Source: an uncultured Gemmataceae bacterium
GTDB lineage: Bacteria > Planctomycetota > Planctomycetia > Gemmatales > Gemmataceae
NCBI GenBank assembly: GCA_963750165.1
Contig: CAVVPN010000003.1
Coordinates: 2,624,001 to 2,688,000, forward strand
Direction of reading: 5' to 3'
DNA: 64,000 bases
Under the pieces are notes generated by a model. The model made no database searches. It had not been told where the DNA came from and was given only the letters and a program-made list of their open reading frames with translations. Each line of letters starts with the position of its first letter. Within the stretch, counting starts at the first letter, position 1. A program made the position numbers and the translations under genes. Shown here in pieces: positions 1 through 64,000 of the stretch.

Positions 1-430
1 CATAATCAGGTTGGGCCGGCGTCCTTTGCCCTGTCGAAGCGCTTTGACAGTCAAAGCTTGTGGTAGGACACGCCAGGTATCGGTTGCGGTGTGACGATCA
101 GCGTGAACTCTTCCCACCATTCTACCTGATTCGGTTGGATGCGCAATGTCCGGCTCGCAAAATCTTGGCGCTCTTGGCACCCTTGCGCGACCCGACAGAG
201 GCAGGCTTCCGCCGGCGCCGCCCGGCACGTCCGTTTGGCGCCGCGCGGCACGCGCCCTCCTGGCAACCTTGGCACCCTTGCGCAGCCCGGCAACGGACAG
301 CCCGGCAAGGCACTACATCCGGCCTTCGTGCCGCGCCCACCCGACATCGCCTGGCACTCGCATCCGCGTCCAGATGAGAGGCGCGCCGCGTGGCCATGTG
401 GCCATGTTACTCGAACCGACACGCCAGCGT

Positions 431-1288
431 TCAGCGTTTGTCCAGCACGCGCTCCTTGACCTCCGCGAGCTTCCGCACCGACAGCCAGCCGCGCAGCAGA
501 TACCCCGAATTGCTCAGGTTCTGCTCGGTCGGCGCACTGCTCGACTTCGTCTCACCGCGCGCCGCCGTGGGGTGAACGTCGTTCTTGTTGAGCAGGGTGC
601 CGTTCCAGTCCTTCGGCCGCCGCTTGAGGATTTCGGCCTCGTAGTCGATCAGCGGCAGCTGCTTCTCCTTCGCCAGCTGCCGCAGCGCCACGTTGTAGCT
701 TTTCGACAGCTCGGGCCGGCCGATGTGCGGCGGAATCGTTGACAGCACCACAATGGTGCCGTTGTCCAGGATCATGTCCACCGCCTTCGCCATGTCCTTG
801 CGGTAAGCGTCGAGCGGCCGGCCGGCGCTGACATCATTGGTGCCGAGCATCAGCACCGCCACCTGCGGCTGATACTTCTTGAGCAGCGCCGCCAGCGCCG
901 GCAGCCCATTGTGGCCGCCCGCCAGGAACTGGTCGGCGCGCATGCCGCCGGCCGCGGTGTCGGAGCGGCCGCCGGGCCGGTCCACCGCCGCCAGATACCA
1001 GCCGTCGAGATCATTGTTCTTGCCCGTGTGCATCCACTGGAGCACGGCGCGGTCGCGCGGCGTCCGGCCCTCGCCGCCGCGGGCCCACTGGCCGTAGGGG
1101 TTGGCGTGCGTGATCGAATCGCCCAGGTGCAGCACCACGCCCGGCTTGCCCTTGAACTGCGCGGCGACCTTGCGCATTGCCGTGCTGTAGTCCCAGCCTT
1201 CCGCAATCGGTTTCGGCTCCCCGGCCCGCGCTGCGGGCAGCGGGGCCAGCACGAACAGCAGCAGGATGATCGGCCAGCGACGGATCAT
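431..1288 (-). CDS. Secreted SGNH/GDSL-family hydrolase
   Basis: Signal peptide; blocks HLGDSIT, MLGTND, DVHP. Confidence 0.85.
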   Translation of the reverse strand: MIRRWPIILLLFVLAPLPAARAGEPKPIAEGWDYSTAMRKVAAQFKGKPGVVLHLGDSITHANPYGQWARGGEGRTPRDRAVLQWMHTGKNNDLDGWYLAAVDRPGGRSDTAAGGMRADQFLAGGHNGLPALAALLKKYQPQVAVLMLGTNDVSAGRPLDAYRKDMAKAVDMILDNGTIVVLSTIPPHIGRPELSKSYNVALRQLAKEKQLPLIDYEAEILKRRPKDWNGTLLNKNDVHPTAARGETKSSSAPTEQNLSNSGYLLRGWLSVRKLAEVKERVLDKR

Positions 1289-1308
1289 GAGAGTTCTCCC
1301 TGAGAAGG

Positions 1309-1941
1309 TTAGCCCATGGTGCCGAACTGCCGGTCGCCGGCGTCGCCGAGGCCCGGCACAATGTACTTGCTGGCGTTGAGGTGGCTGTCAAGTGCCGCGA
1401 GGTAGATCGGCACGTCCGGGTGCGCCTGCCGCAGTGCCTCGACGCCTTCCGGCGCCGCGATCAGGCCGATGAACTTGAGCCGCGTCAGGCCGCAGCGCTT
1501 GAGCAGATCGACGACCGCCACGGCACTGCCACCGGTCGCCAGCATCGGGTCGAGCACGAACGCCAGGTCCACCGTGGTTCGTGCCGGCAGCTTGTTGTAA
1601 TAAGTGACCGGCCGCAGCGTCTGATGGTCGCGGTACAGGCCCAGGTGCCAGACCTGCGCCGCCGGCACCAGTTCCAGGATGGCCTCGGCCATGCCCAGGC
1701 CGGCACGCAGGATCGGGAACAGCCCCAGCACCTCCGCCAGCTCGTGGCCGGTACACTCGGCCAGCGGCGTCTGCACGGTGATGGGCCGCAGCCGCAGGTC
1801 GGCGCTGGCCTCGAAGAACAGCATCTGCGAAATCTCGCGGACGACCTCGCGGAAGGCGCGCGGCCCCGTGGCCTGGTCGCGCAACTGCGCCAGCCGGTGC
1901 AGCACCAGCGGTTGGCGGGATACGTGGACCATCTCGGACAT
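1309..1941 (-). CDS. upp: Uracil phosphoribosyltransferase
   Basis: PILRAGLGM, LDPMLATGGS PRPP-binding motif, YIVPGLGDAGDRQFGT. Confidence 0.97.
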   Translation of the reverse strand: MSEMVHVSRQPLVLHRLAQLRDQATGPRAFREVVREISQMLFFEASADLRLRPITVQTPLAECTGHELAEVLGLFPILRAGLGMAEAILELVPAAQVWHLGLYRDHQTLRPVTYYNKLPARTTVDLAFVLDPMLATGGSAVAVVDLLKRCGLTRLKFIGLIAAPEGVEALRQAHPDVPIYLAALDSHLNASKYIVPGLGDAGDRQFGTMG

Positions 1942-1972
1942 GGCGATACTCCTTGCGGGAGGGGCGGGGCGG

Positions 1973-2575
1973 TCAACCGGCGTCGTCGGCCGCCTCGAAC
2001 ACCGGGCCGCATGCCAGTTCCAGGCCGGGCAGTAGTCGCGTGCGGTACACCTCCGGCGGCCGCACGGTGCGCTCGCGCCACCGGCCGCCCGCCCGCCGCA
2101 ATACCAGCAGTTCCCGTCGCTCCGCGTCGAAAATCCAGTATTCCAGCACGCCGAACAGCAAATACTCCTCGCGCTTCTCGGCGTAGTCGCGCTGCTCGGA
2201 GCCGGGTGAGATCACCTCCAGGACGATCTCGGGCACCCACAATTCCCAGAGCGGCTCGTCGTCGGGCGGTGGCGTCTGGTAGACCGCCAGGTCGGGGTGG
2301 CGTTCGCTCTCCAGGGCGGCGATGAGGAGCTTGCACTCGCTGCCGGCGGCCAGGGTGTGAATGCGGCCGGCGTGGGCCAGGTCGTAGGCCGCCAGCTGGC
2401 GGCGCAGGGCGCTGAGCTGGGCGAGGTGGCGGCGGCCAGGCACGTCGCTCACGACGAGGACTCCGCGGGCGAGTTCGTACAGGTAGCCCTCCTGGCGGTC
2501 GGCGCCGGCGAACTCGTCCAGGCGCAGCCGCCGGCCCTGGTCGGCGGGGCCAACGGTCAAGGTCACTCCGGCCAT
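1973..2575 (-). CDS. Uma2-family (PD-(D/E)XK) endonuclease
   Basis: YELARG, RHPDLAVY, PEIVLEVISPGS..RDYAEKREEY..GVLEYWIFD; ATG at 2575 follows GGAGG. Confidence 0.88.
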   Translation of the reverse strand: MAGVTLTVGPADQGRRLRLDEFAGADRQEGYLYELARGVLVVSDVPGRRHLAQLSALRRQLAAYDLAHAGRIHTLAAGSECKLLIAALESERHPDLAVYQTPPPDDEPLWELWVPEIVLEVISPGSEQRDYAEKREEYLLFGVLEYWIFDAERRELLVLRRAGGRWRERTVRPPEVYRTRLLPGLELACGPVFEAADDAG

Positions 2576-2621
2576 GCCTTCCTCCTCCGTGGACTGCCGC
2601 CGAGTGTAAGAGGCTGTGCGA

Positions 2622-2750
2622 GAAGTAGGTCCGGCGAGCCGAGCCGGCCCCGCAGTGGGTGCCGCTCGGCTCGCGGCACCTACCTCGGAAGTAGGTCCGG
2701 CGAGCCGAGCCGGACCCGCGGTGGGTGCCGCTCGGCTCGCGGCACCCACC
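2622..2750. repeat. REP-like palindromic doublet, 2 tandem 66-bp units
   Basis: GTAGGTCCGGCGAGCCGAGCCGG(A/C)CC followed by GTGGGTGCCGCTCGGCTCGCGGCACC(T/C)AC at 2625 and 2691. Confidence 0.85.
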
Positions 2751-2785
2751 GTTTCGCACAGACACTAACGGCCCCGGCGACGGAC

Positions 2786-3964
2786 TCAACCGGGCAGTTT
2801 CGCCTGGTTCAGCCGCTTCATCAAACTGGGCTTGCCGCCGTGACGATCACGCAGTTCGCGGAAGCGCTGCGCCGCCTCGGCGGTTTGGCCGCTGCGCTCC
2901 GCCAGGTCGCGCAGATCGACCAGCAGCCGCACCGCCTCGTCGTATTCCTTCGGCTTCTTCGACTCGATCAACGCCTCAACCTGCCGCCACACCTCGGCGG
3001 CGCGCGGCGCCAGATCGTCGAGGTATTTGGCCCGTTCCGCCGCCTTCTTTTTGGCGCGGGCCGCTTCCTCTTTGGCCTTCTTCTCGGCGGCGCGGCGGCG
3101 GTTCTCCTCCTCGCGGTGCTCCGCGGCGTCCAGCAGGTCCAGTACGCGCCGCCGCGGCGGCCCCGCGTCGGCCGCCGGTTGCTTGCCGCGGCGGGCGGCG
3201 CTCCAGTCGCGGAAGCGGCGCTGCAGCGTCATCTCCAGTGTGGCGCCTTCGCCGGCCAGCAGGTCCAGGATCACCGCGTCCTTGTCCGTCGCCGGCAGGC
3301 TCGCCACCCACGCGCGCGGGTCCTCCTGCTGTGGCCCGCGACCGGCCAGGTCCGCGGACGCCTCGGCCGCCACTTCGAGTAAATCGGCGTCGATCTGCAG
3401 GAATTTGCACAACGCCCGCTGCGCCGCCGTCAACTGCCGCAGCCCCGGCGGCACCGGCGGCTCCACCGCGTCCTCCGCGATGTCGTCGTGCCAGGCCGTG
3501 TGAATGCCCATCAGCCAGCCGAGGTACAGGCCGCGCAAATCGCCCGCACCCAACTCCGCCCGCAGCGGCAACAGGTCGTCCAGCGCGTCGTTGTCCACCC
3601 ACGCTTCATCGTCGGGCGGGTCGTCGTAATAGCAGTTCAGGTCGATCACCACGGCGTCGCGCTTCTGCCAGGCCGTCACCCGGTCTTCGATGCAGTACGG
3701 TTGCACGTCGGCCAGGGCCAGCCACGCCGCCGGCACACGGAGCATGAGCCGGCGCGACCCCCAGTTCGCGAAGTACAGGTGGGCGTCGTAATACTTCTCC
3801 ATCAACTTGTTGGGGTCGCCGCGGAAGTCGCCGAAGTGGTACTCGTTGACGAAGCTGGTCGCGGTGATCTCGGCGCGCGTGGACAGCTCGCGCACCGCTG
3901 CCTGCTGCTTCTGGTCCAGCGGTTTATCGACCGCCCGGAACTCGTAATACTGGTATTCGCTCAT
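2786..3964 (-). CDS. Conserved hypothetical protein (MSEYQYYEF family)
   Basis: Protein-like portion of ORF 2786..5359 begins at MSEYQYYEFRAVDKPL; YYDAHLYFANWGSRRLM motif. Confidence 0.8.
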   Translation of the reverse strand: MSEYQYYEFRAVDKPLDQKQQAAVRELSTRAEITATSFVNEYHFGDFRGDPNKLMEKYYDAHLYFANWGSRRLMLRVPAAWLALADVQPYCIEDRVTAWQKRDAVVIDLNCYYDDPPDDEAWVDNDALDDLLPLRAELGAGDLRGLYLGWLMGIHTAWHDDIAEDAVEPPVPPGLRQLTAAQRALCKFLQIDADLLEVAAEASADLAGRGPQQEDPRAWVASLPATDKDAVILDLLAGEGATLEMTLQRRFRDWSAARRGKQPAADAGPPRRRVLDLLDAAEHREEENRRRAAEKKAKEEAARAKKKAAERAKYLDDLAPRAAEVWRQVEALIESKKPKEYDEAVRLLVDLRDLAERSGQTAEAAQRFRELRDRHGGKPSLMKRLNQAKLPG

Positions 3965-4189
3965 GGTCGCTCGCCGGTTTGCGTTCAGAAAGCCACCCGG
4001 AGGGCCATTGTATCGAACCGGGCGCGGGCTGTTTCTTGCAATCGACCGCCAGCGGCCGTATAGTCCACGATGCCCGGCGCGGCCGCGCCGCCGGGCCGTT
4101 GCTACCGGAACAGACGCTGTCGCCGCCCCCCTTGACCGGCCAGGGAATCGCAGCGACCGCCGCCCGGAACGGACCTCCCGAGAGCGCAC

Positions 4190-5740
4190 ATGGATCAACT
4201 CACCCTGCGCCGCATCCGTTGCGGCGACCCCGGCGCCGCCCGGCAACTGGCCGACCTGCGCCGCCAGCTCACGTCGCAGGCCGACGTGATGTCGCCGCGC
4301 GGCCGGCAGCTCACCGTGGCCGTCTTCGGCGAACCGCTGCCGCCCACGCGCGTCGTCGAGCGCATTTGCACCGACGTGCGCATGCGCGGCCTCGACGCGC
4401 TGCTGCACTACACCGAGCGGCTCGACGGCGTTCGCCTCACGGCCGAGACAGTGCGCGTCAGCGCCGCCGAGCTGGCCGCCGCCCACGCCGCCGCGGAGCC
4501 CGCGTTCCTGGAGACGCTGCGGCGCGTGCGGCAGAACGTCCTGAGCTTTCAGCTGGGCCTGTTGCAGAGCGAGGCGGTGCTGAGCGTGGTCGGCAGCCAC
4601 GAGCTGCGACTGCGCTATCGGCCGATGCGCCGCGTCGGCGTGTGCGTGCCCGGCGGCGCCGCGGCGTATCCGTCCACGCTGCTGATGACGGTGTGCCCGG
4701 CGCAGGCGGCGGGCGTCAAGGAGATCGCGGTGGTGCTGCCGCCGACGCCGACCGGGGCGTACCACCAGGACATGCTGGCGACCTGCCGCGAACTGGGCGT
4801 GACGGAGGTGTACCGCGTCGGCGGCGCCCAGGCGGTGGCGGCGCTGGCCTACGGCGTCACGGGGCTGCCGGCGGTGGACATGATCGTCGGCCCCGGCAAC
4901 GTCTTCGTGACGCTGGCCAAGAAGTTCGTCTACGGCCAGGTGGCCATTGATTGTCTGGCGGGGCCGACCGAGGTGGTGGTGCTGGCGGACGCGAGCGCAG
5001 CGCCGGCGTTCATCGCGTCGGACCTGCTGGCCCAGGCGGAGCACGACCCGGCGACGAGCATTCTCATCACCTGGCACGAGCCGTTGCTGGACGCGGTGAC
5101 GGCGGCGCTGCGCAGCCAGTGCGCGGCGCTGGCCCGCGCCGACCAGGCCCGCCACAGCCTGGAAAACTTCGGGGCTCTGGTGCTGGCGCGCGACGCGGAC
5201 GAGGCGGTGGAATGGGTGAACCAGATTGGGCCGGAGCACCTGCATATCGCGACGCAGGACGCCGAGGCGCTGGTGCCGCGCATCGACAACGCCGGGGCGA
5301 TCTTTCTGGGGCACTATTCGCCGGTGGCGCTGGGCGACTACGCGGCGGGGCCGTCGCACGTGCTGCCGACCGGCGCCACCAGTCGCTTCGCCAGCGGGCT
5401 GTCGGCGAACGATTTCCTGCGGCGCTCAAGCGTGCTGTCGTACACGCGCGCCGGCCTGGAGGCGCTGGCGCCGGACGTGATCCGGCTGGCGCAGAAGGAG
5501 GGGTTGACGGCGCACGCGGCGAGCGTGGAGATTCGGCTGCGCGAGGCGCCGGCGGAGGCAGCGTCGGAGGCAGTGGCGCAGGCGAGCGCGGGCTGCCGGT
5601 GGATCGTTGAGCGGAGGTCAGTCCATGCAAAGGGAGCTTCATTCGCGACCCATGACGGCCTATTTCCTCACGACAGGATTTGCAGCGGCCGTTCTTGTAT
5701 TCGGTCTGTTGATTGGTTTCGTCAACTGTCTGTGGTATAA
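4190..5740 (+). CDS. hisD: Histidinol dehydrogenase (true stop possibly ~5610 if there is a late frameshift)
   Basis: VPGG.AAYPST, GGAQAVAALAYG, IVGPGN, AGPTEV, QAEHDP, PEHL, GDYAAGPSHVLPTG motifs; C-terminal tail overlaps next gene. Confidence 0.95.
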   Translation: MDQLTLRRIRCGDPGAARQLADLRRQLTSQADVMSPRGRQLTVAVFGEPLPPTRVVERICTDVRMRGLDALLHYTERLDGVRLTAETVRVSAAELAAAHAAAEPAFLETLRRVRQNVLSFQLGLLQSEAVLSVVGSHELRLRYRPMRRVGVCVPGGAAAYPSTLLMTVCPAQAAGVKEIAVVLPPTPTGAYHQDMLATCRELGVTEVYRVGGAQAVAALAYGVTGLPAVDMIVGPGNVFVTLAKKFVYGQVAIDCLAGPTEVVVLADASAAPAFIASDLLAQAEHDPATSILITWHEPLLDAVTAALRSQCAALARADQARHSLENFGALVLARDADEAVEWVNQIGPEHLHIATQDAEALVPRIDNAGAIFLGHYSPVALGDYAAGPSHVLPTGATSRFASGLSANDFLRRSSVLSYTRAGLEALAPDVIRLAQKEGLTAHAASVEIRLREAPAEAASEAVAQASAGCRWIVERRSVHAKGASFATHDGLFPHDRICSGRSCIRSVDWFRQLSVV

Positions 5741-5981
5741 AGACGATCCTGTTAGGATTTTTTCACGACTGCAAGAATTTGTTCTCATCGCGGTCTTCTT
5801 TGGCATCGTTTCGATGGTTCTATCATTGCCTTTTTATGTTTGTGCCTATTTCATGGTTTCTTCCAACAGTTACCTCGTCAGACAACTGCCCCACCGGCTT
5901 TTCTGGTATGGTTATGGTTGGACAAGTGGAATCCTGGTTTTCCTTACCATCAGTATTTGGTCCTTTAGCGTCTCCCGTTAG
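5625..5981 (+). CDS. Small AT-rich membrane protein (about 3 TM segments)
   Basis: ATG preceded by GGAGG at 5613; three hydrophobic stretches; visibly lower GC than flanks. Confidence 0.6.
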   Translation: MQRELHSRPMTAYFLTTGFAAAVLVFGLLIGFVNCLWYKDDPVRIFSRLQEFVLIAVFFGIVSMVLSLPFYVCAYFMVSSNSYLVRQLPHRLFWYGYGWTSGILVFLTISIWSFSVSR

Positions 5982-6025
5982 GCCCCAGATGTTCCAGTGG
6001 CCAAAAGTTAACAACTTGATGACCG

Positions 6026-6873
6026 ATGTCGCTACTCGATCACTTCCATCCGCCGCTACTCCACGAACACCACTGGGAGGGCTTCCACCACTCCTGGGCG
6101 GCCATCATCGCGCACCAACTCAACGAAGAGCAATTGCCCCCGAGCTATTACGCCGATCCGGAAATCACCGGCTCTTCCGTTTTTAGGTGCGAAACACTGG
6201 ATTTTCGGTGAACGGACGATCACGTGCCCCACGATTTTTCCAGGGAAAATTGAGAATCGGGCCGATAACCCGCACCTAAAAACGGAAGAGCCAAATCACC
6301 CTCGGCCCGCAAATGGAAATCGACGTGGCAACGCTGGAAAAGCCCCAATCCGGCGGTGGAGTTACCACCGCGGCGTGGGCGCCCGCGAAACCGCGGTTTT
6401 CTGTCAAAGCGGATTTCTCACGCCTGAACGGTTATGAGGTCCGTGTGTTCCAGGACTTGGCCGGCCCCCAATTACGAGCCGCCATCGAACTGGTCAGCCC
6501 GGCCAACAAGCACCGCGCGGACAGCCGGGAGACCTTCGCCGCGAAGTGCGCCGGCTACCTCCGGCACGGCGTTCACCTGGTCATGGTGGACATCGTGACC
6601 TCACGGTCGGCCAACCTGCACGCCGAGCTGTTCGACCTGATTCGGGTGAAGGGCCGCAGCGCCGCCTGGCGGCCGGCCACCGGCCTGTACGCCGTCGCCT
6701 ACCGGGCCGTTACCGCCCGCAAGGCGCCACGCTTCGAGGTCTGGCCCGAGACATTAGCCCTGGGGGAATCGTTGCCCACGCTGCCGTTGTGGCTGGCCTC
6801 GGACCTGAACGTGCCCCTGCGGTTGGAGGAATCCTACCTGACCACCTGCCGGCGCCTGCGCATCCCGGCATGA
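6026..6873 (+). pseudogene. DUF4058-family protein interrupted by a MITE
   Basis: MSLLDHFHPPL..WEGFH..W start and AAIELVSPANK...FAAKC C-terminal part; removing 6170-6300 restores the frame (EIT-LGPQMEIDV). Confidence 0.88.
6170..6292. mobile_element. 123-bp MITE with ISL3-like ends
   Basis: Perfect 22-bp TIR GGCTCTTCCGTTTTTAGGTGCG / CGCACCTAAAAACGGAAGAGCC; 8-bp TSD AAATCACC at 6162-6169 and 6293-6300. Confidence 0.93.
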
Positions 6874-6887
6874 ACCCCACTCCACGA

Positions 6888-7373
6888 TCACGGCTGTTTC
6901 TGCCCCGGCGCCTCCATGTCCAGGTTGCCCATGCGCAGCACCAGCAGTGGCACCCCGCCGCTGCCGGGTAGCGTGACCGTCTTGACGATCTGCTTGCCAG
7001 CCGTCACGCGCCGGAAATCGTCGGCGGTCAGTTCGAGCGCCACGGCGTTGTGAGCCAGGAACTGCCCGGCCGCGGGGCCGGCGGCCGGCACCTCCAGCGT
7101 CGGGTACACTTCCAGCCCCGGGAAGCCGGCGATGTGGCTCAGCTTCAGCCGATAGACGGCGCCCTGGCGAAAGTTGTAGCGGGCCGGCGCCTCCAGCGGC
7201 GTCTCGGAGAAGCGGGCCTTGCCATCCCGTCCCACCACGAGCCAGCGAATCTGCATGCCCGAGGGGCCGACGAAGCGCACCTGCGTGCGCCCGGCGCCGG
7301 CCGGCTCCTGTGCCCCGGTGGCGGCGACGCAGGCGACACCGGCCACGACCATCACCAGCAGTTTGCGGCACAT
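6888..7373 (-). CDS. Hypothetical secreted protein
   Basis: Signal peptide; TQVRFVGPSGM...PARYNF.QG..YRLKL...YPTLEV pattern, which I recall from planctomycete hypotheticals. Confidence 0.7.
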   Translation of the reverse strand: MCRKLLVMVVAGVACVAATGAQEPAGAGRTQVRFVGPSGMQIRWLVVGRDGKARFSETPLEAPARYNFRQGAVYRLKLSHIAGFPGLEVYPTLEVPAAGPAAGQFLAHNAVALELTADDFRRVTAGKQIVKTVTLPGSGGVPLLVLRMGNLDMEAPGQKQP

Positions 7374-7403
7374 GTCCTTGTCCTCCGCTTCGGGCGACGC
7401 GAT

Positions 7404-7763
7404 TCACCCCTCGCCGTCCAGCGCCCGCAGCATCCGCTTCAGCGCGACCGTGCGGTACGCCTCGCGGACCAAACCGCACACTTCAGCCCAGTCGGTCTGG
7501 CCGTCGATCCGCAGCGACACCCAGCCCTGGTGGGCGGCGTAGGGCGTCGGGTAGAACCGGCCGTCTTTCAGGAGTTGCTCCTGCCGGTCGTGCCCCACCC
7601 GCAGGCCGAGAGTCGGGCCGTCTGCGTCGGCGCCGAACGCGGCGAATAGCTTCTTGCCGGCGCGGAAGGTCGGGTGGCCCCACGCCTCCACCTCGGCGGC
7701 CTCCGGCAACGCCAGACACAGGCCGCGCACCTGTTTCAACGCCCGATCGGATTCCCTGCTCAT
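7404..7763 (-). CDS. MmcQ/YjbR-family DNA-binding protein
   Basis: CLALPEA.E...WGHPTFRAGKKLFA...PY....GWV...DWAEV..LVREAYR. Confidence 0.88.
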   Translation of the reverse strand: MSRESDRALKQVRGLCLALPEAAEVEAWGHPTFRAGKKLFAAFGADADGPTLGLRVGHDRQEQLLKDGRFYPTPYAAHQGWVSLRIDGQTDWAEVCGLVREAYRTVALKRMLRALDGEG

Positions 7764-7919
7764 CAAGGTTCCCCCGGTTTTTCCCCGCCGCCCGACCGGC
7801 ACAACCCGGCGCCGGCCGCGGCGGAATCGCCCAGAAAACCTCACGTCCGCCGCCGCCGGGCACCGCCTCTGCAATGATCCCAGACGGTCGCCCGCATTTC
7901 CAGAGAAGTGAGGTGCTTC

Positions 7920-8108
7920 ATGTCACTCCGCATTCTGTTTGTGGCCCTGACGCTGGCGGCGCTGTCCGGCTGCCGCTGCTGTTCGCGCCCCGCCCCGCCG
8001 CCCTGTCCGCCGCCGCCGTGCGGCCAGCCGGCCGGCCCCGTCGGCGTGCCCGCCCTGCCGCCGCCCAGCGGCCCCGCCGTGCCGCCACCGCCGCCCGCGC
8101 CGCTGTGA
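7920..8108 (+). CDS. Small Pro/Cys-rich putative lipoprotein
   Basis: GAGGTG RBS; hydrophobic leader ending in lipobox LSGC; followed by a GC hairpin at ~8125-8150. Confidence 0.55.
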   Translation: MSLRILFVALTLAALSGCRCCSRPAPPPCPPPPCGQPAGPVGVPALPPPSGPAVPPPPPAPL

Positions 8109-8185
8109 GCCGTGTAAAAACGACCGCGGGGCTGGTGTCTCACCAGCCCCGCTGCGGCCATCGGTTCAAAACGGGAGGGCATTTT

Positions 8186-8338
8186 TTACAACCGCCGACT
8201 GAAATTCACCAGGAGAAGCGCCAGCCCGCGAAGGTGATCGACCTGGATCGTCACCGCCAGCGCCCGCGCCAGATCGGTTTGGCCCTGCTGCACCAGTTGC
8301 GCGACTTCCGAATAGGTTTGCGTAGCCGTCGTGTTCAC
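8186..8338 (-). CDS. Small hypothetical protein (50 aa)
   Basis: GTG start with GGAGG RBS; amphipathic helical sequence YSEVAQLVQQGQTDLARALA. Confidence 0.4.
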   Translation of the reverse strand: MNTTATQTYSEVAQLVQQGQTDLARALAVTIQVDHLRGLALLLVNFSRRL

Positions 8339-8541
8339 GATGGTTGCCTCCGGGTGATGAAGTTTGGGAACGCCAACCCAATCATTCCACGACCTGCTCG
8401 AACACGCCAGCGCTGTCGCGTCGATCTCGCGGGTTTTTCTCCGCGACCGATGTCCCTCACCCGTGTTCTGGTTCCGAAGCACAAATTGGCTGCTCTTTTC
8501 CCCGGCGGTTCATCTCGCCCCGCCGACCCAGCTTCCGGGTG

Positions 8542-8631
8542 GTAGCGGACAACAGCGAACCCCCGTTGTTAGTTTCGCGTGGACTCTGCCCGCGCGAAAC
8601 TAAAAACGGGGGTTCGCTGTTGTCCGGTAAC
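8542..8631. repeat. Long REP-like hairpin downstream of dxs
   Basis: CGGACAACAGCGAACCCCCGTT.TTAGTTTCGCG / CGCGAAACTAA.AACGGGGGTTCGCTGTTGTCCG, preceded by GTAG. Confidence 0.85.
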
Positions 8632-8633
8632 TC

Positions 8634-10550
<1,917 letters not shown>

Positions 10551-10676
10551 GGGTCCTTTCCTTTCCTCCCTCGGTCGCCGGGCCGTGTCGCGCGACCTCC
10601 AGTATTTCAACCGGACGGACGGCACGCGGATAACGGCCCGGCCGCGCCAGGCGCGGTCCGGGGACGTTGACAGTTA

Positions 10677-11577
10677 CTAGCGATCCCTCGCAAGAATGAA
10701 GCGTACCAGGTCGGCCAGGCGTTCACCTGCGCCGCCGAAAATGAGCAGGGCTTGCTGGGCGGCCCGGCACAGGTCCTCGGCCCGTCGGCGGCTCTCCGCC
10801 ACACCGAGCAGGCCGGGGTAAGTTAGTTTACCGCGGGCGGCGTCTTTTTGTACCTGTTTGCCGGTGGCCGCGGCGTCACCCTCCACGTCGAGCAGGTCGT
10901 CGGTGACCTGGAACAGCAGCCCGAAACAGCGGCCGTACTCCTGCAGCGCTTCGAGCAGCAGCGGGTTGGGGCCGGTGGGACGTTCGCCCTGGGCCGCCCA
11001 CAATCCCAGCAGCAGACTGGCCCGGAACAGCGCCCCGGTCTTGAGCTGGTGGACGCGGTTCGAGCGCCGCCAGGTCGCCGCCGCCCTTCTCCCACGCCAG
11101 GTCTTCCACCTGGCCGCCGACCATGCCCGCCGCGCCGGCACTGCGGGCCAGTTCCAGACAGCAGTGCGCCGCGGTCATGGGCGGATAATACTCGGCCAGT
11201 ACCTGAAAGGCGAGCGCTTGCAGAGCGTCGCCGGCGAGGATGGCGAGCGCCTCACCGAACTTTTTATGACACGTCGGCAGGCCGCGGCGCAGATCGTCGT
11301 CGTCCATCGCCGGCAGGTCGTCGTGGATGAGCGAGTACGTGTGGATCATCTCGACCGCACACGCCGCCGGCAGGGCGCTTACCTCGCGGCCGCCGCACGC
11401 CTCGCTCGCCAGCAGCACCAGCAACGGCCGCAACCGTTTGCCGGGCGCCAGCAGGCTGTACGCGACCGCTTCCATCAGCGCCGGCGGGACACCGCTGATC
11501 CGGCGCAAGTGGCCCCGCAGCGCCGTCTCGACGAGGGCCTGCTTGCCGGCCATCCATGTTTGCAAGTCGTCAGCCAC
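10677..11577 (-). CDS. ispA: Farnesyl-diphosphate/polyprenyl synthase (frameshift near 11060)
   Basis: GKRLRP, SLIHDDLPAMDDDDLRRG, KTGALF, FQVTDDLLD split over two ORFs; xseB-ispA-dxs context. Confidence 0.92.
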
Positions 11578-11579
11578 GG

Positions 11580-11873
11580 TCAACCCTCGGGCGGTTTGCG
11601 CGGACGTTTGCGGCTGTCGGCGGCCAGCGTGGCGGCGTGCTCGAACGGTGCCACCACCGGCCGGCCGTCGGCGTCCTCGCCGGTCAGCATCAGGATGCGC
11701 TGCTCCACCTGGCGCAGCTGGCCGTGGCAGCGCCGTAGCAGCGCCACGCCCTGCTCGTACTGGGCCAGCGCTTCTTCGAGGCCCGTCTGGCCGTCCTCCA
11801 GCGTGCGGACGATGCGCTCCAGGTCGGCCAGGGCCTGCTCGAAGTTCAGCACCTCCGCGGTCGGTTCGCTCAT
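11580..11873 (-). CDS. xseB: Exodeoxyribonuclease VII small subunit
   Basis: FEQALADLERIVRTLEDG..GLEEAL..YEQGV.L. Confidence 0.93.
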   Translation of the reverse strand: MSEPTAEVLNFEQALADLERIVRTLEDGQTGLEEALAQYEQGVALLRRCHGQLRQVEQRILMLTGEDADGRPVVAPFEHAATLAADSRKRPRKPPEG

Positions 11874-11941
11874 GGGATCTTCTCTTTCTGCGTCCCTGGC
11901 GGGTTGGCACTCGGAGTCGCTGACTGACGGCGGCGTACGCA

Positions 11942-11990
11942 GCAAGGGAGCCAAGGGAGCCAAGGGAGCCAACTTTTTTACACGTCGAGA
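11942..11990 (-). repeat. 49-bp dispersed head + 9-mer triad repeat
   Basis: Minus strand TCTCGACGTGTAAAAAAGTTGGCTCCCTTGGCTCCCTTGGCTCCCTTGC. Confidence 0.85.
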
Positions 11991-12022
11991 ATGGCACCCA
12001 ATGGCACCTGACCGCAAAGTCC

Positions 12023-12610
12023 TCAGCGCCCCTCGGCCGCGCCCGGACTGCGCCGCTGCCATCGGAACCCCTTCAAAAACGGCCGCGACTTGATCGTGAC
12101 GTCCCATTCCACGGCAAACCCCGCCCGCTCGAACTCCTCACGGATGAGGTGCCCAATTTCAACGCCGTGTTCGGCACTCCGGGAAAAGCTGCCGAACGCG
12201 AGCCACATCCCATCACCCCACATGGCCGCCTCCATGTCCTGGAGGTGGTAGAAACAGTAACCGATCAGGCCCGACCGCTTGCCACCCTCCTCTTTGTAGA
12301 GGCCCCACACGACATCCACACCATCCTGGATGGTGAGCCCACACCGGTGCCGGGCGAGAATCCCGCGCCCGCGGAGCGCTTCAAAAACACGATCCAACCG
12401 GTCGCAGTTCGTGACTTCAGGCCAGTCCCGCTCTGCCTCGCGTTTTTTGCGAAACTCGCGGCGAATGGCCCCGCGCAACCACGCCTCGTCTTCGCCGTCG
12501 CCATCGAACACTTCCTCGTCAATGATGGTGAAGACCTCGTCCGCGTCGTAGTATCCCGACCAGACGTAATAGCGGATCGAGTCGCGGGCCTCCTCACGCA
12601 CTTCATCCAT
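12023..12610 (-). CDS. DUF6891-like protein inserted between xseA and xseB
   Basis: WPEVTNCDRLDRVFEAL..RGI.A....G.T.QDG...GYCFYH.QD...WLAFG. Confidence 0.75.
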   Translation of the reverse strand: MDEVREEARDSIRYYVWSGYYDADEVFTIIDEEVFDGDGEDEAWLRGAIRREFRKKREAERDWPEVTNCDRLDRVFEALRGRGILARHRCGLTIQDGVDVVWGLYKEEGGKRSGLIGYCFYHLQDMEAAMWGDGMWLAFGSFSRSAEHGVEIGHLIREEFERAGFAVEWDVTIKSRPFLKGFRWQRRSPGAAEGR

Positions 12611-12629
12611 CCGCCCCTCCGCCGACGAA

Positions 12630-13847
12630 CTACGGGCTCGCCGCCTCGACCGACTCCACGCGGCTGACGATGCGCCCCCGCTCCACCACCGTCACCAACT
12701 GCTCGCCCGGCCGCACCTGCTCCGCCGAACGCACCACCGCGTTGTCCACCGCCCGCCGGGTCAGGCTGTAGCCGCGCCCCAGCACCCGCAACGGACTCAG
12801 CGTCTCCAGCTGTGCCGCCAGCGCCTCCATTCGTTGGCGCGCCCGCAACACCAGTTGGCGCGCCGCCCGTCCGCCGCGCTCCTCCAGTTCGTCGAGCCGT
12901 CGCGCCAGTTCGCGCACGCGCTCCAGAGGTTGGCGGAACACGCGCCGCTCCGCCAGTAAGCGCAACCGCTGCCGGGCCTGCCGCAACCGATTCGTCAGCA
13001 AATCGCGCATCCGCTCCGCAGTGCCGTCCAGCCCCTGCCGCAGTTCGTCGCGATCCGGCACCACCAGCTCGGCCGCTTCGCTCGGCGTCAGCGCCCGTTT
13101 GTCCGCAACCAGGTCCGCAATGGTCACGTCCGTCTCGTGACCGACCGCTGACACCACCGGGATGCGCGACTCGAAAATCGCCTGGGCGACGCCCTCGGCG
13201 TTGAACGGCCACAGATCCTCGACGCTGCCGCCGCCGCGGCCCAGCACGATCACGTCCACGTGGGCCAGGCGGTTCAACCAGCGCAGCGCCCGCGTCATCT
13301 CCTCCGCGGCGGTGTCGCCCTGGACACGCACCGGACAGACGTGAACCTCGGTCAACGGCCAACGGCGACCCAGAATTTCCAGCATATCGCGTACCGCCGC
13401 GCCGGTTGGGCTCGTGACCAGCGCCAGCCGCCGCGGAAAGCGCGGCAGTCGGCGCTTGCGCTTCGGGTCGAAGTAGCCGAGGCGAAACAGCTTCTCGCGC
13501 AGCTGCCGCAGCGCCAGCTCGACGGCGCCGATCCCTTTGGGCTCCAGCTGTTCGATCGCGAACTGGTACTTGCCCTGCGGCGGGTAGACGCTCACCCGGC
13601 CGCGGGCGATCACGGCCATGCCGTCGCGCAGCTCATAGCGCAGGCGCAGGGCGATGCCGCGGTACAGGACGGACGGCAGTTGTGCCTTCTCGTCCTTGAG
13701 CGTCAGGTACACGTGTCCCGAACTCGGCCGCGACAGGTTGGAGATTTCGCCCGTGACCCACACGTTGGCGAACCCCTCTTCGAGCAGCGCCTTGACCTCC
13801 TCGGTCAACTCGCTGACGCTCAGGATTTTCGCGGCACTATCGTTCAC
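12630..13847 (-). CDS. xseA: Exodeoxyribonuclease VII large subunit
   Basis: VWVTGEISN...SGHVYLTLKD, TSPTGAAVRD, RGGGSVEDLWPFN, SAVGHETD, TPSEAAE; start could extend to 13892. Confidence 0.96.
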   Translation of the reverse strand: MNDSAAKILSVSELTEEVKALLEEGFANVWVTGEISNLSRPSSGHVYLTLKDEKAQLPSVLYRGIALRLRYELRDGMAVIARGRVSVYPPQGKYQFAIEQLEPKGIGAVELALRQLREKLFRLGYFDPKRKRRLPRFPRRLALVTSPTGAAVRDMLEILGRRWPLTEVHVCPVRVQGDTAAEEMTRALRWLNRLAHVDVIVLGRGGGSVEDLWPFNAEGVAQAIFESRIPVVSAVGHETDVTIADLVADKRALTPSEAAELVVPDRDELRQGLDGTAERMRDLLTNRLRQARQRLRLLAERRVFRQPLERVRELARRLDELEERGGRAARQLVLRARQRMEALAAQLETLSPLRVLGRGYSLTRRAVDNAVVRSAEQVRPGEQLVTVVERGRIVSRVESVEAASP

Positions 13848-13888
13848 AAGGTTACTCCGATTTATCGTTTCGTGTCCCGATAAATCTG

Positions 13889-15506
13889 TCACGGCAACAC
13901 CCGCACCAGCACGATCGGCGCCCCTGCTCGTCGGTCAGGCGCCGCACCACTTCTGCCCGACGGCGCGGCCGCCACTGCTGCCACTCCTTCGCCTCCAGAA
14001 TACAGAACACCGGTTCACCTGACGAGGGCAAGTCCGCCGGGCTGTCCAGCCGCACCACCGGCCGGCCGTAATAGAACATGATGCCCTCATCCTTGAGTTT
14101 GAACAGGTACAGGACCAGCCCGCGCGGCACCAGTTCCGCCAGCAGTTGCCCCTTGGCGGCGGGTTCGCGGTTGGCGTTGCGCCGCGGCGTGACCGCGTGG
14201 ACGAACGCGACCTTGACGCCCAGCCACACCGCCAGCACCAGCACGAACACGGTCGCCGGCCGTGGGCCCGACACACGCCAGCGCAGCCGGCCGTCGAGCC
14301 ATGCAACCCACACCAGCGCCGCCAGCCCCGCGATGCCCGGCAGCAGCGGGAAGCTGTGCCGCGGCGTGTGCTCGCTCATCAGGCTCCAGATCAGCAGGTT
14401 CGGCCAGACCCAGCAGTGCAGCGCTTGCAGCAGCCGCCGGCCGCGCTCGTCCCAGCGGTCCGCGAAGCCGGGCCACAGCGCCAGCAGTGCCGCCAGCGAC
14501 CCGGGCAGCGCGGCCGCCCAGACGACCAGCGGGTGCAGCAGCGTTTCGCGCCACGGGTAGGGCCGCTCCGAGTACGTGGGCACGATGCGCTGCAGCGCTT
14601 CGCGGCGCACGGTGGCTTCAAACACCTCCCAGCCGGTGAGCGCGACCGCGGCGGCGGCCCACGCCAGGCACAGCGCCGCAGCCAGCGCGGCGCTAACGAG
14701 GTGCGGCGGTCGCAGCAGCAAACGCAGCTGGCCGCGGCGCCACAGCAGCGTGACGGCGGTGGCGTAGAAGAACGCGGGGGCGGTCCACTTGGTCAGGACG
14801 CCGCCGGCGACGCACGCCAGGGATGCGAGCCACCAGGGCCACTCCTGGGTCTGCCGCTTGCGGCCTGCGCGCTGATACCCTGTGAGGGCTGCACGGGTTG
14901 CAGTGCGCCAGGCCGCAAGCGGCAGACCAGCAGGGTTCCGGCGGCGTCGTTGTCCGCGGCGCCATCCAGCGCCCGCAGCAAAAACAGAATCGCGGCACTC
15001 ACCCATGCGACCTGCACCATGTCGATCTCGGCGGTGCCGGCCTTGTCCAGCCACAGCAGCGACAGCGGCAGCACCAGCGCCGCGACCAGCCCCGCCCGAC
15101 GGCCGAGTTCGCGGCCGAAGTACCAGTAGAACAGCAGCACCGTGAGCGTCGCCGCCAGCGCCGAGGGCAGCCGGGCCGTCCATGCCGTGACGCCGCCGAA
15201 CGGAGCGCTGCACAGCGCGATCAGCGCGTACATGCCCGGCGGCTTCGTGAACAGCGGTTCGCCGTACAGCGTCGGCACCACCCAGTTGCCGCTGCGCAGA
15301 AACTCCTGGGCGATGATCGCCCGCAGGCTTTCCGTGCGCCACAGTTCGCCGGCCCCGATGCCGTAAAAGAACAGCAGCCCGCACCAGGCCAGCACCACTG
15401 CCACGCAGACGGCCGGCCGGTCCAGGGCGGAGCGCGGCGCGGACGCGGACACCGTGGCGGCGAGCGCTTTCACGGGAGGGGGTGAAGGTGGCGAAAGGGT
15501 GGACAC
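13889..15506 (-). CDS. ArnT/GT83-like (PMT_2) membrane glycosyltransferase, frameshifted near 14870 and near the 3' end
   Basis: ESLRAIIAQE..SGNWVVPTLYGEP..TKPP, ARLPSALAA, many TM helices, LTKW. Confidence 0.85.
14849..14927. repeat. Intragenic palindrome inside the ArnT-like gene
   Basis: Perfect 19-bp IR GTCTGCCGCTTGCGGCCTG / CAGGCCGCAAGCGGCAGAC. Confidence 0.8.
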
Positions 15507-15681
15507 CTGCAGCCTCCTTGCCGCTGGTTTAAGGGGTGGTTCGCAAAGAACGGGGGGATTCTACCATTGGCGCGGTCGCGCAGGGAATGGCAATTTGGCA
15601 AAGGAAGGCAGAACCGCCCGGGCCGCATCACATACAATGTACCGCCAGAGTTCGCGTCCCCGTCCGTCAGGAGATCCGCCG

Positions 15682-16413
15682 ATGCCGGCCGCCGTGCCGA
15701 GTCCGTACCTGACCGCTGACGGCGCCCGCCTCCGGGCCGAGCCCGCTGCGCTGCCGTCGCTGGCCCGCGCCCTGGCCGCCGTCGCGTTCCGCACCGATCC
15801 GGCGCAGCCCGGCTTCGCCCTGGTGGACCTGGGCGACACGCTGACACCGCTCGACTTCCGCCGCCTGCTCATCGACCTCGCCGCGGCGCTCGACGCCGTG
15901 TATCGGCAGGACTTCGGCCGGCCGCTGGACTTCGTGTCGATGAGCCAGTTCGACCAGCAGGTGACCACCAAACCGCACCTCGACGGCGGCCCTGCGGAGT
16001 CGCTGCTGCTGCTCGGCTACGAACCCAGTGCGGTCGCCAGCCGGCTCGAACTGGTGGACTTCACGCGCTGTGCGCTGGATCATGGGCTGACGCCGCGGCA
16101 GTTCCTCGATGAGGTGAACCCGACGTTCGGCCCCGGCGCGGCGCTGCTGCGGCCGTACGCGGTGCCGCTGACGGCGTGGCGGCCGGGGCACTATCAGGTG
16201 CTGCTCATCAACAACAGCACGCTCGGCCTGGCCGAGCGCGACCGCGGCATGCTGGGGTTGATGCACCACGCCGTCATCGACCGGCCCGACCCGGCCCAGG
16301 CGCGGCGCGTGAACTCTTTGATGTTGACGCCGGTGCCGCCTGGCACGCCGCCGCGCTTCAGCGCCGAGCAGGTGCGCGCGTTCGTCGAACGGCTGACGCC
16401 GCTGGCCTCGTAG
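15682..16413 (+). CDS. Hypothetical protein, possible 2OG-Fe(II)/TauD-like fold
   Basis: AGGAG RBS; PHLDGG (HxD), INNS...LMHHA, RRVNS arrangement. Confidence 0.65.
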   Translation: MPAAVPSPYLTADGARLRAEPAALPSLARALAAVAFRTDPAQPGFALVDLGDTLTPLDFRRLLIDLAAALDAVYRQDFGRPLDFVSMSQFDQQVTTKPHLDGGPAESLLLLGYEPSAVASRLELVDFTRCALDHGLTPRQFLDEVNPTFGPGAALLRPYAVPLTAWRPGHYQVLLINNSTLGLAERDRGMLGLMHHAVIDRPDPAQARRVNSLMLTPVPPGTPPRFSAEQVRAFVERLTPLAS

Positions 16414-16440
16414 TACAGGCGGCCCGCCTGCACACTGTCG

Positions 16441-16782
16441 GTAGGACGGCTCTCCAGAGCCGTCGCTGCGACGTGAGACGGCTCTGGAGAGCCGTCCTAC
16501 TTCTACTGTGCGGAATGCGGGGAATGGAGAAGGTGTGGGACGGCTCTCCAGAGCCGTCGCTGCGACGTGAGACGGCTCTGGAGAGCCGTCCTACTTCTAC
16601 TGTGCGGAATGCGGGGAATGGAGAAGGTGTGGGACGGCTCTCCAGAGCCGTCGCTGCGACGTGAGACGGCTCTGGAGAGCCGTCCTACTTCTACTGTGCG
16701 GAATGCGGGGAATGGAGAAGGTGTGGGACGGCTCTCCAGAGCCGTCGCTGCGACGTGAGACGGCTCTGGAGAGCCGTCCTAC
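16441..16782. repeat. BIME-like tandem REP array (4 x 60-bp palindromic doublets, 94-bp period)
   Basis: GT(A/G)GGACGGCTCTCCAGAGCCGTC...GACGGCTCTGGAGAGCCGTCCTAC at 16441, 16535, 16629 and 16723, with identical 34-bp linkers. Confidence 0.93.
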
Positions 16783-16800
16783 GAATAGCTGGAGAGTCCC

Positions 16801-18714
16801 ATGCACGACTATCAGCCCGCCCTTTCGCTCGCCATCACCGTCGCCCGGGAGACCGGCGGCCGCCTGCGCGACGCCTTCCACGCGCCCGGCGGCCCCGTCG
16901 CGGTCGATGCGGAGGTTGAACAGCAGCTCCGCGAACGTCTGTTGCAGGGCATCCCCGGTTGGGCCTACCTGGGCGAGGAAACCGGCGCCGGCGGCACTGC
17001 GGGTGCGGAGCACTGCTGGGTGGTCGATCCGCACGACGCCACGACGCACTTCCTCAAGGGCCGCCGCGGCAGTTCGGTGTCGATCGCGCTGCTGCGCGAC
17101 GGTGAGCCGGTGCTGGGCGTCGTCTATGCTTTCGGCTACCCCGATGACGATGGCGACCTGATTGCCTGGGCGGAGGGCTGCGGCTCGCTCACGCGCAACG
17201 GCCAGCCGGTGCCGACGCCGCTGTCGGACGCGGACCTGGCCGACCCGGACACGCGCTTCCACCCCGGCATGATCGTCTATCTGACGCCCGACCTGGACGA
17301 CCGGCCGGTGCCGACGACGCGGCGTGTGGCCCCGGCGCGCTACGCCGCGCTGCCGAGCATCGCCTACCGGCTGGCGCTGGTGGCGGCCGGCGAGGGCGCG
17401 GCGACGCTGTCGCTGACGAACCCGTGCAGCTGGGATTACGCCGCGGGGCACGCCCTGGTCCGCGCCGCCGGCGGCGTGCTGGTGCAGGCGGACGGCAGCC
17501 CGGTCACCTATGGGCGCGACGGCGCCGGCGCCGTCGCTGCCGTGTTCGGCGGCGGCCCAATGGCGGTGGCGGCGCTGCGGCAGCGTGACTGGTTGACGGA
17601 GCCGACGGCCGAAATGCTGCGGCCCAGCCCCCAGGACCTGGCCCGGCCGTGGGCCGCCGAGCATCTGCTGCGGCCGACGCGCTACCGGCCGGTGCGCAAC
17701 GTGGCTGGCCGGGCGGTGCGACAGCCGGCGCTGCTGGCGCGGCGCAGGGCTGTCTGCTCGGCCAGCTGGCGGGCGACGCGCTGGGCGGCCTGGTCGAATT
17801 CAAGGGCGTGAGCAGCATCGCGGCGCTCTACCCCAATGGTTGCCGCGACCTCAAGGACGGCGGCACCTGGCGTAACCTCGCAGGGCAGCCGACCGACGAC
17901 TCGGAGCTGGCGCTGCTGCTGGCGCGGACGCTGGAGCGCGAGGGCCGGCACGACCCGGCGGCGGTGCTGGCGGCCTACGTCGATTGGGTCAATGATCCGC
18001 AGACGTTCGACGTGGGCGGCACCATCGGCCAGGCACTGCGGGCGGCGTCGCGCGCCACGACGAACGAGGACCGGCTGCGGCGCGTCGAGGCGGAGGCCAG
18101 CCGCAGCAGTCAGTCCAACGGTTCGCTGATGCGCATCAGCCCGCTGGGCATTTTCTACGCCGGCCGGCCGGACGCCGGCGCCGCGCAGGGCGCGTCGAGA
18201 GCCGGCTGACGCACGCCAACGCGGTGAGCGGCGACGCCTGTGCGGTGTTCGTCGCGGCGCTGGCGACGGCGATTGTGGGCGGCGACGCGGAGTCCAGTTA
18301 CCGCGCGGCGCTGCACGAAGCGGAGCGAGCGCAGGCACAGGCGTCGGTGCGGCAGGCGCTGCAGGACGCGGCCCAGGCGCCACCGGCGGACTACCAGTCG
18401 CAGATGGGCTGGGTGCTGATCGCGCTGCAGAATGCGTTCTACCAGCTGCTGCACGCGCCGAGCCTGGAACACGGCATTGTCGCCACGGTGATGAGCGGCG
18501 GCGACACGGACACGACCGGGGCGATTGCGGGGGCGCTGCTCGGGGCAGTGCATGGCCGCGAGGCGGTGCCGGCGCGCTGGCGGCGGGCACTGCTGTGCTG
18601 TCGGCCGCTGCGTGGCACGCCGACCGCTCATCCGCGGGCGCGCGAATACTGGCCGGTTGATGCGCTGGCGCTGGCGGAAGCGCTGCTGCGCGCGGGATGG
18701 CTGCGGTTTCATGA
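16801..18714 (+). CDS. Inositol monophosphatase - ADP-ribosylglycohydrolase fusion (about 2 frameshifts; 3' end approximate)
   Basis: GEE..WVVDPHDAT and SWDYAAG (IMPase); GDALG, QPTDDSE, SNGSLMR, GGDTDTTGAIAG (ARH) across three overlapping ORFs. Confidence 0.82.
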
Positions 18715-18740
18715 CGGCGCAACAGTGATTGGAGGTAACG

Positions 18741-19397
18741 ATGAACCGCTGGGGTGCGTTGGCGGTGGCGTTGTGCGTGGGCGGTGCAACCGTCCTGGCG
18801 GCCGGCCAGCCCGGGCCGATCATCTTCACCAGGGCCAGCGCGGGCAAGTTGCCGTCCGGCTGGAAGATCGACAAAACCGGCAAGGGCGCGGCGGGTGTCT
18901 GGAAGGTGGTGGCTGACGCCACCGCCCCGTCGAAGAAGGGCTACGTCCTGGCCCAGACCACGGCCGGCCCGAGAAAGGCTTTTAACCTTTGCGTCCTGGA
19001 AAAGAGCAACGTCAAGGATCTGGAGGCGACCGTCCACTTCAAGGCCGTCAAGGGCGACGATGACCAGGGCGGCGGCATTGTCTGGCGCTACCAGGATGCG
19101 AACAATTACTACATCGCCCGCATGAACCCGCTGGAGGACAACTATCGGTGCTACAAGGTGGTCGGCGGCGTGCGCAAGCAGCTGGCCACCAGGGAGGGCC
19201 TGAAAGTCGAGACGGGCACCTGGCACACGCTGACGATTCGCCAGATCGGCGACAGGATCGAGTGCTCCCTCGACGGCAAGAAATATCTGGAGCACACGGA
19301 CGGCGAGTTCGCCAGGGCGGGCAAGGTCGGCCTGTGGACCAAGTCGGACGCCCAAACGCACTTCGACCTCTTCACCGTCAAGAATCTGGAGAAGTAA
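18741..19397 (+). CDS. Secreted DUF1080-like (concanavalin/lectin-fold) protein
   Basis: GGAGG RBS; signal peptide; DQGGGIVWRYQDANNYY.AR.N.LEDN, GKVGLWTKSDA. Confidence 0.8.
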   Translation: MNRWGALAVALCVGGATVLAAGQPGPIIFTRASAGKLPSGWKIDKTGKGAAGVWKVVADATAPSKKGYVLAQTTAGPRKAFNLCVLEKSNVKDLEATVHFKAVKGDDDQGGGIVWRYQDANNYYIARMNPLEDNYRCYKVVGGVRKQLATREGLKVETGTWHTLTIRQIGDRIECSLDGKKYLEHTDGEFARAGKVGLWTKSDAQTHFDLFTVKNLEK

Positions 19398-19410
19398 GAT
19401 TTTTCGGTTT

Positions 19411-19456
19411 CGATTTCTCGGTTCGCGTGCGGTCAATAACGCGAACCGAGAAATCG
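19411..19456. terminator. Perfect 18-bp stem between convergent genes (bidirectional terminator or REP)
   Basis: CGATTTCTCGGTTCGCGT / ACGCGAACCGAGAAATCG. Confidence 0.55.
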
Positions 19457-19563
19457 GGAGATGATTTCGGCGGGCGCCGCGAACCGGGGGCAGCGCGTCC
19501 TTGCACGCCTTGAGAAACGCCCACCCCGCGATCCGCGGCGGCCGCCGGTAGCGCCGTACCCTT

Positions 19564-20037
19564 TCACGGCACGAAGCGCGGCAGTTGCTCACGGGTGAAG
19601 CGGTCTTGCTGGGCCTCCGTCCACATGAAGAAGTCGCGCGGCGAGCGAGCAAAGGGGTGGCTCGGGAACGTCGGCGGCCCGGGCACGGGACCTGGGCCGG
19701 CCGGCAATGCTCCCTTGGCTGGCGGCATGGCGTAGCTGGGGATCATCGGTTTGCCGTTCGGCCCGACCACCGGCACCGGCGTCTGGACGGGCTGGTTTTT
19801 CGGGCCGGGCCGGAGACCGTTGAACGGCTCCCAGGGTGGGCGGACGCAGTAGATCGGCCCGTACAGGGTGCCGTCCCAGTTGTAGTAAAAGTAGCCAGGA
19901 CCACAGGCGTCCGGCGCGGGCGGCGCGGGTGGCGGACACTGGTATTGCGGTGCATAGGAAGGGTACTGGGCCGGCGCCAGCGGGGCGGCCAGGGCCACGC
20001 AGCCGGCCGCCCACAACAGAGGCGTGAGCGCTTTCAT
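19564..20037 (-). CDS. Pro-rich secreted hypothetical protein
   Basis: GGAG RBS; signal peptide MKALTPLLWAAG; APDACGPG and FPSHPFARSPRDFFM motifs. Confidence 0.7.
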   Translation of the reverse strand: MKALTPLLWAAGCVALAAPLAPAQYPSYAPQYQCPPPAPPAPDACGPGYFYYNWDGTLYGPIYCVRPPWEPFNGLRPGPKNQPVQTPVPVVGPNGKPMIPSYAMPPAKGALPAGPGPVPGPPTFPSHPFARSPRDFFMWTEAQQDRFTREQLPRFVP

Positions 20038-20407
20038 CGGGGACTCCTTTCGGCAGGTCGCTCCGTTGCGAAGACGGCATCCGTCTTCCCCGAGAACCTT
20101 ACCCCAGGATGCTCCGCGCGGCCGGGAAAAAGATGCCGCGGTTGCGCATTTCCCCGCTGGCCTGGTGGGAAAGCACCGCCCGTGCGTGAAGCGCGGCACG
20201 CTGCCGACAACAACACAAGCCTGGGGCCCCTTGCGGAGGTCCCAGGCTTGCGACGCGAAGGGAGTCGAGCGGTGGATCGTCTCTCGTCGCGGCGGGGGGC
20301 CTTTTCTGTCGCTTGCGGCTTGGCGCTCTTCACGTGGGGCAGCCATTCCTGTCTGCCCCACGGTCAAGCGCCAGGCCGCAAGCGGCGGAAAAGACAGCCC
20401 GACTCGA

Positions 20408-20853
20408 TTAATGGCCGTAGGGGCCGTAGGGCATCGGGGCGCCGGGGCGCAGGCCGGGGCGCCGCCGAGCGGGGCGTTGGGCACCGCCCACTGCATGGTC
20501 GGGCTGACAAACACCGGCGCGAACTGGATGCGACCGGCGCCGCCGCACGGCCCGCAGCCGCCACCGCCGCCACAGGCGGCGTTGATCTGGTAGCCGTGGT
20601 TTTTGTAGTAGGCCACCCAGTCAATGTGGTCCAGCGCCCCGTAGTAGCGGCGCAGGGCGTCGTAGTAGTCGTGCCAGAAGCGCTGCAGCCGCTCTTCTTC
20701 GCAGGACAGGCCGCGGTTGCGCTGGGCGAAGATGTTCCACCACGGCTGGTAGCCGCCGTAGTTCATGCTGCCCCAGTCAGCGCGGCTGGCCTGGGCCGTT
20801 GCCACGAACATCCCCGCCACCGCGCACGCCAGCAGAATAAATCGTTTCATCAT
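20408..20853 (-). CDS. Secreted hypothetical protein (probable late frameshift)
   Basis: AGGAG RBS; signal peptide; ERLQRFWHDYYDALRRYY; alternative frame ends APMPYGPYGH* at 20408. Confidence 0.65.
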
Positions 20854-21154
20854 GGCTCCTTGGACAGATGCCCCCGGTCTCCCAGGCAGCCGGCTCAGCG
20901 GCATCACGACCGGTCGGCCGTGCCTTCGCGTGCTGATCGCTGCCGCCCAGGGCGGTTCCTTGCCGCGGCCCTCTTCCCTGCAAGGCCGCTGTTTTCAGCA
21001 CAACTAGCATCGACCGAAACCCCGCCAAACCCCGAAGAAAAAAGCTCTCCCCGAGTCCCCTTCCGCTGGGTATTTTCCCGTCGCGCGCCACAACCGCTAG
21101 CGCTTCGCCAAAGTGCCCGGCTTGCCGCCGGGGAAAAACCAGGGCGATTCGGGG

Positions 21155-22558
21155 TCAGCGGACCAGTTCGCGCTCGACGCGCTCGAGGATTTCACGGACG
21201 CGCAGCGGACGTTCGCCCAGCGTCAGCACGCCGTCATCCTGCACCCACTGCCGCACTTTCTTCTCGGCGGCGACGACGGTGCTGTGCGTGCGCTTGCCGA
21301 AGTGTTTGCCGATCTCGGTGTAGGTGGCGGCGGTGTGCTTGCGGCCCAGGAACATCGCCAGCATGCGCGGGTGCGACCACGCCCAGGCCCGCTGCTTCGA
21401 CTGCAGCGCTCCCGCTTCGAGCCGGAGCACGCCGCACACCGCCGCGTCCACGTCCGCCAGCTGCACCACGCGGACCACGTGCCGCAGCACGTCGCCCAGC
21501 GCCTCGCGCGCCAGGGCCACGTCCACGCGCTTGCCGGCGACCCGGCCGTAGTGCTGGACGCTGTGCAGCGCCCCCTCCAGCTCGCGGACGTTGCCGCGCA
21601 CCTGTTCCGCCAGGTAGCGGAGCACGTCCTCGCCCAGCGCCGGCGTGCCGCGCGCCATCCTGGCCCGCAGCAGGTCGAGGCGGGTGGCGGCGTCCGGCGG
21701 CAGCAGGCCCCAGACCGCCCCGCCGAGCAGCCGATCCGCCAGCTCCGGCATGAACTCCTCGCCCAGCCGGGGGTGACAGTCGCACGTCACCACTACCTGG
21801 ATGCCATCCGCCAGCAGCGCGTCGAAGGTGTGCAGGAACTCCTCCTGCGTCGCCTTCTTGCTCGCCAGGAAGTGCAGGTCGTCGAGCAGCAAGGCGTCGC
21901 ACTCGCGGAACTGCCGGCGGAAGGCGCTCAGCTTGCCGAGCCGCATCGCCTGCACGAAGCGGTTCGTAAAATCCTCCGCGGTCACGAAGCAGACGCGCCA
22001 CTCCGGCTGGCGCTTGCGCAGGCCAGCGTAAATGCCCTCCAGTAAGTGCGTCTTGCCGGTGCCGACCGGGCCGTGCAGCACGAGCGGGTTGGCGTCCTGG
22101 CCGGGGGACTCGACGACGCTGAGCGCCGCGGCGTGGGCGACGCGGTTGCAGGGACCGACCACGAAGTCGTGCAGGTGCCGCCAGCGCCGGCCGCGCGTTT
22201 TCGCCTTCTCTGGCCGTGGCACAGGCGTCCCGCCTGGGTGGGGTTCTTTCACAGGCGTCCCGCCTGTGCCACGAGGCACCTCGTCGCGGCGAGCCTCCTG
22301 AAACAGCTCGGGGTCGATGACGAAGCGCACGGGGCAGGGCTGGCCGAAGACATCCGCGGCCGCGAGGCGGACCACGTCGGTGAACTGTTTTTGCAGCCAG
22401 TCCTGGTAGAAATGGTTCGGCACGCCGACGACGACAGCGTCGCCGGAGCAGTCGATTTTCGTCTTGTGGAGGAACCACAGGTTGTAACGGGGTTCGCCGA
22501 TCCGCAGGGCGATAGCCTGCCCCAGGGCCGACGCCACCTCGGGCTCGCTGGTCGTCAA
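21155..22558 (-). CDS. dnaA: Chromosomal replication initiator DnaA (paralogue)
   Basis: FVVGPCN, NPL..HGPVGTGKTHLL, LLLDDLHFL..K.ATQEEF.HTF, GNVRELEGAL, domain IV HSTV. Confidence 0.92.
   Translation of the reverse strand: MTTSEPEVASALGQAIALRIGEPRYNLWFLHKTKIDCSGDAVVVGVPNHFYQDWLQKQFTDVVRLAAADVFGQPCPVRFVIDPELFQEARRDEVPRGTGGTPVKEPHPGGTPVPRPEKAKTRGRRWRHLHDFVVGPCNRVAHAAALSVVESPGQDANPLVLHGPVGTGKTHLLEGIYAGLRKRQPEWRVCFVTAEDFTNRFVQAMRLGKLSAFRRQFRECDALLLDDLHFLASKKATQEEFLHTFDALLADGIQVVVTCDCHPRLGEEFMPELADRLLGGAVWGLLPPDAATRLDLLRARMARGTPALGEDVLRYLAEQVRGNVRELEGALHSVQHYGRVAGKRVDVALAREALGDVLRHVVRVVQLADVDAAVCGVLRLEAGALQSKQRAWAWSHPRMLAMFLGRKHTAATYTEIGKHFGKRTHSTVVAAEKKVRQWVQDDGVLTLGERPLRVREILERVERELVR
22215..22273. 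repeat. In-frame REP-like doublet in the DnaA domain II linker
   Basis: 13-bp IR CGTGGCACAGGCG / CGCCTGTGCCACG; two CACAGGCGTCCCGCCTG units each encoding GGTPV. Confidence 0.75.
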
Positions 22559-22775
22559 GGTTGCCTCCCGGCGCACCTCGACTGCACGAGCGCTCCTCGC
22601 TCAGCACAGCTCGTTCCGCAGAAAAACTTCGATACGCCGCGCGGTCCGCGAAGGACCATGCGAGGCCGCGCGGGTAGGGGAAAAGAGACGTGCAATTCTA
22701 AACGACGCGGCCGGCACCGCAAGCGAAATGGCGAGACGGCGGACGGAACCACGGCGCGGCACAGCGTCCCGACCG

Positions 22776-23684
22776 TCAGACGAGGAACGCGAGGAACACC
22801 GCGCGCTCGTCGAAGGGCTCGAAGCCGAGACGGGCGTACAGCTGGCGGGCCGGCAGGTTGCGTCGGTCCACGGCCAGGGTGGACATCAGTGCCCCGGCGG
22901 CACGGGCGGCGCGCAGGGCACGGCGAGTCAGTTCCTGGCCGTGACCGCGGCCCCGCGCCTCGGGGACGACGCCGAGGTACGAGACATCCAGACTCCGCCA
23001 TTCGGGAATCTCATTCAAGAGCAGCACGCCGGCCGGCCGGCCGTTTTCGCGCGCCAGCCACCAGCGCTGCGGGTCGTAACGGCCCTGCGCCTGGTGGCCG
23101 GCGATGACATCGTGAATGTCGCGGATGTGGTTCACCTCCGGGCAGTCCAGGGTGCCCTCGTAGGTGCGCAGCAGCGTCTCGTGAAACAGATCCGCGTCGC
23201 CGGCGTCATAGGCGTCATAGGTCAACCGCTCCGGCGGGTCGTCTGCCGCGGTCGGGTCGAGCGTGCGGCGCAGGTACTCCAGCACCGTGACGTGGCGGAA
23301 GCCGTGGCGCAGCAGCGGCGCGGCGTGGGGCACTTCCTCGGCCGCCAGCAGCGCCTGCGCAATCCGGGCACCGCGACCGCGGAGCAGGTCGAGCGCGGCG
23401 CCGGTCAGCGCGTCCTCCAGCGCCGGCATGTCGGCCACAGGCGGCCAGACGAGGCCGGTGGCGCCCCGCAGCGGCAGACACACGAGCACACCGCCCAGCC
23501 CTGCCGCTCCGCGCGCCACCAGGACGCCGGCCGGGTCGAGGTCGCCGCGCTCCAGCGCCCGCAGGGCGTTGCTGGCGCGGACGACGGCCTCCTCCGGCGA
23601 CTGGCGGCGGTACAACAGGCGCACAGCGTCGGCGAGTTCGTCGGGCCGGGCCGGTGCGACGATGATATTCGTGGTGTTCGTCAT
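22776..23684 (-). CDS. Tandem GNAT-family N-acetyltransferase
   Basis: YLGVVPEARGRGHG, LAVDRRNLPARQLYARLGF. Confidence 0.9.
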   Translation of the reverse strand: MTNTTNIIVAPARPDELADAVRLLYRRQSPEEAVVRASNALRALERGDLDPAGVLVARGAAGLGGVLVCLPLRGATGLVWPPVADMPALEDALTGAALDLLRGRGARIAQALLAAEEVPHAAPLLRHGFRHVTVLEYLRRTLDPTAADDPPERLTYDAYDAGDADLFHETLLRTYEGTLDCPEVNHIRDIHDVIAGHQAQGRYDPQRWWLARENGRPAGVLLLNEIPEWRSLDVSYLGVVPEARGRGHGQELTRRALRAARAAGALMSTLAVDRRNLPARQLYARLGFEPFDERAVFLAFLV

Positions 23685-23699
23685 GGTTGCTTGGTTTTG

Positions 23700-23760
23700 G
23701 TTCGTAGTACCGCCTTCAGGCGGTCTTCGCTCGAACCCGCCTGAAGGCGGTACTACGAAC
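23700..23760. repeat. GTAG-type REP doublet
   Basis: GTTCGTAGTACCGCCTTCAGGCGG / CCGCCTGAAGGCGGTACTACGAAC. Confidence 0.88.
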
Positions 23761-23771
23761 GAAGAGAGCGC

Positions 23772-24659
23772 TCATGTCTGACCGGGCCGCAGCGGCCGCT
23801 GGCCCCAGGGGATGGGCATGGTCGGCGGCGTGCGGTGGCGGTCGCGGCGCGGGTCGGGCTTGCGGTCCTTGAACCAGCTGACGAAGCGCACCAGTTGCTT
23901 GACGGCCTCCTCATACGCCTGCTTGCCCTTCTCGGCGGTGGCCAGTTGCGCCTCGCCGAGGACGCCCGTCTCGGAATACGAACTGGTCCACGAGATGAGC
24001 GTCGCGGGGCCGGCGGCGAACAGATCGACCCAGCAAAACGGGCTGTCCTCCTCATTGAAGCTGATGGTGCCGCTCTTGATTTGATCCTTGCGGACGTTGT
24101 CGCCGTCGAGGTAGAGGTACAGCGACGTTTCCAGTTCGCAGGCGTGGGCGCAGCCGCCAGGGAACTTGCTCTGCCGCCAGCGTGGCAGAAAAGTCTTGTC
24201 GATGGTGAGCAGGGTCCACCAGCAAGCGGGGATGCACTCGGCGTCGGTTTCGAGGTTGGTGCGGCGGGCGACGAGATCGAGGTTGGGCCAGTTGGAGCCG
24301 TGGCCATTGAGCAGAACGATCTTTTTGAAGCCGTGGTAGGCGAGCGATTTGGTGATGTCGAGCACATGGTGCATGAAGTGCTCGAAATCGTTGTTGATGG
24401 TGCCGGGGAAGTCCATGACGTGACCGGTGTAGCCATAGCAGACGGTGGGCAGCACCAGGAGCTTGTCGGGCACGGCCTTGCCGGCGCCGCGGGCGATCTC
24501 GGTGGGGCAGATGAGGTCCACGTCGAGCGGCAGGTGCGGCCCGTGCTGCTCGACGGCGCCGCAGGGCAGCAGGCAAACCTTGCCGAGCGCGACGGCGTCG
24601 TTGATCTCGGGCCAGGTGAGTTTTTCGTAACGGTATTCGGTGGCGGCTCGGCTCGGCAT
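23772..24659 (-). CDS. Creatininase/creatinine amidohydrolase-family protein
   Basis: GAVEQHGPHLPLDVD, H..DFPGT, NGHGSN, HACELETS, G.LG.A..ATAEKG. Confidence 0.92.
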   Translation of the reverse strand: MPSRAATEYRYEKLTWPEINDAVALGKVCLLPCGAVEQHGPHLPLDVDLICPTEIARGAGKAVPDKLLVLPTVCYGYTGHVMDFPGTINNDFEHFMHHVLDITKSLAYHGFKKIVLLNGHGSNWPNLDLVARRTNLETDAECIPACWWTLLTIDKTFLPRWRQSKFPGGCAHACELETSLYLYLDGDNVRKDQIKSGTISFNEEDSPFCWVDLFAAGPATLISWTSSYSETGVLGEAQLATAEKGKQAYEEAVKQLVRFVSWFKDRKPDPRRDRHRTPPTMPIPWGQRPLRPGQT

Positions 24660-24793
24660 GTGCGGCTCCCGGAACGTGAGTGAGGGTTGCGGGTCGTTGT
24701 ATCCGCGGCGGGCCGCGGCGGTGAGGGGTGGTGTTGCCCGAGCAGCGGGCGGCGGCTATGCTGCGGCGAACCAGGCCGGGGCACGGAGGCGCT

Positions 24794-25727
24794 ATGGCAC
24801 AGCAGACGTTCGACCCGAGCAGCAAGTGGATGCTGGAGGTGTACGGGGCCAGCATCCTGTACCTGGCGGGCGCCCGCGGCGTGCTGTCGTGCAAGGCGCG
24901 GAAGGCTGAGGTGGTGCAGCCGCGGCAGCTGCCCGACGGCCTGCTGGAGGCACGCTTCGCCGACAGCAAGGAGCCGCGGCTGGTGCTGGTGGAGGTGGCC
25001 ACGTACCCCGAGCCGCGCGTCGTGCAGCAGGTGTGCGACGACATCCGCCTGGTACGGCAGGCGCGCGGGGTGCTGCCCGAGGCGGTGGTGCTGTGCCTGT
25101 GCCCGCGCGGCCAGTACCGCGTGCCCGAGCAGGCGCAGGCACGGAGCGCGCTGGGCTGGACAACGGAGACGCTATCGTGGAAGGTGGTGGAGTTGTGGAC
25201 GCTGTCGGCGGAGGAACTGTTAGCGGCGCCGAACGTGGGCGTGGTGCCGTGGGCGACCCTGGCGCGGTACGACGGGCCGCCGGAGGTGCTGTTGCAGCGC
25301 TGCCGCGACCGCATTGACCGCGAGGGCGGCAGGCAAACCGACAACCTGCTGGCGGTTAGCCAGGTGTTCGCCAAACTGCACTTCGACCGGCCGGGATGGT
25401 TGGAGATTATAGGAGGAAAGAAGATGTTCAGCGATTTGCCTCCGATTAAGGAGCTTACCGCCGAGTCCGCCCGGGCAACGCACGTGAAGAATATCCTCCG
25501 TGTCCTGAGTAAGCGGTTCGGCGCGGCGCCCCCCGCCGTCGCGGCCGGGCTCGCACAGGTGAAGGAGGAGGATCAGTTCGAGCGCCTGCTGGACCTGGCG
25601 GTAACTTGCGCGAGCCTGCCGCACTTTGAGGATGCGCCTGCGCCGGGAATTGCCCGCACCACCGCCGGCCTCAACGCGCGGCAAACGCCGCTCGCGCAAG
25701 GCACCGCCGGAGGAGGGAAAGCCCTGA
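24794..25727 (+). CDS. Rpn/YhgA-like (PD-(D/E)XK, DUF4351-type tail) hypothetical protein; late frameshift
   Basis: GGAGG RBS; FDPSSKW, LPDGLL...LVEVAT, ILRVLSKRFG..P; alternative frame stops at 25727. Confidence 0.65.
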
Positions 25728-25838
25728 CGGGACTCGGTGGTGGCTCGGCATGGGGGATTCCCGGGTGTATGGACGGCTGGTGGGTAAGGGTTTGCGGGTC
25801 GTTGTATCCGCCCGGGGCTGCGGTGGTGAGGGGACTGC

Positions 25839-26747
25839 TCACCCGAGTTTCCGAATCGCTTTCAGGGCATCCTGCGCACGAACGTAATCCATGCGGCTGG
25901 TGTCGCCGAGGTACTTGAAGAACCGTTTCACCCCCGTCAAGAATTCCTTGCGCCGCGTCGCTGGTTCCGAAGGCAACCCGGCCAGGTAACGCTTCACGTC
26001 CTCCGAGCCAATCTCACGCAGCGACCGCGGCTTCGCCAGGGTGAGCAGGTACGTGTCCCCGAACGCGGCCAGGTTCGCCAGGTCGCGTTCCACCACCCTG
26101 GGGCTGAGGCCGGCGGCGAACAGGTGAGCGCGGAAGGCGGCCAGCACTTTGCTATTGGTTTCCGCCACGTTGGCCGCCGCGTCCTCGGGGCTGATCGGTT
26201 TCAGCGAGGTGAGCACGGCGCCGCGTTCCTTGGCGTCGCGGTACGTCTCCTCCAGGTCCTTCCGGTATCCCGGCCCCACCATGACGTTGTAAGGGACGAT
26301 CAGGCTGTCGTAGATGATGTGGTCTTCAAACGGGAGCAGCACGGCATCGGCGATGCAGGGGACGAAAGGAGTCACCTCCTCCAGGGAACTGGCCAACCCC
26401 AGCACCCCGTACACGGCCGAGGGGTCGCCGCCGATGAGAATCGAGTAACGCTTCAGGTGTCGCAGGACGAAGAATTTCCCCTCGCGCCGGTCCTTCCAGC
26501 TCGCCGCCAGGGCCAGGTCGGCGTCGGACAACTTTGCGGGGTTCTCGGCGACGAAGGCGTCCAGCAGCGAGTCGTCGGCCCAGAGGGCGTCGCGGATGAT
26601 CTTCACCTTGGGGACTGACCAGGGGCCGTCCAGGCCAAAGTCGGGCGGCAGCATCTCCGGCACCAGCTTGAGCCGCCGGTTCACGAATAGCATCAGCGGC
26701 TTCCAGATGGCGTAGAAGCGCTCCACCTGATCGGCTGAAAGTTGCAC
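25839..26747 (-). CDS. Conserved hypothetical protein with an integrase SAM-like C-terminal region
   Basis: RDALW...LLDAFVAENP..L, VYGVLGL, LLPFEDHIIYD; tail AFRAHL...GLS.RVVER...VKRFFKYL. Confidence 0.7.
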   Translation of the reverse strand: MQLSADQVERFYAIWKPLMLFVNRRLKLVPEMLPPDFGLDGPWSVPKVKIIRDALWADDSLLDAFVAENPAKLSDADLALAASWKDRREGKFFVLRHLKRYSILIGGDPSAVYGVLGLASSLEEVTPFVPCIADAVLLPFEDHIIYDSLIVPYNVMVGPGYRKDLEETYRDAKERGAVLTSLKPISPEDAAANVAETNSKVLAAFRAHLFAAGLSPRVVERDLANLAAFGDTYLLTLAKPRSLREIGSEDVKRYLAGLPSEPATRRKEFLTGVKRFFKYLGDTSRMDYVRAQDALKAIRKLG

Positions 26748-26796
26748 GGCAATCCCTTCCTCCCTTTGCCACCTGAACGGGCGGAGGTGGTGAACT

Positions 26797-28044
26797 TTAA
26801 TTCCTCAATCGATACTGGAGCCAGTCTGCCAGCAGAGTTCCGGCCCAGACCACCGGGATGGACAGCAGAAACAGGAACTGGTAATCGCGGTGCCAGTCGA
26901 AGTCCGTCAACCCGTCAAGGATCGATCGCTCTGGATCGAGGGCGCGCCGGACCAGGGCCGTCGCACCTTGGAGCGTGGCGGCCAGCCCCAGGGCGACCGA
27001 AAACTTCAGGTACTTGAAGTGCGGCGGCTTGAGCGCCAGGTGGATTTCGCCGGTGAGCAGCCCCGTCCGGGTCTCCACGCGGTACACCAGCCGGTCCGGT
27101 TTGCTGACCAGTTCACTGTAGATCACATCAATGTCAAACGTCCAGCCGTTTTCCTCCGCCTCAAACTCTGCCTTGCGGACGTAAATCAGTCCTGGAATGT
27201 CCTGGAGTTTGATGTCCTTCACCTCAGCAGCGTTCTGCGGCCGGATCACCACCTGGTAACTGCCGCCGCCGACCAGCGGGTACGCCGAGCGCACCAGGCC
27301 GACGGGAGGACCGCCGCGGCCACCGGCGCGAAGGACGATCTGGTCGGAGGACAACCGGCTCGGCTCCAGAAAGCGGAACAGTTGGCCGACCTTGGCCGTC
27401 ACGGGTTTGACGGCGACGCTTCGTTCGGAACGCACGTCCGCACCGTCCACCACCGCCGACATGAGAATCTTCAGGTCCCCTGTGGCGGCGACGATCGCCG
27501 TCTCCACGTCTCCCGGTCCGAACGCCAGCCGGACAATGGGCCACTTGCCGGAGCGCACCGCCGCCTCCGGGCCGATGTGAATGCGCAGGTTCCTGTACGC
27601 CGTCTGTCCCTCGTGGTGGAAGGTCAACAGAACCTTGGTGGTGTCACCGTAGGAACAAATGGGCTCGTCGGAGACAACCACGTCCCGCCCCAGGGCCGGC
27701 CGGACCTGTACGAGGCGGGACGGCAAGGGCACAAGATCATCCACCTCGGCCAGTTCCAGGCAAATCGTTGCCAGTTCCAGTTCGCGCACACTGGCCACCT
27801 TGAGCAGCATCGTGAAACGGTAGGATTCGCCCGGCCGGACTTCCACGTCACGCTGAAGAAAATCGCTATCGATCTGCACGTCCTTGTCGGCGCAGTCCAC
27901 GTTGCGTACGCGGACGGGGGTCTTTTGATCCAGCGGCCGGCGGAGGCGAATCGTGAGCGGGAACCAGGTGCCGACGAACGCCGTCCCCCCGTCTATTTCA
28001 AGGTCGATAAGCACGGGCGGACGGGGAGGAGTTAAGGCGACCAT
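26797..28044 (-). CDS. Hypothetical beta-rich (Ig-like) protein with C-terminal TM hairpin
   Basis: Alternating hydrophobic beta pattern; no signal peptide; two hydrophobic segments near the C-terminus. Confidence 0.7.
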   Translation of the reverse strand: MVALTPPRPPVLIDLEIDGGTAFVGTWFPLTIRLRRPLDQKTPVRVRNVDCADKDVQIDSDFLQRDVEVRPGESYRFTMLLKVASVRELELATICLELAEVDDLVPLPSRLVQVRPALGRDVVVSDEPICSYGDTTKVLLTFHHEGQTAYRNLRIHIGPEAAVRSGKWPIVRLAFGPGDVETAIVAATGDLKILMSAVVDGADVRSERSVAVKPVTAKVGQLFRFLEPSRLSSDQIVLRAGGRGGPPVGLVRSAYPLVGGGSYQVVIRPQNAAEVKDIKLQDIPGLIYVRKAEFEAEENGWTFDIDVIYSELVSKPDRLVYRVETRTGLLTGEIHLALKPPHFKYLKFSVALGLAATLQGATALVRRALDPERSILDGLTDFDWHRDYQFLFLLSIPVVWAGTLLADWLQYRLRN

Positions 28045-28064
28045 GACGGGATCCCGGAAGGATG

Positions 28065-30070
28065 TCAGGATTTCGGTTCCACAATGGCTTCTGTCGCTTC
28101 AACCAGTTCCGGAGCGCCATCCAACTTGGCGATGGCCTGCCGGACCTGGTCCAGCAACTCCCCAAGGTAAGTAGCCTTGATTTTACTCAGCAGGTAGGCT
28201 TCACCCGTGACCCAATCGTCCGGGGAGTAGTCATCGCGGTTTTTCCACACCTCGACGGCGGCTTTCAAGTTCGTCTCATCTGCCGGGATCAATACCCGGT
28301 CGAAGATTTGGCCCGGCTTCTGTTGTGCGTACTGCGGGTCAATCGGCCTGGCCCGAACTGGCCAGAGTTGGTATCGAGCAGCCTGTAAGTTGGCAAGCAA
28401 TCTGATGCACTCAGGCATCTTGTCGTTGTAGGTGAACGGCAGGCGCACCAGAAAGATGCGGAACCAGCGGCCAGAATTGTTTTTGGAACAGAACTGAACG
28501 CGGAGGACAGGACAGGCGTTGGTGTCCGTTTGTCTGTCTTCCCAGGTAACCAGGTCGATCCCCATCGAATCGGCCAGAGAATGTCCGGCAAGTTGCAACA
28601 GCTGTTTTACCGTTTCCAGGTGATCCTTGATGTACTGGTGCTCGGGGATGGTTTCTTCATCCTTCCGAAACTCTTTCTGGTAAGTCTGAAAATCGATTTG
28701 TGGACCGATCACCACCTCGGTGATTACCTTGCGAAACTCGATGTCAAAATTCCGCAGTGTGTCGCGGAGTGTGGCCTTTTGCGCGAGTTCGAGCACCCGC
28801 TTCTGATCGAGGGGCATGTAGCGGTTGCCAATCAGATCCAATTTCGGCACCACTTCTTCGCGGTCTTCTCCAAGCCAGCGGTTAATGCGCTGGTAGTACA
28901 AAGCCAGCACCTCCGACGATTCGATGTCGGTCAGAATGAAATTCGGATCCTGGCGGATGCGGTCACGGAACTGGCCCTCCATAGTGGCGATGTACTTGTC
29001 ACGCAATCCTATCGTCATGGTGAACAGAATGAACACGTTGGGCAGGGCGTTGTAGAGTTCGCTCAACTGGGCGAAAAACTTGCGCCACTCATCCGGCGTT
29101 TCAAAGAGGGCTTCGCGGGCCTCCGACTGGTCAAAGGCAAAGAAGAAAACCAACGGACGGGCCGGAGCGCCGTTTACTGATTTGAGCTTGGCAGACACGT
29201 CCGGGGTGAACAGGCTGACAAGGATTTTGATGACGTCAAAGATCTTGAAGTTGTGGTCGATCTCGTCCTGCATGCCCAGTTTGCGCAGGAAATAATCATG
29301 CACGGGCTTGCGCCGCAACCAGTGCAGCACCTTTTCGCGGTCTTCCACGAACAGGTAGCGCAACAGCACGTGCATGACGTGCCGGTGGAAACAATTGTTG
29401 CTCTCCAGCAGAAAACGCTTGCATACGTAGCCGGCGAATTTCCCAAACTCCAGGCTGCGAAAGATGCTGATGTCCCGCTTCTCGATGGCCTCCAGGAACT
29501 GGCCGTGTTCCGCGCCGGTTAACTTGGCCCGGAGCCGACTGAAGAACCCCTTCATGGACCGGCGCTTGTAGTGTTCGATTTCGCCCGGCCGGTCAACGAT
29601 CTGCCGCAGGGCCTGGAATGCAATGTCCTTGATCCGTTCGAGAAGCCGGTGCGGTTCATCGGGAGACGGGTACACCAGGGCATCCAGGATCCACTGGAGC
29701 AAACACGCCTCGAACTCGGGCGGTTTCCAGTGGTTGGAGTTGCACACCAACTCGTACCGGAGGTCCTCCGCCCGTTGCCGCGACCGGAAGCAGTTAATCA
29801 GGTGGGTTTTCCCCATCCCCGGGCTGCCCGTCAGGATGACCAGTTGCGACACCTGGCCGTGGTGGATCTCCTTGAGGATGGCTTCAATGCGCTCGCGCAC
29901 CTTGCTGTGAATGGCCGGAACGTCAAGGTCCACGACGTTGGTGTGGTAGCGGGTGATCCCGTCCGCACTGAACGGCGAGTAGTTGAATTCGGGGTTGCGC
30001 CGAAGCGCAACTTGTAGGACCGCAACACTTCCAGCCGGAGCGATTCAATGTTGAGCGAGGGTGTGCTCAT
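28065..30070 (-). CDS. P-loop ATPase (frameshift near 29990)
   Basis: Walker A GSPGMGKT, Walker B-like FFFAFDQSE; ATG 30070 overlaps upstream stop (ATGA). Confidence 0.82.
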
Positions 30071-31023
30071 GGGCGTTTCCAGAGAACGTGGTAGTAAAGC
30101 TTGCCATTGTGCTCGATGCCCAGGTCGGGTTCGGTGGCCTGCTCGCGTTCGTTGAGCACGTGCAAATCCAGGTCGCGCCGGTCCCATAAATCAAGCAATT
30201 GCCGGTGAAACGTGGCAACCGACAACTCGGGCAGCGACTTGACCGCCTCGTGGTAGAGGCGGTTCAAGGGGATCAGTCCATCCTGGTAATCGACGAACCG
30301 GCACAGTTTTTCGTAAGCCTCGTGGAGCACCGGGACCAACGATTTCGGCTCTGTTGGCGGCGTGAGAGCCGGGGCCTCGGCCGGGGTTGGCGTTTGATGG
30401 GCCGTGCGGACCGGCAACGCCTGCAACCGCTGCTCGACCCTGGTCAGCATCGTGGCAAACGCCTGGTCGAGTTTGTCGGCCGTCGCCCCGTTATCACCGC
30501 CCCGCGTCAATTTCTCCAGCTTTTCAAATTGCTGGGCCAGGTCCGTCATTTTTTTCGTAAGGTCGGCTACGGCCTTCTCGACCTGTTTGGGCAGGTCGTC
30601 TACCTTCTTGGCTAGGGCGGCCACTTCTTTTTCCACTTTCTTCTCATCCGGCTCTTTTTTCTTACCCTTGAGGGCGGCTTCCACCTGGCTGCGTAGTTCC
30701 TGACGGTCCGCCTCCAGGTCAAGTTTCAGCGATTGCAACTGGCCGTTACTGGTGGCGGCCAAGGCTTCCGGGGAGGCCGCCTGGTTGAGCCAGGCCACGC
30801 CCTTGTCGGTGAACCCGACCGCATCGACCTGTTTGCTGGTGGTTTTGCCCGCCTTGTTAGTGGTCGTCACCTTGGTCTTGCCGGCAGCCAGGAGTCCCTC
30901 ATCTGCCGCCTGCTTCAACGGTTTCTTGAAGGGTTTGAGCAGGGTGGCCTTGGCGTCCACCGCCTGCCCGCCGAGTAGGCGAACGGCCAACAGGGCGAGC
31001 AGCATTTCCGGGTCCGCGGTCAT
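30067..31023 (-). CDS. Coiled-coil protein with putative winged-helix termini
   Basis: EGLL...FTDKG N-terminus; Lys/Glu heptads; C-terminus LIPLNRLY...LSVATFHRQLLDL...GIEHNGKLYY. Confidence 0.75.
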   Translation of the reverse strand: MTADPEMLLALLAVRLLGGQAVDAKATLLKPFKKPLKQAADEGLLAAGKTKVTTTNKAGKTTSKQVDAVGFTDKGVAWLNQAASPEALAATSNGQLQSLKLDLEADRQELRSQVEAALKGKKKEPDEKKVEKEVAALAKKVDDLPKQVEKAVADLTKKMTDLAQQFEKLEKLTRGGDNGATADKLDQAFATMLTRVEQRLQALPVRTAHQTPTPAEAPALTPPTEPKSLVPVLHEAYEKLCRFVDYQDGLIPLNRLYHEAVKSLPELSVATFHRQLLDLWDRRDLDLHVLNEREQATEPDLGIEHNGKLYYHVLWKRP

Positions 31024-31154
31024 CACAGCCTCCTATCTTGAGCGAAGCAACGCCGCGCATTGACAACCGCCTCGGCTCGGGGTGGCGAGTCATACGCCAA
31101 GGGGATGATATACCGTGACTGAGCCGGCATCCAGAAAAATCGCCAGCCCGCCGT

Positions 31155-32613
31155 TTACGCCAGAACCTCCCGGATCGGCCGCCCGTAATCGACCTCCAGC
31201 CGCCGCCGGCCCGGCACCTCCAGCCGCCGCGGGTCCAGCCCCAGCTGGTGCAGCACCGTCGCGTGGAGGTCCGTCACGTAATGCCGATCCTCGACCGCGT
31301 GGAAACCGATCTCGTCCGTCGCCCCGTGGACGACGCCGCCCTTGATGCCGCCGCCGGCCAGCCACGCGCAAAAGCCCTGCGGGTGGTGGTCGCGGCCGTC
31401 GCCCTGCGCCCCGGCGAGCGGCCGAACTCCGTCCCCCAGACCACCAGCGTCTCTTCCAGCAGGCCGCGCCGCTTCAGGTCGCGCACCAGGCCCGCGATCG
31501 GGGAGTCCACCTGCGCCGACAGGTTGCCGTGGTTGCCGCGGATGCCGCTGTGCGCGTCCCACGCCCCGCCGCCGCCGCCGCCGTGGAACAGCTGCACGAA
31601 ACGCACGCCGCGCTCCACCAGCCGCCGCGCCGCCAGGCACAGCGTCCCGAACGGTCGCGTCGCCGGCCGGTCCAGGCCGTACAGCGCCTGCGTCGCCGCG
31701 CCCTCGCGCTCCAGCTGCAGCGTCTCCGGCACGGCGGTCTGCATGCCGGCGGCCAACTCGTAGGAGCGGATGCGCGCCGCAGCGCCGCGTCGTCGGGGTA
31801 CTCGACCGCGGCCAGCCGGTTCAGCCGGCCGAGCAGTTCCAGCTCCGCCCGCTGCTCCTGGGCCGTGGCGCCGCCGGCCGGCGCCACGAACGACAGCGGC
31901 TCGCGGCCGCCGACGTTGAGGCGGACGCCCGCGTGCTCGGCGCCGAGGTAGGCGGCGCCGTGCGTCCACGAACCGCCGCAGCAGTCGCCGGTCGGCGTGC
32001 CGAGCACGACGTACTCCGGCAGGTCCTGGTTGAGCGTGCCCAGGCCGTAGCTGACCCACGAGCCGATGGTCGGGAAGGCGCCCTCGCGGATGTGGCGGCC
32101 GGTGTGCCAGGTCAGCTGGGCGCCGTGGTCGTTGTGGTTGGTCCACAGCGAGCGCACGACGGCGATGTCGTCGGCCAGGGCGCCGCAGTGCCGCCACCAG
32201 TCGGCGACGGCGAGGCCGCTCTGGCCGTGGCGGCGGTGGCCGGTGTTCAGCCCCATGAGGACGCGGCGGCCGCCGTGCGCCGGGTTGCCGCCGATCACGT
32301 CGCGCAACCGCTCCGGGTTGAGCGCGGCGCGATAGGGCGTCTCGTCGATGGTGCGGCCGTGGTAGCGGTTCAGTTCCGGCTTGGGGTCGAAGCTCTCGAC
32401 GTGGCTGACGCCGCCGCACAGGAAAATCCAGATGACGCTGCGGGCCTTCGGTGGGAAGTGCGGCCGGCCGTCGGGCGGCGGGTTGTCGGCGCGGGCGACG
32501 CCGTCGCGGAACAGCAGGGCGCTCAGGGCCAGGCCGGTGAAGCCCATGCCGGTGTCGGCCAGGAAGGTGCGGCGGGACATCCCCGGGCAGCGCGGCGGTC
32601 GGTGCGTGGACAT
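31155..32613 (-). CDS. DUF1501 domain protein (about 2 frameshifts)
   Basis: Tat-like [46 protein letters not shown]. Confidence 0.9.
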
Positions 32614-32653
32614 CGGAAAGCCCCTTGGGAAGCTGGTCCAGTAATTGTCAGCG

Positions 32654-32784
32654 CTACTTCTACTGTGCGAGGTGGAGTGGGATGAGGCGTAGGACGGCTC
32701 TCCAGAGCCGTCTGTGTCGAAGAAGACGGCTCTGGAGAGCCGTCCTACGCCTCGCTTTCCCCGCATCCCGCACAGTAGAACTAC
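32654..32784. repeat. REP doublet (same family as the 16441 array) nested in inverted linker arms
   Basis: GTAGGACGGCTCTCCAGAGCCGTC doublet at 32689-32748, flanked by TTCTACTGTGCG / CGCACAGTAGAA. Confidence 0.88.
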
Positions 32785-33388
32785 TCAGGTTGTTTGGCCA
32801 GAATCTCGGTAAGTTTTTGAATCTTGATCGGGAGCGGGCGTTGCCATAGCCAGTCCGCGAGCAGCCAAAAACCGGGAAGCACCTCGCTCTGGTAAATCCC
32901 CTTTTTCGGCCGCACCTCTCGGTAGGTCCCCCGCACGGACAGGCGCAGCAACATGACCTTTTCCACCACCTCATCCACGATCCAGTATTCGCGGATTCCC
33001 GCCTTCTGGTACTGAGCCCGTTTGTTCTCGTAATCCCGCCCCATGCTTTCCGGCGAGACAATTTCGACGGCGAGATCAGGGGCGCTGCCACGTAACCACA
33101 CTTCACCGACTTCAGCTTGTTTTTACTGACGAAGGCAATATCGGGTTCCGGGGCATTGTTATCGTTCAGCCGGAACGCCACCCGCGACCCATAGACCTTA
33201 CCCAAATTCTTGGCCTGAACGTAATCGTAAATCAACCCCCCCAACCAAAAGAACAGGTCGTTGGCGTCCGTATTCTCGGGCGATGCCATGTAGATTGCCC
33301 CCTCAATCAAATCTCCCTTCTGCCCGTCCTTCACAACCACGCAAAACTCATCGAACGAATAGCCCTTCCTGGCCGTTTGCCGGGACAT
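32781..33388 (-). CDS. Uma2-family endonuclease (frameshift near 33085)
   Basis: DLIEG.IYMASP, APEPDIAFV, APDLAVEIVSPES..RDY..KRAQY..AGIREYWIVD. Confidence 0.85.
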
Positions 33389-33405
33389 AACTCCCCCTCC
33401 CGAAA

Positions 33406-36039
33406 TTACCGGATCGTCACGAACTCATGATGATTCATCAACACGTGAATAAAATTCTCGCGCGCCCGCAGCACCGGGTCCGCCGCCGGCAACCGGCCCT
33501 CGGGGTCGGCCGGCGCCGCTTTGCCGGGCTGCAGCGCCTGCGCCTGCTGCTTCAGAAACGCTGTGCATTCGCTCAGCTCGGCGGCCGTCGGTGTCCGCGT
33601 CAACACCTGCTCGAACGCCGCGGTCACGAACGCCGCGTCGTCCTTGACCTGCGCCGACAGCGACCGCGCCAGCAGCCGGGCGTGCCTGCGCACCAACGCG
33701 CTATTGCTGAGCGCCAGCGCCTGCTGCGGCACAACGCTGTGCTTGCGCTCGTAGCACTCGACCACGGAGGGGCCATCGAAGATCGCCAGAAACTCCATCT
33801 GCTTCTCGGCGGCGCTCTGGAAGTAGAGACTGCGGCGCGGCACCGTCAGGCCCTGGGTGTGCGGCAGGTCGGGGCCGCCGCGCGTCAGGTCGAGTTTGCC
33901 GGCGACGTGGAATATGCTGTCGCGCACCACCTCCGCCTCGGCGCGGCGCGGGGCCAGCCGCCACAGGTATTTGTTGTCGCGGTCGCGCTTCAGGTTGTGC
34001 TCGTCCGGCGTTGAGGCCAGGCGGTAGACGCTGCTGGTGACGATCAGGCGGTGCAGGTGCTTCATGCTCCAGCCATGTTCCATGAACTCCGCCGCGAGCC
34101 AGTCGAGCAGCGCCGGGTGCGACGGCAGCCGGCCGTTGCGGCCGAAGTCGAAGACGCTCGGCACCAGCGCCTGGCCGAGGTGACGCAGCCAGATGTGATT
34201 GACCGCGACCCGGGCCGTTAGCGGGTTGTCACGATGGGCGATCCAGCGCGCGAAGGCGAGGCGGCGGCCGGTGCTGGTTGCGGGGTAGCTGAGTTTGGAG
34301 CGCGGCGTGTAGAAGATGGTCAGCGGCTGCTGCAGCGCCGCCTGAGCCTTCGCCAGTGCGTCGTCGGCCAAGGAAATCGCCGCGGCGGCCGCGTTTTTCT
34401 TGCCACCGCCGACCGGCGTCTTGGCCAGCGCCGCCGCCACCAGTTTCTTCTTCCGGGCGTCGAACCAGGCCGCCTCGCGCTGCGCGGCGAGCGTGACCCT
34501 GGCCAACCACACCCACTCGGGGGAGTCCTGCTTGCCGGCGTCCTGCAAGGCCTCCGCCTGCAGTTCCGTCTCCACCGCCTCAAGGCGTGCGCGGGCCAGC
34601 TGGGCGTCCAGTTCCATCAGCGCATCGCCGGGCTTTGCCTTCAGCGCCGCCTCCGCTTTGGATAATGCGGCTTTGGCGGCGGTCAGCGCTTCCTGCTTGA
34701 CGAACTCGCGTTTGTCCGGGTTCTGTGCGGTTAGCGACAACTTCACCGGCTTAACCGCGAACGTGCCGCCGAGCGCTTCCAGCACGCCGGGGGCCAGCGG
34801 CGTTTTGTCCGGTGTGCGGTCGTCGCCGCGCAGGAACAGGAACGTTTTCGCGTCCAACTCCTTGTCGTAGACGCGCGCGACGCCATCCTTCAACAGGTTT
34901 GGCTGGCTGGGGACGCGATCAATGCGGACGTGGTGCGGCTCAAAAATGGCACGCACCCGATAGTATTCCTTCTGCGAAATCGGGTCGTACATGTGATCGT
35001 GGCATTTGGCACAGCCGAGCGTCAAGCCGAGGAACGCTTGCGCCGTGTGATCCACCGTGTCCTGCAGCCATTTCTCGCGGCTCAGCAGCTTGAAGTTGCG
35101 CACCAGGTAGCCCGTGGCCCGCAGCGCCTGCGGGTCGTCCGGCGTCAGTTCGTCGGCCGCGAGCATGTCCACGATCATGCGGTCGTAGCCGCGGTCGGCG
35201 TTGAGCGACTCGACGATCCAGTCACGCCAGCGCCAGACGTGCGGCTGACTGTCGCGCACCTGCGACCCGTAGCCGGCCCAGTCGCTGTAGCGCCACACGT
35301 CCATCCAGTGCCGCGCCCAGCGCTCGCCGTATTGCGGGCTCGCCAGCAACCGCTCGACCACCTGCTCGTAAGCGTCCGGCGATCTGTCTGCCAGGAAGGC
35401 GTGCAGCTGTTCGCGCGTCGGCGGCAGACCGATCAGGTCGAGGTAGACGCGGCGCAGCAGCACGGCGCGCGGCGCCTCGGGCCGTGGCTTCAGACCCAGC
35501 GCCTCGTGCTCGGTGGCGATGAAGGCGTCGATGGGGTTGCGCACCCAGGTGGCGTGCTTGACCGCCGGCACGGCGGGCCGCTTGACCACCTCGAAGGGCC
35601 GCCACGGGTAGCCGGCGCGGAAGCGGGCGAAGGCGGCGAGCAATTGCTTCGCCTCTTTCAGCTCCGAGGTGTCCGGTTTGTCGCCGGCCTCGCCGGGATA
35701 ATGGCCGGTGAGCAGCTCAAGCAAGTTGGACACGCCGTCGCCGTCGGCGTCCTCGCGGGCGATGGCGTCGAGGCGGTCGGCGATGGTCGTCTTTTTGCCA
35801 GCCTTCTTCAGTTCGCGGCGCACGACCACGAGGCGCTCGCCGAAGACGTTGTGCGGCCTGTCCGCGTCGCCGGGTTTGGCGCCGGGCCGGTCGGGCAGGT
35901 GGCAGGTGCGGCAGTCGTTGAGCTTTTTGGCCAGGAACGGCCCGAAATACTCGGCCAGCGCCTGCTTGTGGGCGGGGCGGGCGGTCGCGGCGGGCGCGGC
36001 CAGCAGCACGACGAACAGCGGCAGAAGGGTGCGACGCAT
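33406..36039 (-). CDS. DUF1549/DUF1553 (PSD1) cytochrome c-type protein
   Basis: CRTCH, CAKCHDH, NPIDAFI, YGERWARHWMDVWRYSD, NPLTARV.VN, PSHPALLDWLA, PQQAL. Confidence 0.92.
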   Translation of the reverse strand: MRRTLLPLFVVLLAAPAATARPAHKQALAEYFGPFLAKKLNDCRTCHLPDRPGAKPGDADRPHNVFGERLVVVRRELKKAGKKTTIADRLDAIAREDADGDGVSNLLELLTGHYPGEAGDKPDTSELKEAKQLLAAFARFRAGYPWRPFEVVKRPAVPAVKHATWVRNPIDAFIATEHEALGLKPRPEAPRAVLLRRVYLDLIGLPPTREQLHAFLADRSPDAYEQVVERLLASPQYGERWARHWMDVWRYSDWAGYGSQVRDSQPHVWRWRDWIVESLNADRGYDRMIVDMLAADELTPDDPQALRATGYLVRNFKLLSREKWLQDTVDHTAQAFLGLTLGCAKCHDHMYDPISQKEYYRVRAIFEPHHVRIDRVPSQPNLLKDGVARVYDKELDAKTFLFLRGDDRTPDKTPLAPGVLEALGGTFAVKPVKLSLTAQNPDKREFVKQEALTAAKAALSKAEAALKAKPGDALMELDAQLARARLEAVETELQAEALQDAGKQDSPEWVWLARVTLAAQREAAWFDARKKKLVAAALAKTPVGGGKKNAAAAAISLADDALAKAQAALQQPLTIFYTPRSKLSYPATSTGRRLAFARWIAHRDNPLTARVAVNHIWLRHLGQALVPSVFDFGRNGRLPSHPALLDWLAAEFMEHGWSMKHLHRLIVTSSVYRLASTPDEHNLKRDRDNKYLWRLAPRRAEAEVVRDSIFHVAGKLDLTRGGPDLPHTQGLTVPRRSLYFQSAAEKQMEFLAIFDGPSVVECYERKHSVVPQQALALSNSALVRRHARLLARSLSAQVKDDAAFVTAAFEQVLTRTPTAAELSECTAFLKQQAQALQPGKAAPADPEGRLPAADPVLRARENFIHVLMNHHEFVTIR

Positions 36040-36155
36040 GGCGGGACCACTCGGGGATTCGCGGATGGAACGTCCTCATCGTAGCCCGGGGCGAGTTGCC
36101 AAGGCAAGCGTAATCCGCTGCCAGGTGCGGCCTGCGCGAACGGCGTCCGGGCGGC

Positions 36156-36203
36156 GCAAGGGTGCCAAGAATGCCAAGGGTGCCAACATTTTCGCACGTC
36201 GAG
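36156..36203 (-). repeat. 49-bp-family head + triad repeat copy
   Basis: Minus strand CTCGACGTGCGAAAATGTTGGCACCCTTGGCATTCTTGGCACCCTTGC. Confidence 0.8.
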
Positions 36204-36271
36204 TTTAGAGCAACCGAACCAACCAGCCTGCCAACTGCTCCGCCAGTCGAGGCCGTGGTGCCTTCTGCCTT

Positions 36272-36370
36272 GGAGGCGCCGAACAACAACTTCCAAGAGT
36301 AGGACGGCTCTCCAGAGCCGTCCCGACGGCTCTGGAGAGCCGTCCTACGAAGTTGTTGTTCGGCGCCTCC
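36272..36370. repeat. REP doublet nested in a 22-bp inverted repeat
   Basis: Doublet at 36299-36348; outer arms GGAGGCGCCGAACAACAACTTC / GAAGTTGTTGTTCGGCGCCTCC. Confidence 0.88.
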
Positions 36371-36434
36371 TTGTGGGCGGCGGGTGTCATATAAATACCT
36401 ACTGAAATCCACCGCAGCCCCTGTGAGATACACC

Positions 36435-38146
36435 ATGCTCCGCACGGCCCTGCCATTCTGTCTCGCCCTTTCTTTCTGCACTCCGGCTGCCGCAGGCGAT
36501 GCGCCGGAGGTCCAGAAAAGCCTCAAGGATCTGGCCGACAAGGATGCGAAGCAGCGCCTGGCCGCGGCGCGGCGCCTGTCGAACCCCCAGGCCGGCGGCA
36601 AGGAAGTCGTCGCCGCGCTCGGCAAGGCCGCCGCGGACGACGACCCGGCCGTGCGCGCGCCGCGCTGGACGCCCTGCGCCTGCGCGGCCCCGCCGCCGCC
36701 GCTGCCTTGTCCGATCTCAAGCAGGCGCTCAAGCACAGCGACGCCTTCACGCGCGAACGCGCCGCCGCCGCCCTGGCTGCCATCGGCCCGAAGGCGAAGG
36801 AGGCCGAGGCGCTGCTCGCCGCCGCCGTCCAGGATCGCGACACGATGGTCTGCCGCGCCGCCGCCCACGCCCTGGCCTGCATCGGTGCCACCAGCGCGGA
36901 CGCCCTGGAGGGCCTGCGCCGCGCCCTGACCGACGCGGATTTCGGCGTCCGCCTCGCCGCTGCCCGCGCCCTGACTGACCTGGCGCCGCACAACGAGGCG
37001 ATCATTCAGGCACTGACAGCGACGGCGCTCGCAGGCCGCAAGGCGGAGGTCAAGGACAGGAAGGCGCTGCCGAAGTTGCCCAAAAACGCCAGGGCCCGGG
37101 ACGACCAGACGGAGCTGCGCGTCCAGTCGCTGCGGGCGTTGGCGGCCATCGGGTCGGCGGCCCGATCGGTTGCCCCGAAGTTGACGCCCTTGCTCCGCGA
37201 CCTGGAAAAGGTCATCGTAGTCCGCACCGATAAGGGCAAGGATGTCGAACAGGAAGCGAGCGCGGAGCCGGACGTTGCGGTGCGTCTCCAGGCCATTGCC
37301 ACACTGCAAGCGCTCGGCGCCACGCAGGAGGCGGTAGGGGGGCCGCTGGAGAAGGCGCTGCAGGATCGCAACCCGATGGTGCGGTTGCACGCCGCCGCGG
37401 CGCTGCGGACAATGGGCGAACCCACCGAGAAACTGGCACAGCCCGTGCGGGAAGCGCTGGCGTCGCCGGACGGGCGGGTGCGTTACCGGGCGGCGGTCCT
37501 GTTGACGGACTGGGGCCAGGACACCGACGGCAAGGCGGTGCAGGCCCTCCTTGGTTTGGTGGGCGACAAGCAGGAAAGCCCGGCCGTGCGCCGCGCCGCC
37601 GCCGCGACCCTGGCACGGTTGAAGCAGCACCTGGGCCTGGTGGAGGTGTACGTGCTCGGGGCCGTGACCGACCCCAACCCGGTCATCCGTGGCGAGGCGC
37701 TGCGGTTGCTGGAACTGCTGCCAGCATCGAAACAGCTGTCGGCTGCGGACAGGCTCAAGCGCCTGCGCGACGGCCTCAAGGATTCCAGCCCGTACGTCCA
37801 GCGGATGGCGGTGCGGACGCTCGGCGGCCTCGGCGCTGCCGCGAAGGAAACCGTCCCCGCGCTGAAAAAACTGCTCGACGCGAAGGACCTGGACCTGAGC
37901 CTGGAGGCGGCGCTGGCGCTGGTGCGCATCGACTCGAAGAACCAGGAAGCGGCCGAGTTGCTGACGAAGCGCCTCGGGCGGCCCTGGGTGCGTGGCGGTC
38001 GCGTCGGCTACCTCAAGACGCTGGCCGCGTCGAAGGCGGAGTTGCAGGCGCTGGACGGATGGTTCCAGGATTTGGCCGCGCACGACCCCGAGCCCGCGGT
38101 GCGCCGGCTGGCCGCGTCGGTGAAGGACAGGGCGAAAAAGCAGTGA
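36435..38146 (+). CDS. Secreted HEAT-repeat protein (frameshift near 36660)
   Basis: Signal peptide; repeated AL.D.D..VR..AA.AL units. Confidence 0.85.
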
Positions 38147-38312
38147 GCGCTTCTTTTCTGCCGCTTGCGGATCAGGGTGTTCGCGGCAGCCGACGCCTGG
38201 AAAGCACCCGTCTTGCCCCGCAACCGAAGGGGCGCATAATAGATTCTGTGGACGCAGAACAGACCTACCACGAATGCTCGGCGACACCCTCACCGGAGTC
38301 AGGCCTCAACTT

Positions 38313-40805
38313 ATGCGACCCACCGCCACCATCTTTGTTGTTGCGCTGGTCCTGACCGTAAGTTTTGTCGGCGTCACCGCAGCCGGGGCGGCGGCGCAAA
38401 AGCCCGCTGCCTTGACGAAAGAAGGCGTGGCGTTCTTCGAGAAGTACATCCGTCCGGTCCTGGCCGAGCGCTGTTACGAGTGTCATTCGACGCAGTCCAA
38501 AAAGGTGAAGGGCGAACTGCTGCTCGATTCGCAACCGGGCATGGCCAGGGGGGCGCCAACGGCCCAGTCCTGGTCCCCGGCGATGTCGAAAAAAGCCGGC
38601 TGATCCAGGCCATCCGCTGGACCGACTCCGACTTCGCCATGCCGCCCAAGGCCAAGCTGTCGCCGCAGCAAATCGAGCGCTTCGAGCAGTGGGTCAAGAT
38701 GGTGCGCCGGACCCGCGCACCAAGGTGGTGTCAGCAGCGCCCAAGAAAACGCTCGCCTCCGACCTGGAGGCCGGTCGCAAGTGGTGGGCGTTTCTTCCGG
38801 TGAACCCGGTGGCCGCGCCGGTGGTCAAGCAATCGGCATGGGCCAGGAAGAAAAGCGACTTTTTCGTGCTGCACGAACTCGAAGCGAAAAAAATCGCCCC
38901 GTCGCCCCGCGCCGATCCCCGCACGCTCATTCAACGCGCTTACCTCGACCTCACCGGCCTGCGCCCCAGCTACGAACAAACCGAGGCCTTCGCCAAAAAT
39001 CCCACCGATCAGGCCTACGCACAGATCGTCGAACAACTCCTCGCCTCGCCCCAGTATGGCCAGCGCTGGGGCCGCTACTGGCTCGATGTCGTCCGCTACG
39101 GCGAGGACAACCCGACCTCCGAAGCCACCAACCGGCCCTATCCCTATGCGTGGCGCTACCGTGACTGGGTCATTGATGCCATCAACCGCGACGTGCCGTA
39201 CAACCAGTTCGTCGCGCTGCAGCTCGCCGCCGACCTGATCCCGAAGACGCCCCGCGGCGACCTCGTCGCCACCGGCTTCCTGGCGCGGGGCCGATCTATC
39301 ACAAGGACGGCCGCCTGTCCAAGGAGGTCATCGAAAACCTCTACATGGATGATTGGGACGAGCGCGTGGACGTGGTTTCCCGCGGCGTGCTCGGGCTCAC
39401 CGTGGCCTGTGCCCGCTGTCACGATCACAAGTTCGACCCGATCTCCAGCCGCGATTACTACGCCCTGGCCGGGGTCTTCGCCTCCACGGTCGCCGCCCCC
39501 CGCCCTCTGGCCGCCGTCGATCCCCAGGTCGAAACGCGCTTCATGGCCGCGACCCAGCGTCTTTTCTACGTCAGCTACCTCGCCAATTTGATGCGCAGCG
39601 AACCGGGAACCAGGCCGAAGGCAGCCCGGAAAAAGGTCGAGCAGTTCATCAAGGAACTGGACAGTATTGAGGCCGAGATCGCCGACCTCCGCGACCAGTA
39701 TCCCGCGCTTCATGCCCACCTCGCCCGCCTGGACAAGCGGCCGGCGCCTTACGAAACCAGGCCGGGCACCAGGACGGCCCCGCCGGCGGGGAAGCAAAAA
39801 AAGAAACGCGGCGACGGCGCCGAACCGTATTTCCATTCGGTCTTTGACGCCGGCCTGTGGGTGGACGGCACCGACCCGGACCTGACGCTGCTCGACATCC
39901 GGCCCGGCCAGCCCCGCGACCTGCGCGTGCTCGCCGGCGGCAACGTCGCCAAGCCCGGCGAAGTCGCCTCGCGTGGCTTCCCGGCCGTCCTGGCGAAGGG
40001 TGACCCCAAATTTCACCACGGCTCGGGCCGGCGGGAACTGGCGGCAAAAATCTTTACCGACGCCGCCCCGCTCGCCGCCCGGGTCATCGTCAATCGCGTC
40101 TGGGGCTGGCACTTCGGCAAGCCGCTGGTCGAGACGCCGAGCGATTTCGGCACCCAGGGCGAGAAACCGTCGCACCCCCAGTTGCTCGACGACCTGGCCG
40201 CGCGTTTCATCGCCCACGGCTGGTCGCTCAAATGGCTACACCGCGAGATCATGCTCTCCGCCGCCTACCAGCAGGCCAGCCGCCCGCGCCCCGACGCCGC
40301 CAAACTCGACCCCGGCAATCGCCTGCTGTGGCGGATGAACCCGCGCCGCCTCGACATCGAGGCGTATCGCGACTGCCTCCTGCAAGCGACCGGCAGTCTG
40401 GACACCCGTCTGGGCGGCCCGTCCACGGATCTCGACCAGTCCGGCAACAAGCGCCGCACCGTGTACGGCCGTGTCAGCCGCGGGCGCGTCAATGGCCTGC
40501 TGGCACTTTACGGCTTCCCCGAAGCGACGATGCACAGCCCCGGCCGCGAGACCACGACCACGCCGCTGCAGCAACTGTTCGTTCTGAACAGTCCGTTCCT
40601 GCGCGACCGGGCCGCCGCGCTCGTCGGCAGTGTCGCGCAGGAGCCGGACGGGAACGCGAAGGTGCGTGCCCTGTACCGCCGGGTGCTGGCCCGCGACCCC
40701 AGCCCGCGCGAGTTGACGCTGGCGAACGCCTACCTCGCTGGCGGCAGCCTGACCGATTACACCCACGCGCTGCTCTGCACCAACGAGGTCATTTACTGGC
40801 CGTGA
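38313..40805 (+). CDS. PSCyt1 + DUF1549 + DUF1553 cytochrome c protein (about 3 frameshifts)
   Basis: [60 protein letters not shown]. Confidence 0.88.
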
Positions 40806-40825
40806 ACAAGTCTAGGAGGCTCACG

Positions 40826-42286
40826 ATGCGAATGCCCACATCGATCCTGGCCCTGCTGGCGGCCACACTCCTGGTGTCGCCCATCTGCCCTCAAGAGGGT
40901 GGGGCGCCGGCAAGCAAGGAACAGTCCGATGCGTCGGTCAAGAAGGTGAAGGAACTCCGGAAGGAGCGGATCGCCGTCTTGAAGAACCTGACTGAAGCAG
41001 TCGGTGTCTTGTACAAGAGCATGAGAACGAACACGTCGATCGACGACGTGTTTGAGGCGCGGCAGCTGCTGATCGCGGCGGAACTGGAGGCTGCGGAAAC
41101 GGAGGCGGAGCGCGTCGAACTCTACAAGAACCTCGTCGCCGTGCTGAAGCAGCAGGAGTCGTTGGCCGACCAGCGCGTCAAGGCGACGCGAGGAACCATG
41201 GTGAGCGTCCTCAAGGTGAAAGCGAAGCGCCTGGAAGCCGAGATCCACCTGGAGCAAGCGAAGGCTAACCTGGAGCAAACGCAGGCGAAAATGCCCGAGG
41301 TGAAGCACCAGAAGATTGTGGTCACCAGCCCCAGGGCCAAGGACATCATCATCACCCAGCAGTACGTCTGCCAGATCCATTCACACCACCACATCAAGGT
41401 CCGTTCTTTGCAGAAGGGGTATCTTGAGGAGATCCCGGTCAAAGAGGGCCAGGTTGTGAAGAAGGGCGCGGTGCTGTTCAAGATCCTGCCAACGCTCTAC
41501 AAGGCAAAACTGGACGCCGAGTTGGCCGAGGCCCTGCTCGCGGAGTTGGAATTCAAGAACACCAAAAAGTTGTACGAGCAGAAAGTGATCGGTCCGCAGG
41601 AGGTGGCATTGTACGAGGCCAAACTGGCCCGGGCCCGGGCCAAGGCGGAGCTGGCGAAAGCCGAATTGAACTTTACCGAGGTGAGGGCGCCATTCGACGG
41701 CCGCATCGGCCGCCAGCACGAGCAGCAGGGTAGCCTGGTCAAGGAAGGGGACGTCCTCACGACCCTGTCCGACAACAGCGTGCTGTGGGTTTATTTCAAC
41801 GTGCCCGAGATCCGCTACCTCGAATACAAGGCCAACCCGGGTAAGGAGTGGAAAATCGAACTCGTGCTGGCCAACGGTAGCAAATTCGCGGATAGCAATA
41901 CCGGCAAGGTGATCGCCGGCAAGATCAGTGCGAACGAGGCCGACTTCAACAACGAGTCCGGGACCGTCACCTTCCGCGCGGATTTTCCCAACCCGGAAGA
42001 CCTGCTGCGCAATGGGATGACCGGCAAGGTGTTGATCCACCGGACGTTGACAAACGCCATCGTCATCCCTCAGCGGGCGACGTTCGAGATACTCGACCAG
42101 CGGTACGTTTACGTCGTCGATAAGGGCGGCCTGGTGCATCAGCGCAAGATCATCGTCCAGAACGAAGTGGGGGACCTCTTCGTCGTCACCAAGGGAGTTG
42201 GCGTGGACGATCGGATCATTCTCGAGGGGATTCGACAGGTGCGCGACGGCGAGAAGGTGGAATACGAGTTCCGTCCCCCAAAATAG
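40826..42286 (+). CDS. Efflux RND periplasmic adaptor (MFP) with N-terminal coiled-coil extension
   Basis: AGGAGG RBS; GYLEEI.VKEGQ.VKKG..LF, VRAPFDGRIG, FPNPEDLLRNG. Confidence 0.87.
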   Translation: MRMPTSILALLAATLLVSPICPQEGGAPASKEQSDASVKKVKELRKERIAVLKNLTEAVGVLYKSMRTNTSIDDVFEARQLLIAAELEAAETEAERVELYKNLVAVLKQQESLADQRVKATRGTMVSVLKVKAKRLEAEIHLEQAKANLEQTQAKMPEVKHQKIVVTSPRAKDIIITQQYVCQIHSHHHIKVRSLQKGYLEEIPVKEGQVVKKGAVLFKILPTLYKAKLDAELAEALLAELEFKNTKKLYEQKVIGPQEVALYEAKLARARAKAELAKAELNFTEVRAPFDGRIGRQHEQQGSLVKEGDVLTTLSDNSVLWVYFNVPEIRYLEYKANPGKEWKIELVLANGSKFADSNTGKVIAGKISANEADFNNESGTVTFRADFPNPEDLLRNGMTGKVLIHRTLTNAIVIPQRATFEILDQRYVYVVDKGGLVHQRKIIVQNEVGDLFVVTKGVGVDDRIILEGIRQVRDGEKVEYEFRPPK

Positions 42287-42355
42287 GAAAAGCCTGTTGT
42301 TCCATGGGAGCGAGCCGCCTCGTAGAATCGGGTGCATTCCAGAGAGGGCCGTCCG

Positions 42356-43237
42356 ATGGCTGCTGAGGAGGGGTTGCGCGACTGGCACCGGCTGTTCGGG
42401 CTGCTGCTGACCGACTTCTTCAGCGGCTCGCCCTTCGTCGTCGAGGTCGAGCGCGACCTGTCGGTGCAGCAGCAGTTCCTCGACGTGCTCATCGTCCGCC
42501 GCAGCCGCGGGCGCTTCGCCGGCCGCCTGCCCGACGGCCTGGAGGGGCTGCGGCCGCACAACCTGATGACGTTCAAGTCGCACCACGAGGCGCTGGACGG
42601 CTTCGCAATGAAGGAACTGGTTGGCGCGGACGTGGCTTACCGCAAGTACGTCAGTCCGTCGCCAGCCGAACGGCTGCCCGACGAGCAGTTCGGCCTGTAC
42701 GCGGTGGCCGCCCGCTTCCCGCATAACCTGGCGCAGCAGGTTCCCTGGCAGCAGGTTCAGGCCGGCGTGTATGATTGCCGCTGGGGAACCGACATTGTGC
42801 GCGTCATCGTCGCGGGGGAACTGCCGCGCGAGCCGCACAACGCGCCCCTGCATCTGTTCAGCGCCTCGCCGGAGTTGGTGAGCTTCGCTACCGGTGCCTA
42901 CCGGCGGCGCTCGCAGTACACAAGCGCGCTGCTGAGGCAGCTATTCGAGCGGTTCCAGGGGGAGGGTCTGACCATGACCTACACGATGGAAGATTTCATG
43001 CGCCAGTTCGTCAAGGAGCACTTCGCGCAACTGTCGCCGGAGGAGCAGCGCGAAGCATTGGAGCGACTCTCCCCCGAACGCCGCCGCCAGTACATCAAGG
43101 AGCACTTCGCGCTGCTATCGCCGGAGGAGCAGCGCGAAGCGCTGGAGGGCCTGTCCGAGGAGCAACTCCGGCAGCTGTTGGACCGGCCGGCCGAGGGCCG
43201 GACGCCCCGGCCGCGCAAATCGCGGCGGAAGAAGTGA
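42356..43237 (+). CDS. Rpn-like hypothetical protein with duplicated C-terminal repeats
   Basis: WHRLFG, DLS..QQFLDVLI, HNLMTFKS; tandem KEHFAxLSPEEQREALExL. Confidence 0.7.
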   Translation: MAAEEGLRDWHRLFGLLLTDFFSGSPFVVEVERDLSVQQQFLDVLIVRRSRGRFAGRLPDGLEGLRPHNLMTFKSHHEALDGFAMKELVGADVAYRKYVSPSPAERLPDEQFGLYAVAARFPHNLAQQVPWQQVQAGVYDCRWGTDIVRVIVAGELPREPHNAPLHLFSASPELVSFATGAYRRRSQYTSALLRQLFERFQGEGLTMTYTMEDFMRQFVKEHFAQLSPEEQREALERLSPERRRQYIKEHFALLSPEEQREALEGLSEEQLRQLLDRPAEGRTPRPRKSRRKK

Positions 43238-43308
43238 CAGGGCAGCGTTCGCAGGGACATACGGATCGCGAAATCAGCGTGAAACACCAGTGAGGTAATC
43301 TTCCGGCC

Positions 43309-44670
43309 ATGAACCAACCTATCTCGCGACGTGCAATGCTCCGCACCCTGGGCGCGGGCCTCGGCTCGGTCGCGCTCCATGGCCTGCTGGCCGACGAGCG
43401 GGCCCGCGCAGCGACCACGCCGGCGCCGCACTTCGCCGCAAAGGCGAAGCACAACATCGTCCTGTTCATGCCCGGCGGTCCGTCGCAGATCGATCTGTTC
43501 GACCCCAAACCCGCACTGCGGCGCTACGTCGGCCAGCGTCCCGATGCCGTCAACCTGCGCACCGAACGCACCACCGGCGGCCTGCTCCCGTCCCCCTTCG
43601 TCTTCCGCAAGCACGGCCGGGCCGGTCTCGAAATCAGCGAACTGCTGCCCAACCTCGCCGCGCTCGCCGACGACCTCTGTGTTGTCCGGTCGCTGCACAC
43701 GTTCAACCCCACGCACACGCCCGCGCGCAGCCTGTTCCACACCGGCAACATCGCCGCCACCCGGCCCTCGATGGGCTCGTGGATTTCGTACGGTCTGGGC
43801 TCCGAAAACCAGAACCTGCCGGGGTTCGTCGTCCTCAGCCCCGGCGGTGGCGGCGGTCCCGGCCTGCGCAGCGGCTTCCTGCCCGCGCACCATCAGGGCA
43901 CCGCGTTCGACGATGCCGTCACCGATCCGGAACGGATGATCCGCCACCTGCGAAACCGGCAACTCACGCCCACCGCCCAGCGCCAGCAGCTGGACCTGGT
44001 GCAACAACTCAACCGCGACCACGAACGAACCGTCGGCGGGGACGAATTGCTCGAAGCCCGCATCCAGGCCATGGAAACCGCCTTCCGCATGCAGACCGAG
44101 GCCACGGACGCCTTCGACGTGCGCGGCGAGCCCGCGGCCGTGCGCGAACAGTACGGGTGGTCGCCGTTCGCCAACGGCTGCCTGCTGGCGCGCCGCCTCG
44201 TGGAGCGCGGCGTGCGCACCGTGCATGTCTACTACGGCCCCGGCCAGCCCTGGGACGACCACGGCCGGATCGCGCAGAACCTGCGCGGCCGCTGCCCGGA
44301 CATGGACCGCGCCTCTGCCGCCCTGATTCGGGACCTCAAACGCCGGGGCCTGCTCGACGAAACCGCCGTGGTCTGGGGCGGCGAATTCGGCCGCACGCCC
44401 GTTTCCGAGAGTGGCGACGGCCGGGACCACAACCCCTACGGCTTCACGATGTTCATGGCCGGCGGCGGCTTCAAGGGCGGCACCTGCCACGGTGCCACGG
44501 ACGAATTCGGTTTCCGCGCCGTCGAGGATCGCGTCTCCATCCACGACCTGCACGCCACGCTGCTGCACGTGCTCGGCATCGACCACGAACGGCTCACGTA
44601 CCGCTACGCCGGCCGCGACTTTCGGCTGACAGATGTGTATGGCGAGGTCGTCCAGGAGCTGCTGGTGTAA
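43309..44670 (+). CDS. DUF1501 domain protein
   Basis: [51 protein letters not shown]. Confidence 0.93.
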   Translation: MNQPISRRAMLRTLGAGLGSVALHGLLADERARAATTPAPHFAAKAKHNIVLFMPGGPSQIDLFDPKPALRRYVGQRPDAVNLRTERTTGGLLPSPFVFRKHGRAGLEISELLPNLAALADDLCVVRSLHTFNPTHTPARSLFHTGNIAATRPSMGSWISYGLGSENQNLPGFVVLSPGGGGGPGLRSGFLPAHHQGTAFDDAVTDPERMIRHLRNRQLTPTAQRQQLDLVQQLNRDHERTVGGDELLEARIQAMETAFRMQTEATDAFDVRGEPAAVREQYGWSPFANGCLLARRLVERGVRTVHVYYGPGQPWDDHGRIAQNLRGRCPDMDRASAALIRDLKRRGLLDETAVVWGGEFGRTPVSESGDGRDHNPYGFTMFMAGGGFKGGTCHGATDEFGFRAVEDRVSIHDLHATLLHVLGIDHERLTYRYAGRDFRLTDVYGEVVQELLV

Positions 44671-44807
44671 CCCCGTGGCGCCGCGGCAATGCCTTGCCCT
44701 GGGGCAGTGATCCAAAACGCAATGGAGGGGAGTCACCGGGCCACCGGGTCACCATGTCGGAATCCGATGCCGTCCCATGCCGCCCGCTGCCATCCAGAGT
44801 AACCGGG

Positions 44808-45107
44808 GCGAAAAGGGGGCCAGGTCAGGTTTCACACGATTTTGAGAATCGTATGAAAACTGACCTGGCCCCCCTTTTCGCTTCCGGCGCTGGCCGCGGC
44901 CTGCGGTGACGTGCAGACGCGCGGAGCATGCGGAGACTTCTCGTCACCAATTTAAGACTGTCCGGGTGGCTTGTCGTTTTCCCGGCGTTTCTTACTTGCA
45001 ATCCGAAAAGGGGGCGGTTACGCGGCCGCCAGCGTAAAACTGGGAAAACCGAGGCGCGGCGAGCGCCCCAATCCATGTTCGGCCTTGTAGCCGTAAATAA
45101 TGACCCC
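44808..45107 (-). mobile_element. Copy A (inverted, truncated) of a GGGGTCA-bounded non-autonomous element
   Basis: 74-bp hairpin 44808-44881, then the reverse complement of the shared body, ending TGACCCC at 45107. Confidence 0.8.
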
Positions 45108-45340
45108 TCTCTACAGGTCCCATCCCCGCCCCCGTCGCCTGTTACTTCATGCCCGGCGTCGGCTGGTACGCCCGTTCAGGGGAGTGCCACCCGACTGATT
45201 GTTGGAAAAAAATGTCCGAAAATACTTTTTCCGGCCCCGCCGGCTACTTCCGCATACCAGACTGAAGAGGGACGGATTTGGTCCACTCCCCGTAGCCGCC
45301 GCCCCCCACCCGCGCTTTCCTTTTCCCAACGGAGCAGCTT

Positions 45341-48300
45341 ATGTGGCCCGCGTTCCGCAGTCCGTCCTGTCGCCCACCGATTGCCCGCCCCCGCGGCGCC
45401 CGCGCCGCGGGCGCACCTCGCTCCACCTGGAGATGCTTGAGGACCGTACCGTCCCGACGAACCTGGTCTACTGGCACGGCGGCTCCATCCTGCAAAACGT
45501 CATCGCCGTCCCGACCTTCTGGGGCACCAGCTTCGCGTCGCAGTACAAGAGCCTGGAGACCCAGGAAACCAACTTCACGTCCTACCTCGTCAACAGTACC
45601 TACATGGACATGATGTCCGAGTACGGCACGCCGGCCACCTCGGCGATTGAGGAAACGGACCAGCCCGGCGGCGCTCCGGTCTTCACGTCCACCAACCACC
45701 CGGCCCACACCATCGGCCGCGGCTCCGTCGGCGACGTGGAGGTGGACACCGACCCCGGCGCGCCGACGACCGGCACCACCGTCACGGACGGCCAGATTCA
45801 GGACAACATCGCCGGCGACCTGTTCGCCAACACTCTGGACTCGCTGGGCGTGCCGGGCGTCTCCGCCCTCGACGAGAGCTTTTTCGACAACAACTACCAG
45901 TCGCTCTACCCCGACGTGCTGTTCGTCGTCTACCTGCCGCCGGGCGTCAACGTGCAGGACGCCAACGGCCAGACCCTCTACCAGTTCCAGAACGGCTCGG
46001 AGGAGCGCGGCTATCACGGCACGTTCGGCCTGGACCAGCAGGGCAACGTGGACCGCTTCAGCAACGGCAGTGACGCGCTCGGCTCCAACGACGTTTTCGT
46101 CCACTACGCGGTTGTGCCGTACCCCACCGGCGGCGTCAGCACGACCAACTTCGACCAGGTGACCATTACCGCCTCGCACGAGATCATGGAGGCGGTTACC
46201 GACCCGCTGCAGGAGACGGACAACAGCGGCAACATCACCCAGGCCGGCTTCATCATCGACAACCCGACGGCCTTCGACAGCCACCTCGGCAGCGGCGACA
46301 ACGAGGTCGGCGACCTGGTGGAGTTCCAGCCGCCCAACCTGTCGGTCTCGGAGCTGGGCGGCTACGCCGTGCAGAACATGTTCTCCAACGTGGTCTACAA
46401 CGCCAACCACGCCTCGCACGGCATCAAGGCGCCCGCCGGCTCCACGAGCTACGGCGGCTTCGCCCTGGCCGACGGCGACGACAACCCGCAGCACACGAGC
46501 GCACCCGTGCTCGGCAGCACCAGCACCTCGGTCACCACGCTGCCCAACGGCCACACGCTGACCATCTCCACGACGACGCTGGCCAACGGCACCGTCACCG
46601 GCACCTTCAGCGCCCAGCTGGACCCGTCGGGCCTCGGCACCACCGAGGCCGACGTCAAGCCGGTGGACGGCATCAACGTCTACAGCTTCAACGAGACCAT
46701 CACGCCGCAGGGCATGCTGACCGGCAACTTCACGATCACGGCCGAGGGCAAGGCACTGGGCTACACGGTGCCGGACGCGCCGTCGCTGGTGCCCAGCACT
46801 GCCCTGGCCCTGACCGCCGTGTCGCCCAACAACACCGCGACCAGCTGGACGTTCTCGGGGCAGCTGGCCAGCTTCACCGATGCCGCCGGCGCCAGCGACG
46901 CCGCCAGCATCAACTGGGGCGACGGCAGCCTCACGGCCGGCACCATCGTCGCCGACGCGAACGTGCCCGGCCAGTTCGACGTGAAGGGCACGCACACCTA
47001 CGCCGCCGGCTCGACCGGCACGAACCGCTCGGTGTACGTCATCATCCACAAGTCGGACGGCAGCCAGGTGGTCGCCGACGCGCAGATCATCAACGGCGTC
47101 GCGGACCTGGTGGCGACGGCGCTGCCGGCGGACGAGGTGCAAGGCTCGTCGGCGGTGGTCGCCCTGGACGTGTTCTCGGACCTGGGCGGCCTGCACTCGG
47201 CCAGCTGGTACACGGCGACGGTGAACTGGGGCGACGGCACGGTCACGTCCGGTTCGGTGGTCGCGTCGGGCAGCCAGTTCGTGGTGCTGGGCAACCACCC
47301 CTATCAGCAACCCGGGCACTACCACGTCACGGTCACCGTGCAGGACATCGACAGCAGCAAGGACACGTTCCCGAGCACCGTCACGGTGCGGGCCACCCAG
47401 CCGAGCGCCATCGGCGGCTTCGACCCGACGACGGCGACGTGGTACCTGCACAACGGCGTCGGCGGTGGCGCCGCGGACGCCGGCTCGTTCCAGTACGGCG
47501 CGCCCGGCTGGATTCCGGTGACCGGCGACTGGACGGGCAGCGGCCACGAGGGCATCGGCGTCTACAACCCGGCGACGGCGACGTGGTATCTGCGCAATTC
47601 GGTGACGCCGGGCCCCGCCGACGAGGTGATCCAGTTCGGGGCGCCGGGCTGGCTGCCGGTGGTCGGCGACTGGAGCGGCGGCGGTCACACCGGCATCGGC
47701 GTGGTCAACCCGAGCACCGACACGTGGTATCTGCGCAACGAAGACAGCCCCGGGGCCGCGGACGCGGGCACGTTCCAGTTCGGCGCCCCCGGCTGGCTGC
47801 CCGTGGCGGGCGACTGGAACGCGACGGGCCGGGCCGGCATTGGCGTCTACAACCCGAGCACGGCGACGTGGTATCTGCGCGGCGAGGCCAGCGGCGGGCC
47901 AATCGACGTTGGCACCGTGCAGTACGGTGCGCCGGGTTGGACGCCGATCGTCGGCGACTGGGGCGGCCACGGCCACACCGGCCTGGGCATCCTCAACCCG
48001 GCCGGCGGCGCCTGGTATCTGCGCAACGAGGTGACGGCTGGCCCACCGGACGCCGGGGTGTTCGGCTACGGTTCGCCGGGCTGGCTGCCGGTGGCGGGCG
48101 GGTGGATCGGTTCGGCCCGCAACGGCATTGGCGCCGTCAACCCGGCGACGGCGACGTGGTATCTGCGCAACCAGGCCAGCGCCGGCGGCGTCACGGTCGG
48201 CGCCTTCCAGTTCGGCTCGGCCGGCTGGATTCCGCTGGTGGGCGACTGGAACGGCACCGGCCACGACGGCATCGGCGAGTACGACCCGAGCACGGCGACG

Positions 48301-48822
48301 TGGTATCTGCGCAACGAGGACAACGGCGGCCCCGCCGACGCGGGCGTCTTCCAGTTCGGGGCGCCGGGCTGGATTCCGGTGGTCGGCGACTGGACGGGCG
48401 CGGGCCACACGGGCATCGGCGTCTTCGACCCGCGCACCGCCACGTGGTATCTGCGCGTCGAGGCCAGCGGCGGCCCCGCCGACGCGGGCGTCTTCCAGTA
48501 CGGGGCGGCCAACTGGATTCCGGTGACCGGCGACTGGACGGGGGCCGGCTACACGGGCATCGGCGTCTTCGACCCGGGCACGGCGACGTGGTATCTGCGC
48601 ACGCTGGCCAACCCGGGTCCGGCCAACGCGGTGTTCCAGTACGGGGCGCCGGGCTGGCTGCCGGTGGTCGGCGACTGGTCGGGCGACGGCTTCGACGGCA
48701 TCGGCGTGTACTACCCCGGCAGCGGGGCGTGGTATCTGCGCTCCACCCCGAGCGCGGGGCCGCAGACGATGGCGTTCGGTTACGGGTCGCCGGGCTGGAA
48801 GCCGGTTGTTGGGGAGTTTTAG
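45341..48822 (+). CDS. Large secreted protein: LEDRTVP export motif, HExxE (Phi-1/EXORDIUM-like) domain, PKD/Ig-like domains, about 10 beta-propeller-type repeats
   Basis: LHLEMLEDRTVP; SHEIMEAVTDP; INWGDG/VNWGDG; ~48-aa PVVGDWxGxG..GIGV..P.TATWYLRN repeats; start uncertain (ATG 45341 with frameshift, or GTG 45343). Confidence 0.85.
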
Positions 48823-48833
48823 GGAGAGGAAAC

Positions 48834-49282
48834 GGGGTCAGGTTTATTTACGGCTACAAGGCCGAACATGGATTGGGGCGCTCGCCGCGCCTCGGTTTTC
48901 CCAGTTTTGCGCTGGCCGGCGGCCGCGTACAGACGTGTGTGTCTTGCGCGGCCGCCGACCAGCGCAACCGCCCCCTTTTCGGATCGCAAGTGAGAAACGC
49001 CGGGGAAACGACAAGCCACCCGGACAGTCTTAAATTAGTGACGAGAAGTCTCCGCATGCTCCGCGCGTCTGCACGTCACCGCAGGCCGCGGCCAGCGCCG
49101 CGACGTGCGCCGGCGTCGTGCCGCAGCAGCCGCCGACCAGCACCGCCCCCGCCCGCACCACCTCCGGTAACCAGTCCGCCAGCTGCCCCGGTGTCACCGG
49201 ATACCCCCAGGCGAAAAGGGGCCAGGTCAGTTTTCACACGATTTTGAGAATCGTATGAAACATGACCTGACCCCCTTTTCGC
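48834..49282 (+). mobile_element. Copy B (most complete) of the GGGGTCA-bounded element
   Basis: Starts GGGGTCAGGTTTATTTACGG; internal hairpin; HMT fragment; terminal 72-bp hairpin 49211-49282 containing CCTGACCCC. Confidence 0.85.
49030..49208 (-). pseudogene. 3' fragment of a homocysteine S-methyltransferase gene (also at 54264-54442)
   Basis: Translates YPVTPGQLADWLPEVVRAGAVLVGGCCGTTPAHVAAL; GGCCGT.P.H is the HMT Zn-binding C-terminal motif. Confidence 0.85.
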
Positions 49283-49483
49283 TTCCGAGAACGATGCCGG
49301 TGGGCACCGCTCGGCTCTCGGGATGTCGAATGACGATTTTCAGAATCGTGTTATCGGTCTCTGCCCCTTTTATCCTCCCCTTTTATTCTCTCGCGCTTTT
49401 TCTTTGCTATCAGCGGGTTATGAGAAGCGTCCCCGTTTTCTCCCGGTGGCTTTTTTCTCTGGCGTCTCGCCGCAAGCGCGTTG

Positions 49484-52400
49484 TTATTCCGGGGGCTGAT
49501 TTTCTTCCTGGGCTGTCGGGAGCAGTTGCCCGAGAAGTTTCGCAATCTGCTCGGCCTCGGGTAAGCCGTGCTCCCGTGCAGTTTGCAGTGCCCAGAAGAG
49601 ATGGCCCAGCGCCGTTTCTATCTCCTCTGTACGGCCGCGCTGCAACAGCGTCAGGCCGATGTTGGTCCGGCAGACGATCAGTTCGCGCACGTCGCCGAGG
49701 CGCTCGTAGACGGGCAGTTGCTTCTCCTGGCGGATGGCCAGGGCCTCGTCCAGCCGGCCCCGCGCGAACAGGATGTCGGCGACCTTGCCGTGCGCGACCG
49801 CCAGGGAGCGCACGTCGCCGAGGCGCTCGTAGACGGGCAGTTCCTTCTCCTGACGGATGGCCAGGGCCTCGTCCAGCCGGCCCCACCGGAACAGGATGTC
49901 GGCGACCTTGCCGTGCGTGACCGCCAGGGAGCGCACGTCGCCGAGGCGCTCGTAGACGGGCAGTTCCTTCTCCTGGCGGATGGCCAGGGCCTCGTCCAGC
50001 CGGCCCCGCGCGAACAGGATGTCGGCGACCTGGCCGTGCGTGACCGCCAGTTCGCGCACGTCGCCGAGGCGCTCGTAGACGGGCAGTTGCTTCTCCTGGC
50101 GGATGGCCAGGGCCTCGTCCAGCCGGCCCCACCGGAACAGGATGTCGGCGATGTCGCCGTGCGTGACCGCCAGGGAGCGCACGTCGCCGAGGCGCTCGTA
50201 GACGGGCAGTTCCTTCTCCTGGCGGATGGCCAGGGCCTCGTCCAGCCGGCCCCGCGCGAACAGGATGTCGGCGACCTTGCCGTGCGTGACCGCCAGGGAG
50301 CGCACGTCGCCGAGGCGCTCGTAGACGGGCAGTTCCTTCTCCTGACGGATGGCCAGGGCCTCGTCCAGCCGGCCCCGCCGGAACAGGATGTCGGCCAGAC
50401 GGCCGTTGGCAACGGCTTCTTGATTCTCTTTGCGGAGTTTTGCGAATAGCCCGATGGCCTGGCGAATGTACTGTTCCGCCTTCGCCACGTCTCCCTTGCT
50501 AAACAGCAGTTCGCCAAGTTCGGCCAGGGCCTGCGCCCGTTCTTCGGTATCCTGTGTCCCCGCCACTTCCAGGGCGCGTTCCAGGAGTTGCTGTGCGTCC
50601 TCGGCATCCCCGACAATCTGACAGGACAGTGCGGAAAGACGAAGAAGGTGAAACGGCGGCACGGCGTGCGCCTGGTCAATGACTGCGATGGATTGCCTCC
50701 CCAGGGCGGCGGCGTCCCGGTAGGCGTGCCGGGCGCGCAACATGCCGACCACCTCGCCGGCATCGGCGGCCACGACCTCGGCGTCGCGGGCCAGGATGCC
50801 CATGCGCGTCAATTCTCTGTTCAGGGGCAACGGTCGGGCCTGCGCCCCCGCCGCCCCGCCCCACGCGGCAAACAGTGGCTTGCAAACCAGCGTCGCCAGT
50901 TGCGCTGCTTCCGCCTGGTTCATGATGACGAACCTTCCTGTTCCAGTTGAGGCCGCACCAGTGGATCGACCAGCGCGTGATCGTGGCCGCGGCGGAAATC
51001 GAGCGGGTTTTCAAACCGATTGAGCAGGCCCAGGTCGAACTGGCGTTGCACGGCCGCGACGGCCGCCGCGGCATCCGCATGGTGCCGCGGATGAAGAAGT
51101 GGCAGCACCGCTTGCGGCGCCGGGATTTCAAACAGCGTCGAGCGGCGCAGCAGTTCGCGCTCATCGGGTGTGAGCAACCCGAGCAGTTCGTGGATCGCGA
51201 CGATGTTGAGGAACTCGCGCAGGCGCGGTTCGCTGGTCTGTCCTCGCGTCCGGAATTCCTGGGCGGCCTCCCGGAAGCGCTGGAAGGCGTCCGCGCTTTC
51301 GGCCCGCAGGCGGGCCGCGCGGCTCATGAGGCTCGGACTGCCGAACGCATCGTCGATGGCGCCGGCAAGTTCCTGGAAGAGTTGCTGCTCACTATCGAGC
51401 GCCTCCTGGGGGCTGATACCCGGGTTGTGCTTGATCTGCTCCGCGACCCGTTGCCGGGCCAGTTGCAACGTCTGCCGCAGCATTTCGCCGGGGGCCATGT
51501 CCGGCAGCTGGTAGAACGCCAGGCGCCGGTCCGCGTCCTTGCCGTTCACGACGCAGGTGAAGCGATACCGGCACGTGATCAGCAGCAAGGAGTCGTGTTC
51601 CGTGGTCGCGAAGGCGGTCACCAGGGCGGCGACCCCCGCCTCCAGTTCCGGCCTGACGCGGTGCAGCTTGCCGGGCATCGATTCCAGGGCACGTTCAAAA
51701 TCGTCCACGACCAGGAGGATCGGGCGCTGCTCGGCGCGGCCGCCGTGCGTGTGCAGCTCGCGCAAGGGGCCGCGCAACAGCCGGGCCAGCACCAGGGTGA
51801 AGGCGTCAGCCGTCAACTCCCCGGAGCCGGCCTCGTCGAGGATGCGCTGGACCTCCACGGCGCCGGCGTGTCCCTCCAGCGCGGTGGACGAGCGGAGCGC
51901 CCGCAGGATGCCCGCCGGCGTGTAGTCGTTGAATACGACCACCAGGTCGTAGGATGGGAAGCGCGAGGCCAGGCGGCAGGCGAGACTGCTCTTGCCGTGT
52001 TGCCCGAGTCCGTGGATCACCGTGGGTTGGTGCGTGCGCAGACAACGCAGGACGTCCTGCAAGGGGCGGCGGCGGCCCACAAACTCATACCGCGACGCGA
52101 CGGGGATCTGCTTGTTGATCCTGTCGAGGAATTCCTGATCCGCGCGGCCGGCGTCGTGCCAGTGGCGGCGCCGGTCGCCGCCGGTGATCTTGCCGCCGCC
52201 CTGCGCCCAAAAAAGACGCGGGCCTTGTGCCATTCCGTTTTTACTTCCCTGTCTCCGTGGCGGCCCAGCGTTTTCCGGGCCTGGGCGACGGCGGCCTCCA
52301 GCGACTCCCGCATGGCCAGGCGCCGGTACAGTTCGGCGGCGAAACAGGTGGCGCCCACGTCGCTCACCTTGCCCGCCCAGCCGAGGACGGCCGGGAAGCC

Positions 52401-53210
52401 CTTCAGGGCCAGGGCGCCGGCGAGCGAACCGAGCAGCTGATCCGGCTGGGCAGTGGTGCACGCCGACAGGAACAGCAACCGCGGCCGAAACTCGCCGAAC
52501 TGCTCCGCGATCTCCCGCGCCCCGACCAGCTCCGGTTCGCCGAGTTCGGTCTCCAGCGCCAGCACGGGGCGGTCGGTCAGGTTGCCGTGGCACGATAGGT
52601 GGACGATGTCCACGCCGCCGTCGCCCTCGGTCTCCTCCTGAATGCGCCGGGCGAGCGCCTCGAGGTTGCCGGTGTCCTCGCACAGGAAATCGACCCCGGT
52701 CGCGTGAACAGCTTGCAGGATGGCCTGTTCTTCCGCGTCGTGGTCGAGCGGCATGGCGTTGCCGCGCGGGTCGGCGGCCATGAAGACCATGGCCGGGCGG
52801 TAGCGCGACGCGGCGGGCGGTTCCCGTCGGGGGAGCAGGCGGCGGACCACGGAAAACGACAGGAACTCTGCCTCCGCGAGGTAGCCGTCCTCGTCGCGGA
52901 GCAGTTCCCAGGATACGTCCAGGAACAGCCGGTTGCCGCCGGCTTCGAGGACGAACTCGAGCCATAGCGCGTCCGGCGTTTCGTCGCGGTAACGGCCGAG
53001 CAGCCGGTCGGCACCATCGAGCCATTGATAGAGTTCCCGGCCGATCTGAGAACGCCGGTCGGAAGTTGCCGTGCCGCCGGCGTAATCCTGGAGCCAGGTG
53101 GCGAACCGCCCGGCGTCGGCGGGGGTGGTAGGCCGCTGACCCAGGTCGCGCCCGTCGCGCGTGGCGCGGAGATGGGTCGCGGACAGTGAAATGCAAACGG
53201 GCGAGGCCAC
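49484..53210 (-). CDS. CHAT (caspase-like) protease - STAND/P-loop NTPase - TPR protein, split by apparent frameshifts near 52210 and 50925
   Basis: IVHLSCHG and LFLSACTT dyad; FVGRR, HGLGQHGKSSLA, LLVVDDFE, LITCR; six 40-aa TPR-like repeats. Confidence 0.87.
49681..50397 (-). repeat. Six near-identical 120-bp coding tandem repeats (TPR units)
   Basis: GRLDEALAIRQEKxLPVYERLGDVRxLAVxHGxxADILF repeated with 120-bp period. Confidence 0.95.
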
Positions 53211-53264
53211 GGGTCGCTCCCGATCTGAGAAGCAGGGGCCGGAGGTCGCACGCGGTGGGCACGG

Positions 53265-53711
53265 TTACTGCGCAGGGTTCGCCACCGCCGCCGTCTCCGG
53301 GATGACGGCCACGTCCTTCATGACCTTGCAGGTCAGGTCGTGGAGCTGCTCGGCGTCGCCTTCGTGGAGGAACAGCGCCTTGTCGCCGATGATCGCGCGG
53401 ATGGTGGTCGGCAACTTTTGCTGGGCCCAATGGATCAGACCCAGCCAGTGCAGAACAAGGGCCTCGCGCCGCTTCTCGTACCCTTCGCGGATCTTATCGT
53501 AGACGTGGAACAGCACCACGGCGACTTCCAGAACCACGAGGGTTGCGTGGAGCGGGTCGATCATCTTGTCCGCGCCCGTTCCGGCCAGATCGGTCGATGG
53601 AGCGGCAGTGCGGATGGTGGGTCTGATCTTGAACCGGGCTTCCATCAGGTCGGCGAACTGCTGTGCGACGATGGCGCTGTCCTTGCCCTGGACGCGGAAC
53701 TCGATAGACAT
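53265..53711 (-). CDS. Small hypothetical protein upstream of the CHAT-STAND-TPR gene (possible co-effector/substrate)
   Basis: AGGGGG RBS; 148 aa with central hydrophobic helix LHATLVVLEVAVVLFHVY; 54 bp from the CHAT gene. Confidence 0.72.
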   Translation of the reverse strand: MSIEFRVQGKDSAIVAQQFADLMEARFKIRPTIRTAAPSTDLAGTGADKMIDPLHATLVVLEVAVVLFHVYDKIREGYEKRREALVLHWLGLIHWAQQKLPTTIRAIIGDKALFLHEGDAEQLHDLTCKVMKDVAVIPETAAVANPAQ

Positions 53712-53838
53712 GGTGCCCCCCTTGGGCTTCTGGTTGGGATTGCTTTCAGGTTTATTTTCTCCCCAACCTCCATGATGTCAAGCCCCGGGTAGTCCCGGGC
53801 ACGGAAAAGGGTCCGATTAAAAGGAAGGGACAAAGAGG

Positions 53839-54028
53839 AACCGCACTGGCTACCTTTGGAGGTAGCTAACCCCAGTCGGGCAAGGGGTTAGGTCAACGAA
53901 GCCTTGGATTTTTCAGCCACATTCCGGGTGGGCAAACGAGGCGGGCCGGAGGTCGGCCGGCGGCTCAACCCAGGAAACCCAGGGAAAAATCAGGGATCGA
54001 GACCCCGCCAAAGATAGCCAGTGCGGTT
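53839..54028. mobile_element. 190-bp MITE with 11-bp TSD
   Basis: 21-bp TIR AACCGCACTGGCTA(C/T)CTTTGG (1 mismatch); GGACAAAGAGG at 53828-53838 and 54029-54039. Confidence 0.9.
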
Positions 54029-54104
54029 GGACAAAGAGGGCTCATCTCATTCTGGCAGCTGGCTCGTCGGAATGGGTTATTTCTTCGCTAAAACCCACAT
54101 ACCA

Positions 54105-54472
54105 GGGGTCAGGTTTATTTACGGCTACAAGGCCGAACATGGATTGGGGCGCTCGCCGCGCCTCGGTTTTCCCAGTTTTGCGCTGGCCGGCGGCCGCGTA
54201 ACCGCCCCCTTTTCGGATTGCAAGTGAGAAACGCCGGGGAAACGACAAGCCACCCGGACAGTCTTAAATTAGTGACGAGAAGTCTCCGCATGCTCCGCGC
54301 GTCTGAACGTCACCGCAGGCCGCGGCCAGCGCCGCGACGTGCGCCGGCGTCGTGCCGCAGCAGCCGCCGACCAGCACCGCCCCCGCCCGCACCACCTCCG
54401 GTAACCAGTCCGCCAGCTGCCCCGGTGTCACCGGATACCCCCTTTTCGCTTCTTCCTGACCCCCTTTTTCGC
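54105..54472 (+). mobile_element. Copy C of the GGGGTCA-bounded element (hairpins collapsed)
   Basis: Near-identical to 48834-49208 but lacking one arm of the internal hairpin; ends CCCCCTTTTCGC..CCTGACCCCCTTTTTCGC. Confidence 0.85.
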
Positions 54473-54521
54473 TTCTTCCTGGCTTCGTAAACCTCACCTT
54501 CTCACCTGCAAGGGCGCCGAA

Positions 54522-54680
54522 TCTCGACGTGTGAAAAAGTTGGCCCCCTTGGCCTCCTTGGCCCCCTTGCTGTGACGGGCGGCGCCGTTTGTTGTCGCGC
54601 CGTGCCACCCGTCCAGAGCCACGGCGCCAACTCTCGACGTGTGAAAAAGTTGGCCCCCTTGGCAGTCTTGGCTCCCTTGC
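54522..54680 (+). repeat. Two copies of the 49-bp head + triad repeat
   Basis: TCTCGACGTGTGAAAAAGTTGGCCCCCTTGGC...CTTGC at 54522 and 54632. Confidence 0.88.
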
Positions 54681-54902
54681 TCGGTCAGCCGACGCTGGCC
54701 GGCGACTCCCAGCGCCACTCCGACAGCGCCTGGAGACAGCGCCAGGCAATTCGGCCCAGCAAAAATCGTTGACGGTGTCATGGGCAGGCCGTAGACTCGA
54801 TGACGTTTAATGCACCATTGCGCCTGGCCCCATTGAAGTTGCGTGCGCTGGCTGTTTTCGTGCTGGGGATGCTTGGGAAGGTCGTCCAAGGAGTCTCGTC
54901 CC

Positions 54903-57286
54903 ATGGGTGGTTGGGTCAAATCAACCCGCTTCTGGATGCCCGCCCTGCTGGTGGCCGGCGGACTGGTCGGTTTCCATGGGGCACACCAGGCGCCCCAGCC
55001 TGGCCCTGCGCAGGAAGCGCAACCGGACAGTGCCACCGTCCAGAAATTTGTCACCCAGCATTGCCTCAGCTGCCACAATGGCGATGACAAACGGGGCGGA
55101 CTGGCGCTCGACGCCATCAGTGCCGATGACGTGGGCAAGCACGCGGCGATCTGGGAAAAGGTCGTGCGCAAGCTCGTCGCGCGGCAAATGCCTCCCGCGG
55201 GCAAGAAGCGTCCGGACGAGAAGGCGTATGAAAAATTCGTCGCCGCGCTCGCAACCGCCCTGGACCGCGCGGCCGCCGCACACCCCAATCCCGGCCGAAC
55301 CGTCACCTTGCGCCGCTTGAATCGCACGGAGTATCAGAACGTCATCCGCGACCTCCTGGCGGTGGACGTGGACGCCGCGGCCCTGCTGCCGCAGGACGAA
55401 GCTAACCACGGCTTCGACAGCGCACCGCTGGGCGATCTGTCACCGACACTGCTGGAGCGCTACGTCACGGCGGCGCAGAAGATCAGTCGTCTGGCCGTCG
55501 GTCGGGCGCCGACCACGCCCAACAGCGATACGTTCCGGACCCGGCCGGACCTGACGCAGGAAGGCCACGTTGCCGGGCTGCCCCTGGGGACGCGCGGCGG
55601 CCTGCTGATTCCGTACACCTTCCCGCAAGACGGCGACTACGACATCCAGGTCTGGCTGACGCGCGACCGCAACGAACACATTGAGGGTTTGCGCGAACCG
55701 CACGAACTGGAAGTGCTGCTGGACCGCAAGCGCGTGGCGGCGTTCACCGTCAAACCGCCCGCCAGGGGCCAGTCCGATGCCCAGGTCGATAAAAACCTGA
55801 AGGCCCGCGTCACGGTGGCGGCCGGGCTGCACGACCTGGGCGCCACGTTCGTGCAGCACCCGGCGTCGTTGCAGGAAACCAAGCGCCAGCCGTATCCGGC
55901 GCACTGGAACCTGCATCGGCACCCGCGCAAAACGCCGGCGGTCTACCAGGTGTCGATCACCGGCCCCTACAACGCGAAAGGGCATGGCGAGACCGCCAGT
56001 CGCCGCCGTCTGTTTATCTGCGCACCGACCGGGCCGAAGGACGAAGAGGCTTGCGCCGAAAAAATCCTGTCCGCGCTGCTGCGCCGGGCCTACCGCAAGC
56101 CGGTCACCGCTGCCAACCTCGACAAGGTGATGAAGTTCTATCGGCAAGGCGCAAGGCCGGGGATTTCGACGCCGGCATTGAAATGGCCGTGAGTGCCGTG
56201 CTGGTGAATCCGCAGTTTCTGTTCCGCATCGAACGGGACCCGCCCGGCGTCGCTGCGAAGACCGCCTATCGGGTCAGCGACCTGGATCTGGCATCCCGAT
56301 TGTCCTTCTTCCTGTGGGGCACCATCCCGGACGACGAACTGCTGGACCTGGCCGAGCGCAACGAACTCCGCAAGCCCAAAGTGTTTGAACAACAGGTGCG
56401 GCGCCTGCTGGCGGACGAACGCACGCGCAACCTGGCGACCAATTTCGCAGTGCAATGGCTGCACCTCCGCAACCTGGAGTCGATCACGCCGGACCTGCGG
56501 TTGTTCCCGGATTTCGACGACAATCTGCGAACCGCCTTCCGGCAAGAAACCGAACTGTTCGTGGACAGTATGCGCCGCGAGGACCGGAGCGTGCTGGACC
56601 TGCTGTCGGCGGACTACACGTTTCTCAACGAGCGCCTCGCCAAACATTACGGCATCCCGCACGTCTATGGCGAGCGCTTTCGGCGCGTGGCGCTCGGTGC
56701 CGACCGGCAACGGGGCGGCCTGCTGCGGCACGGGAGCATTCTGACGGTCACGTCCTACGCCACGCGGACCTCACCGGTGGTGCGGGGCAAGTGGGTCCTC
56801 GAAAACTTACTCGGAACCCCACCGCCGCCCCCGCCGGCGGACGTGCCGGCGCTGCGGGAGAACACCGTGGGGACGAATCTGACGATCCGCGCGCGCCTGG
56901 CCCAGCATCGCTCCAACGCCGCCTGCGCGAGTTGCCATCGGCTGATCGATCCGGTGGGCTTCTCGCTGGAACAGTTCGACGCGGTGGGCCGCTGGCGAGA
57001 TCGGGACGAGGGGCAGCCGGTCGATGCGGCCGGGGGGCTGCCGGACGGCAGCGCGTTTGAGGGCGTTGCCGGACTTGAGAAGGCGCTGCAGCAGCGGCCA
57101 GAGTGGTTTGTCCGCACGCTGACCGAGAAACTTTTTACCTTCGCACTGGGCCGGGCGCCGGAAGAATATGATGCCCCGGCCATCCGCAAGATCGTCCGCG
57201 ATGCGCGGGCGAACCATTACCGCTTTTCCGCGCTGATCGTGGGCCTCACGACCAGCACACCGTTTCAAATGAGGAGGTCGCAGTGA
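54903..57286 (+). CDS. DUF1587/1595/1592/1588/1585 (PSD2-5) cytochrome c protein (frameshift near 56150)
   Basis: CLSCH, LRRLNRTEYQN.IRDLL, LASRLSFFLW, TSPVVRGKW, CASCHRLIDP.GF. Confidence 0.92.
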
Positions 57287-58626
57287 TCGTCACCAAGAAG
57301 GCGCTGTCGCGACGGACGTTTCTGCGCGGGGCGGGAACCGCACTGGCTTTACCGCTGCTCGATGCCATGATTCCCGCCATGACCGCCGAGGCCCAGACGC
57401 CGGCGGCCCCGCAGCGTCTGCGCCGTCTCGGCTACGTTTACATTCCCATGGGCTGCGATGGCACGCGCTGGACGCCGACCGGTCAGGGCAATCTGAATCA
57501 GCTGTCGCCCACGCTCGCCCCGCTGGAACGGGTCAAGCAGCATGTCACGGTGATCGGCAATCTGGAATTGCGGAACGCCTACCCCGGCACGCACGCGACC
57601 TCCAACTCGGCGTTCCTGAGCGCCGCCCGGGCCAGGCTCACGGAGAGCGCGGACTATTATCTGGGGACCACGGCCGATCAGATCGCCGCCCGGCACATCG
57701 GCCGAGACACGCAGTTGCCCTCGCTCGAACTGTCCATGGATTTGCTGACGCTCGCCGGCCAGTGCGACAACGGTTACGCCTGCGTCTACCAGAACAATCT
57801 TTCCTGGTCGTCGCCGACGACGCCACTGCCGAGCGAGGCGCATCCGCGGGTCGTCTTCGAGCGGCTGTTCGGCGACGGCGCCACCAGCGCGGAACGCCGC
57901 GCGGCCCTGCGGAGCCGAGCCAGTCTGCTCGATTCCGTGCGCGAGGAGTTGGCCCAGCTCAATAACCAGCTCGGCGCAACCGATCGCGCCACCGTCGCCC
58001 AGTACACGGACAGCGTGCGCGAGGTGGAACGCCGCATTCAACGCGCCGAGGCCAACGCCAACGAACACCCGCTCCCCGATCTCGACCGTCCGGTGGGCGT
58101 CCCGGCCTCCTACGCCGAGCACGCCCGGTTGATGTTCGACCTGCAGGTGCTGGCCTTCCAGAGCGACATCACGCGCGTCATCACCTTCCAGCTGGCGCGG
58201 GAAACGAGTAACCGGACCTACCCCGAGATCGGCGTTTCCGATCCGCATCATCCGCTCACGCATCATGGCGGCGACCCAGCGAAGATCGCCAAGGTAGCCC
58301 TGATCAACCGCTTCCACGTCTCGCTGTTCGCCGACTTTCTCGTGAAGTTGCGCGACACGCGGGAGGGCAATGGTACGCTCCTGGACCATGCGCTGCTGCT
58401 GTACGGCAGCGGCATGGGCAACGGCAACCTGCACGACCACGACAACCTGCCGATCCTGGTCGCCGGTGGCGCCGCGGGCCGGATGCGCGGCGGGCGGCAC
58501 GTCCGCTATGGGAAGCCGACGCCGTTGGCCAACCTGCACCTGACGCTGCTCGATAAGGTCGGGGTCCGCATCGACTCATTCGCTGACAGTCGCGGCAGGT
58601 TGGATGACCTGTTTGCTCCGCTGTAA
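57283..58626 (+). CDS. DUF1552 domain protein
   Basis: LSRRTFLRGAG..LALPLLDAM, P.E.HPRVVFERLFG, HHPLTHH, GSGMG..N.H. Confidence 0.93.
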   Translation: MIVTKKALSRRTFLRGAGTALALPLLDAMIPAMTAEAQTPAAPQRLRRLGYVYIPMGCDGTRWTPTGQGNLNQLSPTLAPLERVKQHVTVIGNLELRNAYPGTHATSNSAFLSAARARLTESADYYLGTTADQIAARHIGRDTQLPSLELSMDLLTLAGQCDNGYACVYQNNLSWSSPTTPLPSEAHPRVVFERLFGDGATSAERRAALRSRASLLDSVREELAQLNNQLGATDRATVAQYTDSVREVERRIQRAEANANEHPLPDLDRPVGVPASYAEHARLMFDLQVLAFQSDITRVITFQLARETSNRTYPEIGVSDPHHPLTHHGGDPAKIAKVALINRFHVSLFADFLVKLRDTREGNGTLLDHALLLYGSGMGNGNLHDHDNLPILVAGGAAGRMRGGRHVRYGKPTPLANLHLTLLDKVGVRIDSFADSRGRLDDLFAPL

Positions 58627-58640
58627 AATGTTGTGGTGAT

Positions 58641-58688
58641 ACGCTCTTCGCTACGCGACGGGCTTTGCGGGCGCGTAGCGAAGAGCGT
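58641..58688. terminator. Perfect 17-bp stem downstream of DUF1552
   Basis: ACGCTCTTCGCTACGCG / CGCGTAGCGAAGAGCGT. Confidence 0.5.
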
Positions 58689-58731
58689 ACACCGTGTAAT
58701 ACGAAATCGCCTTGTTCGTTCGTGGTGGGTC

Positions 58732-58786
58732 GGAGCTCGAGCGCCAGCGAGGAGCAGCGCTGGCCCCTCGCTGGCGCTCGGGCTCC
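58732..58786. repeat. REP-like palindrome (GAGCGCCAGCGAGG family)
   Basis: GGAGCTCGAGCGCCAGCGAGG / CCTCGCTGGCGCTCGGGCTCC. Confidence 0.75.
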
Positions 58787-59179
58787 AACCGGAAACGCGA
58801 ATCGCCAGGGCGCTGCCGTATAAGTCCGTTCTGGATAGGGCGAGCGGTTACGCGAATCACACGTTCGGCGGCTTGACGGTGCAAAGGGGTTCGTTTGGCA
58901 TAGTGTCTTTGGCGTTTTCTGAGTCGAAAAAATGCAAGTGATTCGAGAATGCAGCCTGAAGGATTACGCTGGACAGTTCTGGCAGCGCCAGAGGGGAAAG
59001 AAAACTCGTGATGACGAACCTGCGATCTCGGACATTGAAAGAGGTGGAGATCCTGTTTTCTGGCTAGCTAACATCTATCCGTACAAGCTGCCCCAACCAT
59101 ATAACGACAAGATTGAACTGGTCAAGTTCGAGGAACCTGAGGAACTCAATTGCCTCCTCATTCATTACTCGATGATTAA

Positions 59180-60566
59180 GGCAACGTTTCAAAATTAATC
59201 CGCAGTTCCCTTCTACAATAACCCTGGCCCAACCGGGGGCCTGGTTTGGAAGGGAGGCAGAGCCGTGGACATCCACCAATGCCAATGCCCTCACTGCCGA
59301 CAAGGTGCGGACCACCCCGAACGCGCCCTCCATTACCGGCTCAACCTTCTCCTGAGCCGGTTGGATGAGCACCAACGCCGGTGGTTGGCAGCCTGGGAGT
59401 CCCAGAAGGTCGGCCGCGGCGGCGACCGCCTACTGTCCCTCATCACCGGCCTGAACGTGGAAACCATCCGGCGCGGTCGCCGGGAACTCGAGGACTCCCT
59501 GCGGGACTGCCCCCCGGATCGCATCCGCCGGCCCGGGGCAGGACGGCCCGCTGTGAAAAAAAAGTGCCGGGCCTCATGAACGCTTTGAGGCAGCTGGTTG
59601 AGGAGCAGACCGCCGGCAGCCCGCAAACCTGTCAGAAGTGGGTGCGCCACAGCGTCGCCTACCTGAGCACGCGGTTGCAAGGCCAAGGCTTCGCCGTCAG
59701 CCCCGCCACGGTCTATCGCCTGTTGGACGACCTGGGCTATTCGCTCAAGGCCAACCGCAAGCGCTTCACCGGCCCGCCTCACCCAGACCGGGACCGGCAG
59801 TTCGCGTACATCGCCGGGCAGCGGCGCCGCTTCGCCATCCTCGGCCAGCCGGTGATCAGCGTGGACAGCAAGAAAAAGGAGTTGATCGGCAACTTCAAGA
59901 ATGCAGGGCGGCAGTGGTGCCGGCACGCCACGGAGGTCAACGCCCACGACTTCCTGGACGACGCCTTGGGCCGGGCCGTCCCCTACGGGGTCTACGACGT
60001 GCGCCAGGACCGCGGCCATGTCTACGTGGGGTTGTCCGCCGACACCGCGGCGTTCGCGGGGGACGTGATCGGCCGGTGGTGGCGCGGCGAGGGACGGCTG
60101 TGGTACCCGCAGGCCGACGAGTTGCTGATCCTGTGCGACGCGGGCGGGAGCAACAGTTGCCGCGTGCGGTTGTGGAAACAGCGCCTCCAGGAGGAGTTGG
60201 CCGACCGCTGGGGGCTGTGGGTGACGGTGTGCCATTACCCGCGGGGGGCGTCGAAGTGGAACCCGGTGGAGCACCGGCTGTTCAGCCGCATCAGCGTCAA
60301 CTGGGCGGGGGAGCCGCTGCGAACCGTGGAGACGCTGTTGGCCTGCATCCGGGGCACGGAGACGGACGCCGGTTGGGCGGTACGTGCGACGTTGCTGGAC
60401 GCGGAGTACGCGAAGGGGGTCAAGGTGCCGGACGCAGAAATGCAGACGTGGCGCCTCCAAAGGCATGCCGTCTGCCCCAGTTGGAATTACACCATCAAGC
60501 CACGTTGGACAATATTCTAACATCAGCACCCAGGTGTAAGCTGCGGACTAATTTTGAACGGCTGCC
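59180..60566 (+). mobile_element. ISAzo13-family insertion sequence, 1387 bp
   Basis: Imperfect TIR GGCAACGTTTCAAAATTAATCCGCAG vs GGCAGCCGTTCAAAATTAGTCCGCAG; 3-bp TSD TAA. Confidence 0.93.
59265..60520 (+). CDS. ISAzo13 transposase (orfA/orfB joined by a probable -1 frameshift at A8G, 59556-59564)
   Basis: RIRRPGAGRP, HPDRDRQF, ISVDSKKKELIGNFKN.G, DAGGSN, SKWNPVEHRLFS. Confidence 0.92.
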
Positions 60567-61211
60567 TAAGGACGACTGGATGGTGGAACGCTGTCTTGTT
60601 CCCTGTCCGAAAACTCGACGATTGGGAGACATGGCTGCAATTGCACTTGAGCGAAGATATTTTGAGTCCAGTCATTCTGGCACGCAGATAACGCTGTTTC
60701 GAGAGTGGAAGGACAAGCAGACGCTAACGGGTTTTATTAGCGCAGAATCGTGTCCTCTCGTGGAGATGACTTGGGAACGCGTGTATGAGATCGTGGATGG
60801 ATGGGGCCGTCTACATGCGATGGCTGCACTCGTGAAGTATGGAAGTAAGTTCGAGCCATTTGAATGCTTCGTCGCGAATAGGAAAACGGACGCTGGGCAG
60901 GTTTCTGGTTGAGGGGCAACCGCTGAACCATCTTTGCACGTGGCGGGTCGTATCAGGCTACACGGACACGCCGGGTCGAGCGGCTCGAACGTGAATTGAG
61001 GTGTTCGGTCCCGGAGAGCGGATGAAATTCAACCGATTCCTGGGGGCAATGATTGCCAGGAGGGTATTGACGCAGCTGGCTCAGATGCGTTGTCGCTTCA
61101 TAGTAATGTACTCCTTTCGGCCAGCGCTCGACCGAGTTTGTGAAATCACCGAAAACGTATACCCTTTCACTCATTCATACAGCTGTTGAACCTACCTCTT
61201 GAGAACCAGCG

Positions 61212-63128
61212 ATGATCGATAGCCTTACTGTCGCCGAAGTCGTTTCTGCTATCCTCGAACAGGGTGAGATAACCAAGGACCAGATTCTGGAGACATGGGG
61301 CATCGCGGAAGAGGACTACAAGGAACTGCAGAAACAGGTTCTGAAGGGCAATCAGTCCATTGAAAAGGGGTCAAGGCACAGCGGCGGGTTCGTCGTCAAG
61401 AAGCGCAAAGGGAGACTGCCGGAGGAGAGCACCACCGAAGTGCTGCTGCTGCGGACAGACTGGGAAAAAACTGCCGTGGCGCGACTGGCCGAACTACTGC
61501 AGCACGGGAAACTCGAAGACTTGCTCGGCACGTTGCTACAAACAGTGCGGCAGGTGCGTCTTGCGGAAACAGGAGTCGATCGCCGCGGCCAGAAGTCAGA
61601 GTTGGCCACGGCGCTCGTTCTTCAGCGCGGGATCGATTTGTTCTGTGAAACCGATATCCGCGAAGCCGTGGGCAAGTCGGCGAGCGTTCCCGCGCCCAGT
61701 CGCTGGCACCCAGGTAAGCCGGCCGCAATCGACTTCGTCGCTAACACCGGCTTTCCCCGCGAACTAGCGGGGTTACCCACTGAGGAAGGACTGCCCGATT
61801 TTGAATACCTGGAAGGCCGATTTCGGCTGCGCCCCCTTGAGCCTTTCCAGTGCGAGGTGAAGGAGGAACTGAGCCATACTCTTCAAGATGCAGGCAAGCG
61901 CACGATTGTGACCTTGCCGACGGGGGCCGGCAAGACCCGCGTCGCTGTCGAGACCATTCGCGATTGGCTGACGAATCGGTATGACGTTGCTGCCCAGGCC
62001 CTCACAGGCGGTGTTGTCCTGTGGTTGGCGCATACAGAGGAACTGTGCGAGCAAGCATGCACTTGCTTCAAGCAGGTTTGGGAAGGTTCGGAGAGCGTTT
62101 GTCCGCTGCTCCTAGTGCGCTTCTGGGGCCGCTACACACAGGACCTCGCAAAACACCGGCAGACGCTGGAGCAGGTTCTGACGCGCCCGGGTGTCCTGGT
62201 CTCCACACCGCAGCGGATCATGAACCTGCTGGACCGGCGAATCGAAGGCAGCGAGGCGGTACTCGCTGACTTGACCGGGACCCTGGGCCTGGTAGTCATT
62301 GACGAAGCACATCGTGCCGCGGCGCCTTCGTACCAGCGCATCATGGACAACCTGATTCCAGAGGAGCGCCCGCTGTCGGTAGTCGGCCTCACGGCCACGC
62401 CGTTTCGCATGGAGTACGTAGGAGACGACCCCGAAGAGGGAACACGGGAGCTCAAGGAGATTTTTCACCACCTGATCGAGCCGATGCAGACCCTGGGTTC
62501 TGAGCCAAGACTCAAGCTGCAAGACATGGGCGTCCTCGCGCGGCCGGAGTTGAGAACGATCAAGACGCAGACAAAAATGCGGCTGCCGACGGTGCCCACC
62601 AAGGGAACGCTTTCCGAGGAGGAATTGGAGCGGCTTGATCGAATTCTGGCCGTGCGCACGGACAACACTCCACGGCGCCTCGCGATCCTGAAAGAATTGC
62701 TACCGCTCGCCAAGAACCCTGGACATTCCATCCTGTACTTCGGCCCCACCGTGCGCGATGCCGAATGCATGGCCTATCTATTGCGCCGGGAAGGAATCCC
62801 CGCGGCAGTCGTGAGCGGCAACACCCGCGATGTTACACGGCGCCAGGTGGTCACCGAGTTTAAGCAGAAAAAAATCCGGGTGCTTTGTAACTGCGAAGTT
62901 CTGACTACTGGCTTCGATGCCCCCCAGATCAGTCACATCGTGATGGGACGGCCGACGGTCAGTCGGGTTCTGTACGAGCAGATTGTCGGCCGCGGGCTCC
63001 GCGGGCCGAAGTTTGGCGGGACAGCCACCTGTGTCATTCTCAACTGCGAGGACAACTACACGGGTGACCCACCACCGCTTGGTTATGAATCATTCCGCAG
63101 GGTTTGGCTCGGATCCACGGGTCGGTAG
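61212..63128 (+). CDS. SF2 DEAH-box helicase (ResIII/Helicase_C)
   Basis: LPTGAGKT, DEAH, GLTATP, VLTTGFDAP, QIVGRGLR; ~200-aa unexplained N-terminus. Confidence 0.92.
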   Translation: MIDSLTVAEVVSAILEQGEITKDQILETWGIAEEDYKELQKQVLKGNQSIEKGSRHSGGFVVKKRKGRLPEESTTEVLLLRTDWEKTAVARLAELLQHGKLEDLLGTLLQTVRQVRLAETGVDRRGQKSELATALVLQRGIDLFCETDIREAVGKSASVPAPSRWHPGKPAAIDFVANTGFPRELAGLPTEEGLPDFEYLEGRFRLRPLEPFQCEVKEELSHTLQDAGKRTIVTLPTGAGKTRVAVETIRDWLTNRYDVAAQALTGGVVLWLAHTEELCEQACTCFKQVWEGSESVCPLLLVRFWGRYTQDLAKHRQTLEQVLTRPGVLVSTPQRIMNLLDRRIEGSEAVLADLTGTLGLVVIDEAHRAAAPSYQRIMDNLIPEERPLSVVGLTATPFRMEYVGDDPEEGTRELKEIFHHLIEPMQTLGSEPRLKLQDMGVLARPELRTIKTQTKMRLPTVPTKGTLSEEELERLDRILAVRTDNTPRRLAILKELLPLAKNPGHSILYFGPTVRDAECMAYLLRREGIPAAVVSGNTRDVTRRQVVTEFKQKKIRVLCNCEVLTTGFDAPQISHIVMGRPTVSRVLYEQIVGRGLRGPKFGGTATCVILNCEDNYTGDPPPLGYESFRRVWLGSTGR

Positions 63129-63231
63129 CGCTGCGATGTCGCCGGCGAGAATGCGTGGGAAGGGAAATGGTGAAAAATGGTGGAAAAGAGTGAAAATGGG
63201 GACGTCCGCGTCCCCTTTTTCTACCCGGCGA

Positions 63232-63379
63232 TCTCGACGTGCGAAAAAGTTGGCGTTCTTGGCGTTCTTGGCGTCCTTGATTCGACAATCGGCGTCACCG
63301 GGCGACGCGCGGTGACGGCCTGGGAGCCATTCTCGACATGTGAAAAAGCTGGCTCCCTTGGCTCCCTTGGCTCCCTTGC
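63232..63379 (+). repeat. Two copies of the 49-bp head + triad repeat
   Basis: TCTCGACGTGCGAAAAAGTTGGCGTTCTTGGC... at 63232 and TCTCGACATGTGAAAAAGCTGGCTCCCTTGGC... at 63331. Confidence 0.88.
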
Positions 63380-63602
63380 TCGGTCAATCCCTGCCGCGCC
63401 AGGACCGGCCGTGCCAGCCAGCCCAGGCTGGGGTTGAGCCCACGATGCCGCTGTATTCCCACTCCTGGCGCGATTGCTACCCTGTCCGCCGGCGGATAGA
63501 CTCGGGTAAGGAAGAAGTCCGTCATACCGCGCCTGAGCGGCCCGGGACCCCGCGATTTCGCGAAGGACAGGATCTCCCGGCGCTAATTCGGAGTCGATTG
63601 CC

Positions 63603-64000
63603 ATGGGAATGAAGCGATTCGGAATCGGGGCCCTGGTTTTGGTGCTGCTCGCCGGCGGTTCGGCCCTGGCCCAATCCAGCGCCCCGTTGGCGGACGCCGC
63701 GGAAAAGCGGGACCGTGCCCAGATCGACGCCCTGCTCAAAAAAGGCGCTGCCGTCAACGCAGCGCAGGTGGACGGCATGACGGCCCTGCACTGGGCGGTG
63801 TATCACGACGATCTGGCGACCGCAACGCTCCTGGTCAAGGCCGGGGCCAACGTCAAGGCCGCCAACCGCTACGACGTGACGCCCCTCTCGTTAGCTTGCA
63901 CGAACGGCAACACCGAGATCGTGGCATTACTGCTCAAGGCCGGCGCCGATCCCAACACGACGCTGCGCGGCGGCGAGACGGCCTTGATGACGGCCGCCCA
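63603..64000 (+). CDS. Secreted ankyrin-repeat protein (runs off window end)
   Basis: Manual translation: signal peptide, then DGMTALHWAV, AGANVKAANRYDVTPLSLAC, GGETALMTAA. Confidence 0.9.
   Translation, partial: MGMKRFGIGALVLVLLAGGSALAQSSAPLADAAEKRDRAQIDALLKKGAAVNAAQVDGMTALHWAVYHDDLATATLLVKAGANVKAANRYDVTPLSLACTNGNTEIVALLLKAGADPNTTLRGGETALMTAA

Follow-up and report, generated by a model that had tools for sequence, protein, structure and literature searches.

The minus strand of the window, the whole 64,000-nucleotide stretch of an uncultured Gemmataceae bacterium analysed here, carries four closely packed genes running from position 31023 to 25839 (Table 1). Genes 1 and 2 overlap by ATGA, and gaps of 20 bp and 49 bp separate genes 2 and 3 and genes 3 and 4, respectively, as given in the preliminary description. 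The AT-richness of the ATPase gene (gene 2) reported there was also confirmed (GC 0.563 vs 0.682 in the flanking genes). None of genes 1–4 gave a match above the cut-off in Pfam, NCBIfam, or PADLOC. A sigma-70-type promoter was not found at the locus, and terminators were not in excess.

Table 1 Features of the four-gene locus in the window.
Feature	Position	Strand	Description
Gene 1	30067..31023	minus	318 aa; basic N-terminal domain, coiled coil, conserved C-terminal domain
Gene 1 C-terminal domain, RcaD-like signature	30070..30351	minus	Residues 225-318; best-conserved part of alignment A4
Gene 2	28065..30070	minus	Orc/CDC6-type AAA+ ATPase (by sequence), ~668 aa when the frameshift is bridged
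Gene 2 frameshift	29998..30002	minus	A short run of C near 30000 lacks one base
Walker A GSPGMGKT, then invariant His	29805..29828	minus	G61, G64, G66, K67, and H69 invariant in 47/47
Walker B variant hhhhDQxE	29121..29132	minus	D293, Q294, and E296 invariant in 47/47
Stretch with two invariant arginines, R350 and R415	28764..28961	minus	From the alignment
Gene 3	26797..28044	minus	415 aa; modelled as three Ig-like beta-sandwiches and a C-terminal helical hairpin
Linker motif FRFLEPxxL, gene 3	27352..27378	minus	Residues 223-231, joining Ig domain 2 to domain 3
Two hydrophobic helices of gene 3	26803..27021	minus	Residues 342-368 and 388-414; model and hydropathy
Gene 4	25839..26747	minus	302 aa; unlinked passenger outside the module

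Gene 4 had been counted as the fourth member of the operon. Its sole match, integrase-SAM-like, was weak (E 0.049), and no counterpart was present in any of the 21 trio loci examined first. Members of its family were found in 43 of the 267 order genomes, located away from the trio, and relatives lie on haloarchaeal and Ruminococcus plasmids. Gene 4 was therefore rejected as a module member, and the unit is the three genes 1–3.

When gene 2 is read from the overlapping ATG (30070), its first 23 codons are in a different frame from the remainder, and close homologues align to both pieces. In a small survey of 16 distinct conserved loci in the same assembly, 3 likewise had split frames (5 of 20 queries), one of them a gene adjoining rpoB and identified by eye as rpoC. 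The frameshift is thus probably an assembly error. All catalytic motifs are retained in the trio ATPase. R350 and R415 sit where the arginine finger and sensor 2 are expected in AAA+ proteins, and we presume that they play these roles. The profile of the wider ATPase family gave weak matches to Hda, DnaA, and ORC4. Judged by its sequence, gene 2 is an Orc/CDC6-type AAA+ ATPase of the capture-system family (clade name from PMC10853773).

The C-terminal part of gene 2 is an alpha/beta region of ca. 150 aa. Between residues 480 and 630, no Asp or Glu was kept in at least 75% of the 47 aligned rows, and an active nuclease in this tail was rejected on the absence of conserved catalytic residues. 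One Arg in the region is nearly invariant across the wider ATPase family. The profile score between this tail and the C-domain of the relatives was at noise level (15.5 vs a shuffled maximum of 14.5). No wHTH family match on the ATPase was found in Pfam or NCBIfam, and the trio ATPases stop shortly past the last conserved helix. Sequence searches found no relative with a solved structure. An identity as an Avs/STAND sensor was also rejected, since the repeat and effector domains are absent and the Avs2 matches, seen in single ATPase homologues, were at the P-loop level only.

Gene 1 is a probable DNA-binding protein, whose basic N-terminal domain probably forms a winged helix. An N-terminal unit of ca. 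65 aa occurs in two to three tandem copies in 9 of 36 aligned homologues. Among the partner proteins, the only sign of a wHTH fold was a sub-threshold match to Pfam HTH_45 (E 1e-4) in one distant homologue. The C-domain is common to the genes upstream of related ATPases, and its iterated profile picked up the upstream partners of distant ATPases and a cyanobacterial protein. The direct match to this cyanobacterial protein was weak (8.9 bits, where 2000 shuffles reached at most 7.8); it scored 16.6 bits with a broadened gene 1 profile built without it. A score of 58.5 bits from a profile that already contained the protein is circular and was set aside. The ESM Atlas returned nothing at 0.9 or more for the C-domain, and plasmid searches with two gene-1-type queries gave no match.

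Gene 3 was said to lack a signal peptide, to contain Ig-like sandwiches, and to end in two transmembrane segments, and this outline was borne out, with two hydrophobic helices at the C-terminus. Neither a signal peptide nor a hydrophobic N-terminus is present (best 19-mer hydropathy 0.88), and the AlphaFold2 model (pLDDT 82.8) places three beta-sandwiches at residues of about 8–118, 119–215, and 230–340. The protein thus models as three Ig-like sandwiches followed by a C-terminal hydrophobic hairpin. Fold searches returned generic Ig matches only, with many unrelated ones within 1–2 Z units, and the ESM Atlas held nothing at 0.9 or more. Helix 1 of the hairpin has a conserved small-residue face (A-x3-G-x-A-x-T-x2-G), which fits helix-helix oligomerisation, and helix 2 has a conserved I-P. 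The helices are moderately hydrophobic (19-mer means mostly 1.1–2.0), so that an anchor fits as well as a pore. The best-conserved segment of gene 3 is FRFLEPxxL (0.73 vs 0.41–0.55), where model confidence is low; this linker is a candidate partner-binding motif.

To assess the gene neighbourhood, we used 43 ATPase loci (the window, 21 genome contigs, 9 from genomes, and 12 from metagenomes), from which five duplicates and two chance hits had been excluded. Gene 1 is directly upstream of the ATPase in 37 of 38 loci with sufficient sequence, and gene 3 is directly downstream in all 35 testable loci. At the sole locus missing gene 1, a transposase-like ORF, as judged by eye, precedes the ATPase. 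Outside close kin, the trio has no fourth gene as a regular neighbour. These counts show that genes 1–3 are inherited as one unit, and the grouping of these three genes proposed earlier stands. The ATPase has 97 close homologues, and the trio ATPases form one clade of 35 rows with SH support 100 (FastTree, 78 rows).

Within the order, the ATPase was found at E below 1e-50 in 26 of 267 genomes, all in the family of the window, which is Gemmataceae by its named members. Gene 3 was found in 30 of the 267, covering all 26 ATPase-positive genomes; the other four are three contig-end fragments and one decayed remnant. In a class sample, 12 of the 88 genomes from the family and 1 of the 312 others have gene 3, and in a 401-genome phylum sample the full ATPase was present only in the window's own genome. 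One divergent copy lies in a contig outside the family (L021). Cultured carriers exist: by their database names, two of the ATPase homologues come from Fimbriiglobus ruber and from Urbifossiella limnaea. As far as the literature was searched, the trio is undescribed; the supplements of PMC10853773 and PMC12839542 may list it.

The trio ATPase is homologous to a wider family over residues 9–464 (hhalign E 1e-38), and the profile search reached distant ATPases labelled Myxococcota, Thermodesulfobacteriota, and Lokiarchaeia. At the distant loci that we fetched, a gene with the gene 1 C-domain usually precedes the ATPase, and the partners in the wider family include a DUF559 nuclease with an AAA-HerA fusion, NucS or DEDDh exonuclease fusions, and GmrSD. 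In a sister subfamily (P0263, L071), IPT/TIG and HTH domains are fused to the ATPase, and a small hydrophobic gene lies downstream. In the anti-invader class "HerA/FtsK capture", predicted in section 22 of PMC10853773, Orc/CDC6 combined with iREase and wHTH is accompanied by an active REase and by HerA/FtsK. A multi-wHTH protein, described as fast-evolving with two to four wHTH, is an optional partner. The section also gives two variants that lack HerA, and Ig or membrane domains occur in neither. The class is restated in the text of PMC12839542, and the words "RcaD" and "Planctomyc" do not occur in the main texts of the two papers.

The trio resembles these systems in its homologous AAA+ ATPase and in the gene before it, which evolves fast, has the C-domain in common with theirs, and varies in how many N-terminal units it carries; the gene order is identical. 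The fetched relatives match the described layouts (DUF559, partner, and AAA-HerA; partner, AAA, and nuclease-FtsK). The profile comparisons show genes 1 and 2 to be homologous, gene 1 by its C-domain, to the multi-wHTH and Orc/CDC6 core of the predicted capture systems. In contrast to them, the trio has no active REase and no HerA/FtsK: profile matches to DUF559 or PD-(D/E)XK-FtsK and a HerA/FtsK gene were each found at 0 of 43 ATPase loci (flanks of 0 to 10 kb, short in several). Instead, gene 3 stands in the slot of the capture-system nuclease and DNA pump, and its combination of three Ig domains and a hydrophobic hairpin is absent from the main-text variants of PMC10853773. The trio is therefore core-like but outside the capture class, which is itself predicted, and looks like a nuclease-free variant of it. 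The proposal of a new system held for the third gene only, the two-gene core belonging to a class predicted in 2024.

The first two genes had also been likened to the cyanobacterial RcaD/RcaG pair of Tolypothrix (Calothrix) PCC 7601, in which a DNA-binder is likewise followed by an ATPase. We compared the trio with a Pseudanabaena plasmid pair (L051) that bears the motifs given for RcaD/RcaG in the preliminary description, in the same gene order. The ATPases were clearly related (hhalign probability 94.6, E 7e-8; 19% identity in the alignment) and gene 1 weakly so, which upholds a likeness to this pair as a proxy only for RcaD (CAC39267) and RcaG. By the same proxy, RcaD/RcaG are very distant from the trio and differ from it in the third gene. 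The trio host is not known to have phycobiliproteins.

This likeness makes a transcription regulator conceivable and, in our judgement, quite unlikely: gene 1 would bind promoters, the ATPase would modulate binding, and gene 3 would be a membrane sensor or sequestering partner. In the part of PMC2799420 concerned, RcaD is reported to bind the cpc2 promoter, with RcaG as a putative ATPase helper, and DNA binding is also described for an RcaD-like protein of Lyngbya; promoter binding is the only kind of experiment given there for the RcaD-like family. The housekeeping neighbourhoods of the trio (see below) also favour regulation, as do a related gene pair and two solo gene 1 paralogues in the window genome. 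However, no conserved target operon adjoins the trio, the Pseudanabaena pair itself precedes a PD-(D/E)XK-FtsK gene, and gene 3 is predicted to have almost no outside-facing part for sensing. Fast divergence and apparent ATPase exchange also count against a regulator.

The trio had been taken for a horizontal acquisition, and the comparisons do not support a recent one. Identities of the ATPase and RpoB were correlated (Spearman 0.69, Mantel p 0.001, 296 pairs, in which kin are not independent), and GC was below that of the flanks in 30 of 32 loci, so that low GC appears to be a family trait. On both grounds we rejected recent horizontal arrival as the main cause of the low GC, and the module is, on this sequence evidence, old in its family. 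RpoB sister genomes often carry different ATPase subclades. Between G450 and G446/G447, whose RpoB is identical, dS was 0.5–0.8 for genes 1 and 3 and saturated for the ATPase, which suggests that the ATPase was exchanged in place. At one site, between MFS/dipeptidase and aminotransferase genes, the trio is present in G482, G472, and L059 and cleanly empty in G480, G478, and G468; six other genomes examined at this site have different neighbours.

A Pfam survey of the surroundings (E<=1e-8, first 500 aa, no background set) took in up to three neighbours on either side at 33 loci, and these 146 flanking genes belong mostly to metabolic, housekeeping, and planctomycete-typical families. The defence-like or mobile ones are a few toxin-antitoxin-type genes, Uma2, NYN, a single NACHT, and a single transposase; Pfam matched none of the flanking genes to an R-M, Cas, BREX, or Dnd family. 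These flanks speak against a defence-island reading, and the expected enrichment around the trio was not seen.

The trio occupies different sites within one genus, which would suit a selfish or decaying cassette (an addiction module or mobile-element remnant), possibly already dead in this strain. The frameshift in the window, stop codons in the trio copies of G477 and G493, and a decayed gene 3 adjoining an integrase-like gene in G467 point the same way. However, purifying selection acts on all three genes: in every pair for which dS was computable, dN lies far below it. Most loci are intact. No mobility gene is conserved beside the trio, and the window assembly has indels at conserved loci too. 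We consider a cassette of this kind very improbable.

We tentatively favour, at a little under even probability, a DNA-sensing anti-invader module with a membrane-disturbing output, derived from the capture-system core. The trio encodes no enzyme besides the ATPase, which leaves gene 3 as the only candidate effector. Gene 1 would bind DNA via its basic, repeat-variable N-terminal part, and its conserved C-domain would recruit the ATPase. On meeting foreign or replicating DNA, the ATPase may oligomerise on it and engage gene 3, either at its Ig domains in the cytoplasm or at its FRFLEP linker. The hairpins would then cluster and disturb the inner membrane, and the infected cell would be arrested or killed (abortive infection).

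The tight linkage of the three genes, with gene 3 in every ATPase-positive genome, argues for an anti-invader role, as does the homology of the ATPase to those of nuclease/HerA/FtsK operons, argued to be anti-invader in the section of PMC10853773 cited above. Patchy presence, the clean present and empty sites, the differing sites within one genus, a trio dN mostly higher than that of flanking genes, and the divergence of the ATPase at identical RpoB support it further. On the other side stand the long residence at fixed sites with broad RpoB congruence and the near-confinement to one family. A plasmid search with the ATPase gave no match, a search of viral contigs gave no real match (one 24-residue chance match), and PADLOC gave no match above noise on the trio, all of which weigh against it. 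The flanks without a defence-island character, the moderate hydrophobicity of the hairpin, and the experiments on the RcaD-like family in PMC2799420, which deal with promoter binding, count against it as well. Of the preliminary idea of a sensor/ATPase/membrane-effector defence module, the module itself is the best supportable reading, given the co-occurrence, homology, and gene 3 fold, whereas a defence-island context and a recent acquisition found no support.

Two-helix membrane effectors of anti-phage systems include CBASS Cap15 and retron 2TM. Gene 3 resembles them in combining a beta-rich domain, predicted to be cytoplasmic, with two hydrophobic helices and in being encoded with a sensor. 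It differs from them in that it has no PADLOC, Pfam, or NCBIfam match, its helices are C-terminal, and no second-messenger enzyme or retron accompanies it. BREX PglZ and DndH contain Ig-like sandwiches according to passages of PMC12839542 and PMC10853773; gene 3 has this fold in common with them, with no sequence similarity shown and no enzyme on gene 3.

A membrane tether without a pore is also to be considered, and we regard it as unlikely. Gene 1 and the ATPase would load on DNA, and gene 3 would anchor the complex to the inner membrane, either holding incoming or outgoing foreign DNA there in place of the HerA/FtsK "capture" step, as defence, or positioning a chromosomal or mobile-element locus, as housekeeping. 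Gene 3 consists of three protein-interaction-type Ig domains with only a short hairpin and sits in the DNA-pump slot, and the sister subfamily has its ATPase-fused IPT/TIG and small hydrophobic gene; stable, vertical inheritance would also suit a tether. However, the trio encodes no nuclease to finish the job, and an anchor would not need the conserved small-residue face. Moreover, some nine tenths of the genomes in the order, complete ones included, do without the trio, which is thus not essential.

In a more specific form, the trio would couple an ORC/Cdc6-type, DNA-loading AAA+ sensor without intermediates to a membrane effector or anchor built of Ig domains; it would be a Gemmataceae-specific, nuclease-free capture branch that turns DNA recognition into a membrane event, paralleled by the ATPase-IPT/TIG fusion and small membrane gene of the sister clade; we rate this as possible and rather doubtful. 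The sequence comparisons also suggest that RcaD/RcaG, classed since 2002 as light-response regulators, may belong to a conflict-system family. The trio strips the predicted class to a partner, an ATPase, and one non-enzymatic membrane protein, so that the role of the shared core becomes directly testable. If the proposed reading is true, this core would be modular and could couple DNA sensing to outputs besides nucleases.

A convergent plus-strand gene, whose product by eye resembles an Rpn/transposase_31-type protein, had no match in Pfam. It is flanked by two pairs of direct repeats, of 45 nt (87%) and 23 nt, and probably contains a frameshift near its end. The DnaA-like gene in the window showed no linkage to the trio in other loci. 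Among the ordinary genes that appear to be split, Uma2 halves were recognized by Pfam and the others were judged by eye; these splits are consistent with indel errors of the assembly.

Two trio copies belonging to different subclades (loci L013 and L015) were found in a single genome bin, G495, whose contamination is 7%. In the database, the trio loci L003 and L021 are labeled Alcaligenaceae and Enterobacteriaceae, respectively. Since the contig coordinates of L003 are identical to those of genome G418, which is placed in Gemmataceae, its label is probably wrong. The genes of L021 did not look enteric by eye.

The C-domain of gene 1 was also present in three further proteins of this genome (G000). 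Two of them are solo. The third is followed by a split, distant ATPase that belongs to an 'NPFRNYF' subfamily, and this subfamily is recurrent in the order. Downstream of the ATPase of this subfamily, a folC-like gene was seen by eye in two loci, L024 and L082.

In cyanobacterial plasmids, the PD-(D/E)XK-FtsK protein of the Pseudanabaena operon showed SspH/mad8 matches, and DUF262/GmrSD genes follow the exonuclease-ATPase fusion in both Nostoc loci.

Coordinates of features in the window and in related loci
Feature	Coordinates	Strand	Remark
DnaA-like gene	window 21155-22576	-	by eye; ~3 kb downstream of gene 4
Rpn/transposase_31-like gene	window 24728-25918	+	by eye
45-nt direct repeats	window 24684-24728 / 25789-25833		
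23-nt direct repeats	window 24650-24672 / 25742-25764		
Ordinary genes apparently split across frames	window 31155-32766, 32660-33388, 36384-38146, 38274-40805		
Decayed gene 3 without genes 1 and 2	L114:2193-6480 (genome G467)		integrase-like ORF adjoins (by eye)
Gene-1 C-domain protein	G000 C3:1460383-1461135 (L024)		
Gene-1 C-domain protein	G000 C3:2896461-2897318 (L023)		
Gene-1 C-domain protein	G000 C11:11092-12183 (L022)		
RcaD-like, RcaG-like and PD-(D/E)XK-FtsK operon	L051:5114-10073		Pseudanabaena PCC 7367 plasmid
DEDDh exonuclease fused to related ATPase	L052:5527-11722, L053:5512-10263		Nostoc plasmids
Sister-subfamily locus	L071:5582-9788		

A sister subfamily (loci L071, L031, and L080) combines a gene-1-type protein, an ATPase with a C-terminal HTH, and a small hydrophobic gene, and the ATPase of L071 additionally carries IPT/TIG domains. 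This subfamily is possibly an independent Ig/membrane variant.

Follow-up and report, generated by a model that had tools for sequence, protein, structure and literature searches.

The window, a 64,000-nt stretch of DNA from an uncultured Gemmataceae bacterium, holds between positions 44,808 and 54,472 three copies (A, B and C) of a short repeat that bracket two blocks of genes. As an earlier note on this DNA had described, A and B are inverted repeats about a 3.5-kb gene (cargo 1), and B and C are direct repeats about CHAT-STAND-TPR genes (cargo 2). The copies lie where that note placed them and their blocks are 95–100% identical. BLAST of the unit against the whole genome found one further copy, D, on contig C12, which brings the genome's count to four. 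The features are:

44808..44881, no strand: hairpin A, 74 bp, a TIR dimer (fold)
44885-45107: copy A, inverted and truncated (BLAST, alignment)
44885..44912, plus: HMT (homocysteine S-methyltransferase) remnant of A, 28 bp, C4:530390-530417, 100% by BLAST
44911..45082, plus: module A, facing cargo 1, reciprocal HMM E 7.2e-9
45101..45107, minus: TIR end of A, GGGGTCA, then a 3-bp deletion (alignment)
45343..48822, plus: cargo 1, ~1159 aa, probably secreted, start codon inferred
48834-49210: copy B (alignment)
48834..48851, plus: TIR end of B (sequence)
48862..49074, minus: module B, antisense into cargo 1, HMM E 7.9e-9
49073..49210, minus: HMT fragment of B, 138 bp, 99.3% to C4:530280-530417
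49211..49282, no strand: hairpin B, 72 bp, a TIR dimer (repeat family D17, fold)
49330..49437, minus: extra TIR relics after the cargo 2 stop codon (motif scan, sequence)
49484..50923, minus: cargo 2 TPR gene (Pfam TPR_12), a separate gene in relatives too
50920..53210, minus: cargo 2 CHAT-STAND gene (Pfam CHAT, AAA_16/nSTAND1)
53265..53711, minus: cargo 2 148-aa gene, no known family
54035..54108, no strand: IS110 end, 74 bp, overlapping the TIR of C and abutting its GGGG
54105-54442: copy C (alignment)
54105..54122, plus: TIR end of C (alignment)
54133..54308, minus: module C, facing cargo 2, HMM E 2.2e-8
54307..54442, minus: HMT fragment of C, 136 bp, 99.3% to C4:530282-530417 (BLAST)
54438..54475, minus: far end of C, a collapsed hairpin and a stuttered copy of the right-arm TIR (sequence, alignment, fold)
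C12:63763-64134: copy D, 96.8% identity (BLAST of the unit)

The big hairpins, like the GGGGTCAG end, consist of TIRtron TIRs (GGGGWSAS, Y1/TIRYT); the TIRtron/TIRYT assignment rests on this motif. The TIR reads GGGGTCAG in B, C and D and at both ends of a Y1 gene on contig C4; in A it reads GGGGTCAT after the 3-bp deletion. A purine flank is present at 17 of 311 GGGGTCAG sites versus 2 of 349 and 0 of 215 for control motifs. In copy B the TIR lies 11 nt past the stop codon of cargo 1, behind a purine run and 28 nt 5' of CCGAAC, and this layout matches that of TIRs preceding attC sites.

Hairpin A is formed by two inward-facing GGGG-CCAG-type TIRtron ends about a short palindromic loop and folds at -40.2 kcal/mol (z -11.4). 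Hairpin B, whose loop has the same orientation, folds at -28.3 kcal/mol (z -9.4), and for each of them 0 of 200 shuffles were equally stable. TIR dimers have already been described (PMC3733652). The end of C, whose hairpin the earlier note described as collapsed, does not fold, and it is fused to HMT inside a common run of C. Outer-end TIR stutters resembling the one in C also occur at C11, C4:335626 and G002, and a hairpin with hairpin A's loop is found at G012:C278:5503. The relics after cargo 2 are one end of the GGGGACGC type and half a dimer in which the loop sequence recurs. The earlier note took the GGGGTCA end and the hairpin as the two ends of the element. The GGGGTCA end is indeed fixed in four of four copies, but the hairpin is not a fixed end, as the point and the side at which it meets HMT differ between A and B, and it is missing from D, whose far end is not at a hairpin. 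No target site duplication was found at the outer ends in the window, in agreement with the note, or at D. A classical MITE or Tn3-like element was rejected on the single fixed end, the lack of a second end and the lack of a duplication.

The repeat body had been read as the 3' end of an HMT gene plus its downstream DNA. The HMT end is there, in A (28 bp) as well as in B and C, but the match with the C4 gene extends no further than C4:530417, and an integron-type module accounts for the other ~200 bp. HMT makes up 28–138 bp of the repeat, with at most 138 bp shared with the intact gene. We found no full HMT gene in the window by tblastn, and the donor that the note had wanted located is a single intact gene at C4:529570-530430. 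The HMT ends differ in each copy (C4:530390 in A, 530280 in B, 530282 in C and 530294 in D), and the fragment in B terminates within 2 nt of a cryptic GGGGGT. A fixed TIR end in all four copies together with four different HMT ends would fit one-ended Y1 transduction. HMT C-termini are too variable among relatives to point to the ancestral ending.

A Y1/HUH transposase, which the note suspected of acting in trans, does sit beside the donor, in broken form. The intact HMT gene is followed after about 310 bp by a TIRYT gene with two frameshifts and a TAG, which is flanked by GGGGTCAG TIRs that face inward, at C4:530687 and 531433. An intact TIRYT of 233 aa with inward GGTGTCAG TIRs lies on C11; its DNA is 68% identical to the C4 gene, and its TIR differs at one position from that of the repeat. 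The HUH and catalytic Tyr motifs are NHWH and YVERNP on C4 and NHWH and YVERNA on C11; the profiles score above the cut-off for PF01797 and below it for NF047646 (53.9 of 80 bits). The window unit, with one TIR and no transposase, bears out the idea of a non-autonomous unit carrying host DNA. Copy D runs HMT 3' end, module, TIR, HEAT gene, TIR and then the 5' part of the TIRYT locus, so that 280 bp of the C4 TIRYT locus (97.9%) lies beyond a cassette-like gene. That HEAT gene has 46–50% GC and is split by ISAzo13. TIRYT was present in 37 of 101 family genomes searched, and 21 of 29 TIRYT loci of relatives have such TIRs. We found no TIRYT near the HMT genes of relatives in 17 loci from unit matches (15 with an HMT match; 0.2–6.9 kb downstream covered).

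The ~200-bp module belongs to a dispersed family with a predicted -35/17/-10 promoter, a hairpin and an attI-like site ending G|TTCGG. Across the family the promoter elements stay 17 nt apart and the spacer sequence varies; a consensus promoter scan does not call the -35/-10 site. The predicted promoter is intact in D and decayed in A, B and C. Module A has a predicted -35 TTGCAA (44996-45001), 17 nt and a decayed -10 TACGCG (45019-45024); its internal hairpin is deleted and its attI-like G|TT is at 45077/45078. Module B has a mutated -35 TTGCGA (48989-48984) and -10 TGCGCT (48966-48961), and keeps its hairpin (G|TT at 48867/48866). Module C has -35 TTGCAA (54223-54218) and a decayed -10 TACGCG (54200-54195), with the hairpin deleted and G|TT at 54138/54137. 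With an HMM built on 12 other modules, each of the four copies is found (E 8e-14 to 2e-8), a recovery that is reciprocal rather than independent because the modules were first collected with a profile that included the four copies.

GTTCGG is near-invariant in 16 aligned modules, the DNA beyond it differs, and in several an ATG or RBS comes next. Upstream DNA of two intI copies is common up to ...GGTTCG and then diverges, which fixes the integron crossover point, and the modules end in the same TAAT-N-GTTCGG as the intI-proximal site. The module and the genome's attI have the motifs TGCTA...ATAATCAGA.GTTCGG in common; the module HMM does not match the true attI at E<0.1, so the link between them is one of short motifs. 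The intact intI (TIGR02249, 426 bits, above cut-off) is the sole above-cut-off intI and lies on C4 at 1.199 Mb, and the repeat copies have no adjacent intI. The HMT junction lies 85 nt ahead of the -35, and 7 of the 12 other modules have a GTTC-type motif 83–91 nt ahead of theirs. The donor junction in HMT reads GTC; three of four copies read GTG and C alone GTT.

Modules head attC arrays: of 11 other parsed modules, 9 are followed on the same strand by an attC within 3.5 kb, versus 0.84% of random sites (two of the 9 belong to a single array, and of 17 modules 2 were unparsed and left out). None of the four repeat copies is followed by attC. Some modules are in tandem and directly after attC (G000:C11:455435/455594; G125). 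Those of G125 share layout and end motifs and not alignable sequence, since an HMM trained on them has no match in G000. A module covariance model gave weak matches in 6 of 149 relatives. Each repeat copy keeps an intact-looking attI-like core and may thus be an integrase-less landing pad.

TIRs are also associated with attC. A purine-flanked GGGG[AT][CG] lies within 120 nt upstream of 12 of 74 attC sites and points towards them, with 0 pointing away; for random array DNA the figure is 1.6%. Counting three-G forms (6) with the four-G forms (12), TIRs precede 18 of 74 attC, mostly by 23–36 nt before R'', and all point at attC. The strict TIR-then-attC pattern occurs in only 2 of 252 genomes, and no attC was found within about 1.5 kb of TIRYT at 30 loci with the G000-trained HMM.

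The earlier note's proposal that the bracketed genes are swappable or invertible cassettes is not supported: the promoters of A–C are decayed, the genes have no attC, and the operon is present in relatives in which we detected no such repeats. An attC HMM found no site in 44808-54472, the nearest being at window position 60925, and we rejected both cargoes as attC cassettes since no attC follows their ORFs. Cargo 1 has weak PKD-like matches, 48-aa WYLRN repeats and 70% GC; a search with its N-terminus gave one 26% match. The CHAT-STAND gene has one frameshift near 52.2 kb and is a single 728-760-aa ORF in two relatives. We considered the break between STAND and TPR as an error and rejected this, as relatives have the same break. 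The 148-aa gene, for which a search returned the self match only, has its own predicted sigma-70-like site (53781-53754) and precedes CHAT-STAND also in G218 and G220. A search of genome contigs with the CHAT part found no relative, and PADLOC gave weak domain matches only. Three relatives have the CHAT-STAND-TPR operon, and we detected neither TIR nor module nor attC near it there. One outcome that the note had named as counting against it was the absence of other copies in the genome together with cassettes in relatives without the repeats; D exists, and cargo 2 is in relatives in which we detected no repeats.

In 60 relatives the repeat matched through HMT only, plus the one hairpin in G012; no same-genus genome turned up among the searched genomes. 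No metagenome stretches had the exact pattern of the unit's end, and there were no Rfam matches. The element, confined to one genome, looks like a decaying relic.

Its component parts are of known kinds. We lean, with a little better than even confidence, towards the view that the repeat is a TIRtron end (GGGGTCAG) plus a predicted integron promoter/attI-like site plus 28–138 bp of HMT, likely assembled at the C4 HMT-TIRtron locus, and that a TIRYT (Y1/HUH) enzyme likely produced the copy on C12 and the three in the window through one-ended transfer of a single strand. A gene-less promoter/attI-type cassette would have entered the last codons of HMT, probably via IntI at a secondary site. A cassette end in which a TIR preceded the R'' box by 28 nt would have been joined to the attI-like site of the module, possibly by top-strand attC recombination. 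TIRYT would then have nicked immediately beyond the TIR and attached the unit to other flanking DNA, carrying variable lengths of HMT, mostly into places that already had TIRs (gene 3' ends, TIR dimers). B and C would be a later local duplication, and the two big gene blocks would be passengers trapped between copies. This ancestral locus is a reconstruction, because what now separates HMT from the TIRtron on C4 is unique DNA and not the module.

Host processes may have made the copies with no transposase, through template switching and homologous recombination where long hairpins stall forks or get cut, and the TIR would then be a fragile site only. We consider this possible though unlikely. 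The hairpins are very stable, short microhomologies lie at the C junction and at the internal deletions of A and C, B–C is a plain direct duplication, and the cognate TIRYT is broken. However, the end that is fixed in all four copies is a single TIR and not a palindrome, the unit is at three distant loci, and the C12 copy took part of the TIRYT gene along. Nor is A a fresh fold-back of B: going by their sequences, A and B are not sister copies, because three variants set B and C apart from A and D.

We think it improbable that the attI-like sites form a working IntI switch that inverts cargo 1 between A and B and excises cargo 2 between B and C as an attI-type cassette. The genome does have an intact intI, no copy differs in its attI-like core, and IntI1 is reported to excise attI1-ORF-attI1 efficiently (PMC12901181). 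Yet the repeat runs past both crossovers, into the TIR on one side and HMT on the other, so IntI cannot have copied it. The promoters in A–C are decayed, efficient excision would leave the B–C state short-lived, and the operon has its own promoter-like site and is found in relatives where no repeats were detected. It is very improbable that an IS110 targeting TIR sites caused the rearrangements. The IS110 end abuts the TIR of C, as it does GGGGACGC TIRs at C12:1304442 and C11:878537 (it is 98.6% identical to C12:1304369-1304442, where it abuts another TIR type before attC), but it is present at one of four copies, BLAST finds one full-length element, which is frameshifted, and the variable HMT ends would go unexplained. 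We give just as little credence to an assembly artefact. The assembly has 12 contigs, frameshifts are scattered through it and a long hairpin can upset long-read sequencing, but the copies have shared substitutions, distinct deletions and unique junctions, indel columns between copies of multi-copy IS elements number only about 0.3 per kb of copy, and A, B and C are all inside one 3.56-Mb contig.

With one-ended TIRYT copying as our preferred reading, the locus gives a concrete TIRYT substrate and a prediction, namely one-ended capture of adjacent DNA with the TIR end fixed. If it is true, such enzymes would be movers of integron landing pads. More tentatively, and we regard this as rather doubtful, TIRYT (group 1 RAYT) could be an assembly arm of these integrons that moves promoter-plus-attI landing pads and joins gene 3' ends to attC, which would explain why the TIRs lie mostly 23–36 nt before R'' and always point at attC. 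How integron cassettes arise is stated to be unknown (PMC4889954); TIRs at a set distance before attC bear on how cassettes are made, and an assembly arm, if real, would be a route to new ones. Portable predicted promoter-plus-attI modules would explain the expression of small integrase-less arrays. In the literature searched we found no report of a TIRYT cleavage or transfer assay and no TIRYT-integron link.

Several known systems resemble parts of this unit. TIRtrons and TIRYT were described by Di Nocera et al. 2013 (PMC3733652) and correspond to TnpA-Y1 subclass 2.1 of Quentin et al. 2018 (PMC6006769), or RAYT group 1. Here too the TIRs are of the GGGGWSAS type, inward TIRs flank a Y1 gene (C4, C11), and free TIRs occur both single and as dimers. 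Unlike TIRtrons, the window unit has one TIR, no transposase, and an integron module and host DNA besides; the available parts of both descriptions contain no cargo, transduction or integron link that we could find. The attI-type (delta-attI) cassettes of class 1/2 integrons, as presented in PMC12901181, are likewise mobile units ending in an attI-like site and not attC. Unlike them, the modules are chromosomal and gene-less, carry a whole predicted promoter and head many integrase-less arrays, and here they are also fused to a TIR and HMT. The gene-less promoter cassettes of Vibrio superintegrons (10.1101/2023.11.21.568050), which that paper cites also from Treponema, are similarly ORF-less with a sense-strand promoter (predicted here) upstream of ORF cassettes, but those in Vibrio were tested with their own attC, whereas our modules end in an attI-like site and their promoter is predicted.

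Small attC arrays far from intI in an intI-bearing genome recall CALIN/SALIN (PMC4889954; 10.1101/2022.09.11.507474), although here a predicted promoter and an entry site come with the arrays themselves, and the four repeat copies have no attC. The probable secondary-site insertion is like attG insertion, for which 10.1101/2022.09.11.507474 gives the consensus GWT, but the HMT site is GTC. Unlike IS91/ISCR as covered in PMC7923331, the linked enzyme is a short RAYT-type Y1, the element is non-autonomous and we identified no oriIS or terIS; what the unit has in common with their one-ended transposition is an HUH enzyme, one fixed end and variable lengths of adjacent DNA.

The window lies at C3:2624001-2688000 of the source genome (9.6 Mb in 12 contigs, C1 to C12), and the flanks of the region carry Planctomycete-specific Pfam families. 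A Planctomycete-type large gene at window 38274-40805, which we take to be of the PSCyt/DUF1549/DUF1553-like family, is apparently in three ORFs, from frameshifts or assembly errors. The repeat unit that the earlier note had described as near-identical in three copies, A (44885-45107, inverted), B (48834-49210) and C (54105-54442), aligns at 95-100% in blocks. We confirmed the hairpins at A and B, with a stability far above shuffles (z -11.4 and -9.4), and the collapse of the hairpin in C, whose end gives no fold; no target-site duplication was seen at the copies. Genome-wide BLAST with the unit found a further copy, D, at C12:63763-64134 and an intact homocysteine S-methyltransferase (HMT) gene on contig C4, which matches PF02574.

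The unit and this HMT gene have only 138 bp in common by BLAST. The body had been read as HMT plus downstream DNA, a reading we abandoned because the remainder beyond the 138 bp is missing from the C4 donor locus. A profile of the non-HMT body instead found further, diverged copies genome-wide. On the opposite strand these modules have a TTG-type -35 box, exactly 17 nt, a TACGCT-type -10 box, a hairpin and TAAT-N-G|TTCGG, and a promoter is predicted. Past G|TTCGG the module sequences diverge, and an RBS and start codon are often there. The genome has one intact integron integrase gene (intI) and, by HMM, 74 attC-like sites.

Integron features on contig C4 of the source genome
1098000-1199900, chromosomal integron with dozens of attC sites
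1198587-1199845, intact intI
1189736-1190728, second copy of intI, truncated, which has an attI of its own
1157923, 1168960, 1184711 and 1190728, four identical TIR dimers within the array

For the attC count, 17 modules were entered and 15 parsed (11 non-element modules and four element copies). An attC lies on the same strand within 3.5 kb downstream in nine of the 11 non-element modules, two of the nine belonging to one array, compared with 0.84% of random positions, and in none of the four element copies. An HMM from 12 non-element modules matched A, B, C and D (E 8e-14 to 2e-8), as a reciprocal rather than an independent test, and gave further matches, also ahead of attC sites. The upstream DNA of the two intI copies is identical as far as ...GGTTCG and then gives way to different first cassettes, and this point marks the true attI. 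Modules and true attI end in one motif, and the module profile has no match to attI at E<0.1. Modules also occur in tandem, the second beginning at the crossover of the first. A GTTC-type motif stands 83-91 nt before the -35 box in 7/12 modules; in A, C and D the HMT junction is at 85 nt (B was unparsed in this count, yet aligns).

A strict-pattern search found the module layout in 2/150 other family genomes. The relative G125 has six strict-pattern matches and one intI; ORFs and attC-like sites come after all five that we inspected; an attC immediately precedes one of the five, and a further attI-like end precedes another. In G125 (C13:147522-149196) intI is on the cassette strand, directly after module, cassette and attC, and not opposite attI. 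The window also has a small integrase-less array (58769-61007, 4 kb from copy C) with a weak promoter/attI-like module, a cassette gene and an attC; the cassette gene is low in GC and interrupted by ISAzo13.

The other end of the unit is a TIR. Within 120 nt before attC, a purine-flanked GGGG[AT][CG] is present at 12/74 sites (nine at 23-36 nt), and the background for a TIR-type motif in random array DNA is 1.6%. All 12 four-G motifs face the attC, a three-G variant adds six more, and none faces away; downstream of attC, three motifs face away and two towards. The TIR of the unit precedes its CCGAAC by 28 nt, in the layout of the TIRs before attC, which suggests that the 3' end of a cassette, joined through R'', forms this side. 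Such joining is the product of top-strand recombination in the available text of PMC5027507. Among 252 genomes, the strict TIR-then-attC pattern occurred only in the source genome (five) and the relative G253 (two), and a reversed-TIR control pattern had zero matches. An attC HMM trained on the source genome detected no attC near any of 30 loci of TIRYT, the Y1/HUH (group 1 RAYT) transposase of TIR elements called TIRtrons. As a general rule, the TIR-attC link is a candidate only.

The earlier note had suggested that an HUH/Y1 transposase possibly moved the unit in trans. There is a Y1 gene near the donor HMT on C4, starting ~310 bp past the HMT stop between inward GGGGTCAG repeats, but it has two frameshifts and one TAG within ~690 bp. 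Multi-copy IS elements have few indel columns (two in seven copies of 1392 bp, three in four copies of 1510 bp), so the breakage of this TIRYT gene is probably genuine. An intact TIRYT with GGTGTCAG TIRs is on C11. In the donor sense, copy D reads HMT 3' end, body, TIR, HEAT-repeat gene (low GC, interrupted by ISAzo13), TIR and a TIRYT part, which is the first 280 bp of the C4 TIRYT locus at 97.9% identity. From this order and match, D resembles a fragment that was transplanted from the C4 locus while that locus was in an earlier state.

TIRYT homologues were found in 37/101 family genomes searched, the source genome counted. An A-run plus GGGG/GGTG TIRs is present at 21/29 TIRYT loci of relatives, several of those without TIRs ending at contig edges; by eye, the locus of the relative G002 has them too. 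In G123 (C9:358100-362450), 4.3 kb contain three TIRtron copies of ~750 bp (98-99%) and some partial ones, with short spacers between them, a recent local amplification. In G002 (C1009:1-1085), a TIRtron with a stuttered right TIR is nested in an inverted duplication of at least ~125 bp of flanking DNA; this is at a contig start and may be an artefact. A separate GTAGGACGGCTC-type REP family occurs at window 16432-16790, 32680-32756 and 36290-36356 and at C11:2305400-2306400, where the same repeats border their cognate RAYT-like gene.

All four copies share a single TIR end, and each has a different HMT end (C4:530390, 530280, 530282 and 530294 in A, B, C and D), those of B and C stopping at a cryptic GGGGGT. 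One-ended transfer by an HUH enzyme would give one fixed end and variable capture, as in the four copies, and in the available text of PMC8266576 TnpAREP of other groups nicks single strands and joins them to new 3' ends. The main rival is that host repair at hairpins made the copies. The TIR's four flanks differ (cargo 1 5' region, cargo 1 3' end, an IS110 end and D's cassette-like gene); A, B and C finish at TIR dimers or remains, and extra TIR relics lie past the cargo 2 stop. Stuttered TIR outer ends resembling C's occur at the C11 TIRtron, at C4:335626 and in G002. On balance we lean slightly towards TIRYT as the mover. Three variants are common to B and C versus A and D, so B-C is a later duplication and A is no fold-back of B.

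Contig C12 has a second TIR-ended duplication (293950-294551 and 301941-302544; 604 bp, 93.7%, direct, 8 kb apart) with the fixed end GGGGTCAGGTTCATTTAC and accessory genes between the copies. An IS110 end adjoins the TIR GGGG at C12:1302600-1304442, C11:878537-878566 and window 54035-54108, two of them just before attC; TIR-targeting by IS110 is probable at these places.

The repeats had been said to delimit cassettes. A and B do bracket cargo 1, a gene for a probably secreted protein, and B and C bracket cargo 2:

Window 49484-53711, operon of a 148-aa unknown protein (ORF148), CHAT-STAND and a separate TPR gene; relatives' loci L125, L126 and L127

The operon is conserved but patchy, with STAND matched in 3/251 relatives (52-57%). 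Its surroundings in these three gave neither a module nor an attC, and the only TIR motif there is inside a gene ~3 kb off; two of the loci end at contig edges. The attC HMM found no attC in either cargo, and their GC (70% and 69%) is host-like. PADLOC matched no system to the operon, which may be a defence or signalling module and has its own sigma-70-like site. Between this promoter and the IS110 end is a 201-bp repeat (window 53828-54028; 95% identity to C11:19099-19298). In principle, IntI might cut out 5.27 kb between the attI-like sites of B and C, which are direct repeats; in class 1 integrons, attI1-ORF-attI1 undergoes such excision (PMC12901181, available text).

The module's promoter boxes are intact in D; A and C have lost its hairpin and the last T of the -10 box, and both boxes are changed in B. 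We conclude that the unit is real and probably a decaying relic, and it is a substrate on which an unstudied group of transposases can be tested. In the literature searched, mostly non-subscription papers without supplements, we found neither a link between TIRYT and integrons nor promoter-plus-attI modules at the head of integrase-less arrays in chromosomes. The available text of PMC7923331 speculates on CALIN movement by HUH elements. Each single part has a known precedent: the attI-like part in attI-type cassettes of class 1 and 2 integrons and, in the available parts of the sources, the ORF-less promoter unit in gene-less promoter cassettes (10.1101/2023.11.21.568050), the integrase-less arrays and insertion in CALIN/SALIN and attG insertion (PMC4889954; 10.1101/2022.09.11.507474), and the C4 element in TIRtron/TIRYT (PMC3733652; PMC6006769), with which it agrees in the GGGGWSAS motif and in TIRs as singles and dimers.

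Follow-up and report, generated by a model that had tools for sequence, protein, structure and literature searches.

Analysis of a 64,000-nucleotide stretch of DNA from an uncultured Gemmataceae bacterium (the window) revealed that a small gene is the dedicated partner of a CHAT protease-STAND NTPase gene, as the original prediction held: its family flanks the protease-STAND family in several phyla. Three genes are co-oriented on the minus strand of the window, encoding the small partner, the CHAT-STAND core and a separate TPR sensor (Table 1). Based on comparisons of sequence, we propose with moderate confidence that the locus is a protease-gated death module of the EACC1 type, with a CHAT domain as the protease and, in this clade, a detachable sensor.

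Table 1. Features of the locus, in positions of the window.
Feature	Position	Strand	Remarks
Small partner gene, 148 aa	53265..53711	-	ORF; 53 bits to the family HMM
CHAT (caspase/separase-like) protease domain	52206..53210	-	Dyad H208/C251; invariant acidic E161 and D284
HLSCHG motif	52601-52584	-	Catalytic
LSAC motif	52469-52458	-	Catalytic
STAND NTPase module and following helical region, C-terminus DPLVR	50920..52205	-	Stop codon 50922-50920
Walker A GLGQHGKS	52011-51988	-
Walker B LLVVDD	51717-51700	-
Separate TPR sensor gene, 479 aa	49484..50923	-	N-terminal arm of ~170 aa, then repeats
Break 1, one-base frame break in T6G3 run	52200..52215 (~52206, CHAT/NTPase)	-	Probably assembly error
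Break 2, probable natural gene junction	50920..50945	-	ATGA stop/start overlap (TGA/ATG, 50923-50920), upstream SD-like AGGAAGG, short hairpin over start codon
Sigma-70-like promoter candidate TTGACA-16-GAAAAT, 5' of small gene	53754..53781	-	Consensus match only
Repeat copy of ~370 bp, downstream side of locus	48834..49208	+
Second direct copy of ~370-bp repeat, upstream side	54105..54442	+	37-bp internal deletion

The CHAT-STAND core and the separate sensor gene

The CHAT domain scored 96 bits with Pfam PF12770, whose cut-off is 24, and the caspase-like His/Cys dyad predicted earlier is indeed intact, with both the HLSCHG and the LSAC motif in place. The 61 partner-bearing loci compared all have the dyad, Glu161 and Asp284. 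In separase, gingipain and MALT1, the P1 Arg is held at two positions (PMC4626109), to which Glu161 and Asp284, placed by motif, may correspond. The best solved match of the domain is SAVED-CHAT 8TL0 (E 4.7e-5), and two acidic motifs are common to both.

The NTPase of the window contains FVGR, GxxxxGK[ST], hhhhDD, T-x-R and GxP, which are invariant or nearly so in 41 aligned members and which we take to be the STAND motifs FVGR, Walker A, Walker B, T-x-R and GxP. The P-loop had been described as atypical; it is a regular GxxxxGKS, typical of the family (consensus GxGRQGKSS), and the predicted Walker B LLVVDD is present. AAA_16 was detected in 39 and nSTAND1 in 22 of the 41 members (E <= 1e-3), with the window copy below both cut-offs. 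A PDB sequence search with the NTPase yielded weak Walker A matches only, and one with the relative P0002 no meaningful match.

The core is interrupted at two places, both taken for frameshifts in the original prediction. Break 2 is a stop/start overlap that recurs in relatives: the planctomycete loci L004, L005, L006 (= L085) and L084 have the stop at the same place, an RTGA overlap (ATGA or GTGA) and an SD-like site. Therefore, the native products are most likely a core of ~763 aa and a TPR protein of 479 aa. The ~1240 aa given earlier for a rejoined chain agree with the sum of the pieces (1242 aa), but a single chain is probably not the native form; likewise, the predicted C-terminal TPR array is present (Pfam TPR_12, repeats of 41 aa or 123 nt with few variable positions) but encoded by its own gene. 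What had been called a two-gene conflict system is thus a three-gene system here, with a sensor that appears naturally separate. Locus L084 carries two TPR sensor genes in tandem; the second shows the same kind of coupling, here to the first sensor gene and at a junction without an NTPase frame.

If break 2 were instead an error or a programmed -1 frameshift, the working product would be one long CHAT-STAND-TPR chain, in agreement with the single chains of most family members and with the read-through at this place in the close relatives P0003 (protein) and L013 (DNA; P0002 was judged from the protein end only). However, in four related loci a start codon occupies the same column and is accompanied in each by an SD-like site, no slippery sequence is common to them, and the second TPR gene of L084 has no NTPase frame to slip from, making a single chain very improbable. 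Breaks elsewhere or without a coupled start (L057, L062, L102, L128, L082 and L013) were not counted as splits, and L122/L135 are short complete genes. A single clade of the split forms was not rejected (p-AU 0.086); therefore re-fusion of the sensor to the core is favoured. A caution follows: "frameshift polishing" at break 2 would mistakenly remove a genuine boundary between genes.

Break 1 is a frame break common to no relative. It is probably a sequencing or assembly error, because the frame continues through this position in all 160 related loci and the only EF-Tu gene detected in the same assembly is broken too. The window copy might instead be a recent pseudogene, with a genuine break 1 and no CHAT-STAND core produced. 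The measured break rate of the assembly (five sites, after two of eight listed frame changes were dropped for overlapping query ranges and two on both strands were merged) predicts only ~0.2 errors in 3.7 kb, and the locus, which lies between repeats, has a patchy distribution among relatives. Against this stand the broken EF-Tu gene, a neighbouring gene broken inside one Pfam domain, the lack of a second lesion, an intact codon bias (GC3 0.84-0.86) and an ordinary end branch in the tree; we consider a pseudogene rather unlikely, if a serious alternative. It would affect no copy other than that of the window and would leave the family model standing.

As for the surroundings, the promoter-candidate pattern occurs once in 5 kb against 0.2 expected from shuffles. 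No defence island was seen beside the locus in the window, apart from a helicase ~8 kb away, and no CRISPR link at the locus. PADLOC 2023, which does not include the newer Avs models, matched no system to the locus; the pieces of the window, P0003 and the Azospirillum protein described below gave no NTPase match in it, and the core could be given no Avs number.

The small partner and its pairing with the protease gene

The partner family adjoins the protease gene in 85 of 160 loci (49 upstream, 36 downstream), as counted with an HMM built from these very loci, and with kin that are not independent. It lies beside the protease gene in 50 of the 76 loci with full flanks, and is adjacent in 42 of 55 testable 70%-identity clusters, with one more cluster mixed. 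Control DNA of 400 kb gave no partner-family match. A search from the small gene alone found the large gene next door in four of seven loci by HMM and in a fifth by eye, a count that omits six weak genome matches (E > 1e-5) to the small family, all of which contain a stop; one of these, L199, we take by its motif to resemble HPr protein. In L205 and L208 the small gene stands without the large one. In addition, partner similarity tracks CHAT similarity, with a rho of 0.49 against at most 0.16 in shuffles. An intact pair (WP_059399768.1 and WP_059399767.1) is found on plasmid p4 of Azospirillum brasilense Sp7, a harmless bacterium available in culture. In viral contigs, none of 72 pattern matches could be confirmed as the large protein.

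No partner was found in 26 of the 76 fully flanked loci, nor anywhere in G996 and G997, two genomes with such proteases. In three of the 26, an alpha/beta-hydrolase-type gene or domain occupies the place of the partner; this type is another protease-activated death effector (PMC12642450).

The predicted 148-aa gene with a central hydrophobic helix was recovered as an ORF, and Kyte-Doolittle hydropathy confirms the helix. The protein has an N-terminal alpha/beta part, a linker ending in K49-M50-I51-D52-P53, the hydrophobic helix at about residues 53-71 and a C-terminal alpha/beta part. Its best 19-aa mean hydropathy is 1.92; the family mean is 2.03, with a range of 1.38-2.58 in 63 of 63 members. 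The helix consensus is AxAALxLSIPxAxLA, read in the window copy as HATLVVLEVAVVLF, and lacks the glycine-rich patch described for the helix centre of EACC1. The family comprises 682 clusters at 50% identity and has no name in Pfam or NCBIfam. Most members are stand-alone proteins of 120-150 aa; in P0020 the domain is fused to the C-terminus of the large protease-STAND protein, P0020 and P0168 have large N-terminal regions, and L198 bears a C-terminal TIR_2 domain. The family was detected only via gene neighbourhoods and HMM: a single-sequence search with the 148-aa protein returned only itself among 131 candidates, pairwise BLAST against P0020 gave no match, and a PDB sequence search with the family no meaningful match. 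The parallel once drawn with gasdermins and Csx30 holds as analogy only, as neither these nor Pepco/Trypco or CATASP appeared among the Pfam/NCBIfam matches listed (63 members; 25 of 34 Pfam families) or in PADLOC with four small proteins.

The suggestion that the small protein is EACC-like fared better. Alignment of the partner family with EACC1 by hhalign yields a probability of 68.6% (E 4.6e-5) over 96 columns end to end, whereas reversed controls reach at most 0.4% and block shuffles a score of at most 18.7 against 32.7. The value is 76.9% with a larger alignment and 23.9% without three K/R-type EACC1 rows. In the Atlas, which uses language-model features, the ten best named matches all share the EACC1 family (score 0.88, 169 shared features). 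However, Pfam EACC1 (PF19953) has no match in the window and matched two of 63 members at E <= 0.1, the best at 0.011. We therefore follow as a lead that the partner family is a distant EACC1 look-alike, one that profile and language-model comparisons suggest and that lies below the Pfam cut-off.

Predicted cut site and proposed mechanism

In 62 of 63 members, a Lys or Arg occurs one to three residues ahead of the D52 column; background stretches show this in 43 of 126 cases. Ala, Gly or Ser comes next in 47 of the 62. This conserved Lys/Arg ahead of the partner helix matches the invariant acidic residues of the CHAT protease. The D52 column itself holds Asp in 55 of 63 members, usually followed by Pro, which caspases disfavour after the cleavage Asp. 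The same module might nevertheless cut after the conserved Asp, with the Lys/Arg merely an upstream recognition residue, as in the R46-x-x-D49 of Ktedonobacter racemifer EACC1, for which PMC12642450 reports a cut at Asp49. The Pro, the varying K/R-to-D spacing (1-3), the better conservation of K/R than of D and CHAT pocket positions that are acidic, not basic, make a cut after Asp quite improbable.

For the EACC1-type module we propose the following sequence of events. The N-terminal arm of the TPR protein would dock it on the core, and binding of a foreign, probably phage, protein would switch on the STAND and CHAT domains. The CHAT protease would then cleave the linker of the partner behind its conserved Lys/Arg, which is K49 in the window, into pieces of ~5.3 and ~11.1 kDa. 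The freed hydrophobic helix may insert into the membrane and oligomerise, killing the infected cell. In the planctomycete clade, the sensor would be a translationally coupled, duplicable gene, and one core may serve several sensors.

Two other functions were weighed. The small protein could be a membrane anchor or a cleavage-released scaffold, with toxicity coming from a clustered item such as a fused TIR or from other protease substrates. The TIR_2 and large N-terminal fusions, the loci that manage without a partner and the membrane-sensor role proposed for EACC1 by Kaur et al. 2020 (PMC7159879) are in line with this. However, most members stand alone at 120-150 aa with nothing to cluster, the tested EACC1 is itself a toxic pore (PMC12642450), and the missing partner is sometimes replaced by another known death effector, so that an anchor or scaffold appears unlikely. 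Alternatively, the module might be a proteolytic signalling switch in stress or development and not an anti-phage defence, given the co-option of an NLR-like system for the release of gene-transfer agents (PMC13236601) and the existence of STAND clades that are not defensive (PMC13581612). Such a role is distinctly unlikely, as no sigma factor was found among the flanking ORFs examined, the distribution is very patchy (two strong matches in 400 genomes of the phylum), one copy is plasmid-borne between recombinase and Tni genes, and seven of the eight variable TPR-repeat codons change the amino acid.

More tentatively, the locus may represent a bacterial NLR whose sensor plugs in: the Gemmataceae TPR module would act in trans on the CHAT-STAND core, tandem sensors (L084) would share one switch, and a Lys/Arg-specific separase-like protease would arm an unnamed, widespread EACC1-like pore family, sometimes with TIR.

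If the death-module reading is right, the EACC1 protease-to-pore logic reaches CHAT proteases and ~680 clusters without a library name, and a precise cut site is predicted. For most CHAT proteases we know of no substrate; one of them now has a candidate. A natural split of switch and sensor would let a bacterial NLR multiply sensors without copying the switch, and would indicate a site at which engineers can split STAND receptors.

Comparison with known systems

The EACC1 and caspase-Avs12 pair of K. racemifer (Evans et al. 2025, PMC12642450) acts as a protease-gated death module. It likewise places a small non-enzymatic single-helix protein beside a cysteine protease-STAND-sensor, and EACC1 resembles the partner in size, linker position and the R-x-x-D before the helix, in addition to the weak end-to-end profile homology of the partner family to Pfam EACC1 members. 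Here, in contrast, the protease is a CHAT domain, the word CHAT being absent from the main text of that paper, the partner lies outside Pfam EACC1, gene order is variable, the cut is predicted after Lys/Arg instead of Asp, and the sensor is a separate gene in the planctomycete clade.

The two-gene EACC1 system (Kaur et al. 2020, PMC7159879) also combines a constant small single-helix protein with a caspase-superfamily protease, which may be fused to STAND and repeats, and occurs in actinobacteria as well as in further bacteria of multicellular habit. EACC1 is the 5' gene there, whereas the partner here is 5' (the window and 49 loci) or 3' (36 loci); the helix centre is glycine-rich there and A/S/I-P here; and up to 50 protease fusions contrast with almost only one CHAT-STAND-TPR family.

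Avs antiviral STANDs (PMC13581612) share the effector-STAND-TPR logic and TPR sensors. According to the description, each is one chain that carries its sensor at the C-terminus, a layout shared by most other family members, whereas the sensor is detached in the window, L004, L005, L006 and L084. Finally, SAVED-CHAT (PDB 8TL0; bioRxiv 2023.06.23.546230) and the Csx29/Csx30 Craspase (PMC11506125) have the CHAT His/Cys dyad and cut a dedicated neighbour, but CRISPR signals or target RNA activate them, and what they cut is a caspase or an anti-sigma factor.

Gene organization of the CHAT-STAND locus

The locus, which we consider a real system, is composed of the 148-aa ORF and, 54 nt downstream of it, a large coding region in three reading-frame pieces on the minus strand. 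The window belongs to an assembly of 9.6 Mb in 12 contigs, in which each part of the system is single-copy, and its nearest loci are found in Gemmataceae genomes, two of them named Fimbriiglobus and Urbifossiella, which makes the source most likely a Gemmataceae bacterium too. The His/Cys motifs noted earlier are both present in the CHAT domain, and the Walker B motif and C-terminal TPR array were also found.

Features of the locus, of partnerless loci and of the surroundings (coordinates in the window unless a locus, or a contig of its assembly G000, is named)
Feature	Position	Strand	Evidence or remarks
Small partner ORF, 148 aa	53711-53265	-	ORF listing
Piece 1, CHAT protease	from 53210	-	HLSCHG, LSAC; Pfam 96 bits (cut-off 24)
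Piece 2, STAND-type NTPase		-	FVGRR, GLGQHGKS, LLVVDD, ITCR, GSP, DPLVR
Piece 3, TPR array, 479 aa	50923-49484	-	Pfam/ORF
~370-bp repeat, flanking copies	48834-49208; 54105-54442		direct
~370-bp repeat, further copies	44885-45107; G000 C12:63773-64134; C4:530280-530417		
~110-180 bp repeat family	54508-54727; 63218-63426		many sites genome-wide
ISAZ013-family transposase	59381-60520		6-8 kb upstream of locus, with helicase
ResIII/DEAD-type helicase	61212-63128		6-8 kb upstream of locus, with transposase
Alpha/beta-hydrolase-type, L121	3981-4730		weak Abhydrolase_6
Alpha/beta-hydrolase-type, L149	C-terminus		DUF900
Alpha/beta-hydrolase-type, L105	8399-9703		HSMGG motif only

The original prediction took both interruptions of the large gene as frameshifts. 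This holds for the first, a frame break near 52206 between the CHAT and NTPase parts. Both parts lie on one chain in 42 of 42 longer homologues found among the 8000 best candidates scored, and a single frame spans the column in 160 of 160 related loci. These loci are the top 80 from a set of 401 matches plus the top 80 from a set of 277, a selection that favours intact genes. The window carries a T6G3 run at the site, where relatives have no such uninterrupted run. Alignment of 70 ORFs of a complete relative over 83 kb of the window's assembly revealed five distinct clean frame breaks (eight listed, two dropped, two merged), one of which falls in the assembly's sole detected EF-Tu gene (G000 C12:333036-333047). 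A second sign of indel errors is the planctomycete DUF1587/1592/1588/1585 gene at 54843-57286, with a frameshift inside its DUF1595 domain. The break could instead be a recent real lesion in this copy, which we regard as less likely, and the measured rate gives about 0.2 breaks expected in 3.7 kb. Judged from these comparisons, an assembly or sequencing error is the probable cause.

The second interruption, between the NTPase and TPR parts, is a natural junction of two genes, at which the stop codon of the NTPase part and the start codon of the TPR part overlap as ATGA. In the related loci L004, L005, L006 (the same as L085) and L084, the NTPase stop lies within a few codons of this place and the TPR gene starts at the same column via GTGA or ATGA. 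Each TPR start is preceded by an SD-like site, whose duplex energy with a generic anti-SD ranges from -7 to -10.5 kcal/mol, and P0002, a 70% identical homologue known as protein alone, ends at the same place. Because the boundary recurs in relatives, the native products are most likely a core of ~763 aa and a sensor of 479 aa, instead of the single rejoined chain of about 1240 aa proposed before. L084 contains two tandem TPR genes (7316-8998 and 8995-10314), each with an N-terminal arm and each coupled through GTGA. Over their first 570 nt (190 residues) the two genes show 17 nucleotide and 12 amino-acid differences, and their repeat numbers are unequal. In the assembled sequence, L084 is alone among 119 loci in having two arm copies.

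Trees of 15 rows and, quickly, of 47 rows were built. The former groups eight planctomycete-clade sequences on a single branch (100/100) amid otherwise fused forms, with the read-through forms P0003 and L013 as sisters nested among six split forms. Two changes, one split and one re-fusion, are required in all 200 bootstrap trees; an alternative tree grouping the split forms together was not rejected (p-AU 0.086).

The TPR array of the window has five full 41-aa repeats and one terminal repeat. Eight codons vary among the full repeats, and seven of the eight, small numbers as they are, change the residue, which suggests a diversifying binding surface. A homologue, P0007, has a second NTPase-like region after its TPRs.

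The small gene and the protease

A single-sequence search found no homologues of the 148-aa protein. The C-terminus of the related protein P0020 resembles it, and an HMM seeded on this tail and iterated over the ORFs of the fetched loci scored the window protein at 53 bits, with no match in 400 kb of control DNA. Of the 160 loci, 85 have a family member next to the protease gene, 49 of them upstream of it and 36 downstream. The predicted co-occurrence was borne out in 50 of the 76 loci with 900 nt of sequence on either side. Among 55 testable 70% clusters, 42 show the pairing, 12 lack it and one is mixed. Since the HMM came from the counted loci, a reverse search from the small gene was run on samples of 400, 300, 400 and 250 genomes, with 10-16 candidates scored per sample, and on a plasmid collection. 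Seven credible loci were found, with the large gene adjacent by HMM in L197 (L021, already in the set), L204, L209 and L210 and by eye in L198; L205 and L208 are solo genes of one genome, G1387, whose protease-STAND lies on another contig. One of these solo genes lacks the K-x-x-D-P linker. Partner and CHAT similarities correlate (rho 0.49, inflated by kin; shuffles at most 0.16; distant pairs 0.24). By this association, the small gene is a dedicated partner of the protease.

The pairing is not obligatory. No partner was found in two protease-bearing genomes, and in 3 of the 26 loci that lack it, its place is taken by a gene or domain of alpha/beta-hydrolase type. At L198:221-1006 (minus strand, genome G465) the small domain is fused to a C-terminal TIR_2, and the following gene starts like a CHAT-protein N-terminus and runs off the contig. 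In P0168 the small domain is fused behind a 265-aa region without known domain.

The family comprises 682 clusters at 50% identity (E <= 1e-3). The protein had been predicted to be EACC-like. Membership of Pfam EACC1 was ruled out (2 of 63 members at E <= 0.1), and NCBIfam returned nothing coherent. A profile built from 10 EACC1 matches aligned end to end at 68.6% (E 4.6e-5), exceeding reversed and block-shuffled controls; the value drops to 23.9% once three rows sharing a K-A-x-D motif are removed. The named Atlas clusters nearest to one member are all EACC1 (score 0.88), a lead only. From its sequence, we take the family to be a remote offshoot within the EACC1 superfamily.

Surroundings of the locus

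The ~370-bp repeat on both sides of the locus includes ~138 nt from the 3' end of a homocysteine S-methyltransferase gene, which is intact at C4:529570-530430; the ORF beside it starts with what we take to be a REP-associated transposase motif. This repeat is possibly a small mobile element that has picked up neighbouring DNA. The abundant shorter family has dozens of copies at 70-87% identity. The nearby helicase may be part of a defence system, and the 1207-aa product of 45199-48822, which combines PKD-like domains with repeats of 48 aa (144 nt), is probably a surface protein.

Proposed mechanism and comparison with known systems

According to Evans et al. 2025 (PMC12642450), a phage tail connector triggers a caspase-Avs12 protein, which then cleaves EACC1 at a putative Asp49 site; the resulting C-terminal fragment is toxic and makes liposomes leak. 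In 62 of 63 members of our family (background 43/126), Lys/Arg stands 1-3 residues ahead of the D52 column, which caps the helix, and in 47 of these 62 the next residue is A, G or S; in 149 further representatives Lys/Arg stands 1-9 residues ahead of the hydrophobic stretch. Two CHAT residues are kept in 61 of 61 loci: E161, where the helix following the first strand begins, and D284, in the motif W-x-x-x-V-x-D. By motif, they map to the two P1-holding spots of clan CD proteases, at which enzymes that cut after Arg have acidic residues whereas caspases have Arg (PMC4626109). CHAT specificity differs, with Met or Leu in Craspases and Arg in separase (PMC11506125). The predicted cut lies after K49 and would give pieces of ~5.3 and ~11.1 kDa. 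We propose that a trigger would act on the system, the free TPR sensor would dock, and the partner would be cleaved and then form a pore, with defence as the outcome. The system occurs patchily, with one copy on a plasmid among mobile genes, which fits a defence role. The best explanation, held with moderate confidence, is a protease-gated cell-death defence module of the EACC1 kind built with a CHAT protease; more tentatively, it could be a plug-in-sensor NLR arming an unnamed pore family via a Lys/Arg-cutting CHAT.

A literature search for CHAT together with EACC1 gave one unrelated paper and none linking the two, and the texts covered describe no STAND with its TPR sensor on a gene of its own, coupled to the core. 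Three large supplements of PMC13581612 and the figure supplement of Evans et al. may list the family. The available text of PMC13581612 names 'split proteins' once, in methods for Avs7/Dsr1, so split STANDs are not unheard of. For EACC1, Kaur et al. 2020 (PMC7159879) had predicted the two-component layout and Evans et al. demonstrated it; therefore, this kind of system is already known.
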